Below, piece after piece: positions 1-64,000 of a stretch of 64,000 bases of DNA (its first letter is position 1; each line of letters starts with the position of its first letter). The DNA is taken from assembly GCA_965279525.1 (NCBI GenBank), contig CBDIIB010000004.1:704001-768000 (forward strand), given 5' to 3'. The notes under the pieces were generated by a model, which saw only the letters and a list, made by a program, of their open reading frames with translations, ran no database searches and was not told where the DNA came from. The translations under genes were made by a program, and so were the position numbers. The DNA comes from Tagaea sp. GTDB lineage: Bacteria; Pseudomonadota; Alphaproteobacteria; CACIAM-22H2.

Positions 1-59
1 CGGCCCCGCTAACACCCGGATAGTTTTAGCAAAATACAGGGGAAGCGGTTAAAAGGTCA

Positions 60-929
60 TTACTTACCTTGTAACAGCTTGATAATGCCGGAAAAATCCA
101 GACTACCCCGGCCTCCCGATACCATCAGAGCGTACAGCGCCTGGGCCGCGGCCCCCAACGGGGTCGACTGGCCGGCACTCTGCGCGGCCGCCTGGGCGAG
201 CTTCAGGTCCTTCAGCATCATGTCGGCGGTGAAGCCCGGCTTGTAATCGCGGTTGGCCGGCGACGCGGGCACTGGCCCGGGCACCGGGCAGTACGCCGTC
301 ATCGACCAGCACTGGCCCGACGATTTCGAGCTGATGTCGAAAAGCTTCTGCGCGTCGAGGCCGAGTTTCTCGGCAAGGCTGAAACCTTCGGCGACCGCGA
401 CCATCGAAATGCCGAGGATCATGTTGTTGCAGATCTTCGCGGCCTGCCCGTTGCCGGGGCCGCCGGCATGCACGATGGTCTTGCCCATCTGGGCGAGCAG
501 CGGTTGGGCGCGCTCGAACGCGCGGGTACTGCCGCCGACCATGAAGGTGAGCGTGCCGGCTTCCGCCCCGCCCGTCCCGCCCGACACCGGTGCGTCGACC
601 ATGTCGAGTCCGTAGCCCTCGGCCTTCTTCGCGACCGCGCGCGCGGTGTCGACATCGATGGTCGAGCAGTCGGCCAGCAGCGCGCCCTTGGGCGTCACGG
701 GGAGGATCTCGTCGTAGACGCCGCGCACGTGCGGCCCGGCGGGCAACATCGTGACGACGATCTCGGCCCCTTTCACCGCTTCGGCCGCGGACTTCGCGGG
801 TGCCACCCCGGCCGCCTCGACGTTCTTCGCCACCATGTCGAAGCCGCGCAAGCTGTGCCCGGCCTTGACGAGGTTGCGGGCCATCGGCCCGCCCATGTTG
901 CCAAGCCCGATGAATGCGATGGTCGCCAT
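60..929 (-). CDS. mmsB: 3-hydroxyisobutyrate dehydrogenase
   Basis: FIGLGNMGGPMA Rossmann motif, DAPVSGG, GQAAKICNNM, SSGQCWS and PGFTADMMLKDL motifs typical of MmsB. Confidence 0.95.
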   Translation of the reverse strand: MATIAFIGLGNMGGPMARNLVKAGHSLRGFDMVAKNVEAAGVAPAKSAAEAVKGAEIVVTMLPAGPHVRGVYDEILPVTPKGALLADCSTIDVDTARAVAKKAEGYGLDMVDAPVSGGTGGAEAGTLTFMVGGSTRAFERAQPLLAQMGKTIVHAGGPGNGQAAKICNNMILGISMVAVAEGFSLAEKLGLDAQKLFDISSKSSGQCWSMTAYCPVPGPVPASPANRDYKPGFTADMMLKDLKLAQAAAQSAGQSTPLGAAAQALYALMVSGGRGSLDFSGIIKLLQGK

Positions 930-954
930 GACGCGTTCCTCCCCTGTTTCTTCT

Positions 955-3098
<2,144 letters not shown>

Positions 3099-3135
3099 CG
3101 AACCCGCAAGTCTGTCCCGAGATTTTTGCGGTCCT

Positions 3136-3192
3136 GTTGACGCCGAGTTGACGCCGAGTTGACATCGAGTTGACGCCGAGTTGACCGTCAAC
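3136..3192. repeat. 11-bp tandem repeat array GTTGAC(GC/AT)CGA x4, ending in the palindrome GTTGAC-C-GTCAAC
   Basis: Units at 3136, 3147, 3158 (GTTGACATCGA) and 3169; palindrome 3180-3192; further GTTGAC/GTCAAC at 3223-3234 and 3249-3254. Confidence 0.9.
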
Positions 3193-3283
3193 ACGCAACG
3201 CCTTGATCGCATTCGATACCCGGTTGACGTTGACAGGAATCAAGCGCCGTCAACCAAACCTTGCGGTCCTGCTTTTTTCAATC

Positions 3284-3303
3284 CTTCACGATGTCAAACA
3301 GCG
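3284..3303 (-). promoter_or_regulatory. boxA-like antitermination element (minus strand CGCTGTTTGACATCGTGAAG)
   Basis: GCTGTTTGACA resembles the boxA consensus GCTCTTTAACA; lies about 25 nt downstream of the predicted start of the 3334-3362 promoter. Confidence 0.45.
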
Positions 3304-3333
3304 CACGGCCGGATCGCTCCGACCGATCGCAGG

Positions 3334-3362
3334 ACTATAGGCTGTTGAAGGATTAAATACAA
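3334..3362 (-). promoter_or_regulatory. putative sigma70 promoter TTGTAT-N17-TATAGT
   Basis: Plus-strand ATACAA (3357-3362) and ACTATA (3334-3339) separated by exactly 17 nt in an AT-rich patch. Confidence 0.6.
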
Positions 3363-3390
3363 CCATAACTACAAATGTAACTGTCCAGAT

Positions 3391-4188
3391 TCACTGCACC
3401 GAAAGAGCCGGTACCCGCATGTTGAACGATGCGTTGTTGGCGATGGCCGTCGCGATCGAGATCACGATGGGGGACGGGAGGCTGCCGAGACCGGTGTAGT
3501 TGGCGAGCCTCACGTTCGCCACCGACGACCACGCCGACACGTCGGCATTCGCGAACTGCAGCATGTCGGCGAGGATCATTCCGTTGGGCGCCATGCGCAC
3601 GCCGACATTGTTGGCGACCGCCGTTGCGGCACTTTCCACCGTCGCGTTGACGACGGAATCCACGGTCGAGGCCGCCCGGACAATCGCCTTCTGAAGCGCA
3701 CCCTCGAGCACCAGCGAACCGAGGAACGCCGCGACCGACAGGTTCGAGTTGCCCGTCGGCGCGACCGACGGCCCCTGCCCATCGCCCGAGCCGCCGCCGG
3801 CCGCGAACTGGCCGATATGCAGCTGCAAGGCCGTGTCGGAATCAACGCCGAGATTGTTCGCGACTGCCGTGGCGGCACTGGTGACCGAACCCAGATCCGT
3901 CGCCGGGATCGTGATCCCGTCGATTCCGGCCGTGCCGCCCGGCGAAGCCTGGTTGTTCGTGATGTCGGTCACTTCGGTCGTCGCGACGACGTTGCCGAAA
4001 TGCACCTGCAGGGACTCCACCATCGTCATGTCGGTCGGGGCGATGTCGATGCGGATGTCGACGTTCTTCGTGACCGTCTCGACGATCGCGGCGTCCCACG
4101 ACCAGCTGACGCGGTCGAAGGCCAGGACGGGCGATGAGGTAGCAAGCGACAGGGCGGCCAGCAGGCCCGATTTCAAGATGGAAGACAT
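3391..4188 (-). CDS. secreted beta-repeat protein (ATAV(A/G)NN repeats), HfaA/HfaD-like putative surface or amyloid-like protein, paralog 1
   Basis: Sec signal peptide (SSPVLA|FD), no Cys, rich in A/V/T/S/N/G, three S-x-ATA(V/I)ANN motifs; AAGGAG RBS; paralogous to 4389-5387. The function is an inference. Confidence 0.6.
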   Translation of the reverse strand: MSSILKSGLLAALSLATSSPVLAFDRVSWSWDAAIVETVTKNVDIRIDIAPTDMTMVESLQVHFGNVVATTEVTDITNNQASPGGTAGIDGITIPATDLGSVTSAATAVANNLGVDSDTALQLHIGQFAAGGGSGDGQGPSVAPTGNSNLSVAAFLGSLVLEGALQKAIVRAASTVDSVVNATVESAATAVANNVGVRMAPNGMILADMLQFANADVSAWSSVANVRLANYTGLGSLPSPIVISIATAIANNASFNMRVPALSVQ

Positions 4189-4215
4189 GACGGCTGCTCC
4201 TTTGTCGGGAAAGTC

Positions 4216-4291
4216 CGACGCCAGAATACGCCGTGCCGGCCCGCGATTGCCGGGGCAGACGGATGGATTTCAGGGCAAGCGTGATATTCCG
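4216..4291 (-). promoter_or_regulatory. duplicated 76-bp upstream element, copy A (dyad box plus TATTCT -10-like hexamer)
   Basis: 65/76 identical to 5463-5538 by manual alignment; 4265-4291 GGATTTCAGGGCAAGCGTGATATTCCG is identical in both copies. Confidence 0.8.
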
Positions 4292-4332
4292 GCGGTCTTC
4301 CCGCCCGTTCGGGGTATTGCCGTTCGGGCCGG

Positions 4333-4369
4333 AAAAAGAAAGGGAGGAACCGGCGGACCGGTCCCTCCC
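4333..4369 (-). terminator. intrinsic terminator after paralog 2
   Basis: Minus strand GGGAGGGACCGG-TCCG-CCGGTTCCTCCC followed by TTTCTTTTT. Confidence 0.85.
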
Positions 4370-4388
4370 CTTGTCGAGACGCATTCCG

Positions 4389-5387
4389 TTACTGCGCTGA
4401 AACGACCGGCGCCTTCACGGAGATCGATGCGTTGTTGCCCACGGCCGTCGCGACCGAACCCACGATCGGACGGGTCAGGGAACCGAGGCCCGTGTAGTTG
4501 CTGAGCGTCACGTCCGTCACCTTCGAACGCGCCGTCACGTCGGCATAGGCGAACTGCGTCACGTCGCCGATGAGCAGCCCGTTGGGGCCCATCGTGACCG
4601 TGAGGTTGTTCGCGACTGCCGTTGCCGAGCTGTCGACCGTGGCGTTGACGATGTCGGCCACCGTCGAAGTCGCCCGGATTTCGGCCTTCGTGGCTCCACC
4701 GGTCGAAGCAAGCGTGGCGAGCACGGCTGCGATCGTCAGGTTGGAGTTGCCGGTCGAGACGGAAGGAACGCCGCCTTCGCTGCCCGAGAGACCGCCAACG
4801 GTGAACTGGCCGATGTGCAGCTGCAGGGCAGTGTCGGAGTCGATGCTGAGGTTGTTCGCGACTGCCGTTGCGGCACTCGAGACCGAGCCCAGTTCGGTGG
4901 CGGCGGCGAGAGACGCCGTCGCCGGGATGACGAACCCGCCCACGCCGATCGTGCCGACCACGGTGCCGTTGATGCCGTTGGGCGCGTCGTCGCTCTCGTT
5001 GACCGAGCCGAAGAGGATCTTCGGGCTCTTGAAGTCGTCGTCGAGGAACTCGCCGGGCGCACCGGCCACACCCAGCCCGTAATGGAACTGGAACGGAATG
5101 ACGACATCATCCGTCACGCCGCCGGGCGAAGGCTGGTTGTTCGTGATGCCGGTCACTTCGGACGTCGCCGTGACGTTGCCGATGTTGGCCTGCAGCGATT
5201 CCACCATCACCATCCCGGTCGGGCTGATGTCGATGTTGACGTTCACGTTCTTGACGATCGTTTCGGTGATGGTGGCATCCCAGGACCAGTCGACATTGTC
5301 GAACGCGAGTGCTGGTGACGCCAGGGCGAGCGTGACGGCGATCGCCGACGCACCGGCCAGAAGGCCTGCTTTCGTGATGCGAGACAT
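4389..5387 (-). CDS. secreted beta-repeat protein (ATAV(A/G)NN repeats), HfaA/HfaD-like putative surface or amyloid-like protein, paralog 2
   Basis: ATG 5387 after AAGGAG; signal peptide ASPALA|FD; motifs SAATAVANNLSI, SSATAVANNLTV, SVATAVGNNASI; no Cys. Confidence 0.6.
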   Translation of the reverse strand: MSRITKAGLLAGASAIAVTLALASPALAFDNVDWSWDATITETIVKNVNVNIDISPTGMVMVESLQANIGNVTATSEVTGITNNQPSPGGVTDDVVIPFQFHYGLGVAGAPGEFLDDDFKSPKILFGSVNESDDAPNGINGTVVGTIGVGGFVIPATASLAAATELGSVSSAATAVANNLSIDSDTALQLHIGQFTVGGLSGSEGGVPSVSTGNSNLTIAAVLATLASTGGATKAEIRATSTVADIVNATVDSSATAVANNLTVTMGPNGLLIGDVTQFAYADVTARSKVTDVTLSNYTGLGSLTRPIVGSVATAVGNNASISVKAPVVSAQ

Positions 5388-5462
5388 GGGCTTTCTCCTT
5401 GAACGGTTGAAGGCATCGTGCCCGGGCAGGCTGGATCGCACGCACGGGGTGGCTTTTATGCG

Positions 5463-5538
5463 CGACGCCAGAATAGGATTTGCCGGACCGCAATTGCCGA
5501 CGCAGGCGGTCGGATTTCAGGGCAAGCGTGATATTCCG
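5463..5538 (-). promoter_or_regulatory. duplicated 76-bp upstream element, copy B
   Basis: Second copy of 4216-4291; identical 27-bp core at 5512-5538. Confidence 0.8.
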
Positions 5539-5610
5539 ACGCGATGGCGCGGCCCATCGGGATATCGACGTTCGGATTGGCCGTCCCCGTTCAGGCAGCG
5601 GACGAAGCGC

Positions 5611-6315
5611 CTAGCCCCACGGCCCCGTGCGGGTGCGGCCGGCAAACAGCGGCACGTCGCGCCGCTTGAAGAACGGCAGCAGCACGAGGCCCGCGGCGAA
5701 GCCGCCGATATGCGCCCACCACGCCACGCCGCCGGCATCGGCGTCTTCCAGCAGTCCATTGGCGAGTTGCACGACGATCCAGAAGCCGAGCACGAAATAG
5801 GCCGGCAGCCACGCGAGCCGGAAGAACGCGAAGCTGTAGACCTTGGCGTGCGGGTGCAGCAGCAGATAGGCGGCAAGCACGCCCGACACGGCCCCCGAAG
5901 CGCCGATCATCGGGATCTCGGAATGGAAATCGACAAGTGCCTGCGAGAGTGCGGCCGCGAACCCGCACGCGAGATAGAACAGCGCGAAGCGAACGCGCCC
6001 CATCGAATCCTCGACATTGTTCCCGAAGGTCCACAGATAGAGCATGTTGCCCGCGACATGCATCAGGCTGCCATGCAGGAACATCGAGCTGACCACCGTC
6101 AGCCACGGACCAGGCGTGTCGATATAGGGCGGAAGTTCGCCCGTGCCGCCGAGCACGGCCGGGATCATGCCGTAGCCGAGCACGAAGAACATGCCGGCAC
6201 GCTCGTCGAGCGTGAGCTGGTAGAGGAAAACCGCCGCGTTGATCGCCACGCTCGCGGCCGTCAGCAGTGCGAAGCGGCGCGTCGGGTTGTCGTCGTGCAG
6301 CGGGACGAGAAGCAA
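5611..6315 (-). CDS. rhomboid family intramembrane serine protease
   Basis: SMFLHGSLMHVAGNMLYLWTFGNNVED, GASGAVSG catalytic Ser, AHIGGF catalytic His. Confidence 0.93.
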   Translation of the reverse strand: MLLVPLHDDNPTRRFALLTAASVAINAAVFLYQLTLDERAGMFFVLGYGMIPAVLGGTGELPPYIDTPGPWLTVVSSMFLHGSLMHVAGNMLYLWTFGNNVEDSMGRVRFALFYLACGFAAALSQALVDFHSEIPMIGASGAVSGVLAAYLLLHPHAKVYSFAFFRLAWLPAYFVLGFWIVVQLANGLLEDADAGGVAWWAHIGGFAAGLVLLPFFKRRDVPLFAGRTRTGPWG

Positions 6316-6322
6316 AAGCCGC

Positions 6323-7171
6323 CTATTCGAGGATGAACCGCAGGATCGTGCCGATCTGGTCGGGCGCCATCAGCGCCGGCGCATGGCCGCACCCGGCGAT
6401 CTCGACCGCGTCGCAGTTCGGCTTCTTGGCCATGCGCAGCAACGTTTCGCGCAGCAGGAGGTCGGAATCCGCACCGCGGATCGCCAGCACGGGCACGCGC
6501 ACCTGGTCCCAGAAGGGCCACAGCGCCAGATCGTCGGCCGGCTTGTCCTGGAACGGCTTGCCGATCGCCGGGTCGTAGCGCAGGCGCAGATTGCCGTCGC
6601 CGGACTCCTCGGCGCTGTGGAAGGCAAGATGCATCCATTCGGCATCGGTAAGCTGGCCGAAAGGTGCGTGCACCTTGCGCAAGTACGCCTCGACCGCGCC
6701 GAAATCCTCGAACCGCTGGTCGCGGCCGACATAATCGCCCAGACGCTTGAGTGCTGCCGCCGGGATGAACGGGCCGACGTCGTTGAGCACGAGCTTGCGG
6801 ATGAACTGGCCGCGCTGGGCGGCCAGCAGCATGCCGATCAGCCCGCCCATCGACGTGCCGATCCAGTCCACCTTCTCGACATCGAGGCGCGCATAGAGCG
6901 CCGAGACCGTCTGCATGTAGATCGGATAGGCATAGTCGTCGGGCTTGGGCAGCCAGTCGGAAGCGCCGCGCCCCGGCATGTCCGGGCACACGACCCGGCA
7001 GCCTTCCTCGCCAAGGGCGCGTGCGAGCGCGTCGAAGTCGCGCCCGTTGCGCGTCAGGCCGTGGACGCAGATCACCGTGCGGGCGGCGTCGTGCGGGCCC
7101 CATTCCGTCCAGGCGAGACGAAAAAATCCGGCGGGCCCGAGAACGGGCATCGAGTTGGCGCGAGGCGTCAT
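6323..7171 (-). CDS. alpha/beta hydrolase
   Basis: HGLTRNGRDF, DMPGRGAS, GTSMGG nucleophile elbow, GHAPAL; start set at MTPRANS. Confidence 0.9.
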   Translation of the reverse strand: MTPRANSMPVLGPAGFFRLAWTEWGPHDAARTVICVHGLTRNGRDFDALARALGEEGCRVVCPDMPGRGASDWLPKPDDYAYPIYMQTVSALYARLDVEKVDWIGTSMGGLIGMLLAAQRGQFIRKLVLNDVGPFIPAAALKRLGDYVGRDQRFEDFGAVEAYLRKVHAPFGQLTDAEWMHLAFHSAEESGDGNLRLRYDPAIGKPFQDKPADDLALWPFWDQVRVPVLAIRGADSDLLLRETLLRMAKKPNCDAVEIAGCGHAPALMAPDQIGTILRFILE

Positions 7172-7270
7172 CGGCAACCGTTCTACCCCGCCGGGGCGCC
7201 TATGGACAACCATGCGCTCGCCCCCGTACAAACGCGCCCGAGAAACCCCCGCCGGACATACCGATTCCCC

Positions 7271-8140
7271 ATGCCAGCGCTTTCGCCCCGCGCCCAAGGC
7301 TACCTCTACGCATTGGCTGCACCCTTGTGCTGGTCGACGGGCGGCGTGGTGATGCGCACCGTCGACGCGGACGCCTGGGACATCGTGTTCTGGCGTGCGG
7401 CCGGCCATGCGGTCTGCTTCCCGTTCGTGCTGGCGTTCATCCTGCGCATCGATCCCTTGCGGGGCCTGCGCGACATGCCGCCGGTCGCCATCGCGTCGGC
7501 CCTGCTGCTGGCCGCGAGCTTCGTGCTGCACGTCATCGCGATGACCGCGACGACGGTCGCCGACGCGCTGGTGCTGCAATCCACCTCGCCGCTGATGGTC
7601 GCGGTGCTGGCGCGCATCGTGCTCAAGGACCATGTCCCGGCCGCAAGCTGGATCGCCATCGCGGTGGCGTTCGCCGGCCTCGTGCTCGTGATGGGCGCTT
7701 CGTTCGACGACGGCGGGCTGGTCGGCAAGCTTGCCGCACTCGCCGTGGCGCTGGTCTCGGCCGTCAACGTCATCCTGATCCGGGGTGCGCGCACGCTCGA
7801 CCTGCGGCCGGCGACGGTGTTCGCGGCCCTGATCGCCTGTGCGGTCGCACTCGTCTTCGGCAGTCCGTTCGGCACTTCGGCGGGCGACGCGGCGGCGATC
7901 TTCGTGCTCGGCTTCGTGCAGATGTCGGTCGGGCTCACGTTCTTCTACACCGCCCTCAAGCGCCTCGATCCGGTGTCGGTCACGCTGATCGCCCTGGTCG
8001 AGCCGTTGCTGGGGCCGTTCTGGACGTGGCTTGCGGTCGGCGAGGAGCCCACGCAGGGCACGCTGGTCGGCGGGGCCGTGCTGATCGGAGCACTCGCCTT
8101 CAACACGCTGGCGACCATGCGTTCACGGCCAACATCATGA
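7271..8140 (+). CDS. DMT/EamA family transporter
   Basis: About 10 hydrophobic segments with EamA motifs (LIALVEPLLGPFWTWLAVGE). Confidence 0.88.
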   Translation: MPALSPRAQGYLYALAAPLCWSTGGVVMRTVDADAWDIVFWRAAGHAVCFPFVLAFILRIDPLRGLRDMPPVAIASALLLAASFVLHVIAMTATTVADALVLQSTSPLMVAVLARIVLKDHVPAASWIAIAVAFAGLVLVMGASFDDGGLVGKLAALAVALVSAVNVILIRGARTLDLRPATVFAALIACAVALVFGSPFGTSAGDAAAIFVLGFVQMSVGLTFFYTALKRLDPVSVTLIALVEPLLGPFWTWLAVGEEPTQGTLVGGAVLIGALAFNTLATMRSRPTS

Positions 8141-9003
8141 GCCGGTCGTCGCCGCGCGGCGTGGCGATCATGGTCGCCGCGGGGTTCGCCTGGAGCACGA
8201 GCGGCCTGTTCGTGCGCGCCCTCGACGGGACGAGTGCCTGGGAGATGGTGTTCTGGCGCTCGCTGGGCATGATCGCGTTCCTCGGGGCCTACATGCTCTG
8301 GCGCTACCGGCGCGACACCGTGGCCAAGATCGCGGCACTGGGTGCGGGCGGGCTCACGGCGGCGGCCCTGCTCGCCTCGACATTCTTCTTCTTCCTCTAC
8401 GCCGTCAGCGCCACGACGGTGGCGACGGCGCTGTTCTTGATGAGCACGTCGCCCTTCTGGGCGGCCGTCGTCGCGCGCATCGTGCTGGGCGAGCCGCTTG
8501 CCGTGCGCACGCTCGCCGCCATCGCGGCGTGCATCGTCGGCGTGACGATCATGGTGGGCGATGCGCTCGAGTTCGGCTCGATCCTCGGGCCTCTGTCGGC
8601 CCTTTGCGTATCGATCGCCTTCGGGTTCCAGATCACCGTGATGCGCAAGCTCGGCGGACGGGTCGACATGGTGCCGAGCGTGCTCGTCGCCGGGCTCATC
8701 TCGGCCGTGCTCGCCCTGCCGCTCGCCTGGCCGCTGTCGGCAAGTCCGCACGACGTCTTCGTCCTGATGGCGATGGGTGTCATCCAGCTTGGCTGCGGAT
8801 GCCTGCTGATGACGATCGCGACACGCCATCTCGCGGCCGCCGATGTCGGCCTGATCGGACTGCTGGAGACCATCCTGGGACCGCTCTGGGTCTGGCTCCT
8901 CTTCGCCGAACGGCCCAGCAACGCGACGCTGCTGGGGGGCGCCATCATCCTCGCGGCACTCGTCGCGAACGAGGTCGTTGGCCTGCGTCGGCGCGTCCGC
9001 TAA
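8137..9003 (+). CDS. DMT/EamA family transporter (paralog of the upstream gene)
   Basis: ATGA overlap with the previous gene; LIGLLETILGPLWVWLLFAERP. Confidence 0.88.
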   Translation: MSRSSPRGVAIMVAAGFAWSTSGLFVRALDGTSAWEMVFWRSLGMIAFLGAYMLWRYRRDTVAKIAALGAGGLTAAALLASTFFFFLYAVSATTVATALFLMSTSPFWAAVVARIVLGEPLAVRTLAAIAACIVGVTIMVGDALEFGSILGPLSALCVSIAFGFQITVMRKLGGRVDMVPSVLVAGLISAVLALPLAWPLSASPHDVFVLMAMGVIQLGCGCLLMTIATRHLAAADVGLIGLLETILGPLWVWLLFAERPSNATLLGGAIILAALVANEVVGLRRRVR

Positions 9004-9041
9004 GACTGTCTCCTCGCATCATGCCGGGAGAACGCCTGACC

Positions 9042-10220
9042 ATGCCGTCCGTACCGTCCGAAATGCCGCGCGGCCCCCTCGCCGGCATCGTCGTCCTCGA
9101 CATGTCGCGCATCCTTGCCGGCCCCTACTGCACGCTGCTGCTGGCCGAGCTGGGGGCACGCATCATCAAGGTCGAGGACCCGCGCGGCGGCGACGATTCG
9201 CGCGCGTACGGCCCGTTCATCGACGGCGAGTCCGTCTATTTCGCCGCCGTCAACCGCGGCAAGGAGAGCATCGGCCTCGACCTGAAGAAACCGGAGGACC
9301 GCGCGATCTTCGAGCAGCTTCTGGCGCGGTGCGACGTGCTCGTCGAGAATTTCCGCCCCGGTACCATGGACAAGCTCGGCTATGGCTGGGAAGCGCTGCA
9401 CGCGAAGTATCCGCGCCTCGTCTATTGCGCCGCGTCCGGCTTCGGCCACACCGGGCCATACAAGACCGCACCTGCCTACGACATGGTCGTGCAGGGGCTG
9501 GGCGGCATCATGAGCGTGACCGGCCACGAGGGCGCCCCCGTCGCGCGCATCGGCGTGTCGATCGGCGATCTGGGTGCGGGCCTCTATGCTGCCATCGGCG
9601 TGCAGTCGGCGCTGTTCCATCGCGAGCGCACCGGCGAGGCGACGTTCGTCGACATCGGCATGCTCGACTGCCAGCTCTCGCTGATGGAAAACCCGGCCGC
9701 GCGCTATCTCAACACCGGCAAGGTGCCGGGGCCGATGGGCGGGCGGCACGCGTCGATCACGCCGTTCGGCATCTTCCCCACTTCCGACCAGCAGATCATC
9801 ATCGCGGCGGGCAATGACGGCCTGTTCCGCAAGCTGTGCGCGGTGCTCGAAGCGCCCGCCCTGGCCGAGGACAAGCGATACCTGACGAACGGTTCGCGCA
9901 CCGAACACGTGCTGGCGCTGGAAGGCGAGATCGCCGACATCCTGCGCAAGAACACGGCCGCGAACTGGCTTGCCAAGCTCGACGCCGCCGGCATCCCGGC
10001 CGGCCCGATCAACGACGTGAAGGGCGCACTCGAGCATCCGCAGACGGCGGCCCGCCACATGGTCGTCGAGACGTCCACGCCGGGTGGCACGAAGCTCAAG
10101 GTGATCGGCAATCCGATCAAGATCTCGGGCTTTTCCGATCCACCGACGCGCGCCGCTGCCCCCGCACTCGGCCAGCACCGCGACGCGATCGTCGCCGAAC
10201 TTTCGAAGGAAATGAAATGA
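9042..10220 (+). CDS. CaiB/BaiF family (class III) CoA-transferase
   Basis: VLDMSRILAGPYCT, NRGKESIGLDLK, DVLVENFRPG, AYDMVVQ. Confidence 0.93.
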   Translation: MPSVPSEMPRGPLAGIVVLDMSRILAGPYCTLLLAELGARIIKVEDPRGGDDSRAYGPFIDGESVYFAAVNRGKESIGLDLKKPEDRAIFEQLLARCDVLVENFRPGTMDKLGYGWEALHAKYPRLVYCAASGFGHTGPYKTAPAYDMVVQGLGGIMSVTGHEGAPVARIGVSIGDLGAGLYAAIGVQSALFHRERTGEATFVDIGMLDCQLSLMENPAARYLNTGKVPGPMGGRHASITPFGIFPTSDQQIIIAAGNDGLFRKLCAVLEAPALAEDKRYLTNGSRTEHVLALEGEIADILRKNTAANWLAKLDAAGIPAGPINDVKGALEHPQTAARHMVVETSTPGGTKLKVIGNPIKISGFSDPPTRAAAPALGQHRDAIVAELSKEMK

Positions 10221-11701
10221 CCGGTCCCGTTCTCGACCCCCGCGCGCTCGCCAAGCGGCTCGAAGGCAAGCAGCTGATCGACGGCAGGCTCGTCGCGTCG
10301 AAATCGGGCGAGACCTTCGCCGTGAACTCGCCGGCGACCGGCGAGCTTGTCGCCAATGCCGCCGCCGGCAACGCGGCCGACGTCGATGCGGCCGTCCAGT
10401 CGGCAGCGGCGGCGCAAGTCGCGTGGGCCAAGGTGCCCGCCCGCCAGCGCGGCAAGCTGGTCGCCGATTGCGGCCGCCTGCTCGACGCGCACAAGGAAGA
10501 GCTTTCGCGCCTCGTGGCGCTGGAAACCGGCAAGGCGCTGCGCACCGAATCCCGCGTCGAGGCGGGCGTGCTCGCCGACGCGTTCAATTTCTATGGCGGT
10601 CTGGGGAGCGAACTGAAGGGCGAGACGGTCCCGTTCAATCCCGACATGCTGACGATGACGCTGCGCGAGCCGATCGGCGTGGTCGGCGCCATCATCCCGT
10701 GGAACGTGCCGATGATGCTGATGGCGCTGAAGATCGCGCCGGCCCTCGTCGCCGGCAACACGGTGGTCGTCAAGAGCGCCGAGGAAGCGCCGTTCGCGGT
10801 CCTGCGCATCTGCGAGCTGATGGCGACGATCCTGCCGCCGGGGGCGTTCAACATCCTGTCGGGCATGGGGCCGGAATGCGGCGGGCCGCTGGTGGCGCAC
10901 CCGAAGATCGGCAAGATCACCTTCACCGGCTCGGTCGAGACCGGCAAGATCATCTACCGCGCCGCCGCCGACAAGTTGATCCCCGTCACGCTGGAACTGG
11001 GCGGCAAGAGCCCGATGATCGTGCTCGACGACGCCGATCTCGACCGTGCGGTCGCCGGTGCGGTTTCCGGCATGCGCTTCACCCGGCAGGGGCAGAGTTG
11101 TACTGCGGCCAGCCGCATGTACGTGCAGGCGAAGATCCACGACCGGTTCGTCGCGGCGCTGAAGGCCAAGGTCGACGCGATGAAGATGGGCGATCCGCTC
11201 GACGAGGCGACCGACATCGGCACCATCGTGTCGCGCCAGCAATACGACAAGGTCAATTCCTATATCGCGATCGGCAAGAAGGAAGGCGGCACCGCGCACG
11301 AATGCTCGGCGATGCCGGCGGATGCCGCGCTTGCCAAGGGACTTTATGTGCGCCCGGTCATCTTCACCGGCCTGCCGAAGGATTCGAAGGTCGTGCGCGA
11401 GGAGATCTTCGGGCCCGTCACGGCCGTCGTGAAGTTCGACACGTTCGAGGAAGCGCTCGCCGCCGCCAACGACAGCGAGTACGGCCTTGCCGCGACGATC
11501 TGGACGAAGGACCTGAAGACCGCACTCGATGGCGCGCGGCGCCTGCAGGCGGGCTTCGTGCAGGTGAACCAGAACCTCGTCGTGCAGCCGGGGCTTTCCT
11601 ACGGCGGCGTGAAGACCTCCGGTCTCGGCAAGGAGGCCACGCTCGAGGCGATGCTCGAGCACTTCACGACCAAGAAGACCGTCATCGTCAACATGACGTG
11701 A
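10217..11701 (+). CDS. NAD-dependent aldehyde dehydrogenase
   Basis: IIPWNVP, FTGSVETG, LELGGKSP, GQSCTA catalytic Cys, EEIFGPV; ATGA-coupled to the CoA-transferase. Confidence 0.95.
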   Translation: MTGPVLDPRALAKRLEGKQLIDGRLVASKSGETFAVNSPATGELVANAAAGNAADVDAAVQSAAAAQVAWAKVPARQRGKLVADCGRLLDAHKEELSRLVALETGKALRTESRVEAGVLADAFNFYGGLGSELKGETVPFNPDMLTMTLREPIGVVGAIIPWNVPMMLMALKIAPALVAGNTVVVKSAEEAPFAVLRICELMATILPPGAFNILSGMGPECGGPLVAHPKIGKITFTGSVETGKIIYRAAADKLIPVTLELGGKSPMIVLDDADLDRAVAGAVSGMRFTRQGQSCTAASRMYVQAKIHDRFVAALKAKVDAMKMGDPLDEATDIGTIVSRQQYDKVNSYIAIGKKEGGTAHECSAMPADAALAKGLYVRPVIFTGLPKDSKVVREEIFGPVTAVVKFDTFEEALAAANDSEYGLAATIWTKDLKTALDGARRLQAGFVQVNQNLVVQPGLSYGGVKTSGLGKEATLEAMLEHFTTKKTVIVNMT

Positions 11702-11706
11702 GCGCG

Positions 11707-14076
11707 ATGAAGGCCTGGCGCTGGATCGGCGGCATCTTCGCAGGGCTTCTGCTGCTGGCCGTCGTCGTCGCTTGTGCGGGCTTCCTGTACTTGCGCACCG
11801 GCCTGCCGCAGACCGAAGGCACGCTGCGCGCCGCCGGCCTCGAAGCGCCGGTCGAGATCGTGCGCGACGGCTTCGGCATTCCGCATGTGTGGGCCGCGAA
11901 CGAGCGTGACCTGTGGTTCACGCTCGGGTTCCTGCATGCGCAGGACCGCCTCGTGCAGCTCGAATTCACGCGCCTGATCGGACAGGGCCGGCTAGCCGAG
12001 GCGATCGGGCCGCGCGCCCTTGCGCTCGACAAGTTCAACCGCGTGCTCGGCCTGCCGCACGAAGCGCGCCGCGCCTACGCGATCGCCGATGCCGACACGC
12101 GCGCACAGGCCGATGCCTATGCCGCCGGCGCCAACGCCAGCCTTGCCGCGCGCGGCGGTGCGTGGCCGGTCGAGTTCCTGTGGCTCGGCCACCGGCCGGA
12201 GCGCTGGGAAGGCTGGCACACGCTGCTGTGGGGTCAGCTGATGGGCCTCACGCTGAACGCCGGCTGGCGCGATGCGCTGTTGCGCGCGCGCCTGGGCGAG
12301 CGGCTCACACCCGACCTGTTCGAAACCCTCTGGCCGCGCGACGACGGTGCCAACGCCGCCGTCGCCTTCGATCCCGCCGACCGCCGGACGGCGGATCTGG
12401 CCGCCGCCCTTCTCGACACGCTGCCCGCCCCGCTGGGCCCCGCCACCGCCTCCAACGAATGGGTCGTCGCCGGCAGCCGCACGGCGAGCGGCAAGCCGAT
12501 CCTCGCCAACGACCCGCATCTCAATCTGGGTGCGCCCGGCGTCTGGTATCTGGTGCGGCTCGAAGCGCCCGGAATCGTCTATGCCGGTGCGACGGCACCG
12601 GGCGCACCGGCCCTCGTCCTCGGGCGCAACGCGCATGTCGCGTGGGGCTTCACGACGACGAATGCGGACGCGGCCGACCTGTTCGTCGAGCGCGTCGATC
12701 CGGCCGATCCGGCGCGCTATCTGATCCCCGGCGGCTCGCGCGCGTTCGAGACGCGCGAGGAAGTGATCCAGATAAACGGGCAGCGCCCGGAAACCCTCGT
12801 CGTGCGGCGCACGCGCCACGGAGCCGTCATCTCCGACATCGATCCGGCCGCGCGTGCGGCCGCCGGCGACGGGCACGCGATGGCGCTTGCCCTGCCCTTC
12901 ATGTTCGCCCCCGACCGCACGGCGCAGGCACTGATGCGGCTCAACAGGGCGCGCGACGCGAAGGAAGCGGTCGCCGCCACGCGCGACTGGCTCGGCCCCG
13001 TGCAGAACATGGTCTATGCCGACACCGCCGGCACGATCGGCCTGCGCACGGTGGGCGCCGTGCCGATGCGCGCGAGTGCGGCATCGCCCGTCCCCTATCG
13101 CGGCTGGCTGCGCGAGGTCGGCTGGACCGGCTTCGTGCCGTTCGACGAAATGCCCGCCAGCGAAAACCCGCCGGCCGGCTTCGCGTCGAACGCCAACGAC
13201 CGTGTGGTGGGGGCCGGCTGGCCGCACCATCTGTCGTTCGGCTTCGATCCCCCGTACCGCCAGCGGCGCATCGTCGAGATGCTGGGCACGCGCGACGGCC
13301 AGGACACGGCCTTCCACGAGGCGATGCTGGCCGACGCGCATTCGGTCTTCGCGCGCGAGACGATCGCGGCGGCGGCAACGCTGGCACCGGCCGACCCGCG
13401 CGCGCGCGCGGAACTCGAGCGGCTGCGCGCCTGGGACGGGCGCATGGACCGGGCGCGCGGCGAGCCGCTGGTCTTCGCCGTGTGGATGCGCGAACTCACG
13501 CGCCGCACGCTCGAGGTCGCCGTCGGCGATTTCGCCGAGACGATGACGCGCGAGCGCCCGCGTCTGGTGCTCGATGTGCTGGCCGGCCGTTCGCCGTGGT
13601 GCGGCGGCACGGGCGAAGGGGCATGCGCACGCGCGGCCGAAGCGGCACTTGTCGCGGCCGTCGACTGGATCGCCGCACGCCACGGGCGCGATCCGGCCGG
13701 CTGGCGCTGGGGGGCCGAACATCAGGCACCGTTCGAGAACGCGGTCTTCGCGCGCATCCCGCTGCTGGGCGCGCTGCTTGGCGTGGACGTGCCGACGCAC
13801 GGCGACTACTACACCGTCAATCGCGGCGGCGTGCGCCTGTCCGATCCGCTGCGGCCCTTCGCGCACACGCACGGGGCCGGCTATCGCGCGGTCTACGACC
13901 TTGCCGATCTCGACGCCTCGCTGTTCATCGTTGCTCCCGGTCAATCAGGCGATCCGCTTTCGGCACACTGGCGCGACCTTGCCGGACACTGGGCCGACGG
14001 CCGGCATGTGCGCCTTGCCCGTTCGCGCGTCGAACTTGGCGAGGATTCGCGGCGGCTGCGCCTGCTGCCGCCATAA
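11707..14076 (+). CDS. penicillin acylase family (peptidase S45) Ntn-hydrolase
   Basis: RDGFGIPHV, HAQDRL, autoprocessing ASNEWVV...KPILANDPHL, PGQSG; N-terminal TM or signal segment; an alternative GTG start at 11698 is possible. Confidence 0.92.
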   Translation: MKAWRWIGGIFAGLLLLAVVVACAGFLYLRTGLPQTEGTLRAAGLEAPVEIVRDGFGIPHVWAANERDLWFTLGFLHAQDRLVQLEFTRLIGQGRLAEAIGPRALALDKFNRVLGLPHEARRAYAIADADTRAQADAYAAGANASLAARGGAWPVEFLWLGHRPERWEGWHTLLWGQLMGLTLNAGWRDALLRARLGERLTPDLFETLWPRDDGANAAVAFDPADRRTADLAAALLDTLPAPLGPATASNEWVVAGSRTASGKPILANDPHLNLGAPGVWYLVRLEAPGIVYAGATAPGAPALVLGRNAHVAWGFTTTNADAADLFVERVDPADPARYLIPGGSRAFETREEVIQINGQRPETLVVRRTRHGAVISDIDPAARAAAGDGHAMALALPFMFAPDRTAQALMRLNRARDAKEAVAATRDWLGPVQNMVYADTAGTIGLRTVGAVPMRASAASPVPYRGWLREVGWTGFVPFDEMPASENPPAGFASNANDRVVGAGWPHHLSFGFDPPYRQRRIVEMLGTRDGQDTAFHEAMLADAHSVFARETIAAAATLAPADPRARAELERLRAWDGRMDRARGEPLVFAVWMRELTRRTLEVAVGDFAETMTRERPRLVLDVLAGRSPWCGGTGEGACARAAEAALVAAVDWIAARHGRDPAGWRWGAEHQAPFENAVFARIPLLGALLGVDVPTHGDYYTVNRGGVRLSDPLRPFAHTHGAGYRAVYDLADLDASLFIVAPGQSGDPLSAHWRDLAGHWADGRHVRLARSRVELGEDSRRLRLLPP

Positions 14077-14109
14077 AATATCCATTGTTCATAGTGGCTT
14101 GGGCGACAA

Positions 14110-14125
14110 TTAACGGGTCGTCAAC
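14110..14125 (+). promoter_or_regulatory. CtrA box-like TTAA-N7-TCAAC upstream of motB
   Basis: TTAAcgggtcgTCAAC, one mismatch to TTAA-N7-TTAAC, in an AT-rich intergenic region. Confidence 0.6.
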
Positions 14126-14259
14126 GAACTTGGGATAGTTTTTAATCGAATTTTAGCGGGTCGGGTCCGCCGGTTGTTCTCGCAGCGCACCAAGCGCATA
14201 TTCCTTGCGCGCGGGCGGAACGGGAATCGACGCGGGACGGCGCAGCTTCGGAAAGTCGA

Positions 14260-15339
14260 ATGGCCGACGAGAGCAATCATCCAGTCATCATCGTCAAGCG
14301 CCACAAGAAGGGCCATGACGGCGCGCATGGCGGCGGCTGGAAGGTGGCCTATGCCGACTTCGTGACCGCGATGATGGCGTTCTTCCTGCTGCTCTGGCTG
14401 CTCAACGCGACCGACCAGGAAAAGCGCCAGGGCATCGCGCAGTACTTCACTGCCTTCGATGCCGTGTCGCGCTCCACCTCGGGTGCCGGCGGCGTGCTCG
14501 GCGGCGTCACACTCGGCCCCGGCGATCTTCCCAACATGACCGGCGGCATCGTCGTGGGCGTGCCGCTCGCCCCCACCGGCGAGGAACGCGACACCGAAGG
14601 CCCCGACTTCGCCGAAAAGCAGTCGCAGGCAGCGAGCGAAGACAGCGAGAACCCGCAGCCCAACGCGCGCGGCGCATCGGGCGTGGGTCCCGGCCCGTCG
14701 GGCACCGCCCCATCCGGCGAGCGCCGTCCCGGCGACCGGCCGCAGGGTGCGCTCTTCACCGGCACGCAGAGCGAGGGCAACCAGGAAGGCGGCAACGGCG
14801 TCGTCGTCCGGCAGAGTGCGGTCCAGCGGCAGATGATCGCCGAGATGGGCAAGCGCGAGGAGCAGAGCTTCGAGCGCGCCGAATCCGACCTGCGCCAGGC
14901 CATCCAGGATGTGCCGGAACTGAAGCCGCTCGCGCAGAACCTGCTCGTCGACCGTACGCCGGAGGGCCTTCGCATCCAGCTCGTCGACCAGGAACGCTAT
15001 TCGATGTTCGCGTCGGGCTCCTCGTCGCCGGCCGAAGCCACGCGCAAGCTGCTCGCGACGGTCGCCAAGATCGTCCAGAACCTGCCCAACTCGGTCGCCA
15101 TCGCCGGGCACACCGATGCCGTCCCCTTCCCGCGCGGCGCCCAGTACACGAACTGGGAACTGTCGAGCGACCGCGCGAACGCGGCACGCCGCTCGATGAT
15201 CGAGGCGGGCCTGCCCCAGGCGCGCATCGCGCGCGTGGTCGGGCGCGCCGATACCGAGCCGCTGATCGCCGACAATCCCAACGATCCGCGCAACCGGCGG
15301 ATCTCGATCATCCTGCTGCGCGACATTCCGGCGACTTGA
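14260..15339 (+). CDS. motB: flagellar motor stator protein MotB
   Basis: WKVAYADFVTAMMAFFLLLWL TM motif; OmpA-like domain GHTD...NWELSSDRANAAR...NRRISI. Confidence 0.95.
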   Translation: MADESNHPVIIVKRHKKGHDGAHGGGWKVAYADFVTAMMAFFLLLWLLNATDQEKRQGIAQYFTAFDAVSRSTSGAGGVLGGVTLGPGDLPNMTGGIVVGVPLAPTGEERDTEGPDFAEKQSQAASEDSENPQPNARGASGVGPGPSGTAPSGERRPGDRPQGALFTGTQSEGNQEGGNGVVVRQSAVQRQMIAEMGKREEQSFERAESDLRQAIQDVPELKPLAQNLLVDRTPEGLRIQLVDQERYSMFASGSSSPAEATRKLLATVAKIVQNLPNSVAIAGHTDAVPFPRGAQYTNWELSSDRANAARRSMIEAGLPQARIARVVGRADTEPLIADNPNDPRNRRISIILLRDIPAT

Positions 15340-15350
15340 CGCGCCCAAGG

Positions 15351-16898
15351 ATGTCGGATTTCCGGCTCGGGCCCTCCCGCCGTACGCTTCTGATCGGTGC
15401 CGCTGCGGCACTTGCCGGCTGTGCGGCCCCCGCCACGCTTCGCAATTCCGTCACGACAGGTGCCGATCCGTTCGCGTTGGGCGTGGCATCCGGCGATCCA
15501 TGGCCCGACGGCTTCGTCCTGTGGACGCGCCTGGCGCCCGAGCCGCTGGCCCCGCGCGGCGGCATGCCGGGCAATCCGGTCGAGGTCGCCTGGGAACTGG
15601 CGCGCGATCCGAAATTCGCCGCGATCGAACGGCACGGAAGCATCGCCGCCACCGCCGGCGGGGCGCACAGCGTGCATGTCGAACTCGCCGGTCTCCAGCC
15701 GGGGCGCGACTACTGGTACCGCTTCCACGCGAACGGCCACACGAGCGCCACCGGCCGCGCGCGTACCGCTCCGGCACCCGGCACGCTGCCGGCACGGCTG
15801 CGTTTCGTGACGTGCGGGTGCAATCATTACGAACACGGCTATTTCACCGCCTACCGCCACATCGCCGAGGAAGCGCCGGACTTCGCCTTCCACTACGGCG
15901 ACTATATCTACGAGAGCGGCACCTATCGCGGCAACGAACCGCGTACGCGCCTGCACACCGGCGGCGTGTGCCGCACGCTCGACGATTACCGGCAACGCTA
16001 CGCGCTCTACAAATCGGATCCGGACCTTCAGGCGGCACATGCTGCCGTGCCCTTCGTGCTGTCGTTCGACGACCACGAGGTCTCCAACAACTGGTCGGCG
16101 ACGTTCAGCAACAGCAGCCCCGATCCGGCAGCCCTTCTCGCACGGCGCAATGCCGGCCTGCAGGCATGGTACGAACATCAGCCGCTGCGCGCGATCCAGC
16201 GCCCGACGGCCGCGGGCGTGAACATGTATCGCAGCCTTGCCTTCGGCGATCTGGCACAGCTCACCGTCCTCGATACGCGCCAGTACCGCTCGCGCCAGCC
16301 CTGCGGCGACACGATCAAGCCGGTCTGCGCCGAAATGGACGCGCCCGGCGCGCACATGCTGGGGCAGGCACAGGAAGCCTGGCTCGCCGGACGCCTCACC
16401 GGTGCCCGCACGCGCTGGAACCTGATCGGCCAGCAGGTCGCGATGATGCGCATCGATCTGGGCAACCGGCACTACAACATGGACAGCTGGGCCGGCTACA
16501 CGGCCGCGCGCGGCCGCGTGCACGACATGCTTGCACGCCTTCGTCCGTCGAACCCGGTCGTGCTGACCGGCGACTGGCACAAGAACTGGGTCGGCGAGTT
16601 GAAGGCAAACTACGACGATCCGGGCTCGGCCACGCTGGCGCCGGAGTTCCTCGCCACCTCGATCAGTTCGGACGGAGACCCCGTCCCCGATGCCGCACGG
16701 CGCGCGCGCGTCCTGCCGGCCAATCCGCATATCAGCCACTACAGCGATCAGCGTGGCTACATGTCGTTCGCGATGACGGCCCAGCGTCTAGATGTCGAAC
16801 TGCGCAGCGTGGCGTCGGTGACGCGGCCCGATGCACCGGTCCGCACGGCCGCCCGCTTCGCGGTCGAAGCCGGCAGCCCGCGCGTCCACGAGGGCTGA
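15351..16898 (+). CDS. phoD: alkaline phosphatase D family, Tat-exported
   Basis: SRRTLL twin-arginine signal; FALGVASGDP, GDYIYE, DDHEVSNN, LDTRQYR, LTGDWH. Confidence 0.92.
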   Translation: MSDFRLGPSRRTLLIGAAAALAGCAAPATLRNSVTTGADPFALGVASGDPWPDGFVLWTRLAPEPLAPRGGMPGNPVEVAWELARDPKFAAIERHGSIAATAGGAHSVHVELAGLQPGRDYWYRFHANGHTSATGRARTAPAPGTLPARLRFVTCGCNHYEHGYFTAYRHIAEEAPDFAFHYGDYIYESGTYRGNEPRTRLHTGGVCRTLDDYRQRYALYKSDPDLQAAHAAVPFVLSFDDHEVSNNWSATFSNSSPDPAALLARRNAGLQAWYEHQPLRAIQRPTAAGVNMYRSLAFGDLAQLTVLDTRQYRSRQPCGDTIKPVCAEMDAPGAHMLGQAQEAWLAGRLTGARTRWNLIGQQVAMMRIDLGNRHYNMDSWAGYTAARGRVHDMLARLRPSNPVVLTGDWHKNWVGELKANYDDPGSATLAPEFLATSISSDGDPVPDAARRARVLPANPHISHYSDQRGYMSFAMTAQRLDVELRSVASVTRPDAPVRTAARFAVEAGSPRVHEG

Positions 16899-16904
16899 GC
16901 CCGG

Positions 16905-17528
16905 CTATTCCGGCATCGCCGCCTTGAGTTTCGGGACCGCGTCTTTCATCGCCAGCAGCACGTCGGGATCGAACATCGACGGGGACATGCGCTCGTCGCC
17001 CGTCGTCATCAGCGAGATCACGGCATCGTGGGACATGGCGGGCTTGTACGAGCGGCGCTCCCACAGGGCCGCATAGACGTCGCCCACCGTCGCGATGCGG
17101 GCGGGCAGGCTGATCGTCGCACCGGCGAGCCTCTCGGGGTAGCCGGTCCCGTCGAAGCGCTCGTGGTGGTGCAGCGCCACGTCCTCGACATAGGCCAGCA
17201 TCGGCGTGGCGCCAAGCTGGCGCAGCCTATCGCGGCCGTAGATCGAGTGACGCTCGACCAGCACGCGCTCTTCCGGCGTCAGCCGGCGCGGCGCGTAGAG
17301 GATGTCGGGCGGGATATCGAGCTTGCCGATATCGTGGAACTGAGCGGCCAGCTGCATCTTCAGGATGTCGGCCTCGTCGAACGCGAATTCGCGCGCGAGC
17401 AGCGAGGCGACCGTCGCGACATGGGTGGAGTGGGTGTGCAGTGCTGGATCGCGCTCGACCTGCTCGCTCCACAGCTTCGCGACCCAACCCTCGTCGGGTT
17501 CGGGCAGCCGCACTTGCGTGCTTGCCAT
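16905..17528 (-). CDS. stand-alone HD-GYP domain protein (putative c-di-GMP phosphodiesterase)
   Basis: HDIGK, HHHERFDGTGYP and RxSYK motifs. Confidence 0.9.
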   Translation of the reverse strand: MASTQVRLPEPDEGWVAKLWSEQVERDPALHTHSTHVATVASLLAREFAFDEADILKMQLAAQFHDIGKLDIPPDILYAPRRLTPEERVLVERHSIYGRDRLRQLGATPMLAYVEDVALHHHERFDGTGYPERLAGATISLPARIATVGDVYAALWERRSYKPAMSHDAVISLMTTGDERMSPSMFDPDVLLAMKDAVPKLKAAMPE

Positions 17529-17701
17529 GTCGGCCTCCCTGATGGTTCCCCTGGAGTATTTATTAAATTGATTAATTATTAGGGAACTTCAACCACTCGT
17601 CGAAAGTTGAACATGGCATTCCGGCCGCCGTCAAGGCAGCGGGAGTCGCTTGCGGGCATCCGAAAGCTCCCATAGGCTTCAAATTGAATTCGGGAGGCGA
17701 A

Positions 17702-18190
17702 GTGAACGAGGTGGCAAGCCAACCGTCCGTCGATGCGACGTGGACCGAAATCTCGGATCCGAGGCGGTTGGCCGGCCTGCGCCGCCGCCGGACTTTCGGC
17801 TGGGTGCTCGATGTCGCGATCTGTTTCGGGCTGACCAGTGCCGCCGCCATCCCCGCGACCTTCCTTGGCCTGCTGAGCTTCGGCATCCTGTGGGCGCCGG
17901 CCTGGTTCCTGGTCGGGCTGATCCCGCTTCTCTACAACGCGATCCTGATTTCCGGGTCCGGTCGTTCGACCTGGGGCCAGCGGCTTGCGGGCGTGCGCAT
18001 CGAAACACCGGACGGCAACGCCGCCGGGTTCCTCCAGGCTGGCGTCCATTTCATCCTGTTCTATCTGGGCCTCGCCTTCACCGGCGGCCTGATCGTGCTG
18101 TGGAGCTTCTTCAATCCGCGCAAGGCGCTGGTCCACGACATCCTTGCCGGCCTTGAAGCGCGGCGCGCGGCACCGGCAGGTGGCGCATGA
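17702..18190 (+). CDS. RDD family membrane protein
   Basis: RRTFGWVLD, TWGQRLAGVRI, KALVHDILAG; GGGAGG RBS before GTG 17702. Confidence 0.88.
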   Translation: MNEVASQPSVDATWTEISDPRRLAGLRRRRTFGWVLDVAICFGLTSAAAIPATFLGLLSFGILWAPAWFLVGLIPLLYNAILISGSGRSTWGQRLAGVRIETPDGNAAGFLQAGVHFILFYLGLAFTGGLIVLWSFFNPRKALVHDILAGLEARRAAPAGGA

Positions 18191-18969
18191 CGGCGCAAGG
18201 CAGCAGCACCGCACGCTTCTATTATTCGATGCCGTCGCCCTGCCCCTATATCGAAGGGCGGATGGAGCGGCGCATTTTCGTCGATCTCACGGGGCCGCAG
18301 GCGGTGTTGTCTTACGACCTGCTTTCCGAAGCGGGTTTCCGCCGCTCGCTGGGTTTCGCCTATCGCCCGGCGTGCCCCGGCTGCAACGCCTGCGTTGCCG
18401 TGCGCATCCCGGTCGAGCGGTTCGAGCTGACCCGCCAGTGGCGCCGCGTGCTGGCACGCAATGCCGACCTTGCCGGCGAGTTCCGCCCCGCGATCGCGAC
18501 CGCCGAGCAATATGCGCTGTTCTCGCGCTACCAGGTCGGACGCCACCGCGACGGCGAGATGGCGCGCATGGATTTCGAGGATTACCGGACGATGATCGAG
18601 GTCGGCGCCATAGCCTCGAACGTGCTGGAGATCCGCGACCGGCACGGCAACCTGATGGGGGCCTGCCTGATCGACCGGATGGGGCATGGCTACTCGGCCG
18701 TCTATTCGTTCTACGAGCCGGAGGCGCCGACGCGGTCGCTGGGCAGTTACCTGATCCTGTGGCTTGTCGAGGAGGCCCGCCGGGCCGGCCTCGATCACGT
18801 CTATCTGGGCTACTGGATCCACCAGAGCGAGAAGATGTCCTACAAGGTCCGCTTCCAGCCGCTTGAGGCGCTGACCCGCGAAGGCTGGCATCCGATCGAC
18901 CAGAGCGGGGTCGCAAGACGGGCATGGCCGCTCCCGCGGACCGGGAACAGGGTTACCGCAAGCGACTGA
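18187..18969 (+). CDS. bpt: arginyltransferase / Asp-Glu leucyltransferase (ATE/Bpt family)
   Basis: PCPYIEGRMER, GFRRS, YRPACPGCNAC, SAVYSFYEP, YLGYWI...KMSYKVRFQP. Confidence 0.92.
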   Translation: MTAQGSSTARFYYSMPSPCPYIEGRMERRIFVDLTGPQAVLSYDLLSEAGFRRSLGFAYRPACPGCNACVAVRIPVERFELTRQWRRVLARNADLAGEFRPAIATAEQYALFSRYQVGRHRDGEMARMDFEDYRTMIEVGAIASNVLEIRDRHGNLMGACLIDRMGHGYSAVYSFYEPEAPTRSLGSYLILWLVEEARRAGLDHVYLGYWIHQSEKMSYKVRFQPLEALTREGWHPIDQSGVARRAWPLPRTGNRVTASD

Positions 18970-19159
18970 TATATTTCCGGCTTTTGCCCAATTTTCAGGC
19001 CGCGGTACCGGCATTCCGCTGTGGCGGGCGCAAACAGGCCATGGTACTTTTCGCCATTCGCGTGGGTTGTGTTCGCTGTCGTTCCATACGCTGGCGAAGG
19101 CAGGTCGTGCGTGGATCAAGCAACGCAATTCTGACGAACAGAAAACAGGGAGACAGGGA

Positions 19160-20251
<1,092 letters not shown>

Positions 20252-20277
20252 TCGCCGCCTGAGGCGTTCAAAAGCGG

Positions 20278-20313
20278 ACGCCCGCCCGGGAAACCGGGCG
20301 GGCGTTTTCTTTT
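20278..20313 (+). terminator. intrinsic terminator (probably bidirectional) between dctP and dctM
   Basis: ACGCCCGCCCGG-GAAA-CCGGGCGGGCGT followed by TTTCTTTT. Confidence 0.85.
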
Positions 20314-20328
20314 GCGCCGAACGTCCGG

Positions 20329-21993
20329 CTATTCGGTCTTTTCGACGTCGCTTTCGGCTTCGGCTTCCGGCTCGTCCTGCTTCACGTCGCCGGCTTCCTC
20401 GTCCTCGACATTCGGGGGCCCCGCCGGGAACTCGTCCTGCAGGATGATCTCCGTCTTGTCGGCATCGGGCCCGAGCGGCTTGTCGAGGTTCCACGTCACC
20501 AGCGACGGCCATGCCACCACGATGATGACCATCAGGACCTGGAGGATGACGAAGGGGATCGCGCCCATGTAGATGTCGGCGGTCTTGATCTCCTTGGGCG
20601 CCACGCTTCGCAGGTAGAAGAGCGCGAAGCCGAACGGCGGGTGCATGAACGACGTCTGCATGTTCACGCACAGGATGACGCCGAACCAGATCAGGGCGGC
20701 GTCCGGACCGACCATCGGCGCCAGCAGCTTCTGCGCGACCGGGGCCAGCATCGGCACGATGATGAAGGCGATCTCGAAGAAGTCGAGGAAGAACGCCAGG
20801 AAGAAGACGAACACGTTGATGAATGCGAGGAAGCCCCAGGCGCCGCCGGGCAGCGAGCTCAGCAGGTGTTCGATCCAGCGGTTCCCGTCCACGCCCTGGA
20901 AGACGATCGAGAACACTGTCGAGCCGATCAGGATGAACACGACCATCGCGGTGATGCGCATCGTGTTCTGGTAGGCCTGCACGATGAGGCCGCGCAGGTC
21001 GGGGATCATGGCGGCGCGCACGCACAGCCAGACGACCCCGAGATACATGACGCCGATCGCGATGCGGAACGGCACCGACTTGAACGCGTAGAGGCCGATC
21101 ACGACGCCGATGCCGGCGGCGATCAGCCCGACCGCGAACGCGATGGAACCGGTCCGCCCCAGATCCTTGTGATGCAGCACGGCGAGGACCACGGCACCCA
21201 CCGCCCCCATCGCCCCGGCTTCCGTCGGCGTGGCGAGGCCCATCATCATCGTGCCGAGCACGAGGAAGATCAGCACGGCGGACGGGATGATGCCGGCAAG
21301 GCAGCGGCGGATCAGGGCCGCGCGCGATTCGGTCAGGTCGGATTTCGGGATCGCGGGAAGCGCTTCGGGCCGGATGCGCGACAGCAGGAACGTATAGGCC
21401 GCGAACAGGGTCACCTGCATAAGCGACGGGCCCCAGGCGCCGAGATACATGTCGCCGACCGACTTGCCGAGCTGGTCGGCGAGGACGATCAGCACGAGCG
21501 ACGGCGGGACGAGCTGCGTGATCGTGCCCGATGCCGCCAGCACGCCGGTCGCGTACCGGATGTCGTACTTGTAGCGCATCATCACGGGCAGCGAGATCAG
21601 GGCCATCGCGATGACCTGTGCGGCCACCGTGCCGGTGATGGCGCCGAGGATGAAGCCGACGATGATGACCGAATAGCCGAGGCCGCCGCGGATCGTGCCG
21701 AACAGCCGGCCCATGGAATCCAGCATGTCCTCGGCAAGCCCGCAGCGCTCGAGGATCGTGCCCATGAACGTGAAGAACGGGATGGCGAGCAGCAGGTCGT
21801 TGGCAAGGATGCTGCCGAACATCCGTAGCGGGATGTTCTGCAGGAAGTTGACCGTGAAGAACCCGAGCTCGATCGAAACGAAACCGAAGAACAGGCCGGC
21901 CGCCATCAGCGAGAACGCGACGGGATAGCCGATGATCATGAAAACGACGAGGCCGCCGAACATCAGCGGCGGCATCCACTCCAACGGGATCAT
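20329..21993 (-). CDS. dctM: TRAP transporter large permease
   Basis: LLAIPFFTFMG, ASGTITQLVPPS, ATPTEAGAMG, QTSFMHPPFGFALFYLR. Confidence 0.93.
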   Translation of the reverse strand: MIPLEWMPPLMFGGLVVFMIIGYPVAFSLMAAGLFFGFVSIELGFFTVNFLQNIPLRMFGSILANDLLLAIPFFTFMGTILERCGLAEDMLDSMGRLFGTIRGGLGYSVIIVGFILGAITGTVAAQVIAMALISLPVMMRYKYDIRYATGVLAASGTITQLVPPSLVLIVLADQLGKSVGDMYLGAWGPSLMQVTLFAAYTFLLSRIRPEALPAIPKSDLTESRAALIRRCLAGIIPSAVLIFLVLGTMMMGLATPTEAGAMGAVGAVVLAVLHHKDLGRTGSIAFAVGLIAAGIGVVIGLYAFKSVPFRIAIGVMYLGVVWLCVRAAMIPDLRGLIVQAYQNTMRITAMVVFILIGSTVFSIVFQGVDGNRWIEHLLSSLPGGAWGFLAFINVFVFFLAFFLDFFEIAFIIVPMLAPVAQKLLAPMVGPDAALIWFGVILCVNMQTSFMHPPFGFALFYLRSVAPKEIKTADIYMGAIPFVILQVLMVIIVVAWPSLVTWNLDKPLGPDADKTEIILQDEFPAGPPNVEDEEAGDVKQDEPEAEAESDVEKTE

Positions 21994-22529
21994 TGCTGCG
22001 GCCTCTCGTACTTCGCGTCGACGACGGTGTAGCCGAGCAGGGCCGCGACCCGCTTGATGATTTCCGAAACGCCCTGCAGCGACAGCAGCAGCAGGCCCAG
22101 CGGCAGCAGCAGCTTGACCGGCCAGCGCAGCAGGCCGCCCGCGTTGTTGGAGGCTTCGTTGATCAGGTACGACTGGTAGAAGAACGGCCAGGACAGCCAC
22201 GTGAACAGGATGCAGCCCGGCAGCAGGAATAACAGGCCGCCGAGCACGTCGACCCAGAGCTGCTGGCGTTCGCTGAGCTGCATGTAGACGATGTCGACAC
22301 GCACATGCTCGTTCCTCTGCAGCGTGTACGCCGCACCGAACATGACGACGATCGAGAACATGTACCACTGCACCTCGAGCCACGCGTTCGACGTGATGTC
22401 GAAGGCGTAGCGCGACATGGCATTGCCCGCGCTGACGATGCAGGCAAGCATCACCATCACGTTCGCCAAATTACCGAGCTTGCCGTTCACCCAATCGATG
22501 AACTGGCTGAATCGCAAAAGTACCAGCAC
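21990..22529 (-). CDS. dctQ: TRAP transporter small permease
   Basis: SNAWLEVQWY, HVRVDIVY, 4 TM; GGAGG RBS before GTG 22529 (start approximate). Confidence 0.9.
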   Translation of the reverse strand: MLVLLRFSQFIDWVNGKLGNLANVMVMLACIVSAGNAMSRYAFDITSNAWLEVQWYMFSIVVMFGAAYTLQRNEHVRVDIVYMQLSERQQLWVDVLGGLLFLLPGCILFTWLSWPFFYQSYLINEASNNAGGLLRWPVKLLLPLGLLLLSLQGVSEIIKRVAALLGYTVVDAKYERPQQ

Positions 22530-22652
22530 CTGAACAACCTCCCGCCCGATGTTTTGCACACCGTGGTCGCGCCCTTATGGCACGGACGTCCGGGCAAGTC
22601 CAAGGGACAAGAAGCGGATTTATGCCCTGTTTACGGGGTCTTCGGGCCGGTC

Positions 22653-23243
22653 TCAGACGTGGTTAACGGCCATACGGCGCGATGCCGCAACAAGCGCCGT
22701 CGCCAGTGCCGCCTTGACGACCGCACCTGCGACAAATGGCGTCAGCCCGAAGGCGATCGCCTTGTCGAAGCCGACGAACGTCGCCAGCCAGGCCACGCCG
22801 GGGACGAACAGCAGGACCGATCCGATGGCCATCGCCGCGGCCGTGCCGGCAAGCGTGCGGCCCCAGCCGCGCTCGGCCAGGTGGCCCAGCAGGGCGGCAA
22901 CGAGCATGAATCCGACGAGGAACCCGCCCGTGGTGCCCATCATATAGGCAAGCCCGATGCCCTTTTCCGGCGTGCCGGCGAAAACCGGCAGGCCCATCGC
23001 ACCCTGGAACAGGTAGAGCGCCACGGTTGCCGCCCCGAGGCGGGCGCCATAGGCAAAGCCGATGAACAGGATCACGCAGGACTGCATGGTCATCGGGACC
23101 GGCCACATCGGCACCTGCGCCTTGGCCGACGCCCACAGCAGCCCGGACCCGACGACCGCGAGGATTGCCGCCCGCGCGAACGTGCGCGTTTCGGACGGCC
23201 ACAGGAGATCGACGAGTGTGGGGTGACGGACGGCAACGGTCAT
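22653..23243 (-). CDS. bioY: biotin transporter BioY
   Basis: PVPMTMQS, GAMGLPVFA, GTTGGFLVGF. Confidence 0.92.
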   Translation of the reverse strand: MTVAVRHPTLVDLLWPSETRTFARAAILAVVGSGLLWASAKAQVPMWPVPMTMQSCVILFIGFAYGARLGAATVALYLFQGAMGLPVFAGTPEKGIGLAYMMGTTGGFLVGFMLVAALLGHLAERGWGRTLAGTAAAMAIGSVLLFVPGVAWLATFVGFDKAIAFGLTPFVAGAVVKAALATALVAASRRMAVNHV

Positions 23244-23302
23244 GGCGAAACTCTCCGCAAGATTGAGGCCTAGGCTTAGCCGCCCGCCGGGCGGCGTGCA
23301 AG

Positions 23303-25519
<2,217 letters not shown>

Positions 25520-25548
25520 CGTTTTGGGTCTACTCCGGCAAGGGCGGC

Positions 25549-26268
25549 TTACAGCGTTCTGCGCCACCGCTCATAGAGCCGGACTCGGGCGCCCGGCAAG
25601 TCCCGTCCGTTGGGTGCCAGCGCGTAGCGCGTCAGGAAATGTGCTGCGATTTCAAGTCCTTGGACAAGTTCCGCCGGACTTGCCGTCCCGTCCCCGGTCA
25701 GGAAATCGGGAAGTGCGAAGAGTTTGGCGGCGAACGGTGCCCCGGCCTCGCCCGACACGGCCCGCCCGGTCTTGGGGCTGACATAGCGAAGGTCGGCCCG
25801 GCTGCCCGTTGCCGCACAGCTCTCGAGGTCGAGACCGAAGCCGAGCTCGGACAGGCACCGGCACTCCCAGCGCACATAGTCGGCCTGCCAGTCTTCGCGC
25901 GATAGCGCTTCGACGAGGCCGAGCGTGGCCACGTAAAGCGGCTCGTGCGCCTCGCGCTCCGGCAGCACCGCATCGAGCAGGCCGGCGGCCGAGGAAAGCG
26001 CGTCGAGCTTGTCGGCATCGTCGAGCATCATGGCGCCGACCGCGCGGGCCGGCTCGCAAGTGTAGTTGCCCAGATGCTCGGGCAGGCGTGCCCGCCACGT
26101 CGCCGTCACGACATTGCCGAGCCCGTAGACGGCCGCCGATTTCCCGTGCCCGCCGCCACGCGCCAACCCCAGATGCCGGCCATGTTCGCGCGTGAACAGC
26201 GTGACGACCGCCGCATGCTCGCCATGCGGCCGCCGTCCCAGGACGATTCCCTCGTCGCGCCATTCCAT
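25549..26268 (-). CDS. recO: DNA repair protein RecO
   Basis: [45 protein letters not shown]. Confidence 0.95.
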
Positions 26269-26323
26269 GCCCGATACATGGGCCGATTCGAGGGGGAGGG
26301 AAAGCGCGCGATGCCCGCCGGTC

Positions 26324-26503
26324 TCAGGCGGGCGGGATCGTGTGGACCGTGAAGACGCCGAAGAACCACAGGACCAGCAGGACGAGCACGATCGTGCCGA
26401 GCACGCTACCCGATCCGGAGCTGCCGTAACGGCCGTGCGCGTAGTAGCCGCCGCCGCCGCCGAGCAGCAGGATCAAAACGACGATAAGCAGGATCGTACC
26501 CAT
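26324..26503 (-). CDS. small membrane protein, DUF3309-like (59 aa, not in the ORF track)
   Basis: Own translation MGTILLIVVLILLLGGGGYYAHGRYGSSGSGSVLGTIVLVLLVLWFFGVFTVHTIPPA; GAGG RBS; two TM segments around a Gly/Tyr loop. Confidence 0.8.
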   Translation of the reverse strand: MGTILLIVVLILLLGGGGGYYAHGRYGSSGSGSVLGTIVLVLLVLWFFGVFTVHTIPPA

Positions 26504-26660
26504 GTGTGGCCTCGGATTCTTGAAAACGGAGCGGGCGCCGGACCGGCGCCCTTCTGGACGAGAATGGGTGCCCCTCCCCCCCTTTCGATAGCCTCGGAAT
26601 GTACTCAGCCTCCGGTGGGGGCGATTTGCAAAATGCCCGCACTTCCGCTACCCCGTCGCG

Positions 26661-27824
26661 ATGCGCAAGGACATCTCCCTGCAGGCCGTCACGATGGGCC
26701 TGATCACCGCCTTCGTCGGCTGGGCCAGTTCGTTCACGGTCGTCATCCAGGGGCTCGTCGGCGTGGGCGCCACGCAGGCGCAGGCGGCGTCCGGCCTGTT
26801 CGCCGCCTCCCTCGCGATGGGGGCGGCAGGCGTGTGGACGAGCCTTCGTTCGCGCCAGCCCATCTCGATCGCATGGTCCACGCCGGGGGCTGCCCTGCTC
26901 GCCACGTCGGGAGCGGTCGAGGGCGGCTTTGCAGGTGCCGTCGGCGCTTTTCTCATTTGCGGCGCGCTGATCGTCGCGGCCGGATATTGGGAGCAGCTCG
27001 GCCGATGGGTCGCCGCACTCCCCGCCTCGCTCGCCAACGCGATGCTGGCGGGCGTGCTGCTCGGCCTGTGCCTTGCCCCGGTCAAGGCGGTGGCGCAGAT
27101 GCCGGCCTACGGATTGGCGATCGTCGTCACATGGGCGATCGTCGCGCGCGTGAAGCGGCTGCTCGCGATCCCGGCAACCGTGCTCGTCACGCTCGCGGTC
27201 ATCGCCTATGCCGCCGACGGAACGGCCGGCGCACCGGTCACGCTATGGACGCCGCCTGCCTTCGTGATGCCGGAATTCAGCCTGTCGGCCGCGATCGGCA
27301 TCGCGCTGCCGCTGTTCGTCGTGACGATGGCCTCGCAGAACATCCCCGGCTTCGCGGTGCTTAAAGTGAACGGCTACAACCCGCCGGCGGGACCGATCTT
27401 CAGGCTCACGGGCCTGTTCAGCATCCTGGGTGCGCCCTTTGGCGGGCATGCCGTGAACCTGTCGGCGATCACGGCGGCCCTGTGCGCCGGCCCGGACGCG
27501 CACCCCGATCCCGCGCGCCGCTACTGGGCGGCCGCGGCGTGCGGGGCCGGCTATATGGCATTCGCGCTCATTGCCGGGGCCGCGACTGCGTTCATCGCCG
27601 CCTCGCCGCCGATCCTGATCCAGGCGGTCGCAGGCCTCGCACTTCTTGGCGCGCTGGGCGGAGCACTTCTGGGTGCCATGAAGGACGAGGCCGACCGCGA
27701 GGCCGCCCTCGTCACGTTTCTCGTCACGGCATCGGGGCTGACGTTCTTCGGCATCAGCGGCGCGTTCTGGGGTCTTGTCGCGGGCGGCGCCATCCGCGCG
27801 CTGACGCGCTGGCGCAAAGCCTAG
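26661..27824 (+). CDS. benE: benzoate/H+ symporter BenE family
   Basis: PISIAWSTPGAALL, VTMASQNIPG, NLSAITAALC, TFLVTASG. Confidence 0.92.
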   Translation: MRKDISLQAVTMGLITAFVGWASSFTVVIQGLVGVGATQAQAASGLFAASLAMGAAGVWTSLRSRQPISIAWSTPGAALLATSGAVEGGFAGAVGAFLICGALIVAAGYWEQLGRWVAALPASLANAMLAGVLLGLCLAPVKAVAQMPAYGLAIVVTWAIVARVKRLLAIPATVLVTLAVIAYAADGTAGAPVTLWTPPAFVMPEFSLSAAIGIALPLFVVTMASQNIPGFAVLKVNGYNPPAGPIFRLTGLFSILGAPFGGHAVNLSAITAALCAGPDAHPDPARRYWAAAACGAGYMAFALIAGAATAFIAASPPILIQAVAGLALLGALGGALLGAMKDEADREAALVTFLVTASGLTFFGISGAFWGLVAGGAIRALTRWRKA

Positions 27825-27827
27825 TCG

Positions 27828-28628
27828 CTATTTGCAGCGCACGAAGCGCACGCCGGCGAGCCGGCGTGCGGCGGCCTGCACCTCGGGATCGGACGCCGAA
27901 ACCGAAACAAGCTGCAGCGAGCCGGTCTCTTCGGTCAGACGGAATGTCTGCGCGACGCGCACGCCGCCATCCGAATATTCGACATTGAGCGTCCATGTAT
28001 TCGGATTGTCGTAATGCGCGTTGTAGGTGCGGATGCGCCCGGCGGCGGCGAAATCGAACTGCGCGCGCTTGAACTCGATGCGGCTCGACTCGCAGCCGTC
28101 GGTCGCGTTCATCGGCCGCCATGCGCCCGCGAAGCTCGCCGGCGGGCCGGACAGGAGCTGGCGCCCGAGCGCTTCGACATCGAACGCCGCCGGTAGCTTC
28201 TTCAAGCCCACCCAGGCGAGTGCGATGGCAAGTGCCGCCGCCGTCGTCCCGGCGATCCGCACGACGAGCCGCCGCTTGCGACGGGCCTGCGCATGCTTGA
28301 CGGCAGCCGCGTGGAACTCGACGAGCGTCTGGGATTCGAAGTTGCGAACGTTCTCGAGAAGCTTGCCTTCGGTTTCCTTCAGGCTGCCCACGAAGATCGG
28401 CAGGAGCGCGCTGTGGCCGTCCTCGATGGCGTTTGCCGACAGGTCGATCATGAATTTCTCGGCGATCTTGCCCATCAGCTCGCCGTCGACCGCCGAACGC
28501 AGCTTGGAACCCGTCGACAGGATCCAGCTCGCGGCTTCCTCGGGCGAGGCGAACCGGCGAAGGGCCAGCTCTTCGCCGCCCACGCGGATGGCGACCCGGC
28601 ACGCGACGAGCTGTTTGGATTCGGGCAT
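27828..28628 (-). CDS. hypothetical single-pass membrane protein
   Basis: 266-aa ORF; basic stretch ARRKRR followed by one TM, then a C-terminal domain with two Cys; no family recognised. Confidence 0.65.
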   Translation of the reverse strand: MPESKQLVACRVAIRVGGEELALRRFASPEEAASWILSTGSKLRSAVDGELMGKIAEKFMIDLSANAIEDGHSALLPIFVGSLKETEGKLLENVRNFESQTLVEFHAAAVKHAQARRKRRLVVRIAGTTAAALAIALAWVGLKKLPAAFDVEALGRQLLSGPPASFAGAWRPMNATDGCESSRIEFKRAQFDFAAAGRIRTYNAHYDNPNTWTLNVEYSDGGVRVAQTFRLTEETGSLQLVSVSASDPEVQAAARRLAGVRFVRCK

Positions 28629-28685
28629 GGAACGATCCTAAGCCAGGTCGCGCGCGACGGCACCTCGAAACAAGGCCGGCAGCCG

Positions 28686-29468
28686 CTAGCCGCGGCGCCC
28701 GTAGGCGGCCCAGTAGCTCAGCGCCACGCCGCCGGCACCGCCGACGACATTGCCCGCCGTCACCAGCGCCAGATTGTGCGCGACGTCACCGATCCCGCCG
28801 GCCGCCCCCGCCAGGATCCCGAGCGGCAGGATGAACATGTTGGCGATGCTGTGCTCGAAGCCGAGCGCCACGAACGCCGCGATCGGCCAGACGATGGCGA
28901 ACACCTTGCCGGCGACGTCGCGCGCGGCAAAGCTCAGCCACACGGCAAGGCAGACAAGCGCGTTGCACAGGACCGCGCGCGTCAGCAGTTCGACTGGCCC
29001 GAGCGCCAACTTGGCCGTCGCCAGCCGTGCTGCCGTCCGGCCGAATTCGCCGGCGGTCAGGCCCGCAAGATGTGCCAGCACGACCATGCCGAGCGCGCCC
29101 GCGAAGTTGGCGAAGAAGACGATCGTCCAGTTGCGCAGCATGGCCCGCCCGCCGACGCGCCCGTCGACCCAGGCCATTACCAGCAACGCGTTGCCGGTGA
29201 ACAGTTCGGCGCCCCCGACGACGACAAGGATGAGCCCGAGCGAGAACGCGAGGCCGGCGAGCAGGCGGGTGGGCCCGTGGCCGGCATCGGCCCCTGTCAG
29301 GACCGCGATGGAGAAAAGTGCGCCAAACGCGATGAAGGCGCCGGCAAGCAGGCCGAGTGCGACCAGCGGAACCGTCGGAAGCGATGCCTTGGTGCGGGCG
29401 GCTTCCTCGATGCGGTGCGCGATCTCGGCGGGGCGGTAGGCGTCGATGCCTGTGGGGTCCGGCCGCAC
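28686..29468 (-). CDS. formate/nitrite transporter (FNT) family
   Basis: GAELFTGN, CNALVCLAVW, FEHSIANM, GNVVGG; start approximate (GTG 29468). Confidence 0.92.
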   Translation of the reverse strand: MRPDPTGIDAYRPAEIAHRIEEAARTKASLPTVPLVALGLLAGAFIAFGALFSIAVLTGADAGHGPTRLLAGLAFSLGLILVVVGGAELFTGNALLVMAWVDGRVGGRAMLRNWTIVFFANFAGALGMVVLAHLAGLTAGEFGRTAARLATAKLALGPVELLTRAVLCNALVCLAVWLSFAARDVAGKVFAIVWPIAAFVALGFEHSIANMFILPLGILAGAAGGIGDVAHNLALVTAGNVVGGAGGVALSYWAAYGRRG

Positions 29469-29479
29469 GGGAGCGCGCG

Positions 29480-30373
29480 TCAGTGGCGCGACTGGATCTG
29501 GCGGCCGGCCGCTGCGAGCGAGTCGAGGAACGCGCTTGCCGCCGGCGACAGACCGTTGCGGCTGCTGACCGCGCACAGGCGCCGGCGTGCCGGCGGATCG
29601 AGCGGGATCGCGGCAAGGCGCCGTTCGCCCGACGGTACGATCAGTTCGGGCACGATCGACACGCCCACGCCCTCGCGCACCATCGCGAGCAGGGCCGCGG
29701 GATCGCGCACCGAGAACGCAATCTTCGGCGACACGCCCTGGCGCGTGAAGATCGCGCGCACGTCGGCTTCGGAGCCGGCATTGGGCATCACGAAGCTTTC
29801 CTCGGCGAGTTCGCCGGGGCTCACTTCCTTGCGCTGCGCCAGGCGATGGCGCTTGGGCATGATCGCGAGGAAATCGTCTTCGGCGACCGGGATCGCGTCG
29901 TAGTCCTTGGGCAATTCCGCAGTCAGGCCGATGTCGACGGCACCGCCGGTCACCCAGTCGCGGACCTCGTTGTCGGTTCCCTCGATCAGCACGACCTCGA
30001 TGCCCGGATAGCGCGCGCCGAAATTCTTGACGATCGGCGGCAGCAGGCGCGTGGCCGCACTCGCCACGCTGCCCACGCGCACGCGGCCCGACTGCAGCCC
30101 GGTCAGCGCCTGCGCGCGATGGCGCACGCGTTCGATCGCCTCAAGTGCGGAACGCGCATCGCTCTGGATCGCCGCACCGGCGGCGGTGGGTGCCACACGC
30201 CCGCGATTGCGCAGCAGCAGGACGACACCGAGCGATTCCTCGAGGGCCGCGACGGCCTGACTGACGCCGGACTGCGTCAAACCCAGCTTGTGCGCTGCAG
30301 CCGTAAAACCGCCCTCTTCCAGGACGGAAAGGAAGGCGCGCAACTGGCCGACATTGATGCTTGCGGAGCTCAT
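29480..30373 (-). CDS. LysR family transcriptional regulator
   Basis: GFTAAAHKLGLTQSGVSQAVAALEESLG HTH plus substrate-binding domain. Confidence 0.93.
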   Translation of the reverse strand: MSSASINVGQLRAFLSVLEEGGFTAAAHKLGLTQSGVSQAVAALEESLGVVLLLRNRGRVAPTAAGAAIQSDARSALEAIERVRHRAQALTGLQSGRVRVGSVASAATRLLPPIVKNFGARYPGIEVVLIEGTDNEVRDWVTGGAVDIGLTAELPKDYDAIPVAEDDFLAIMPKRHRLAQRKEVSPGELAEESFVMPNAGSEADVRAIFTRQGVSPKIAFSVRDPAALLAMVREGVGVSIVPELIVPSGERRLAAIPLDPPARRRLCAVSSRNGLSPAASAFLDSLAAAGRQIQSRH

Positions 30374-30481
30374 CGGCTATCAGCGTTCCTCATGCGAGTC
30401 ATACATAGAATGGCATTTACTTATACCCGGGAAGGCAACTAGCGTCGAGCCTCGCTCCCCAACGGAATTAGCGGCGACTGA

Positions 30482-31405
30482 ATGTCCAATGTTCGCAATA
30501 CCATAGTAGGTGTATCCCTCGGCGCCTTCGCGATGACGGTCTGGGCCTCGTGGATGATCGCAAACCGCTGGGGCGTCACCAGCAGCCTGTCGATCTGGGA
30601 CATCACCGCCCTGCGCCTTGCCTCGTCCGGGCTGCTGATGCTGCCCATTGCCCTGCGCCACGGGCTTGCTCCCGGCCGGATCGCACCCGGCTTCAAGGGC
30701 GTGCGGCTGCTCGTCGGCATGATCGCCGGGGCCGGGATCGTCTACCAGCTCGTCTCGATATCCGGTTTCGCCTTCGTGCCGATCAGCCACGGCTCGGTCA
30801 TGCTGCCCGGAACCATGCCGCTGTTCGTGGCGCTGTTCTCGTTCGCGATCCTGGGCGAACGCTTCGCGCCGTCGCGTCTCGTCGGCTTCGCGCTGCTGCC
30901 GCTCGGCGTCCTGTGCCTTGCATGGGTCGGCTTCATGCAAGGCGAGCCGGGCGAGTGGCGCGGACAGGCGCTGTTCGTTTTCTCGGCGTTCCTGTGGGCG
31001 ATCTATACGCTGTGCATGCGCGCGAGCGGCATGACGGCGATCGACGCCACCGCGCAGGTCTGCGTCTGGTCGGCGATCCTCTATCTGCCATTCTACGCGA
31101 TCTTCGGCGGCGACGGGATCTCGCGCACCGGCTGGGTCGAGATCGCGGTCCAGGTCGTGGTGCAGGGCGTGCTGTCCGGCGTCGTGGCGCTCGTCGCGTA
31201 TAACCGCGCGCTCCAGCTTCTCGGCGCCTCGCGCGGAGCCGCACTTTCGTGCCTGATGCCGGTGATCGGGACCCTGCTTGCGATCCCGGTGCTCGGCGAA
31301 TGGCCCGCCCCGCTCGACTGGCTGGGCGTGGCGGTCATCGGTGCGGGCGTCTATCTCGCCGCCGGCGGGCCCGTGCCGACGGCCCTGCAGCGTGCGCCGG
31401 CCTAG
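30482..31405 (+). CDS. DMT/EamA family transporter, divergent from the LysR gene
   Basis: About 10 TM segments; LAIPVLGEWP. Confidence 0.88.
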   Translation: MSNVRNTIVGVSLGAFAMTVWASWMIANRWGVTSSLSIWDITALRLASSGLLMLPIALRHGLAPGRIAPGFKGVRLLVGMIAGAGIVYQLVSISGFAFVPISHGSVMLPGTMPLFVALFSFAILGERFAPSRLVGFALLPLGVLCLAWVGFMQGEPGEWRGQALFVFSAFLWAIYTLCMRASGMTAIDATAQVCVWSAILYLPFYAIFGGDGISRTGWVEIAVQVVVQGVLSGVVALVAYNRALQLLGASRGAALSCLMPVIGTLLAIPVLGEWPAPLDWLGVAVIGAGVYLAAGGPVPTALQRAPA

Positions 31406-32028
31406 TTCAGCCGTGCGGCGAGCACCTTGATGCCGGCATACCCGAACACGCACGCGAATGTCACGTCGAACCAGCGGCGCAGGCGCGCATAGACGCGCGC
31501 GATGGCTCCGTTCGAGAAAACCAGCGCGTAGCCATGGAAGATCAGGAAAGACTGCAGGCCGACCGCGGCGATGACGCCGGCGAGCGCTTCGGCCGGCGTG
31601 CCGGCCGGAATGCCGATCGCGTAGAGCGCCACGAAGAACAGGATCGCCTTGGGATTGGTCAGGTGCAGCAGCAGGCCCTTCATGTACGTCTTGCCGAGTG
31701 TCGCTCCCGCCATCGCGGCCGTGGGTGCTTCGCCCGCCTTGAGCGCACCGCGCGCCGACTTGAACGCGAGCCAGAGCAGATAGGCCGCACCGGCATAACG
31801 CATGAACTCGAGCAGCCACGGGTTCGCCATCATCGCCGCGCCGAGACCCAGGGCCGCCCCCACCGACCAGCACAGCGAACCCGTCGTGATCCCGGCCGCA
31901 AGCGCCAGTCCGTGCCTGCGCCCTGCCACCATCGATGTGCCGGCGATGCCCAGCGTCGCGGGACCGGGGCTGGCGCTGGTGACGAAGGCGGCGACGAGTA
32001 TCGCGGACAGGTTGATGGCATCGAACAT
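31402..32028 (-). CDS. LysE/RhtB family translocator
   Basis: ASPGPA, GAAYLLWLA, LHLTNPKAILFF. Confidence 0.92.
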   Translation of the reverse strand: MFDAINLSAILVAAFVTSASPGPATLGIAGTSMVAGRRHGLALAAGITTGSLCWSVGAALGLGAAMMANPWLLEFMRYAGAAYLLWLAFKSARGALKAGEAPTAAMAGATLGKTYMKGLLLHLTNPKAILFFVALYAIGIPAGTPAEALAGVIAAVGLQSFLIFHGYALVFSNGAIARVYARLRRWFDVTFACVFGYAGIKVLAARLN

Positions 32029-32091
32029 GGGGAACTGACCTCCAGGCCCGATATTCCGAGATCGGCCCGCGCACCGTCAATCCATACAATG

Positions 32092-32120
32092 AAAAGGGCC
32101 GGTCCTCGCGGACCGGCCCT
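32092..32120 (-). terminator. intrinsic terminator after aceA
   Basis: Minus strand AGGGCCGGTCC-GCGA-GGACCGGCCCT followed by TTT. Confidence 0.8.
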
Positions 32121-32149
32121 CCCCCGCCTCCCCCATTTTTCTTCTTGAT

Positions 32150-33439
32150 TCAGTCGGCGGCGTGCGGAACGGCGCGTGGCTTGTCGTGGAACTGGTCGGT
32201 TTCGGTCGAGCCCGCCATCGCCGTCGTCGAGGCCTTGCCGGCCGAGATCGCGACCGCGACCGCGTCGAAATAGCCCGTGCCGACTTCGCGCTGGTGGCGC
32301 GTGGCGGTGTAGCCGTGCTTCTCGGCGTCGAACTCGGCCTGCTGGAGTTCCGAATAAGCACCCATGCCGCGCTTGGCATAGCCGCGCGCCAGCTCGTACA
32401 TCGAGTAGTTGAGCGCGTGGAAGCCGGCGAGCGTGACGAACTGGAACTTGTAGCCCATCTCGCCAATCTGCTGCTGGAAGGTCTCGATCGTCTTCGGGTC
32501 GAGCTTCTTGCGCCAGTTGAACGAGGGCGAGCAGTTGTAAGCCAGCATCTTGCCCGGGAACTGGCGGCGCAGCTCGGTCGCGAACTCGCGCGCCTCGCCA
32601 AGGTCCGGCTCCGACGTCTCCCACCACAGCAGGTCCGAGTACGGCGCGTAGGCGAGACCGCGCGCGATCGCGTATTCCACGCCCTTGCCTTCCTTGATGC
32701 GGAAGAAGCCTTCGGGCGTGCGCTCGCCGGTCAGGAACGGGCGGTCGCGCTCGTCCACGTCGGTCGTGATGAGCTGGGCCGAGTGCGCGTCGGTGCGCGC
32801 GAGCAGCACGGTCGGCACGCCTTCGACGTCGGCGGCCAGACGTGCGGCGTTGAGCGTGCGGACATGCTGGCTCATCGGCACCAGCACCTTGCCGCCCAGA
32901 TGGCCGCACTTCTTTTCCGACGCGAGCTGGTCTTCGAAATGGACGCCGGCGGCACCGGCCTCGATCATCGCCTTCATGAGTTCGTAGGCGTTGAGAGCAC
33001 CGCCGAAGCCCGCTTCGGCATCCGCGATGATCGGCGCCATCCAGTGGGTGTCGCCCTTGCCTTCCATCGTCTGGATCTGGTCGGCGCGGCGCAGCGCGTT
33101 GTTGATCCGCTTGACGACGTCGGGAACCGACGAAACCGGATAGAGCGACTGGTCGGGATACATCTGGCCCGCGTTGTTCGCGTCCGCCGCCACCTGCCAG
33201 CCCGACAGGTAGATCGCCTTCAGCCCCGCCTTGACCTGCTGCATGGCCTGGTTGCCCGTCAGCGCGCCCAGCGTGTTCACGTAGGGCTCGGACTGCAGGA
33301 TGTCCCACAGGCGCTCGGCCCCCTTGCGGGCCAGCGTGTGCTCGACGCGGAACGAACCGGCAAGCTTGCGCACGTCCTCGGGCGTGTAGTCGCGCACAAT
33401 GCCGTTCCAGCGGGGATCGGTGTTCCAGGTGGCGCTCAT
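32150..33439 (-). CDS. aceA: isocitrate lyase
   Basis: KKCGHLGGK active-site motif, [30 protein letters not shown]; AAGGAG RBS before ATG 33439. Confidence 0.97.
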
Positions 33440-33576
33440 GGCAGGCTCCTTCGCGGGGATGAGGGTTCGACCTTTCGGCCTGTAAATATCTTCACGCTGC
33501 GGGCGCGAAGGACGAAGCCTGAAAACCCCGGAAAACCGTAAATACGTCGCCGGATTTGCAAGCCGCTGCGCCGCGG

Positions 33577-33592
33577 TGTAAAGTTTGTAAAT
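33577..33592. promoter_or_regulatory. putative RamB/ScfR operator TGTAAAGTTTGTAAAT (related TGTAAA and TTTGCAA half-sites at 33481 and ~33555)
   Basis: Resembles the TTTGCAAA-type sites reported for RamB/PccR; located in the aceA-regulator divergon. Confidence 0.55.
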
Positions 33593-33611
33593 CACGGCCG
33601 GAGACTGCCCC

Positions 33612-35030
33612 ATGGCGCGCAAGACCCTGCTCGGCAACAAGATCCGCCGCCTGCGCGAGCAGTCCGGCCTCACGCAGGCGCGCATGGCCGAGCAGCTCGG
33701 CATCTCGGCGAGCTACCTCAACCTCATCGAGCACGACCAGCGGCCAGTGACGGTCTCGCTGCTGCTGAAGCTCGGCAAGCAGTTCGATGTCGAACTCACG
33801 GATCTATCCGACGACGACGACCGCAAGCTCGCCGGCGGCCTGCGCGAGGTGTTCTCGGATTCCACCCTCGCCGCGCACGGCGTGACCGGCGACGAGATCA
33901 AGTCGCTGGCGGAAGCCGCCCCCAACGCCGCCAAGGCGATCCTCGAGCTCTACCGCGCCTATCGCCTCGCGCGCGACGACGCGCAGTCGATGACGCTGGG
34001 CCTGCCCAGCGGGACCACGCGCAAGATGGTGCTGCCGGCCGAGGAAGCGCGCGACTTCTTCCACGACAGGACGAACTATTTCGACGAGATCGAGCGCGCG
34101 GCCGAAAAGGTCGTCGCGGAGGCGAACCTGCCGCCGGGCGAGCCGTGGCGCGGCCTCGTCGACTACGCCAAGGGCAAGCACGGCATATCGGTCGACATCG
34201 TCGAACCCGGCCCGCTCGCCGGTGCCGTGCGCCGCTACGACACGCGCACCAAGAAGCTGCAGCTGAGCGAGATCCTGCCGCGCCCGTCGCGGCGCTTCCA
34301 TCTCGCCTACCAGATCGGCCAGCTCGAGGCGCGCAAGCCCGTCGACATGATCCTCGCGACCGCGAAGCTCGCCTCGAAGGAGACCGAGACGCTGGTGCGC
34401 GTGGGCCTCTACAATTATTTCGCCGGTGCCGTGCTGATGCCGTATGCGCCGTATCTGGAAGCAGCGAAGGCGCTGCGCTACGACATCGAGATGCTGAGCC
34501 ACCATTTCGGCACGAGCTTCGAGCAGGCGTGCCATCGCCTGTCCACGCTGCAGCGCCCCGGCGACAAGGGCGTGCCGCTGTGGCTCGTGCGCACCGACAT
34601 CGCGGGCAATGTGTCGAAGCGCTTCTCGGCTGCGGGCTTCCACTTCTCGCGCTTCGGCGGCTCGTGCCCGCGCTGGATCGTGCACGAGGCCTTCACCAGC
34701 CCCGGGCGTATCCTCACGCAGGTGGCCCGCCTTGCCGACGGTGCCACGTTCTTCTGCGTGGCGCGCACGGTGGCGAAATCGGCCGGCGGCTGGCGCGAGC
34801 CGCCGACGACCTATGCGCTGGGCATCGGCTGCGAGATCGGCCAGGCGTCGGAACTCGTCTATGCCGACGGGCTCGATCTGGAAAAGCTCGGCTCGGTCGT
34901 CGAGATCGGCGTGGGCTGCCGGGTGTGCGAACGCGAGAACTGCCGCCAGCGCGCCTACCCGCCGCTGCAGCACCGGCTCGACGTGGACGTCAACGTGAAG
35001 GGCGCGACGGCGTATTCGTTCCGGAAATGA
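33612..35030 (+). CDS. short-chain fatty acyl-CoA regulator (RamB/ScfR/PrpR family, XRE HTH)
   Basis: [35 protein letters not shown]-terminal [12 protein letters not shown] Fe-S motif; divergent from aceA. Confidence 0.92.
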
Positions 35031-35928
35031 GCCCGATGGCGACGGCAAGACCGGCACTGACCACGAGCAGGCCCGCGATCTGGAGCAGGGTCGGAATCTC
35101 GCCGATCGCCGGAATGCCGATCAGGATCGAGATCGCCGGCACGGTCGCCGGGAAAAGCACGGCGCGGCTCACGCCGAGGATCGCGACCGCGCGGCTGTAG
35201 GCGAGCATCGTGAAGATCGCCTGCACGAAGCCCTGCGTCAGTCCCTGGAATGCGAGTGCCGCGAACGGCAGCGACGCGAGATGCTCGAAGCCGCGGATCG
35301 CGAGATAGCCCGGCGCGACGACCGCACCCGACAGCACGCAGACGACCGCCGTCGCGCGCAGCGCATCGAGCCGCCAGACGCGCAGCAGGATCGTGAACGC
35401 GGCCCAGAACAGGCTCGAGGCGAAAAAGAGCAGATCGCCGATCCACGTCGTGTCGCCCTGCCCGCTCTGCGCGATCCCCTGCCAGCTGATCATGACGATC
35501 CCGGCGACGACGACCGCGGCGCCGACGACATGCGCGCGCGTCAGCCGTTCTCCCAGCGTCAACGCCGCGACGAGCGTGCTGACGATCGTCACCGTCGAGG
35601 GTGCGATGACGGCGCCGTGCGCAAGCGGAGCGAAAGCGTAGCCGCCGGTCTGGAGGAGCGCGAATGTCGGACCGCCGGTCAGCAGCAGGGCTATGCCGCG
35701 CGGCCAGCCGATGCCGCCCAGTGTGCGAAATCCCCAGATCGCGACGAAGGGCAGCATGACCGTACCGGCGACGACGAAACGCGCGAAGATCATGTCGTCG
35801 GCGGAAAGCCCGCCGAGGATGCCCGCCCGCGCCGCGGCGAACGCGACCGAAGCGCCGATCGCCATCGCGAAGCCGCACGCATAGCCGAACGCGAGGCTTG
35901 GCGCCTTCCCGGAGCCGGGATCGGTCAT
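34990..35928 (-). CDS. DMT/EamA family transporter
   Basis: About 10 TM segments; APLAHGAVI, IPAIGEIP. Confidence 0.86.
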   Translation of the reverse strand: MTDPGSGKAPSLAFGYACGFAMAIGASVAFAAARAGILGGLSADDMIFARFVVAGTVMLPFVAIWGFRTLGGIGWPRGIALLLTGGPTFALLQTGGYAFAPLAHGAVIAPSTVTIVSTLVAALTLGERLTRAHVVGAAVVVAGIVMISWQGIAQSGQGDTTWIGDLLFFASSLFWAAFTILLRVWRLDALRATAVVCVLSGAVVAPGYLAIRGFEHLASLPFAALAFQGLTQGFVQAIFTMLAYSRAVAILGVSRAVLFPATVPAISILIGIPAIGEIPTLLQIAGLLVVSAGLAVAIGLISGTNTPSRPSR

Positions 35929-35957
35929 CCTCTGGTCCTTTGCACCGGCGTGGCGCG

Positions 35958-35990
35958 AAAAAGGCCCGCCCCGCTTGCGCGGAACGGGCC
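35958..35990 (-). terminator. intrinsic terminator after the aapJ-like gene
   Basis: GC-rich hairpin followed by TTTTT on the minus strand. Confidence 0.65.
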
Positions 35991-36010
35991 CTGTTTCCCG
36001 CCGGTTCCGG

Positions 36011-37039
36011 TCAGCGCAGCGGCAGCGCGTACATCAGGCCGCCCTTGGTCCAAAGATCGTTGACGCCGCGCTCGAGGCCGATCGGCGTCTTCGTGCCGAC
36101 ATTGCGCTCGTAGCTCTCGCCGTAGTTGCCGATGGCCTTGATCACGTTGTAGGCCCACTTCTCGTCGAGCCCGAGCGCCTTGCCGAAGCCGGGCGTCACA
36201 CCCAGCATGCGCTGGATGCCGGGATTGGTCGATTTCAGCATCTCGTCGACATTGGCCTGCGTGACGCCATATTCCTCGGCCTCGATCATCGCGGTCAGCA
36301 CCCACTTCACGACGCCGAACCACTGGTCGTCGCCCTTGCGGACCATCGGCCCGAGGGGCTCCTTCGAGATGCGCTCGGGCAGGATGTAGTGGTCGCCGGG
36401 GACGGCGAGATTCGAGCGGACGGAGGCTAGCCCCGACGCGTCGGTCGTGTAGACGTCGCAGCGGCCGGCCTGGTAGGCAGCGATGTTCTCTTCCAGGCGC
36501 TCGATCACGACGGGCGTGAAGCGCATCCGGTTGGCGCGGAAATAGTCGGCAAGGTTGAGCTCGGTCGTCGTGCCGGGCTGCACGCAGACCGTCGCCCCGT
36601 CGAGTTGCTTGGCGTTCGTGACGTTCATCGAGCGCTTCACGATGAAACCCTGCCCGTCGTAGAAATTCACGCCCGCCATGTGCAGGCCGAGCGTCGTGTC
36701 GCGCAGCAGCGTCTGCGTGGCGTTGCGCGTCAGCACGTCGATCTCGCCCGACTGGAGCGCGACGAAACGCTGCTGGGCCGTGGTCGGCACGAACTTGGCC
36801 TTGGTCGGATCGCCGAGCACCGCGGCCGCGATCGCGCGGCACAACTCGACATCGAGGCCGCGCCATTCGCCCTGCGCGTTGGGGGCCGAGAAGCCCGGCA
36901 GGGCGGTGTTGACGCCGCAGGTCAACACGCCCCGGCTCTTGACCGCGTCGAGCGTGGATGTGCGGGGCGTCTGGGCGTTCGCCGTGGCGGCGAGGCCCAG
37001 CAGCGCCAGCGACGCGATTGCTGTACGGGTAACTTTCAT
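36011..37039 (-). CDS. aapJ: amino acid ABC transporter substrate-binding protein (AapJ/BztA type)
   Basis: LQSGEIDVLTRN, CVQPGTTTELN, ISKEPLGP, GNYGESYERN. Confidence 0.9.
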   Translation of the reverse strand: MKVTRTAIASLALLGLAATANAQTPRTSTLDAVKSRGVLTCGVNTALPGFSAPNAQGEWRGLDVELCRAIAAAVLGDPTKAKFVPTTAQQRFVALQSGEIDVLTRNATQTLLRDTTLGLHMAGVNFYDGQGFIVKRSMNVTNAKQLDGATVCVQPGTTTELNLADYFRANRMRFTPVVIERLEENIAAYQAGRCDVYTTDASGLASVRSNLAVPGDHYILPERISKEPLGPMVRKGDDQWFGVVKWVLTAMIEAEEYGVTQANVDEMLKSTNPGIQRMLGVTPGFGKALGLDEKWAYNVIKAIGNYGESYERNVGTKTPIGLERGVNDLWTKGGLMYALPLR

Positions 37040-37144
37040 GGGGTCCTGTCTCCTGTTCGGGGGCCGGTCGTGTCGAGCCCTTCATTGGCATCAATCATGC
37101 CAACCCGGCCGACGGCGTGCCAGCACGGAGTTCGCGGACGCCGC

Positions 37145-38059
37145 TCACGCGTCGTATTCGAGGCCCCAGTCCTTGAAGAAGTCGCGCTTCTCGTCCCAGC
37201 CGGGTGCCACTTTCACATGCAGGAACAGGTGGATCTGCCGGTCGAGCATCTTGGCGATCTCGGCGCGCGCCATCTCGCCGATCTTCTTGACCTGCGCGCC
37301 CTTGGCGCCGATCACGATCTTGCGCTGGCCTTCGCGCGCGACATAGATCGTCTGCTCGATGCGCGCTGAACCGTCCTTGCGCTCCTCGAACTTGTCGGTC
37401 TCGACGGCGATGGCATAGGGCAGCTCCTGGTGGAGCTGGCGGAATATCTGCTCGCGCGTGGCTTCGGCGGCGAGCAGGCGTGCCGGCAGGTCGGAAATCT
37501 CGTCCTCGGGGTAGAGATAGGGGCCTTCCGGCAGCCGGCCGATCAGCTTGGCCTTCAGCGTGTCGCAGCCGTCGCCGGTCTCGGCCGAGACCATGAAGAT
37601 CTCCGACACCAATCCGGTCGCATCGTAGCGCTTGGCAAGCGTCAGCAACGCCGGCGGATCGAGCAGGTCGATCTTGTTGAGCACGAGGATCGCCTTGGCC
37701 TTGCGACTGCGCAAACCGTCGAGGATCAGTGCTTCATCCTCGTCGTCACCACCGCGCGAGGCCCGCTTGGCGTCGACGACGAACAGCAGCGCGTCGGCAT
37801 CCTGCGCCCCGCGCCAGGCGGCATCCACCATCGCGCGGTCGAGCCGGCGCTTGGGCGCGAACACGCCGGGCAGGTCGAGGAACACGGCCTGCGCGCCGTC
37901 CTCGACCAGGATGCCGGTCACGCGCGTGCGCGTCGTCTGCACCTTGGGCGAGACGATGGCGACCTTGGTGCCCACCAGCCGGTTGACCAGCGTGGATTTG
38001 CCCGCGTTGGGCGCTCCCAGCATCGCGACATAGCCGCAGCGCGTTTTCGTGTCCGTCAT
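37145..38059 (-). CDS. era: GTPase Era
   Basis: GAPNAGKSTL, KVQTTR, NKID, KH domain QELPY. Confidence 0.96.
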   Translation of the reverse strand: MTDTKTRCGYVAMLGAPNAGKSTLVNRLVGTKVAIVSPKVQTTRTRVTGILVEDGAQAVFLDLPGVFAPKRRLDRAMVDAAWRGAQDADALLFVVDAKRASRGGDDEDEALILDGLRSRKAKAILVLNKIDLLDPPALLTLAKRYDATGLVSEIFMVSAETGDGCDTLKAKLIGRLPEGPYLYPEDEISDLPARLLAAEATREQIFRQLHQELPYAIAVETDKFEERKDGSARIEQTIYVAREGQRKIVIGAKGAQVKKIGEMARAEIAKMLDRQIHLFLHVKVAPGWDEKRDFFKDWGLEYDA

Positions 38060-38748
38060 TTCGACTCCAGGCGCGCGAGAAGCGTGGCGGCGGCCGCGCG
38101 CTCGGCCTCGCGTTTTGATGTTCCTTCGGCGGTCGCCGGCAGTTCGCCGTCGACCGCGACCTCGATCGTGAAGCGGGGTGCGTGCGCCAGCCCCTCGCGC
38201 GACAAGGTGCGATAGCGCGGCAGCGCCAGCCCCCGCCCCTGCGCCCATTCCTGCAAGGCAGTCTTCGGCTCGCGCGGCGGGGCGGTCTCGGCGACCGCGA
38301 GCGGCTCGAACAGCCGGCGCACGATCGCGCGCGCGGCGGCAAAACCGCCGTCCATATGCACGGCCGCGACCAGTGCTTCGAACGCGTCGGCAAGCACCGC
38401 CGGATTGTCGCGCCCGCCGCCCTGGTGCTCGCTGGTCGACAGCGTCAGCGCTTCGCCGATGCCCAGCGCACGCGCATGCTCGGCCAGCTGTTCGCCGCGC
38501 ACCAGATAGGCGTGACGCTTGGCAAGGTCGCCCTCTTCCTCGGTCGGGAAGCGTTCGGTCAGAAGCTCGGCGACGACGAGCGACACGACCCGGTCGCCGA
38601 GGAACTCCAGCCGCTCGAAATCCGCTCCCGAGCGCTGCGCGTTGCCGCGCCGCCCGAGCGAGGAATGCGACAGGGCGGCGACGAGCAGTTCGGGATCGGC
38701 GAAGCGATGGCCGAGGGCCGCTTCGAGCTTTGCGTGGGCGGCCTTCAT
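38056..38748 (-). CDS. rnc: ribonuclease III
   Basis: ERLEFLGD signature; dsRBD KTALQEWAQ. Confidence 0.96.
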   Translation of the reverse strand: MKAAHAKLEAALGHRFADPELLVAALSHSSLGRRGNAQRSGADFERLEFLGDRVVSLVVAELLTERFPTEEEGDLAKRHAYLVRGEQLAEHARALGIGEALTLSTSEHQGGGRDNPAVLADAFEALVAAVHMDGGFAAARAIVRRLFEPLAVAETAPPREPKTALQEWAQGRGLALPRYRTLSREGLAHAPRFTIEVAVDGELPATAEGTSKREAERAAAATLLARLESK

Positions 38749-38755
38749 CGGCGGC

Positions 38756-39514
38756 CTATCGGATCGGGTTCAGCAGGCGGCTGTAGCGCGCGGCGGTGAA
38801 CCAGGTCCAGGGCAGCACCAGATTGGCGCTGCCGTCGGTCGAGAAGAACAGGATCTCGGCGCGGCCCACCAGGTTCTCGAACGGCACAAAGCCGACGGCG
38901 TTGGGATCGCGGCTGTCCTGGGAATTGTCGCGGTGGTCGCCCATCGCGAAATAGTGGCCGGGCGGCACGGTGAACTCGGGCGTGTTGTTGTAGTAGCCGT
39001 CCACGTGCATCTTCAGCACGCGATGCTGGCGCCCGCCGGGCAGTGTTTCGACATACTGCGCCACGCGGCGCGAGAAGCCGCCCTCGGTCTCGACGAAATC
39101 CTCGATGCGCTCGACCGCCGCGGCTTCGCCGTTGATGTGCAGGATGCCGCGCGTGACCTGGATGCGGTCGCCCGGCAGGCCGACCAGGCGCTTGATGTAG
39201 TCGGTCTTGCCGTCCTTGGGCAGCTTGAAGACGACCACGTCGCCGCGCTGCGGCTCGCGCGACAAGGCGCGCCCCGGGAAGCGCGTCGTCACATAGCTCG
39301 GCAGCGAGGCGAACGAGTAGCCGTAGGAGAATTTCGACACGAACAGGTAGTCGCCGATCAGCAGCGTGGGCACCATCGAAGCCGACGGGATGTTGAACGG
39401 CTCGAAGGCAAGCGTGCGGATGCCCATCGCGATGATGAACGCGTAGGCGAGCGTCTTGACGACGTCGAGAAATCCGTTCTTCGGCTGGGCTTTTGCGGTC
39501 GGGGGCAGCGACAT
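38756..39514 (-). CDS. lepB: signal peptidase I
   Basis: IPSASMVPTL, DYIKRLVGLPGD, GDHRDNSQDSR. Confidence 0.95.
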   Translation of the reverse strand: MSLPPTAKAQPKNGFLDVVKTLAYAFIIAMGIRTLAFEPFNIPSASMVPTLLIGDYLFVSKFSYGYSFASLPSYVTTRFPGRALSREPQRGDVVVFKLPKDGKTDYIKRLVGLPGDRIQVTRGILHINGEAAAVERIEDFVETEGGFSRRVAQYVETLPGGRQHRVLKMHVDGYYNNTPEFTVPPGHYFAMGDHRDNSQDSRDPNAVGFVPFENLVGRAEILFFSTDGSANLVLPWTWFTAARYSRLLNPIR

Positions 39515-39576
39515 GGTTTTCTTGGGCTTCAGGGTCCGGTTCGGGGCGGGATAAGGCGCTTGGCCGGTGCGGCCTG

Positions 39577-39981
39577 TCAAGTCGCGGCCGGAACCGCGGT
39601 GATGATCACGATGGCCTGCGCGATGGGCGGGTCGTCGGTGAGGCTGACGTCGATCTGGGCGCGCATGCCGGGGGGCAGCATTTTCTCCAGCCGCGCCAGC
39701 GCCCCGCCGGTCAGCCGCATCGTGGGCTTGCCGCCGGGCAGGTTCACCACTTCCATGTCGCGCCAGTAGACCGAATGGCGGAAGCCGGTCCCCAGCGCCT
39801 TGGAGCAGGCTTCCTTGGCCGCGAACCGGCGCGCGTAGCTGGCCGCCCGGTTGGCCCGGCGCTCGGACTTCGCGCGCTCGCCTTCGGTGTAGAGACGGTG
39901 CGTAAAGCGCGTGCCGAACCGTTCGAGCGTCTTCTCGACGCGTCGAATGTCGACGAGATCGGAGCCAAGGCCGAGGATCAT
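39577..39981 (-). CDS. acpS: holo-ACP synthase
   Basis: [34 protein letters not shown]. Confidence 0.95.
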
Positions 39982-42251
39982 CCGCGCGCGCGCTCCGCCG
40001 AATTGATGACCGGCGTAGCGCGCAGGGCCGCGATCACGTTGGTCAGGTGCTTGAGGTCGCGCACCTCGATGTCGATGATCATTTCCCAGAACTCGGTCGT
40101 CCGGTTCACGATCTTGAGGTTCGTGATGTTGCCCGCGTTCTTGGCGATGACGGTCGACAGCGAGCCGAGGCTGCCGGACTCGTTGCGCACGACCAGCGCC
40201 ACGCGGCCCACGAAGCCGGCGCCGGAAGCCGCATCCTCGACGTCCCAGCCCACATCGAGCCAGCGCGCGGGCTGGTCGGCGAACTGTTCGAGCGTGTCGC
40301 AGTCGATCGTGTGGACGGTCACGCCGCGGCCCGTGGTGACGATGCCAACGATGCGGTCGCCGGGCAGCGGGTGGCAGCAACCGGCATAGTGGATCGCCAT
40401 GCCCGGGATCAGGCCCTTGATGGGGACATGCGCGTGCGACGACGAGCCGTCCTTGGGCTTCTGCTTGCGCAGCGGCACGACGTTGGCGGGTTTGGGCTGC
40501 TGGCGGCTTTCCGGGAAAAGCGCGCCGATGATCTCGCGCTCGCTGACCTGGCCCGCCCCCACCATCGCGATCAGGTCGTCGACGTCGTCGGCTTTCAGCG
40601 GCTTGACCGCCCCTTCGAGCGACTTGTCGGCATAGTCGTAGCCTTCGGACTTGAAGGCCTTCTGCAGCATCGAGCGGCCGAGATCGAGGAACTGGTGGCG
40701 CTGCTGGGCGCGGATGAAGCGCCGGATGCGCGCGCGCGCCTTGCCCGTCACGACGAAGCGTTCCCAGGTCGGCGACGGGACCTGCGCCTTGGACGTGACG
40801 ATCTCGACCTGGTCGCCGTTCGACAGCGACGTGCGCAGCGGCATCATGCGTCCGTTGATCTTGGCGCCCACGCAATGGTCGCCGACCTCCGAGTGCACGG
40901 CATAGGCGAAATCGACGGGCGTTGCCCCGCGCGGCAGCGCGATGAGGTCGCCCTTCGGCGTGAAGCAGAAGCACTGGTCCTGGTACATCTCGAGCTTGGT
41001 GTGCTCGAGGAATTCCTCGGGGTTCGACGCGTGCTCGAGGATGTCGAGCAGTTCGCGAAGCCAGCGGAACGTGCCCTTGGCGTCGCCCGCCGCCGGGCGC
41101 CCTTCCTTGTACGACCAGTGCGCGGCCACGCCGAACTCGGCGACCTCGTGCATCTCGCGCGTGCGGATCTGGATCTCGATGCGCTGGCGTTCGGGTCCGA
41201 AGATGCCGGTGTGCAGCGAGCGATAGCCGTTGGGCTTCTGGACCGAGATGTAATCCTTGAAGCGCCCGGGCACCACCGGCCAGCGCGAATGGATCGAGCC
41301 CAGCGCGCGGTAGCATTCGGCCGTGTCGGGCACGATGACGCGGAAGGCCATGATGTCGGAGAGCTGCTCGAACGCGACGTTCTTGCGCTGGGTCTTGCGC
41401 CAGATCGAGAACGGCGTCTTTTCGCGCCCCGAGACCTGCGCGTCGATCCCCTCCTCCTTCAGCGCGGCCGCCACCTGGTCGGCGATGCGCGTCACCACGT
41501 CCTGGCCGCGCGAACGCAGGTGCTGGAGGCGCATGACGATCGACTCGCGTGCGTCGGGATTGAGCTCGCCGAACGCGATGTCCTCGAGCTCTTCCTGGAT
41601 GCGACGCATGCCGATGCGCTCGGCGAGCGGCGCATAGATCTCCATCGTCTCGCGCGCGATGCGCTGGCGCTTCTCGATCTTCGGGATGAAATTGAGCGTG
41701 CGCATGTTGTGCAGCCGGTCGGCGAGCTTGACCAGCAGCACGCGGATGTCCTCCGACATCGCGAGCAGCAGCTTGCGGAAATTCTCCGCCTGCTTGGCCT
41801 TGTCGGACTGCGCCTGCAGCTCCAGACGCGAAAGCTTGGTCACGCCGTCGACCAGCCGGGCGATCTCGGGCCCGAACAGGCGCTCGATCTCCTCGATGCT
41901 GGCGAGCGTGTCCTCGACCGTGTCGTGCAGCAGGGCCGTGACGATCGTCGCGGTGTCGAGCCGGTAGCTCGTCAGGATGCCGGCGACTTCGAGCGGATGG
42001 GAGAAATAGGGATCGCCGGAGGCGCGCGTCTGCGCGCCATGCACTTTCAGGGAATAGACGTAGCCGCGATTGATGAGGTCTTCGTCGGCTTCGGGGTCGT
42101 AGGCCTTGACGCGCTCGACCAGTTCGAAGGCCCGCATCATCGGCGGGCGGGCCCGTTTGGGCGCTTCGCCGCCCGCGGCGGTCAGCGGTACCGGAGCGGG
42201 TCCGGCATCCGCCGTCGCTGGAGGGGTGTCGGTGGCGCCGTCGGCGTTCAA
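39978..42251 (-). CDS. spoT: bifunctional (p)ppGpp synthetase/hydrolase (RSH)
   Basis: [36 protein letters not shown] and ACT domains; start uncertain (TTG 42251 or ATG ~42140). Confidence 0.95.
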
Positions 42252-42269
42252 CCCGGCCCCCGCCCCGCC

Positions 42270-42665
42270 TTACTCTTCGACCGCAGCCGCCGCCGCATCG
42301 CCGCCGGCCAGCTTTTCCTCGGCGTCCTCGATCTCCATCTCGTCCTCGATGCCGTCGAGCGTCGCGTCTTCGGCAACGCCGGCGACATCGCGGTCGGCGG
42401 CGAGCAGTTCCATCGCGTCTTCCTCGGGCTCTTCGCTCTCGACCTGGCGCTGGAGACCCTGGACGAGCGACTGCTTGAGGTTATCGAGGTCGAGGGAATT
42501 GTCGGCGATCTCGCGAAGCGCGATGACCGGGTTCTTGTCGTTGTCCTTCTCCACCGTCAGCGGCGAGCCGGCCTGGATCTCGCGCGCGCGCTGGGCGGCG
42601 AGCATGACGAGCTCGAAGCGGTTGGGGATCTTGACGACGCAATCTTCAACGGTAACGCGGGCCAT
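42270..42665 (-). CDS. rpoZ: RNA polymerase omega subunit
   Basis: MARVTVEDC...NRFELV...[12 protein letters not shown]. Confidence 0.96.
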
Positions 42666-42770
42666 ACGGTGCTCCGGAGGGAAAGGCGACAGAGTCGCAA
42701 AATGGGCGAAGAATATAGCCCTTGCCGCATCGCAAAACAATCGATTTCGCCGACCGAAAGCCCAATCCGG

Positions 42771-43280
42771 TCAGTTGCTTGCGGGCCGTTCCGCAAGCGG
42801 CCGGCAAATCGTGTCGGCCGGCAGCCGCGCGATCAGTTCCGCGATCGGCGTTCCGTCGGCGGGATGGCGCCAGCCGGGTGCAAGCTCGGCGAGCGGCAGC
42901 AGCACGAAAGCGCGCGTCGCCATGCGCGGGTGCGGCAGCAGCGGGGCCACGTCGTGGCGCACGGCGCCGTCATGGTCGATGAGGTCGAGATCGAGGGCCC
43001 GCGGCGCGTTGGGCACGCTGCGCACGCGGCCGAACGCGCGCTCGACCGCATGCAGCCGCGCCAGCAGCGCCTCCGGATCCAGCCGCGTTTCCAGGCGGAC
43101 GACGGCATTGGCGTACCAGGGCTGGTCGGACGGCTGCGGCCAGGGCGGGCTTTCATAGATGCGCGAGCGTGCGGCAACGCGCAGGCCGGCCGCGTCGAGT
43201 GCTTCCATCGCGGCGACGAGCGTGCGCGCGGGCGGACCGGCTTCGCTTGGCAGGTTGGCGCCGAGTGCGACGAAGATCAT
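42771..43280 (-). CDS. folK: 2-amino-4-hydroxy-6-hydroxymethyldihydropteridine pyrophosphokinase
   Basis: ALGANL, PRALDLDLI, LPHPRMATRAFVL. Confidence 0.94.
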   Translation of the reverse strand: MIFVALGANLPSEAGPPARTLVAAMEALDAAGLRVAARSRIYESPPWPQPSDQPWYANAVVRLETRLDPEALLARLHAVERAFGRVRSVPNAPRALDLDLIDHDGAVRHDVAPLLPHPRMATRAFVLLPLAELAPGWRHPADGTPIAELIARLPADTICRPLAERPASN

Positions 43281-43385
43281 CGACGCACGCCGGCTTGTGC
43301 GGCCCGCGCAAAGGCGATAAGGAACCGGAATTCCATTTTACCGATCGATTGCATCCGGCACGTTATATCCGAAAGGAATTCCACG

Positions 43386-43979
43386 ATGGCCTTCTATCCG
43401 CAGGAGCGTCTGGCGCTCTTCATCGACGGCCCGAACCTCTACAACGCGGCGCGCGCGCTGAATTTCGACATCGACTACCGCCGTCTGCTCCAGCTCTTCC
43501 AGAGCAAGGGCCGGCTGATCCGCGCTTTCTACTACACCGCACTGGCCGAGGATCAGGACTATTCGCCGATCCGCCCGCTCGTCGACTGGCTGGACTACAA
43601 CGGCTTCACGATGGTCACCAAGCCGATGAAGGATTTCACCGACAGCCAGGGCCGCCGGCGCTTCCGCGCCAGCATGGACATCGAGATCGCGGTCGACATG
43701 ATGGACCTTGCCGACAAGCTCGACCATGTCGTGCTGTTCTCCGGCGACGGCAATTTCCGCCGCCTCGTGGAATCCGTGCAGCGGCGCGGCGTGCGCGTGT
43801 CGGTCGTCTCGACGATCCGCACCCAGCCGCCGATGGTCTCGGACGAACTGCGCCGACAGGCCGACATGTTCGTCGACCTGTTCGACCTTGCCCAGCACAT
43901 CCAGCGCGCGACCGGCGAGCGGCGCGAGAACTCGGGCGCTTCCCCCGCCCTGCCGACGACGCCGGCCGAGAACACCTGA
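43386..43979 (+). CDS. NYN domain (LabA/DUF88) protein
   Basis: FIDGPNLY, MDIEIAVD, LFSGDGNF, SDELRRQAD; AAGGA RBS. Confidence 0.92.
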   Translation: MAFYPQERLALFIDGPNLYNAARALNFDIDYRRLLQLFQSKGRLIRAFYYTALAEDQDYSPIRPLVDWLDYNGFTMVTKPMKDFTDSQGRRRFRASMDIEIAVDMMDLADKLDHVVLFSGDGNFRRLVESVQRRGVRVSVVSTIRTQPPMVSDELRRQADMFVDLFDLAQHIQRATGERRENSGASPALPTTPAENT

Positions 43980-43987
43980 AGCCCCTC

Positions 43988-44635
43988 GTGCTGGAACCCA
44001 CGCGCGACTGTCCGCTCTGCCCGCGCCTCGTGGCGCTGCGCGAGAAGCTGCGCGGTGCCCATCCCGCCTGGCACAACGCGCCTGTTCCCAGCTTCGGCAC
44101 GCGCGAAGCACGCCTGCTCGTCGTCGGTCTCGCCCCCGGCCTCAAGGGTGCCAACCGCACGGGGCGGCCCTTCACGGGCGATTTCGCGGGCGACCTTCTC
44201 TATTCCACGCTCGCCAAGTTCGGACTGGCGCGCGGTACCTACCGCGGCGGGCGCGAGGATGCGGCGTGGGTCCCCGACGATCTGGAACTGACCGGTGCGC
44301 GTCTTGCCAACGCGGTGCGCTGCCTGCCGCCGGAAAACAAGCCGGTTCCGGCCGAGGCCGCCGCGTGCCGGCCATTCCTGCGCGCCGAGATCGAGGCGAT
44401 GGCGAACCTGAAGATCGTGCTGGCGCTGGGCCGCATCGCGCACGACGCCGTGCTGGCCACGCTCGGCCGGCGCGCGTCGTCGGCGAAATTCGCGCATGGC
44501 GCCTTCCACGAACTGCCGGACGGCCGCCTGCTGGCCGACAGCTACCACTGCTCGCGCTACAACACGAACACGCGCCGGCTCACGCCGGAAATGTTCGAAG
44601 CGGTGTTCGGCGCGATCGCGCGAAAGCTGGCGTGA
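43988..44635 (+). CDS. uracil-DNA glycosylase (family 5 / UdgB-like)
   Basis: CPLCPRL, GLAPGLKGANRTGRPFTGD, CLPPENKP, SYHCSRYNTNT; start approximate. Confidence 0.9.
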   Translation: MLEPTRDCPLCPRLVALREKLRGAHPAWHNAPVPSFGTREARLLVVGLAPGLKGANRTGRPFTGDFAGDLLYSTLAKFGLARGTYRGGREDAAWVPDDLELTGARLANAVRCLPPENKPVPAEAAACRPFLRAEIEAMANLKIVLALGRIAHDAVLATLGRRASSAKFAHGAFHELPDGRLLADSYHCSRYNTNTRRLTPEMFEAVFGAIARKLA

Positions 44636-44810
44636 GCTTGCGCGCCTGCCAGAAGTTCCACGCCTTTTCGTGGAAGAAATATGCAACGGTATTCACCAAC
44701 GGCTCGACCAGCGCCAGCGCGCTCGAAACCGCCAGGCTGCCGGTGAGCAGGTACGCGACGCCGAACGCGACCGAGAAATGCACCACCGCGAATGTCGCCG
44801 TCTTGACCAT
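44580..44810 (-). CDS. DUF2061 family small membrane protein
   Basis: KTATFAVVHFSVAF...EPLVNTVAYFFHEKAW; AAGGAGG RBS. Confidence 0.85.
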   Translation of the reverse strand: MVKTATFAVVHFSVAFGVAYLLTGSLAVSSALALVEPLVNTVAYFFHEKAWNFWQARKLTPAFARSRRTPLRTFPA

Positions 44811-44891
44811 CGGACCCTCCTTGGAATTCGAGACATGCTCGCATTCTCCGGAGGTTTCGTAAAATCGATTGAATTTCAATAAATGATCGAT

Positions 44892-45440
44892 TTAGACGAT
44901 CATTTCCGGAATGTCGAGATTGTGCAGCGTGAGCGTGCGCCGGCCACCGCGCAGCGGATAGTTGCGCTCGACCGGCCCCTCGGCGCGGAAGCCGAGCTTC
45001 TCGAGCACGCGCACGGACGCTGCATTCCCGGGGAACGTCTCGGCGACCATGCGGCGCACGCCCAGCCGGCGCGCATGCGCGATGCAGGCGTTCCCGGCCT
45101 CCGTCGCGTAGCCGCGCCCGCGGAACGGCGCGCCGATCCAGTAGCCGAAACCGGGCACGCCGTCGCGCGGGCCGCCGAAGCCACTCGTCCCGACGAACGT
45201 GCCGTCGGCGAGGCGGACCGCGAAGACATGGCCGCCAGGTCCGGTGCGAAGTTCGATCCACTCCGTGGCCGCCGGCACCGTCAGCGGCTCGGGCATGTGC
45301 GACAGCATCGAGATCGCGGCAGGGTCGTCACCGAGCAGTTCGGCGAAATGGCGCCCGTCGTCAGGGACAAGCGGACGAAGCCGGAGATTCGGCGTCGCGA
45401 GCAGGGCCGTGTTGGTCGCGTAGAGGAGCGGAACGCGCAT
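44892..45440 (-). CDS. GNAT (RimJ/RimL-like) N-acetyltransferase
   Basis: GYWIGAPFRGRGYATEA, NAASVRVLEKLGF. Confidence 0.9.
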   Translation of the reverse strand: MRVPLLYATNTALLATPNLRLRPLVPDDGRHFAELLGDDPAAISMLSHMPEPLTVPAATEWIELRTGPGGHVFAVRLADGTFVGTSGFGGPRDGVPGFGYWIGAPFRGRGYATEAGNACIAHARRLGVRRMVAETFPGNAASVRVLEKLGFRAEGPVERNYPLRGGRRTLTLHNLDIPEMIV

Positions 45441-45454
45441 CCGGCGGCCGGCCG

Positions 45455-45928
45455 CTAGCGCCGGGCCGACAACAGCCGCGCCTGGCTGCGCTTCCAGTCG
45501 CGCGTGGCGACGGCCGCGCGCTTGTCGGCCTTCTTGCGGCCCTTGGCGAGGCCGAGTTCGACCTTGGCGATGCCACGCACGTTGAAATAGACCTGCAGGG
45601 GAACCAGCGTCATGCCTTCGCGCGTGACCGAACCGATCAGCTTGTTCATCTCGGTGCGATTGACCAGAAGTTTGCGCGCCCGGCGCGGCTCGTGGTTCTG
45701 GCGGTTGCCGCCGGCATATTCGGGGATATGCGCGTCGATGAGCCACAGCTCGCCGTTGCGCTCGACCGCATGCGCCTCGGCGATGGCCACGCCCGCACCC
45801 GCGCGCAGCGCCTTGACCTCAGTGCCCATCAGCACGAGGCCCGCCTCGAGCGTGCGCTCGATCGTGTAGTCGTGACGCGCCTTGCGGTTGGTCGCGGCGA
45901 CCTTGCGGCCGGTATCCGGTGCTGCCAT
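45455..45928 (-). CDS. smpB: SsrA-binding protein
   Basis: [31 protein letters not shown]. Confidence 0.96.
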
Positions 45929-45949
45929 CGGTGCCGCTGTCGGAACCCC

Positions 45950-46825
45950 CTAGCGCAGGAGCCCCGCCCCCTTCATCGCCGCGCGGACCCGCTCCTTGGT
46001 CTCGGAGGTGATCGGGCCGAGCGGCAGGCGCACCTCGTCGGTGCAAATACCCATCAAGGAGGCGGCATACTTGACCGGACCCGGGCTCGTCTCGGCGAAC
46101 AAGGCCTTGTGCAGCGGCATCAGCGTGTCCTGCAGCTTGAGGGCGGCCTTGCCGTCGCCCTTCAGCGAGGCGGCCTGCATGCGCGCGACCATCTTGGGCG
46201 CGATGTTCCCGGTGACCGAGATGCAGCCCGAGCCGCCCGTCGCGTTGAAGGCGAGCGCCGTGCCGTCGTCGCCGTCGAGCTGGACGAAATCGGCGCCGCA
46301 GGCGAGCCGCTGCAGGCCCGGACGCGTCAGATCGCCGGTGGCATCCTTGACGCCGACGATGTTCTTGATCTGCGCCAGCCGCCCCATTGTCTCGACCGAC
46401 ATGTCAACAGCACAGCGGCCGGGGATGTTGTAGATGTAGATCGGGATCTTGACCGACTTCGCGATCGCCGCGTAGTGGCGGTAGAGGCCTTCCTGCGTCG
46501 GCCTGTTGTAATAGGGCGTCACGACGAGGGCGGCATCGCAGCCGGTCTGTTCGGCATGGCGCGTGAGGCTGATCGCCTCGTCGGTCGAGTTCGAGCCGGT
46601 ACCGGCCATCACCGGCACGCGGCCCTTGGCGGCGGCAACGCACATCTCGATGACGGCTTCGTGTTCCTCGTGGCTCAATGTCGGCGATTCGCCGGTCGTG
46701 CCGCACGGGACGAGCCCGTTCGTGCCCTGCGCGATCTGCCAGGCGACGAATTTCTTGAACGCCGGCTCGTCCACCTGTCCGTTGCGAAACGGCGTGATGA
46801 GGGCGACGAACGATCCCTTGAACAT
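45950..46825 (-). CDS. dapA: 4-hydroxy-tetrahydrodipicolinate synthase
   Basis: GTTGESPTL, PYYNRP, YNIPGR, GVKDATG. Confidence 0.96.
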   Translation of the reverse strand: MFKGSFVALITPFRNGQVDEPAFKKFVAWQIAQGTNGLVPCGTTGESPTLSHEEHEAVIEMCVAAAKGRVPVMAGTGSNSTDEAISLTRHAEQTGCDAALVVTPYYNRPTQEGLYRHYAAIAKSVKIPIYIYNIPGRCAVDMSVETMGRLAQIKNIVGVKDATGDLTRPGLQRLACGADFVQLDGDDGTALAFNATGGSGCISVTGNIAPKMVARMQAASLKGDGKAALKLQDTLMPLHKALFAETSPGPVKYAASLMGICTDEVRLPLGPITSETKERVRAAMKGAGLLR

Positions 46826-46944
46826 GGGGAGGTCTCTCCGGACGGTTTCTGGTTGTCGGGCCGGGAACTTAGACCCGCAAGCCGCGCCACGCAACACGCA
46901 CCTCGCGCCTTGCGCCGGGGGGCCGGGCGGTCTTAACTCGTGGA

Positions 46945-49104
46945 ATGACTTCCAGGACCCGATTCGCGCTGGCCCTCGCCTGGGCCGCATTGACGCTGAC
47001 TGCCTGCACGCGCGGCGATGCGGCTGCCATCCCGGGCGATTCCGGTGCCGCGTCGAAGGCCGAAGCGAACGGCGCCGAGGTCGAACAGGTCGCGGCTGCC
47101 GTCGAGACGGGCGAGATCCGGCTGGCCCAGGCGCGCACGAGCGGGACCCAGTCGGCAGCGATATCGACGGCCGCCCGGTCGATCCCGCCCCTCGGACCGC
47201 CGGTGCTCAACGCCCAGCAGCGCGAGATCTACACGCAGGTTTTCGCGGCCGTCGAAGCGGGGCGCTGGGAAGCGGCGCGCACGCTGCTGGCCCGCGGCAA
47301 CCATCCGGTCGCCAACAAGCTTTTCCGGTGGCTCGAACTGCAGTTGCCGCGCTCGGGCGTGGCGTTCGAGGACATCGTCCAGTTCGTCGACCAGAACCCG
47401 GACTGGCCGGCCCTCGACACGATCTCGCGCCGCGCGGAAGAAGCACTGCTCGACCGGCCGGCGAACGACACGCTCGTCCTGGCCTGGTTCGGCACCCGCA
47501 ACCCGCTCACGCCGGACGGTGCCATGCGCTATGCCGACGCGCTCGCGGCGTCGGGCGACCGGGCGCGCGCCCAGCAGGTCATCCGCGACCATTGGGTCTC
47601 GGGCACGTTCAACGAAGTCCAGCACAAGCGCTGGATGGAACGCTATCGCAGCCAGTTCACGCCGGACCTTCACTGGACCAAACTCGACCGCCTGCTGTGG
47701 GAAGGCAAGATCGAGGAGGCGCGGCGCATCTTCCCGCTCGTCAGCCCCGAACGGCGCACGCTTGCCGACGCGCGCCTGCGCATCCGCTCGGGCGGCAACG
47801 CCGAGGCGCAGAGCCGCCGCGTGCCCGAATCCCTGCGCGACGATTCCGGCCTGCTGTACGAACGCGTGCGCGCCCAGCGCAAGGCCAACCGAGACGCGAC
47901 GGCGCGCGACATCCTGCGTGCCCTGCCACGCGACATCTCCAAGCCCGATCTCTGGTGGGGCGAGCGCGGCACGCTTGCGCGCCGCTCGATCGTCGCCGGC
48001 GACGCGGGCGAGGCCTATCGCCTGGCATCCGAACACCGGATGACGCCGGCCAACGGCGCCAACTTCCTCGAAGCTGAATTCCTTGCGGGCTGGGTCGCAC
48101 TTCGCCGGATGAACAAGCCGGCCGACGCCCTCGCGCATTTCGAAAAGGTGCACGAGACCGCCCGCTTCCCCGTATCGCGCGCACGTGGCGCCTACTGGTC
48201 GGGCCGCGCGTTCGAAGCGCAGGGCAATGCCGACAAGGCGCGCGAATGGTACGTGCGCGCGGCGTCCTACCACACGACCTACTACGGTCAGCTCGCCAAC
48301 GGCCGGCTCGCCGGCGCCGCGCGCCAGTCGTGGCCGGCCGCGATCGTGCCGACGGCCGAAGACCGCCGTGCCTTCGAGCGCAGCGAGGCGGTGCAGGCCG
48401 CGCGCATCCTGATCGAGACGCGCGAGAAGCCCGAACGCGCGCGCCCGTTCCTCGTGCGCCTTGCCAATGTCGCGCGCACGCCGGCCCAGCACGCGCTGGT
48501 CTCCGAGTTCGCGCACCAGCTCGGCCGCAACGACCTCGCGGTCATCGTCTCGAAGCGTTCGGCGCAGGTCGCCGGCGTGCAGCTCCACGATCTGGGCTGG
48601 CCGACGATGCCGATCGCCGGCGACAAGCCGGAACGCGCACTCACCTACGCGATCATCCGCCAGGAAAGCCAGTTCGAGCCGGAGGCCGTCAGCCGTGCGG
48701 GTGCGCGCGGCCTGATGCAGCTGATGCCCGCGACGGCGCGCGCGGTCGCCAAGTCCGACGGCCAGAATGCCCATAGCGAAGCGAAGCTGTTCGAGCCGGC
48801 GTACAACGTCCGCCTCGGGCGCGCATATCTGGCGTCGCTCATCGACGATTTCAACGGCTCGTACGTGCTGGCGATCGCCGGGTACAACGCCGGCCCCGGC
48901 CGGTCGCGCGAATGGATGCGCAATTTCGGCGATCCGCGATCGCCGGAAGTCGATGTCGTCGACTGGGTCGAGATGATCCCGTTCGAGGAGACGCGCACCT
49001 ATGTCCAGCGCGTCATGGAAAACCTGCATGTCTACCGCCGCAACCTGCAGCCCACGCAGATGGCGGTCGACATCGAACGGGATCTGCGGCGCGGCCGGAA
49101 CTGA
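46945..49104 (+). CDS. soluble lytic murein transglycosylase (Slt70-like), possible lipoprotein
   Basis: IIRQESQF, GARGLMQLMPATA, YNAGPG, ETRTYVQRV; LTAC lipobox-like signal. Confidence 0.93.
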   Translation: MTSRTRFALALAWAALTLTACTRGDAAAIPGDSGAASKAEANGAEVEQVAAAVETGEIRLAQARTSGTQSAAISTAARSIPPLGPPVLNAQQREIYTQVFAAVEAGRWEAARTLLARGNHPVANKLFRWLELQLPRSGVAFEDIVQFVDQNPDWPALDTISRRAEEALLDRPANDTLVLAWFGTRNPLTPDGAMRYADALAASGDRARAQQVIRDHWVSGTFNEVQHKRWMERYRSQFTPDLHWTKLDRLLWEGKIEEARRIFPLVSPERRTLADARLRIRSGGNAEAQSRRVPESLRDDSGLLYERVRAQRKANRDATARDILRALPRDISKPDLWWGERGTLARRSIVAGDAGEAYRLASEHRMTPANGANFLEAEFLAGWVALRRMNKPADALAHFEKVHETARFPVSRARGAYWSGRAFEAQGNADKAREWYVRAASYHTTYYGQLANGRLAGAARQSWPAAIVPTAEDRRAFERSEAVQAARILIETREKPERARPFLVRLANVARTPAQHALVSEFAHQLGRNDLAVIVSKRSAQVAGVQLHDLGWPTMPIAGDKPERALTYAIIRQESQFEPEAVSRAGARGLMQLMPATARAVAKSDGQNAHSEAKLFEPAYNVRLGRAYLASLIDDFNGSYVLAIAGYNAGPGRSREWMRNFGDPRSPEVDVVDWVEMIPFEETRTYVQRVMENLHVYRRNLQPTQMAVDIERDLRRGRN

Positions 49105-49105
49105 C

Positions 49106-49633
49106 ATGGCTTTCACGGTGCGACCTGTACGGGCCGACGACGGTCCGATCCTCGCGGACCTGCACGTGCGCAGCTGGCGCAGCGCCTATCGCGGCATCCT
49201 GTCGGACGCGTTCCTCGAAAGCGGCGTGGTCGAGGAACGCCGGGCCGTCTGGTCCGCGCGGATGGCGGCATGGAACCCGGCGCGCAGCTTCGCCGAGATC
49301 GCCGAGATCGACGGCGTGCCCTGCGGGTTCGTGTGCGTGATGCGCGACATCGGACCCGAGCACGGCGTGCTGCTCGACAACCTCCACGTCCTGCCCGGCG
49401 ATCGCGGCGGCGGCATCGGCCGGCGCCTGCTGGCCGATGCCGCGCGCTGGGTCGCCGACCGGTGCCCGGGCTCGCCGATGTACCTGACGGTCTATTTCGC
49501 GAACGAGAACGCGTGCGCGTTCTACCGCCGGATGGGCGGCATCGCATCCGAGCCCTACGACGAGCGCGAACATGACGGCCGCACGCACCGCGTCCTGCGC
49601 TTCGTCTGGCCGAAGCCCGAAACGGTCCGATGA
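49106..49633 (+). CDS. GNAT family N-acetyltransferase
   Basis: SWRSAYRGIL, LDNLHVLPGDRGGGIGRRL, AFYRRMGG. Confidence 0.88.
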   Translation: MAFTVRPVRADDGPILADLHVRSWRSAYRGILSDAFLESGVVEERRAVWSARMAAWNPARSFAEIAEIDGVPCGFVCVMRDIGPEHGVLLDNLHVLPGDRGGGIGRRLLADAARWVADRCPGSPMYLTVYFANENACAFYRRMGGIASEPYDEREHDGRTHRVLRFVWPKPETVR

Positions 49634-50289
49634 GCGCCGCTCTCGTCATCTTCGACATGGACGGCGTGCTCGTCGATTCCGAGCGCATCGCCAACCGGAT
49701 CCTGCACGAGGACCTGCGCGCGGCCGGCGTCGACCTGACGCTCGAGGAATCGACCCGCAGCTTCGTCGGCCGCAAGGCCGGCTGGACGGTCGCGAACGTG
49801 CGCGAACGCTGGGGCATCGTGCTGCCGGCCGATTTCGAGAAGCGCCTGCGCGAGCGCACGCTTGCGGCCTATGACGGCGAACTGCGTGCGGTCGACGGCA
49901 TCGAGGCGGCCCTCGACGCGCTCGCCCTGCCCTATTGCCTCGCCTCGTCGAGCGACCCCACGCGCATCGACAAGAGCCTGTCGCTGTGCGGCCTTTCGGC
50001 GCGCTTCGAGGGGCGTACGTTCAGCGCCACGCAAGTGAAGCACGGCAAGCCCGCTCCCGACCTGTTCCTGTTCGCGGCCGAACGGATGGGTGTGGGGCCT
50101 GCGCGCTGCGTCGTCGTCGAGGATACGCTCGTGGGGCTTGCGGCCGCGAAGGCGGCCGGAATGCCGGCCTTCGCCTATGCCGGGGCCGGCCACACCGCGC
50201 GCGGCGAACTTGCCGCGACGGGTGCGACCGTCTTCGACCGGATGGCCGAACTGCCGGCCCTGCTCACTCTTTCGCGAGCAGGTGGATGA
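49630..50289 (+). CDS. HAD family phosphatase
   Basis: FDMDGVLVDSE, GKPAPDLF, VVEDT. Confidence 0.92.
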   Translation: MSAALVIFDMDGVLVDSERIANRILHEDLRAAGVDLTLEESTRSFVGRKAGWTVANVRERWGIVLPADFEKRLRERTLAAYDGELRAVDGIEAALDALALPYCLASSSDPTRIDKSLSLCGLSARFEGRTFSATQVKHGKPAPDLFLFAAERMGVGPARCVVVEDTLVGLAAAKAAGMPAFAYAGAGHTARGELAATGATVFDRMAELPALLTLSRAGG

Positions 50290-51133
50290 GCGAGGACGTG
50301 TCCCAGCGCCCGCCGCCGCGCGCCTGCACGGTCGCGTAGAACTGGTCGACGAGCGCGATCACCGGCAGGCGGGCCTTGTTGTTCTTCGCCTCGTCGAGGC
50401 AGATCGCCAGGTCCTTGCGCATCCAGTCGACCGCGAAGCCGAAATCGAACTTGCCCTGCACCATCGTCTTGGCGCGGTTTTCCATCTGCCACGAGCCGGC
50501 GGCACCCTTGGTGATGACCGACAGCACCTTGTCGGTGTCGAGGCCGGCCTTGACCGCGAAGTTCATGCCTTCCGACAGGCCCTGCAGGAGCCCGGCGATG
50601 CAGATCTGGTTGACCATCTTGGTGAGCTGGCCCGCACCGGCCGGCCCCATGTGGGTCAGCGCCTTGGCGTAGATCTTCAGGACAGGCTCTGCCGTGGCGA
50701 ACGTGGGATCGGCGCCGCCGACCATGATGCCGAGCTGGCCGTTCTCGGCGCCGGCCTGCCCGCCCGACACGGGCGCGTCGAGGAAGCCCACGCCCTTTTC
50801 CGCCGCCGCCTTCTCGATCTCGCGCGCGACGGCCGCCGATGCGGTCGTGTGGTCGACGAGGATTGTGCCCGCCTTCATGCCGGCGAGTGCGCCGTCCTTG
50901 CCGTAGACGACCGAGCGCAGGTCGTCGTCGTTGCCAACGCAGGTCAGCACGATATCGGCACCCTGTGCGGCAAGAGCGGGCGTGGCGGCACTGGTGCCGC
51001 CGTGCTTGGCCACCCACGCCTCGGCCTTCTTGGCGTTGCGGTTATAGACGGTGACGGCGTGGCCGGCCTTCTGAAGATGGCCCGCCATCGGAAAACCCAT
51101 CACGCCCAGTCCCAGGAATGCCAGCTTGGCCAT
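50264..51133 (-). CDS. NAD(P)-dependent beta-hydroxyacid dehydrogenase (GarR/MmsB family)
   Basis: FLGLGVMGFPMA, DAPVSGGQAGA, TKMVNQ, FGFAVDWMRKDL. Confidence 0.92.
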   Translation of the reverse strand: MAKLAFLGLGVMGFPMAGHLQKAGHAVTVYNRNAKKAEAWVAKHGGTSAATPALAAQGADIVLTCVGNDDDLRSVVYGKDGALAGMKAGTILVDHTTASAAVAREIEKAAAEKGVGFLDAPVSGGQAGAENGQLGIMVGGADPTFATAEPVLKIYAKALTHMGPAGAGQLTKMVNQICIAGLLQGLSEGMNFAVKAGLDTDKVLSVITKGAAGSWQMENRAKTMVQGKFDFGFAVDWMRKDLAICLDEAKNNKARLPVIALVDQFYATVQARGGGRWDTSSLIHLLAKE

Positions 51134-51193
51134 CGTCGAAACCCTCCCTCGGCACGCCGTGAATTCGGCGCGCGCAAATCGCCGGAACTTTTC

Positions 51194-51319
51194 TCAAAGA
51201 CAGGCGAAGAACGCAAGGTCGAGGAGGATCGCAGGTCCCCTGGTCGCCCACAGCCACACGGCCCCCAGGAACACCGCCCCGGTCCCGGCGATCACGCCGA
51301 TCTGGGTCGGGGTTCCCAT
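51194..51319 (-). CDS. small membrane protein (41 aa) directly downstream of the MFS gene
   Basis: MGTPTQIGVIAGTGAVFLGAVWLWATRGPAILLDLAFFACL; ATG 5 nt after the MFS stop; one TM. Confidence 0.6.
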   Translation of the reverse strand: MGTPTQIGVIAGTGAVFLGAVWLWATRGPAILLDLAFFACL

Positions 51320-51324
51320 GTGAC

Positions 51325-52530
51325 TCAGGCCCCGGCCGGCGCCGTCAGTCGCGCCTGCGGGGCATCGCGCAGCGGCCAATGGAGGGCCGCCGCGATGAAC
51401 CCGGTTACGACGCACAGGCCCCAGACGATGTCGTAGGACCCGTAGAGGTCGAAGACCTTGCCGCCGAGCCAGGCGCCCATGAAGCTGCCGATCTGGTGCG
51501 AGAAGAAGACGATCCCGTAGAGCGTCGAGATATAGGTCGTACCGAAGATCTGCCCGACGAGGCCCGAGGTCAGCGGCACGGTCGACAGCCACAGGAGGCC
51601 GAGCGCCGCGGCAAAGACCAGCACGCTCGCCTCGCTGATCGGCGTCAGCAGGAACACGATGAACACGACCGAGCGGCCGATATAGATGCCGGCCAGCAGG
51701 TACTTCTTCCGCCGGGTCTGGCCGAGCATGCCGGCCGTATAGGTGCCGATGATGTTGAACAGCCCGACAAGCGCCAGTGCCCACGCACCGACCCAGCCCG
51801 GCAGGCCCTTGTCGGCGACGTAAGCCGGCAGGTGGACGCCGACGAACACGACCTGGAAGCCGCAGACGAAGAAGCCGATCGTCAGCAGCCAGAAACCCGA
51901 ATGGCCGAACGCTTCCTTGAGGGCGGCGCGCAGCGTCTGCTGCGACTGGGCACTGGCCGGCGCCGCGAGCCCGCGCAGGCCGAGCGCCAGCGGCAGGATC
52001 GACAGCGCCGTGACCGCAAGCACGAACAGCGCGCCGCGCCAGCCGAGCGCGTCGAGGAAGAGCTGGCCATAGGGCAGGAAGGCGAACTGGCCGAACGACC
52101 CGCCCGCCGCGACGATGCCGAGCGCCATCGAGCGCTTTTCCGGCGGTGCGGCGCGGCCGACGGCCCCAAGAATGATCGAGAACCCGGCACCGGCCATCGC
52201 GAGGCCCTGAAGCACGTTGCCAAGGATGATCAGCGAGCCGTCCGTGGCGGCCGACAGGCCCCAGAAGCCGCCCGCATAGAGCAGGCCGCCGACAAGGATC
52301 GCGCGCGAGGTGCCGAACTTGTCGGCGATGGCGCCGGCGAACGGACCGGCGGCCCCCCACAGCAGGTTCGAGATCGCCAGGCCGAACGCGAGCACCTCGC
52401 GTCCCGTCCCCAGTTCGATCGTCATCGGCTTCATGAACAGGCCGAGCGTGTTGCGCAGCCCCATCATCACGGTCAGCACGAGCGATCCGCATATCAGGAT
52501 CGTCAGATAGCTGCTCTTGCGTTCTTCCAT
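51325..52530 (-). CDS. MFS transporter
   Basis: GAIADKFG motif A, FFVCGFQ, LSTVPLTSG, HQIGSF; AAGGA RBS. Confidence 0.92.
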   Translation of the reverse strand: MEERKSSYLTILICGSLVLTVMMGLRNTLGLFMKPMTIELGTGREVLAFGLAISNLLWGAAGPFAGAIADKFGTSRAILVGGLLYAGGFWGLSAATDGSLIILGNVLQGLAMAGAGFSIILGAVGRAAPPEKRSMALGIVAAGGSFGQFAFLPYGQLFLDALGWRGALFVLAVTALSILPLALGLRGLAAPASAQSQQTLRAALKEAFGHSGFWLLTIGFFVCGFQVVFVGVHLPAYVADKGLPGWVGAWALALVGLFNIIGTYTAGMLGQTRRKKYLLAGIYIGRSVVFIVFLLTPISEASVLVFAAALGLLWLSTVPLTSGLVGQIFGTTYISTLYGIVFFSHQIGSFMGAWLGGKVFDLYGSYDIVWGLCVVTGFIAAALHWPLRDAPQARLTAPAGA

Positions 52531-52644
52531 GGGATGTTCCTTTGCGGGCAGGCGGCGATTGTCTCGCGGAACTTCGCGCACCCGCAAGCCGAACATTGTC
52601 GCCTTACGCGCCAGGCCGGCAGACCTGCCATGCAACCGGGTCGT

Positions 52645-53226
52645 TCAACCTTGGACGGTGTAGGGGGATTCCGCCGCCGGCGACCAATCCTTGCGGTGCA
52701 GGCGATAGAGCAGATGACGCCGCAGGGGGTGACCCTCCGCCACGCGCGGATGGTCGAAGGCGCCTTCGGGATCCTCGCGGAGGCCGATCCGCTCCATCAC
52801 CGTGCGCGAGGCACGGTTGTCGGGCACGACGAAGGCGATGATCTCCGCGAGGCCGCCGGGTCCGAAGGCGAAATCCAGTGCCGCCTTCGCCGCCTCGGTC
52901 GCGTAGCCCTTGCCCCAGTGCGCGCGCGCCAGCCGCCAGCCGATCTCGACGCGGCGCGGCGGGTCGTCGAAACTGACTTCCCACGGACCGACGAAGCCGG
53001 CAAACGGCGTCACGCCGGGGACCTCGACGGCCCACGGCCCGTAGGGCGTGCGCTCGAACTGCGAGGACAGGAAATCGGCGTTCGCATCGCTTTCGGCGCG
53101 CGTCTGCAATGTGGGGAAGAACCGCCGGACTTCCGGATCGGCGTTGAGGGCGGCGAACGGCGCGCGGTCCGCGTCGCGCCAGGGCCGCAGCACGAGGCGC
53201 GACGTGCGCAGCGTGACGCCGGTCAT
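52645..53226 (-). CDS. GNAT (RimJ/RimL-like) N-acetyltransferase
   Basis: EIGWRLARAHWGKGYATEAA, NRASRTVMERIG, FDHPRV. Confidence 0.92.
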   Translation of the reverse strand: MTGVTLRTSRLVLRPWRDADRAPFAALNADPEVRRFFPTLQTRAESDANADFLSSQFERTPYGPWAVEVPGVTPFAGFVGPWEVSFDDPPRRVEIGWRLARAHWGKGYATEAAKAALDFAFGPGGLAEIIAFVVPDNRASRTVMERIGLREDPEGAFDHPRVAEGHPLRRHLLYRLHRKDWSPAAESPYTVQG

Positions 53227-53663
53227 AGGGCGCCGGCGGCCTGTTTGCGCCGATGCATGTTGAGGCTCATCTCGTCCATCGCGATCGTGTCCTTGCGCTC
53301 GAACTCCGCCTTCGCGGACTTGATCCGCAGGTCGAGCGCGATCTCGTAGCGCTTGAGGTCCTGGAAGGCTTCGGAGACGGCCTGCCTTGCCTCCTCGAGC
53401 ATCGGCTGCATGCCGGCGATCTGCGCTTCGATCCGTTCGCGTCGCTCGATCACGCCGCGCGCGTACCCGGTATAGGCGAAGGCGCCGAATTCCATCGAGC
53501 GGGCGTTCTGCTGCTCCTGCACCTTTTCGACCTCGAGCGCGTCGAGCCGCTTGCGCAGCTCGTCTTCCTGGCGTTCGAGTTCGTTGAGTTCGCGCCGCTT
53601 CTCGTTCAGGTTCGCGTCGGCGAGCCGGATCAGCGACGTCAGGCCCTTGTTCTTGGCGGCCAT
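53223..53663 (-). CDS. fliJ: flagellar export chaperone FliJ
   Basis: Coiled-coil protein after fliI; AFQDLKRYE and MDE motifs. Confidence 0.85.
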   Translation of the reverse strand: MAAKNKGLTSLIRLADANLNEKRRELNELERQEDELRKRLDALEVEKVQEQQNARSMEFGAFAYTGYARGVIERRERIEAQIAGMQPMLEEARQAVSEAFQDLKRYEIALDLRIKSAKAEFERKDTIAMDEMSLNMHRRKQAAGAL

Positions 53664-53671
53664 CTACCGGC

Positions 53672-55039
53672 TCAGACCGCGTGCGCGGCTTCTTCGGGCA
53701 CGTCGCCGGCCGCGGTCGGATCCGGCATGCCGAGAATCTCGGCGAGCATGCGGTACCCGTCGGGAAGCAGTGCCCGGTCGCGCTTGCCCTGCTTCAGGAA
53801 GGCCTCGATCTCGGGACTGTAATGGATCGCCTCGTCGACCAGCGGATCGGAACCACGCCGGTAGGCGCCGAGCCGGATCATTTCGGCCATGTCGTCGTAC
53901 TGCGACATCAGCTGGCGCGCGCGCGAAACGACGGCGTTCTCGCTGGGCGTATTGCAGCCCGGCATGGTTCGCGACACCGAACGCAGCACGTTGATTGCGG
54001 GATAGCGGCCGCGCTCGCCGATGGCGCGTTCCAGCACGATGTGGCCGTCGACGATGCCGCGCACCGCGTCGGAAATCGGTTCGTTGGTGTCGTCGCCCTC
54101 GACCAGCACCGTGAACAGGCCCGTGATGCTGCCCTGACCGATGCCGGGGCCGGCGCGTTCGAGCAGGCGCGGCAGTTCGGCGAAGACGGACGGCGTATAG
54201 CCCTTCGAAGCCGGCGGTTCGCCGGCGGACAAACCGATCTCGCGCTGCGCCATCGCGAAACGCGTGACGGAATCCATCAGGCACAGCACGTCGCGGTCCT
54301 GGTCGCGGAAATATTCGGCGATCGCCAGCGTCAGATACGCCGCCTGGCGGCGCATCAGCGGGCTTTCGTCGCCCGTCGCGACGACCACAACCGAGCGCGC
54401 GAGGCCCTCGGGACCCAGATCGTCCTGGATGAATTCCTGCACTTCGCGGCCGCGTTCGCCGATCAGGCCGATCACGACGACGTCGGCTGCCGTGAAGCGC
54501 GTCATCATCGACATGACGGACGACTTGCCCACGCCCGAGCCTGCGAAGATGCCCATGCGCTGCCCGCGGCAGCAGGTAAGGAACGTGTTGATCGCCCGGA
54601 TGCCCAGATCGATCTTGCCGCGCACGCGCTGGCGCTTGTGGGCGGACGGCGGCGAGGCCTTGATCGTGTAGGGTGCCGGCCCCATCGCCAGCGGCCCCTT
54701 GCCGTCGACCGGCTCGCCCAGCGCGTTGACGACGCGCCCGAGCCAGCCCTTGTGCGGATAGACGACCGGATCGGAGTCCGCGATCTCTGCGCGACTGCCC
54801 ACGCCGATGCCGTCGACGGTGCCGAAGGCCATCAGCAATGCGCGTCCCTGGCGGAAACCGACCACTTCGCAAGGCACGCGGCGGCGATCGCGGGTGGAAA
54901 CGAAACAGCGCGAGCCGACGGCGAGCATGTCCTCGACGCCGCCGATCTCGACGAGCATGCCTTGAATCGCCGAAACGCGGCCGAAGTAGCGGTAATTCGG
55001 AATTCGGTCGACCGAAGCGATCAGCTCGTGCGCGGACAT
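53672..55039 (-). CDS. fliI: flagellar export ATPase FliI
   Basis: [39 protein letters not shown]. Confidence 0.95.
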
Positions 55040-55065
55040 TCGGCGGGCAGCTCCGGAATAGGTCG

Positions 55066-55261
55066 AATTCGAGTCAAATTCGAGTCGAAAGCGACTTTAC
55101 CCAAGCTTGATTAATGATCTGTAAAGATATGTACAGTTCGTTGATTTAACATGGTTAATCGGTTTATTTCCGCACTATTTCCGGATGCAATCAGATGCTC
55201 GGCAATTCGTTAATTCTGCCTGTTTCGCGGCACCGGCGCGTGTTAACTTATTAACGTTAAC
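55066..55261. promoter_or_regulatory. fliI/ctrA divergent promoter region with CtrA-type sites and tandem GANTC
   Basis: TTAA-N7-TAAA at 55111-55125, ATGGTTAA (reverse TTAACCAT half-site) at 55151-55158, TTAA cluster 55243-55261; AATTCGAGTC at 55066 and 55077. Confidence 0.7.
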
Positions 55262-55273
55262 CCGGAGGCGCCC

Positions 55274-55969
55274 ATGCGCGTTTTGTTGGTTGAGGACGAT
55301 CAGGCCACTTCCCGCTCGATCGAGCTGATGCTCAAGCAGGAAGGATTCGTCTGCGACACCACCGATATGGGCGAAGACGGCCTCGAGATCGGCAAGCTCT
55401 ACGATTACGACATCATCATCCTCGACCTGATGCTGCCCGACATGGACGGCTACGAGGTCCTGCGCCGCTTCCGGGCCGGCCGCATCAAGACGCCGATCCT
55501 GATCCTGTCCGGCCTCACCGAGCTCGATGCCAAGATCAAAGGCCTCGGCTTCGGCGCCGACGACTACCTGACGAAGCCGTTCGACAAGCGCGAACTCGTC
55601 GCACGCATCCACGCGATCGTGCGCCGCGCCAAGGGCCACTCGCAGTCGGTCATCAAGACCGGCAAGCTCGTCGTCAATCTCGAGGCGCGCACCGTCGAGG
55701 CGGGCGCGCGACCGCTGCACCTGACCGGCAAGGAATACGCGATCCTCGAACTCCTCAGCCTGCGCAAGGGCACGACGCTGACCAAGGAGATGTTCCTCAA
55801 CCATCTCTACGGCGGGATCGACGAGCCGGAGCTGAAGATCATCGACGTGTTCGTGTGCAAGCTGCGCAAGAAGCTGTCGACGGCCTGCGACGGCGAGAAC
55901 TACATCGAGACGGTCTGGGGACGCGGCTATGTGCTGCGTGATCCGCCGGCCAAAGGCAAGGCGGCCTAG
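55274..55969 (+). CDS. ctrA: cell cycle response regulator CtrA
   Basis: MRVLLVEDD...[14 protein letters not shown]...[34 protein letters not shown]...IETVWGRGY. Confidence 0.97.
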
Positions 55970-56802
55970 ACCGCCTTCGCCGCTCCGCCAGGCGCCACGA
56001 CCTGGTAGATTCCGCGCTGGGCCGGCATCGGCTGGAAGCGCTCGGTGACGCCAAGCACGGTTTCGGCACCGCCGAGATACAGCAGCCCGTCTGCAGGCAG
56101 CAGCTTGGCCATGCGGTCGAGGATCGTGCCCTTGGTCTTCTGGTCGAAATAGATCAGCACGTTGCGGCAGAAAATCACGTCGAAGCTGCCGAGCGACGCG
56201 AACTCCGTGAGCAGGTTGAAGCTGCGATACTGCACGGCCGAGCGGATCTCGGGCGCGATCTGCCACTTGTCGCCCTGCTGCTTGAAATACTTCACCAGAA
56301 GCTGGATCGGCAGGCCGCGCTGCACCTCGAACTGCGTATAGAGGCCGGACTTGGCCCGCTCGAGCGCGTCGTGGCTGATGTCGGTCCCGACGATCTCGAC
56401 GCGCCAGCCGGCGAGCTTCGCCGCTTCTTCCTTGAGGATCATCGCCAGCGTATAGGGCTCCTGCCCTGTCGACGCGGCGGCGCACCAGATGCGGAAGCTC
56501 TTCTTGGCGGCCCGCGACTGCAGCAGGCCGGGCAGCACGAGCTGGCGGAACTGGTCGAACGGCTTGCCGTCGCGGAAGAAGAACGACTCGTTCGTCATCA
56601 TCGCGTCGACGATGTCGCGCTGCAGGTCGCTCGTGCGTGCGCTGCGCAGCTGGCCGACAAGCAGATCGATGTTCGCGACATTGTACTTGCGCGCGAGCGG
56701 CGCCAGACGGCTTTCGATCAGGTACATCTTGTCCGGGCCGAGCACGAGGCCGGTCTGGTCGTAGATGTACTTCGTGAAGAAGGCGAAATCGTCGGGCTTC
56801 AC
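55966..56802 (-). CDS. cheR: chemotaxis methyltransferase CheR
   Basis: [32 protein letters not shown]. Confidence 0.95.
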
Positions 56803-57995
56803 GGGCGCCCTCCGGTCAGGCGGACGATCTCGCCCGGAAGCTTGTCGAGCGGCAGGACGGCCGAGCAGATGCCGGCGATCGCCGCCGCACCGGGCATGCC
56901 CCAGACGACGCTGGTGGCCTCGTCCTGTGCTATCACCGTGCCGCCGGCCTCGACGAGCACCTTGCCGCCCTTCGCGCCGTCCGATCCCATGCCGGTCAGC
57001 ACGACGCCGAGCACGGCAGCACCATAGACGGCCGCAAGGCTGCGGAACATCGGATCGACGGCCGGCCTGCAGAAATTCTCGGGCGGCTCCTTGGTGAGAC
57101 GGACGACCTTCTGTCCGCCCTGCACCTCGATCTTCATGTGGTTGTCGCCGGGTGCCAGATAGATGCGGCCGGCTTCGAGCTGCTGGCCATCGACACCCTC
57201 GGCGCAGGGCCGCTTGGCCGTGCGCGTGATGTGCTCGGCAAGGATCGTCGTGAACGTCGCGGGCATGTGCTGCGTGATGCAGATCGGCAGGCGCATCGTC
57301 GCCGGCAGCGACGAAAGCAGCGTGAACAGCGCCTGCGGGCCGCCCGTCGAGCTGCCGATCGCGAGGACCTGGGGCTGCGTGCGCGAAGCCTGACGCAGCA
57401 CGATCGGCGAAGTCGGCGACAGGAGCGAGGCCCGTGTCGGTGCCGCACTCGCCGCGGCCGCGGTCGCCGCGCGCGTGGCCGGCGTGTGCTGGGGTCGCGC
57501 ATCCGGCATGCCCGCCGCCCGGTTGCGGTCGCGCTTGTCGCGCCGGGCGCGGCCGAGCGCCTTCACTTTCTCGGTCAGGTCGCGCTTGAAATCGGCCGAG
57601 GCATTGATGGCGCCGGTCGATGTCGGCTTCGGGATGTAGTCCGCAGCACCCTTCTGCATCGCCTCGATGCTGACCTGCGCGTTGCGCTGCGTCAGGGTCG
57701 AGGCCATGATGATCTTCACGTCGGGCGCCACTTCGAGAAGCTTCGGCAACGCCGTCAACCCGTCCATCACGGGCATCTCGATATCGAGCACGATCACGTC
57801 GACGTCGCTGCGCCCGAGCTGGCCGATGGCGAGCTGTCCGTTGCCGACCGTCGCGACGACCTGGACGCCCGGGTCGGTCTCGAGCGCGCGGGTGATGAGA
57901 CCGCGGATCACGGCCGAATCGTCGACCACCATCACGCGGACCGGCGAAGGGCCGGATGCGCCCGCTGAAACAGATTCGGTCGGAGCCAGCGCCAT
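56799..57995 (-). CDS. cheB: chemotaxis methylesterase CheB
   Basis: Receiver domain plus GSSTGGP, QHMP, GMGSDG, VWGMP. Confidence 0.95.
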   Translation of the reverse strand: MALAPTESVSAGASGPSPVRVMVVDDSAVIRGLITRALETDPGVQVVATVGNGQLAIGQLGRSDVDVIVLDIEMPVMDGLTALPKLLEVAPDVKIIMASTLTQRNAQVSIEAMQKGAADYIPKPTSTGAINASADFKRDLTEKVKALGRARRDKRDRNRAAGMPDARPQHTPATRAATAAAASAAPTRASLLSPTSPIVLRQASRTQPQVLAIGSSTGGPQALFTLLSSLPATMRLPICITQHMPATFTTILAEHITRTAKRPCAEGVDGQQLEAGRIYLAPGDNHMKIEVQGGQKVVRLTKEPPENFCRPAVDPMFRSLAAVYGAAVLGVVLTGMGSDGAKGGKVLVEAGGTVIAQDEATSVVWGMPGAAAIAGICSAVLPLDKLPGEIVRLTGGRP

Positions 57996-57996
57996 C

Positions 57997-58362
57997 TCAG
58001 AGAAGGCCGACTTGCAGCAGCTTGGATTCGACGATTTCGCTGTCGAAAGGCTTCATGATGTATTCGTTGGCGCCGGCCTCGATCGCCTGCTGGATCTTGG
58101 TCATCTCGGTCTCGGTCGTGCAGAAGAGCACGATCGGCGCATCGCCACCCGGCGTCGCGCGCAAGGCACGCAGGAACTCGATGCCGTTCATCACCGGCAT
58201 GTTCCAGTCGAGCAGGATCCCGTCCGGCATCGCGCGCTTGCAGGCCTCGAGCGCCAGCTGGCCATCGGCCGCTTCCTCGATCTTGAAACCGAGCGCTTCG
58301 AGAATCCGGCGCGCGACGTTCCGGATCACCCGAGAATCGTCTACCACCAAGAACGACTTCAT
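57997..58362 (-). CDS. cheY: chemotaxis response regulator CheY
   Basis: LVVDDS, LDWNMP, YIMKPF; GGAGG RBS; upstream of cheB and cheR. Confidence 0.9.
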   Translation of the reverse strand: MKSFLVVDDSRVIRNVARRILEALGFKIEEAADGQLALEACKRAMPDGILLDWNMPVMNGIEFLRALRATPGGDAPIVLFCTTETEMTKIQQAIEAGANEYIMKPFDSEIVESKLLQVGLL

Positions 58363-58494
58363 CAACGTCCTCCGTTCCGGCACGAACCCGCCAGGCACCT
58401 GATGCCCCACAGCATAAGGAACCCTTCGAGCGGAACCTTCCCCAAACAGGTATAGCGGACGCGACCGTCCGCGCCAACCTTGGCAGAAACCGAG

Positions 58495-59151
58495 TCAGTC
58501 ATCGCCAAGTGCCGGAAAGGCGACGGAAATTCCGATCATGTCCTTGCCCGGCGCCACGCCGATGCGCCCCCCGAGAGCGCCGGCCAGAATTCGCAGCATT
58601 TCTGCCGGTGCGGCCTTGGCGGAAAGCTCGTCGACCGGAACCTTGCCCGCCAATGTCGCAGACACTTCTTCGAACAGCCGGGCGCCCTGCCCGGTCGCTG
58701 TCGCATCGAGCTTGGCTGCGTTGCCGGATAGCTTCGCATCCAGCCGCACTTCGCCGCCCCGCGGCAAGGCCTCGACCAGCAGGAAAGCGGCCAGGAGTGC
58801 GATCCGCGCGCCCGCACGGCCGGCTGCGGCTTCGATCCCGGGATCGATGGTCCAGGGGCCGGACGCGACCTTTTCCCCGTCGAGCATTCCGGAAAGCAGT
58901 TGTGCCGCTGCGGCAAATGGCGCTCCGGCGGGCAACGTTCCGGCCGTACCGTAGATCGCGCGGAAAACCTGCAACCGGCGGCTTGCCTGGCGGGCGGACT
59001 GGCCGATCAGCCGGACGACATCGGCATCGGCAGCCTGGTCTTCGGTCAGCAGTTCGACCCCGTTGACAGTGGCACCCACGGGCCCGACAAGGTCGTGACT
59101 CATGCGGGCTGCAATCAACTCGACGAGCCTGAGTTCGTTCTTTCCGGTCAT
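58495..59151 (-). CDS. chpT: histidine phosphotransferase ChpT
   Basis: ARMSHDLVGPVGATVNGVELL H-box, LQVFRAIYG, ALPRGG pseudo-CA domain; near ctrA. Confidence 0.88.
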   Translation of the reverse strand: MTGKNELRLVELIAARMSHDLVGPVGATVNGVELLTEDQAADADVVRLIGQSARQASRRLQVFRAIYGTAGTLPAGAPFAAAAQLLSGMLDGEKVASGPWTIDPGIEAAAGRAGARIALLAAFLLVEALPRGGEVRLDAKLSGNAAKLDATATGQGARLFEEVSATLAGKVPVDELSAKAAPAEMLRILAGALGGRIGVAPGKDMIGISVAFPALGDD

Positions 59152-59220
59152 GACCCGGGCAGCCTCGCCCGAAACGGTCCCGGGTTTCAAGTTCGGCAGG
59201 TCCTGGGCTAGGATAATCCC

Positions 59221-59406
59221 ATGCGTCATCTCGTCCCCGGAGACTATGTGCGCCATCCCGATTGTCCCGATTGGGGCATCGGACAGGTCCAGTCGGCGAT
59301 TGCCGGTCGCGTTACCGTCAATTTCGAGCACCGGGGCAAGCTGCTGATCGATGCCGATGTCATCGAACTCGAAGCGGTAGACCCGGGCGGTCCGGAAGCG
59401 CTTTGA
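59221..59406 (+). CDS. DUF3553 family small protein
   Basis: VRHPDCPDWGIGQVQS...TVNFEHRGK. Confidence 0.85.
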   Translation: MRHLVPGDYVRHPDCPDWGIGQVQSAIAGRVTVNFEHRGKLLIDADVIELEAVDPGGPEAL

Positions 59407-59799
59407 ATGTATGCTTTCTGCCAATTCAGGACCTTCGCGGTCGCCCTGCTTGCACTTGTCGCACTGGCGCCAGTCGGACCTGCTGCCGCCGCCGATCCTC
59501 GCCGCGGCGAGGAGATCTTCCGCAAGTGCGTCACATGCCACACGCTCGAGGCCGGCGGGCGCAACCGGGTCGGCCCGAGACTGGCCGGGCTCTTCGGCCG
59601 CACGGCCGGCTCGGTCGGCGACTACAGGTATACGGACGCGTTGAAGCGATCGGGCATCGTGTGGAACGACACGACGCTCGATGCCTATCTGAAAGATTCC
59701 GAAGCGTTCGTGCCTGGTACGAAGATGTACGGCGGCCTGACGCTCGATGCCGACCGAGCCGACCTGATCGCCTATTTGCGCCGTGCGACAGCACCCTGA
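59407..59799 (+). CDS. cytochrome c2-like class I cytochrome c
   Basis: Signal peptide, CVTCH heme motif, VGPRLAG, VPGTKM axial Met. Confidence 0.93.
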   Translation: MYAFCQFRTFAVALLALVALAPVGPAAAADPRRGEEIFRKCVTCHTLEAGGRNRVGPRLAGLFGRTAGSVGDYRYTDALKRSGIVWNDTTLDAYLKDSEAFVPGTKMYGGLTLDADRADLIAYLRRATAP

Positions 59800-59889
59800 A
59801 GACCGGCGCCAAGCTACGGCAAATATTGCAAAATCCGGCCGATTGAGTACAATCCGGCCCAATAAATCCGTTCTAGCGGGAGACAAAAA

Positions 59890-60015
59890 ATGCAGTCCAT
59901 GATGCTCGGTTTTGCGGTCGCGATCGTCCTCGCCGTCGGCGCGCATTTCGTGCTCGGCTCGATCCAGACCTCGACGGCGGATCGCTACGCAGCACCCGTC
60001 AGCGTCCGCCTCTGA
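59890..60015 (+). CDS. small membrane or secreted protein (41 aa, not in the ORF track)
   Basis: MQSMMLGFAVAIVLAVGAHFVLGSIQTSTADRYAAPVSVRL; GGGAG RBS; TTGCAA-N16-TACAAT at 59826-59853. Confidence 0.7.
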   Translation: MQSMMLGFAVAIVLAVGAHFVLGSIQTSTADRYAAPVSVRL

Positions 60016-60025
60016 GCCGTCCGGG

Positions 60026-60979
60026 CTATTGCGGCGCCTCGACTTCGGCGCCGGACGCGAGGTCCCAGACCTTCGCCACCTCGTCGTAGCCCGCCGACAC
60101 AGCAAGCCGGCGGCCGGGTACGAACGCGACACCCCAGACGGGCCGTTTGTGGCCCAGAAACTCGCGCATCTGGCGGCCGTCCGCGACCTGCCAGAGCCGC
60201 ATCGTGCGGTCGCCCCCACCGGACAGCACCGTCAGTCCGTCGGCCGAGAGTGCCACCGAGGTGACGAAGCCCCGATGGCCCTCGAGAACGGCTTTCTCGC
60301 GGCGGGCCCCCAGATCCCATAGCCGGACCGTCGCGTCGGTCGACGCGGACGCGGCGAGCCGCCCATCCGCCGACACGGAGACGGCATTCACGCTGTTCGT
60401 GTGCCCCTCCATCAGGGCGAGTTCACGGCCCGTCTCGCTGTCCCACAGCCGCAGGGACAGATCGTAGCTGCCGGAAAGCACCGTGCGTCCGTCCGGCAGG
60501 AACGCGACGGACATGACATTGGCCTTGTGGCCTTCCAGCGTGCGCAGCAACCGGCCAGTCGCGATATCCCACACCGCGATCGTGCGGTCCCAGCTCGCCG
60601 AAACCGCGCGCCTTGCGTCCGGGCTTACGGCCACCGACGCGACATTCGCCTTGTGCCCCTCGAACGTGCGGATCGACCGGCCAGTCTCGATATCCCAAAG
60701 GCGCAGCGTCGTATCCCAGCTTGCCGAAAGCCCGGTGCGGCCGTCCGGCAAAAAAGCGACACCGTTGACCGACGCCTTGTGTTCGTCGAGCACCCGGATC
60801 TCGCGCTGCGTGGCGAGATCCCACACGCGCAGCGAATAGTCCCAAGAGCCGGTCAGCACGCGCGTGCCGTCCGGCGAGACGGCAATGGCGTTGACCATGG
60901 CGCCGTGCCCGGCCATCTCCGCCCGTACCGCCGTTGCGGCGAACAGGACACCCACGAGAACTGCGCCGAATATCCTCAT
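60026..60979 (-). CDS. exported WD40 repeat (7-blade) protein
   Basis: Seven GH...WD-type repeats; signal peptide MRIFGAVLVGVLFAATAVRA. Confidence 0.92.
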   Translation of the reverse strand: MRIFGAVLVGVLFAATAVRAEMAGHGAMVNAIAVSPDGTRVLTGSWDYSLRVWDLATQREIRVLDEHKASVNGVAFLPDGRTGLSASWDTTLRLWDIETGRSIRTFEGHKANVASVAVSPDARRAVSASWDRTIAVWDIATGRLLRTLEGHKANVMSVAFLPDGRTVLSGSYDLSLRLWDSETGRELALMEGHTNSVNAVSVSADGRLAASASTDATVRLWDLGARREKAVLEGHRGFVTSVALSADGLTVLSGGGDRTMRLWQVADGRQMREFLGHKRPVWGVAFVPGRRLAVSAGYDEVAKVWDLASGAEVEAPQ

Positions 60980-61003
60980 CGCCAGAACCGGTCTCCCGAA
61001 ACG

Positions 61004-61036
61004 AAAAAGGCCCGCGCCGATCGCTCGGCGCGGGCC
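61004..61036 (-). terminator. intrinsic terminator after the FDH gamma gene
   Basis: Minus strand GGCCCGCGCCGA-GCGA-TCGGCGCGGGCC followed by TTTTT. Confidence 0.85.
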
Positions 61037-61052
61037 CATTCTAGCCTGCGTA

Positions 61053-62135
61053 TCAGTCGTGGCCCATCTTGTAGGTCGGCATCGCCTGACCCTTGACCTT
61101 GGCGAGCCATACGCCGTGATGTTCCTTCGCCCAGTTCTCGTCGACCTGGCCGGTTCCCATCGCGTCGAAGGCCTGCTCCATCCCGAGCGAGCCGATATAG
61201 ATGTGCGCGATCACGATCGCCGTAAGCACCAAGCCGACGATCGCATGGATCACCTGCATGAGCTGCATCGAGGCGATGTCGCCGAACTGGAAGGGGAACA
61301 GCAGCCAGACGCCCGTGACGCTGAGCGCGACGCCGCCGCCGACGACCGACCAGAAAACGATCTTCTGGCCGGCATTGAACTTGTCGGCCGGCGGATGGAT
61401 GCCCTTCGAGAACAGCCCGCCGCCGACGGCAAGCCACTGCAGGTCGAGCTTCGAGGGGATGTTGTGACGCACCCAGAGCACGAACATCAGCACGATGCCG
61501 AGCATGAATGCGAACGACAGGTAGTTGTGCGCGTACTTCAGCAGCACCGACAGGCTCGTGAACATGTCGGGGCCGAGCAGCGGAAGGAGCAGATAGCGGC
61601 CATAGGTGATGTTGAGCCCCGAAATCGCCAGCACGACGAAAGCGCCGGCCGTCATCCAGTGGACGAAGCGCTCCGTTCCGTTGAAGCGCTCGATCGTCCG
61701 GCCGGAAAGCCCGCCGTCGATCATGATCTTGCCGCGAAGCAGGTAGAACGCGATCAGCGCGCAGCACATGCCCAGGATCAGCCACGAGCCCCAGACGCGG
61801 ACGGGGCCCTTGACCGTCTGGCGCCAGTCGCGGCCGGCCGGCTGGATGAGCGTGGCGGCATTCTGGTCCGGGATCGAGACCCAGCCGCGCGTCGGTGCCA
61901 GTGCGCGGAGCAGTTCGGTGTCGTTCGCCATCAGGCCGGCTTCGGGCCGCTGCGACGGGCTCTGGTAAGCGCCTGCGGCCGGCGGCATCAGGCGCGCGTT
62001 GTCGCTGGTGCTGACCGTCGGCGTCGACGAAGAGTTGACGGGTGCCGGTGCCTGCGCATCGGCCGGACCTGCCGCGAGGAAGCCGATCGCGAATGCGGCC
62101 AGCGCCAGGCTGCGGAATTTCGTGGCGAACGTCAT
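61053..62135 (-). CDS. formate dehydrogenase gamma (cytochrome b) subunit
   Basis: ERFVHWMTA, KYAHNY, KFNAGQK, HIYIGS, WAKEHH; N-terminal periplasmic extension. Confidence 0.93.
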   Translation of the reverse strand: MTFATKFRSLALAAFAIGFLAAGPADAQAPAPVNSSSTPTVSTSDNARLMPPAAGAYQSPSQRPEAGLMANDTELLRALAPTRGWVSIPDQNAATLIQPAGRDWRQTVKGPVRVWGSWLILGMCCALIAFYLLRGKIMIDGGLSGRTIERFNGTERFVHWMTAGAFVVLAISGLNITYGRYLLLPLLGPDMFTSLSVLLKYAHNYLSFAFMLGIVLMFVLWVRHNIPSKLDLQWLAVGGGLFSKGIHPPADKFNAGQKIVFWSVVGGGVALSVTGVWLLFPFQFGDIASMQLMQVIHAIVGLVLTAIVIAHIYIGSLGMEQAFDAMGTGQVDENWAKEHHGVWLAKVKGQAMPTYKMGHD

Positions 62136-62157
62136 GTTGGTTCTCCCCTCTTCCGGC

Positions 62158-62361
62158 CTAGTAGCGCTGGGCCGTGTTGGCGCGATTGGTGAGCGCGTCG
62201 CGGGCCGGTGCCGGGACCTGCTGCGCCTTGCTCACGCTGCGTCCGAGATAGCTTCCTTGCGCGCCTTCCTGCAGGCCGCTTTCGCGGGCGCTGAAGCCGA
62301 TCGCGACGACCAGCAGAACCGTGAAAACCGCCCACATGACCGTTCGTTGACCGCTGGACAT
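62158..62361 (-). CDS. small membrane-anchored FDH-operon accessory protein
   Basis: 67-aa ORF with one TM, between the FDH beta and gamma genes. Confidence 0.65.
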   Translation of the reverse strand: MSSGQRTVMWAVFTVLLVVAIGFSARESGLQEGAQGSYLGRSVSKAQQVPAPARDALTNRANTAQRY

Positions 62362-62465
62362 CGTCTCTAACCCCTGCATGCTTGCCATATGTGCCTGCCC
62401 CCCAGATCAGCCGGCCGCCGGTGCCGCACGCGCGATGGCGTGCGGCACCGGCCGGTCGGCGTGCA

Positions 62466-63062
62466 TCAGGTACGCGAACCTTCGCCGTAGGCCGTCGCCC
62501 AGCCCCAGGCGCCCGAACCGTAACCGCGCGTCGTGACGCGCTCGCGGTAGATGCCCGCGATCACGTCGCCGTCGCCGGCGAGCAGGGCCTTGGTCGAACA
62601 CATCTCGGCGCAGAGCGGCAGCTTGCCTTCGGCCAGACGGTTGCGGCCATACTTGACGAAGCTGGCTTCCGTATTCGACGGCTCGGGGCCGGCGGCGCAG
62701 AAGGTGCACTTGTCCATCTTGCCGCGCGTACCGAAATTGCCCGCCTGCGGATACTGCGGCGCGCCGAACGGGCACGCGTAGAAGCAGTAGCCGCAGCCGA
62801 TGCAGAGGTCCTTGGAGTGCAGGACCACGCCTTCGGCCGTCTTGTAGAAGCAGTCGACCGGGCAGACCGCCATGCACGGCGCGTCGGTGCAGTGCATGCA
62901 GGCCATCGAGATCGAACGCTCGCCGGGCTTGCCGTCGTTGAGGGTGACGACACGCCGACGGTTGATGCCCCACGGCACCTCGTGTTCGTTCTTGCAGGCG
63001 GTGACGCAGGCGTTGCATTCGATGCAACGCTCGGCGTCGAGGAGGAACTTCATACGAGCCAT
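62466..63062 (-). CDS. formate dehydrogenase iron-sulfur (beta) subunit
   Basis: CIECNACVTAC, CMHC...C...C, CIGCGYCFYACP, CTFC; context of FDH alpha and gamma. Confidence 0.94.
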   Translation of the reverse strand: MARMKFLLDAERCIECNACVTACKNEHEVPWGINRRRVVTLNDGKPGERSISMACMHCTDAPCMAVCPVDCFYKTAEGVVLHSKDLCIGCGYCFYACPFGAPQYPQAGNFGTRGKMDKCTFCAAGPEPSNTEASFVKYGRNRLAEGKLPLCAEMCSTKALLAGDGDVIAGIYRERVTTRGYGSGAWGWATAYGEGSRT

Positions 63063-63081
63063 GTCAATCGCTCCCTAGCCC

Positions 63082-64000
63082 TTAGGCCTTCTCGATGCGG
63101 CACAAGGTGGTTTTGGTTTCCTGCATCTGGGTCACCGGGTCGTAGCCGTAGGTGGTGATGGTGTTCACCGCCTCGCCGAGCACGATCGGATCTGTCCCTT
63201 GCGGATAGGACGAACGCATGTCCTTGCCCATCCAGTGGCCGGCGAAGTGGAACGGCATCCATGCCACGCCGCGGCCCACGCGTTCGGTCACCAGCGCCTT
63301 GACCTTGATCCGGGCGTTGTTCTCCGGACCGAAGACCCAGACGTCGTCGTTGTTCTTGGCGCCGATCCGGGTGGCGTCGGTCGGATTGATCTCGACGAAC
63401 ATCTGCTGCTGCAGTTCGGCGAGCCACTTGTTGGATCGGGTCTCGTCGCCGCCGCCCTCGTACTCGACCAAGCGCCCCGACGTCAGGACGATCGGGAACT
63501 GCTTGGAAACGTCGCGGTCCTGGATCGTCTTGAACAGCGTCGGCACGCGGTGGAGCATCCGGTCGGTGTAGGTCGGATACTTGGCGACCAACTGGCGGTC
63601 CGGCGAATAGAGCGGTTCGCGATGCGTCGGGACCGGGTCCGGGAAGTTCCAGACATTCGCCCGGGCGCGCGCGTTGCCCTTGGGATCGCAGCCGTGGAGG
63701 ATCGCCACGCGGATGACTCCGCCCGAGGTGTCGAAGTTCCAGGAGACGTTGTCGGCGTTGCCGGCAAACACCATCCGCCCGATGTCCTCGATTTCCGTGC
63801 GCTCCGCTTCCGTCAGGTCCTTGTCCCAGCCGAGGCGCTTGAGCATGCCATAGCTGAAGGCCGGGTGGCCGTCCTTGATCTCCGAACCCTGTGCCGCGAC
63901 GCCGTCGGCGAGAAGGCTCACGCCCTCGCGTTCGGCACCGAAGAGGACGCGGAAATTGCCGCCGCCCTTGGCGACCGGGATCGACTGGTCATAGAGGACG
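63082..64000 (-). CDS. formate dehydrogenase alpha (molybdo/tungsto-bisPGD) subunit, C-terminal part truncated by the window edge
   Basis: FPDPVPTHREP, TSGRLVEYEGGGDETRSN, MPFHFAG, YGYDPVTQMQETK. Confidence 0.93.
   Translation of the reverse strand, partial: VLYDQSIPVAKGGGNFRVLFGAEREGVSLLADGVAAQGSEIKDGHPAFSYGMLKRLGWDKDLTEAERTEIEDIGRMVFAGNADNVSWNFDTSGGVIRVAILHGCDPKGNARARANVWNFPDPVPTHREPLYSPDRQLVAKYPTYTDRMLHRVPTLFKTIQDRDVSKQFPIVLTSGRLVEYEGGGDETRSNKWLAELQQQMFVEINPTDATRIGAKNNDDVWVFGPENNARIKVKALVTERVGRGVAWMPFHFAGHWMGKDMRSSYPQGTDPIVLGEAVNTITTYGYDPVTQMQETKTTLCRIEKA

Follow-up and report, generated by a model that had tools for sequence, protein, structure and literature searches.

Intergenic repeats of a mosaic, modular and palindromic kind are familiar from the 3' ends of genes, as in the BIME/REP and RIP/RIB elements of E. 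coli, the Correia elements of Neisseria and the RIME elements of Rhizobium. They vary in the number of their units and hold an IHF-like motif between the palindromes, and Correia elements carry promoters as well. The BOX elements of Streptococcus pneumoniae are dispersed in intergenic DNA and are composed of boxA-boxB(n)-boxC modules. Another kind of described system is the leader that is read by the Nus factors: boxA loads NusB:S10 and blocks Rho, and it is also found upstream of suhB and of CRISPR operons (PMC13753749, PMC5725501). The survey of boxA targets from 2017 says of itself that non-coding RNAs were left aside (PMC5725501). The element described here from Tagaea sp. appears, judged by its sequence, to combine these two kinds, namely the Nus/boxA leader in a non-rRNA setting and the mosaic intergenic repeat. 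A literature search on boxA/Nus, antitermination, repeats and Tagaea, covering titles and the beginnings of abstracts, returned no description of such a family.

The copy under study lies in a window of 64,000 nucleotides (the whole stretch of DNA that was analysed), where it occupies the entire 292 bp spacer from 3099 to 3390 in the gap between two convergent genes. On its one side hemB (porphobilinogen synthase, 2103–3098, plus strand; PF00490 ALAD, E 1.2e-133) ends with a stop codon at 3096–3098 and runs towards the cassette. On the other side an ORF of 265 aa (3391–4188, minus strand, taken from the ORF list) is co-directional with the cassette, its stop codon at 3391–3393 abuts the promoter module, and a Pfam search assigned it to no family. 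This ORF and a second one of 350 aa on the same strand (4389–5441) look like paralogues. Motifs such as GTTGTTGGCGAC..GCCGTCGC recur in the DNA close to the 3' end of each, both have signal-peptide-like starts, and neither has a Pfam match.

Read on the minus strand, the copy begins with an AT-rich module of the B1 promoter type (TTACATTTGTAGTTATGG, 3363–3380), which carries the family-invariant TAC-N4-GTA and could be either an UP-like element or the site of a regulator. The -35-like hexamer TTGTAT (3357–3362) and, 17 bp past it, the -10-like hexamer TATAGT (3334–3339) follow, with a start site predicted near 3326–3328. A leader hairpin (CGGTCG / AGCGATC... / CGGCCG, 3306–3325), boxB-like in its position, precedes the boxA (3284–3302, GCTGTTTGACATCGTGAAG), which is made up of the core GCTGTTTGACA (3302–3292) and the shared extension TCGTGAAG. 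Behind it stands a single GTTGAC-type repeat unit (3136–3266), which aligns with 53 other copies. It consists of the unit start CCGCAAGGTTTG (3266–3255), a GTTGAC hexamer (plus-strand positions 3249–3254), two GTCAAC past a loop (plus-strand positions 3223–3234), an IHF-like ATCAAGGCGTTG (3207–3196) within a stretch of about 30 nt before the palindrome, and the palindrome GTTGAC-G-GTCAAC itself (3192–3180) with four more GTCAAC at an 11-nt period. TRF reports this expanded run of half-sites as an 11-bp tandem array of GTTGACGCCGA with 4.5 copies and 89% matches (3136–3185), and GTTGAC/GTCAAC hexamers occur nine times in 3136–3254 against 26 times in the rest of the window (~63.9 kb). The remaining 3099–3135 on the minus strand is the remnant of a further unit of the GAGAC type, and the orthologue in the related genome G012 is more complete in GAGAC/GTCTC here. 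In the predicted fold the inverted repeat CCGCAA (3104–3109) / TTGCGG (3126–3131) is followed by the U-rich GUUCGUUAUUUCU across the hemB stop codon, and the two make up a weak terminator-like hairpin.

The initial annotation had described the promoter (TTGTAT-N17-TATAGT), a boxA-like stretch, the hexamers and the 11-bp array as lying on the minus strand and pointing at hemB with no terminator in between, and each of these parts was found where it had been placed. A generic promoter and terminator scan of 2900–3600 on both strands called 0 promoters and 0 terminators, the weak hairpin at 3104–3131 included. Rfam covariance models gave no match at E ≤ 1 between 2800 and 3700. As the -35 hexamer matches TTGACA in only 3 of 6 positions, the hexamers of this copy are not significant when taken alone. 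It is their recurrence that marks the features as non-random, since -35, 17-bp spacer, -10, hairpin and boxA follow one another in this way in all 48 copies that were aligned, which come from 10 genomes. Within the window copy a perfect complementarity of 9 nt was noticed between the boxA region (3289–3297, TTGACATCG) and the deviant third repeat of the array (3159–3167, CGATGTCAA); the G012 orthologue lacks it, and it was dismissed as probably due to chance. The TTGAC core of boxA is also complementary to every GTCAA half-site of the GTTGAC-type unit.

The identity of the boxA follows from a comparison with the ribosomal RNA genes of the same genome. Its single assembled 16S gene has GCTCTTTGAAAAGTGAATACGG ahead of it, the 16S-23S spacer behind it contains GCTGTTTGACATGGTGAAGAGG, and the window sequence GCTGTTTGACATCGTGAAG matches the boxA of both the rrn leader (C5:1864185) and the spacer (C5:1866420), including the GTGAA extension that is common to all three. 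The boxA-like motif of the initial annotation, for which a comparison with the rrn leader had been proposed, is thus a true boxA of this organism. The wording is that of an alphaproteobacterial host (GCTSTTTGAMA), in contrast to the gammaproteobacterial GYTCTTTAANA, and the genome encodes both NusB and Rho. The 16S-23S spacer sequence from C5:1866.4 kb recurs at C2:1–130, the very start of that contig, so at least one more rRNA operon is split or collapsed in the five-contig assembly.

Outside the rRNA genes the pattern GCTSTTTGAMA..GTGAA occurs at 27 sites of this genome, and 30 of 31 relaxed boxA matches, rRNA sites included, are intergenic according to crude gene calls. One to three repeat units stand behind the boxA at every one of the 27 sites, and a leader hairpin is often part of the copy. 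At 19 of the sites the 85 nt ahead of boxA contain a promoter match of 8/12 or better, compared with 1.65% of 2000 random intergenic 85-mers used as control. At least three types of promoter module are present in this genome, B1 being that of the window copy. A second type combines a near-consensus TTGACA with a 17-bp spacer that holds a GGAAC-N2-3-GTTCC palindrome; the palindrome looks like an operator, which suggests that these cassettes could be regulated. Sites with this second type include C5:1471389, C5:1053625, C5:1745195 and C4:1016269. Further GTTGAC-type units have no recognisable boxA (C3:540557, C3:321439, C4:521728 and C5:483795) and are preceded in the same orientation by yet another promoter type (TTGCGA, 17 bp, TATATA). 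As these units still stand behind a promoter, the family is larger than its 27 boxA-bearing copies.

A BLAST search with the 292 bp found six further places in the own genome (E ≤ 4e-12), at which separate modules recur in different combinations. The initial annotation had proposed this search and had considered the remnant of a dispersed element as one possibility; the element is indeed dispersed, but the window copy is an intact member of the family and no remnant. Rfam models assigned 20 loci of the family to no RNA family and gave only one, spurious, match to a plant miRNA model. That match came from a repeat of another kind, which is palindromic, REP-like and unrelated (GGGAGAGGGTTAGGGTGAGGGG / CCCTCTCCCGC...); it often adjoins boxA cassettes and was seen at L002 and L003 (C4:1061.4 kb and C4:1110.5 kb) as well as at several loci of relatives.

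The leader was described from an alignment of 48 distinct B1 modules, to which 10 genomes contributed. The upstream module is invariant in all 48 at columns T14 A15 C16 ... T22 A23, with the upstream TAC-N4-GTA and a TCC also invariant in this alignment. The -35 hexamer reads TTGTAT in 38, TTGCAT in six and TTGTAA in four copies, its TTG never changing, and the distance to the -10 hexamer is exactly 17 bp in 48/48. The latter starts with TA in all 48 copies and fits TAnnnT in 40, boxA begins 30–32 nt behind it, and G.GCT.TTTGA of boxA is again found in 48/48. Hexamers and spacing of the promoter proposed by the initial annotation are therefore conserved across these copies.

The leader hairpin with its six pairs was 94.8% paired in the alignment against 84.5% in shuffles, none of 500 shuffles reaching the observed value. 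Compensatory changes are evident at pair 70–90 (CG 27, GC 10, UA 9, UG 2) and pair 72–88 (GC 32, AU 8, GU 4, CG 1). G·U accounts for 33 of the 288 cells of the stem on the minus strand, and pairing drops to 86.8% when the opposite strand is read. We take covariation together with G·U pairs as the probable signature of an RNA made from the minus strand of the window. The whole predicted minus-strand RNA did not fold significantly better than its shuffles (z -1.43, equalled by 17 of 200), nor did the plus strand (z -0.44). A sister subfamily in genomes G003–G005 follows the same plan, with a hairpin before boxA that has compensatory changes in 7 of 19 predicted pairs, and a hairpin of variable sequence after boxA (mean z -1.5).

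In the alignment of 54 GTTGAC-type copies of the repeat unit, its start and the palindrome mostly lie 75–78 nt apart (68 nt in two copies), and 1–4 extra half-sites follow the palindrome in the other copies, the window copy and the one at C4:1016597 carrying most. Units with GTTAC, GAGAC or GTGAC as their hexamer have the same layout and occur both here and in closely related genomes, and in G003–G005 the layout exists with units of the GTCGC type, in which GTCGCG arrays of 11 bp with up to seven copies lie behind boxA. Such GTCGCG arrays were observed at L129, L131, L133, L142, L144, L190, L195, L196 and L200, in the position that the GTTGAC array has in the window copy. A genome-wide census of hexamer-n-hexamer palindromes with a third copy gave 12 for GTTGAC and 10 for GGTTAC, the only usable counts as it was otherwise swamped by GC-rich low-complexity matches. 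RNAalifold found no covariation in the GTTGAC-type unit and only six invariant pairs, a 6-bp stem whose invariance is imposed by the way in which the copies were selected. The X1 hairpin of the unit was likewise free of covariation, with 81.8% pairing against 81.4% in shuffles. The palindromes have a centre of 1 nt, which would suit recognition as double-stranded DNA better than an RNA hairpin, and from this and the missing covariation the unit may act in the form of double-stranded DNA or simply through its sequence motif.

Before the palindrome a conserved TCAA-N4-TTR is found at a fixed place, resembling an IHF site. Most units do not carry the full IHF consensus WATCAANNNNTTR (it occurs in 7/54 of the GTTGAC type and 10/20 of the GTAAC/GTCGC types), and its core ATCAA-N4-TTR in 21/54 and 10/20, respectively. 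Many GTAAC-type copies end in a stem that is followed by CTATTCTTTT, and some copies show partial terminal inverted repeats (CCGCAAAGTT...AACTTTGCGG). An 11-bp direct repeat around the window unit (TTGCGGTCCTG) was considered as a target-site duplication, but it shrinks to TTGCGG in G012.

Based on crude GC3-filtered ORF calls, 24 of the 27 boxA-bearing copies have a convergent gene ahead of them and 18 have a co-directional gene just upstream; two of the three exceptions to the first rule also face the end of an ORF when inspected by eye. There is no replication-strand bias among the 27 copies (13 co-oriented, 14 opposite). In a count of the extended boxA motif across 50 genomes we obtained 25 in the own genome (G000), 8–32 each in 14 of the 20 other genomes of the genus, 0–1 in the remaining six and 0–5 in 29 genomes from 14 other genera, and the reversed pattern used as control was found in none of the 50. 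BLAST with the window region gave matches in 11/20 genomes of the genus and in 0/20 outside it. When 185,579 species were scanned for a palindrome with half-sites, 88 stretches fitted; among the 80 matches listed the full unit layout is seen in 46, and all of these 46 come from records named Tagaea sp., 'Rhodospirillales bacterium' or 'uncultured Azospirillum sp.' MAG, the other listed matches being scattered singletons. The family is thus confined, in these searches, to one clade of Tagaea-like bacteria. Among the GTTGAC-type units of relatives in the matches listed, 38 of 46 have a boxA core in the same orientation no more than 400 nt upstream, and due to this linkage leader and units can be regarded as one entity.

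Copies often occupy orthologous sites, and these sites differ in what they contain. Relatives hold 69 elements whose downstream flank matches G000, and 40 of these lie within 900 nt of one of the 27 sites. After hemB a unit is directly present in 7 of the 19 relatives with a hemB match, with boxA visible in four of the seven within the 520 nt read past the stop codon. The type of this unit is GTTGAC in G012, G013, G011 and G019, GTTAC in G010 and G014 and GAGAC in G007, and no unit follows hemB in G017 or in 11 more distant species. At another site shared by five species promoter and boxA are kept in all, the first unit is present in three and absent in two, the array has 2–5 copies, and the boundaries of presence and absence coincide with repeated unit starts. 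A third site carries different promoter types in G019 and G011 and none in G000, where two convergent genes are 9 nt apart without the element, which is therefore not required there. These patterns suggest that the units have spread and been reshuffled between intergenic sites at 3' ends at the DNA level. With a MITE (a non-autonomous DNA transposon) in mind, no autonomous partner and no consistent target duplication were found for the element. The Y1/RAYT transposase family PF01797, present in 6 of 14 reference genomes used as control, had 0 matches in G000, which is 97% complete. Mobilisation by RAYT as for REP/BIME was rejected on this ground, and mobility of the ssDNA/HUH type on the same ground and for the lack of strand bias.

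Compared with the described systems, the cassette agrees with the antitermination region of rrn leaders and spacers in the order of AT-rich upstream element, sigma70 promoter, small hairpin and boxA, and also in the boxA core with its GTGAA extension. It differs from them as no rRNA follows, as it exists in 27 dispersed copies with repeat units and as it is usually aimed at a convergent 3' end. With the suhB 5' UTR and the CRISPR leaders of gammaproteobacteria it shares a boxA early in a (here predicted) non-rRNA transcript, and with the CRISPR case also the position of boxA before an untranslated repeat array (PMC5725501, PMC13753749). A CRISPR array with a boxA leader was rejected: the repeats of the cassette have a period of 10–11 nt (11 bp in the window array) and no spacers, in contrast to CRISPR repeats of about 24–48 nt with unique spacers. 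No cas context was seen, and the family is multi-copy. The mosaic palindromic repeats, the varying number of units and perhaps the IHF-like motif are shared with BIME/REP, RIP/RIB, Correia and RIME elements, but the cassette is oriented, has a conserved promoter and an rrn-type boxA, varies in its hexamer and is not accompanied by a RAYT gene. The pneumococcal BOX elements are similar in their fixed order of modules with a middle or terminal module of variable number. Their sequences are unrelated, they lack a promoter-hairpin-boxA leader, and their 'boxA' shares only the name with the Nus boxA.

Taking these results together, we consider it probable that the cassette is a gene for a Nus-modified untranslated RNA, carried on a lineage-specific mosaic repeat and not specific for hemB. 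RNA polymerase would start near 3327 on the minus strand, and the nascent boxA would recruit NusB-S10, which together with NusA, NusG and SuhB would allow the polymerase to withstand Rho. Transcription through the repeat unit would then yield an untranslated RNA of at least about 230 nt, ending at the weak hairpin over the hemB stop codon or running antisense into the 3' end of hemB. Several results speak against this. The generic scan called no promoter in the window copy, whose -35 hexamer is a poor match, the repeat unit, which makes up the larger part of the element, lacks RNA covariation and has palindromes with a 1-nt centre, and the fold of the whole predicted RNA is not significant. 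Modules are also swapped or absent at orthologous sites as expected from a selfish mosaic repeat, and promoter and boxA might serve the spread of the element instead of the host. The corresponding explanation, which we hold to be rather unlikely, is a mosaic repeat acting at the DNA level like BIME/RIP, Correia or RIME, with promoter and boxA as passengers. Its working parts would be the palindromes, the half-sites phased at 10–11 bp and the IHF-like site, bound by proteins at gene 3' ends with a possible role in nucleoid or supercoil handling, in roadblocking or in purely selfish spread. The perfect palindromes with their 1-nt centre and direct half-sites at helical period would fit such a function, as would the missing RNA covariation of the unit, the conserved TCAA-N4-TTR at its fixed place, the partial terminal inverted repeats and the variation of copy number, unit type and presence at orthologous sites. 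However, a hexamer that changes between GTTGAC, GTTAC, GAGAC, GTGAC and GTCGC fits one binding protein poorly, only the smaller part of the units carries the full IHF consensus, and neither an encoded Y1/RAYT transposase nor a strand bias (13 vs 14) was found. Moreover, conservation is highest, and covariation is seen, in the promoter, the hairpin and boxA, and these parts are linked to the unit in 38/46 cases.

Two further explanations concern the position of the element between convergent genes. The initial annotation had considered an antisense RNA to hemB, and a locus-specific regulator acting by convergent transcription or by pairing with the hemB 3' end would agree with the direction of the cassette, with the lack of a canonical terminator in the scan and with the units directly after hemB in 7/19 relatives (four of the seven with a visible boxA). 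This appears improbable to us. Cassettes of this design are directed at about 24 other, unrelated genes of the genome, the unit found behind hemB is of different types in different species, and G017 and the 11 distant species have none there. The overlap of the element with the hemB coding sequence also stops at the stop codon; a device dedicated to hemB is not what the family looks like. Similarly improbable in our estimate is a passive bidirectional terminator or insulator with non-functional look-alikes of promoter and boxA. The 3'-3' gaps in 24/27 cases, the richness in palindromes and the stem followed by CTATTCTTTT in many GTAAC-type copies would be in line with it, but the scan found no terminator on either strand of the window copy, and look-alikes would keep neither TTG, TA, boxA core and spacing invariant through 48 copies nor the covariation of the hairpin.

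A wider interpretation, which we put forward tentatively and regard as doubtful at present, is that this clade uses rRNA antitermination outside rRNA, with about 25–30 regulated promoter-boxA genes per genome that would give Rho-proof untranslated RNAs at convergent 3' ends. Such RNAs could regulate the convergent genes as antisense RNAs or by collision, and they could also jointly be a decoy for NusB-S10 that ties the flanked genes to ribosome synthesis; the 10–11-nt arrays of the CCGUCAAC type would then be the effector part that binds a protein. If the copies should not be transcribed, they still represent a new and well-delimited family of mosaic intergenic repeats, which annotators should mask or label. 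If they are transcribed, the Nus complex of these bacteria would serve many targets besides the ribosomal ones, Rho-proof antisense or convergent transcription could be studied in a natural system, and the family would be a mosaic repeat by which an entire transcription unit is dispersed, where a hairpin alone might have been expected.
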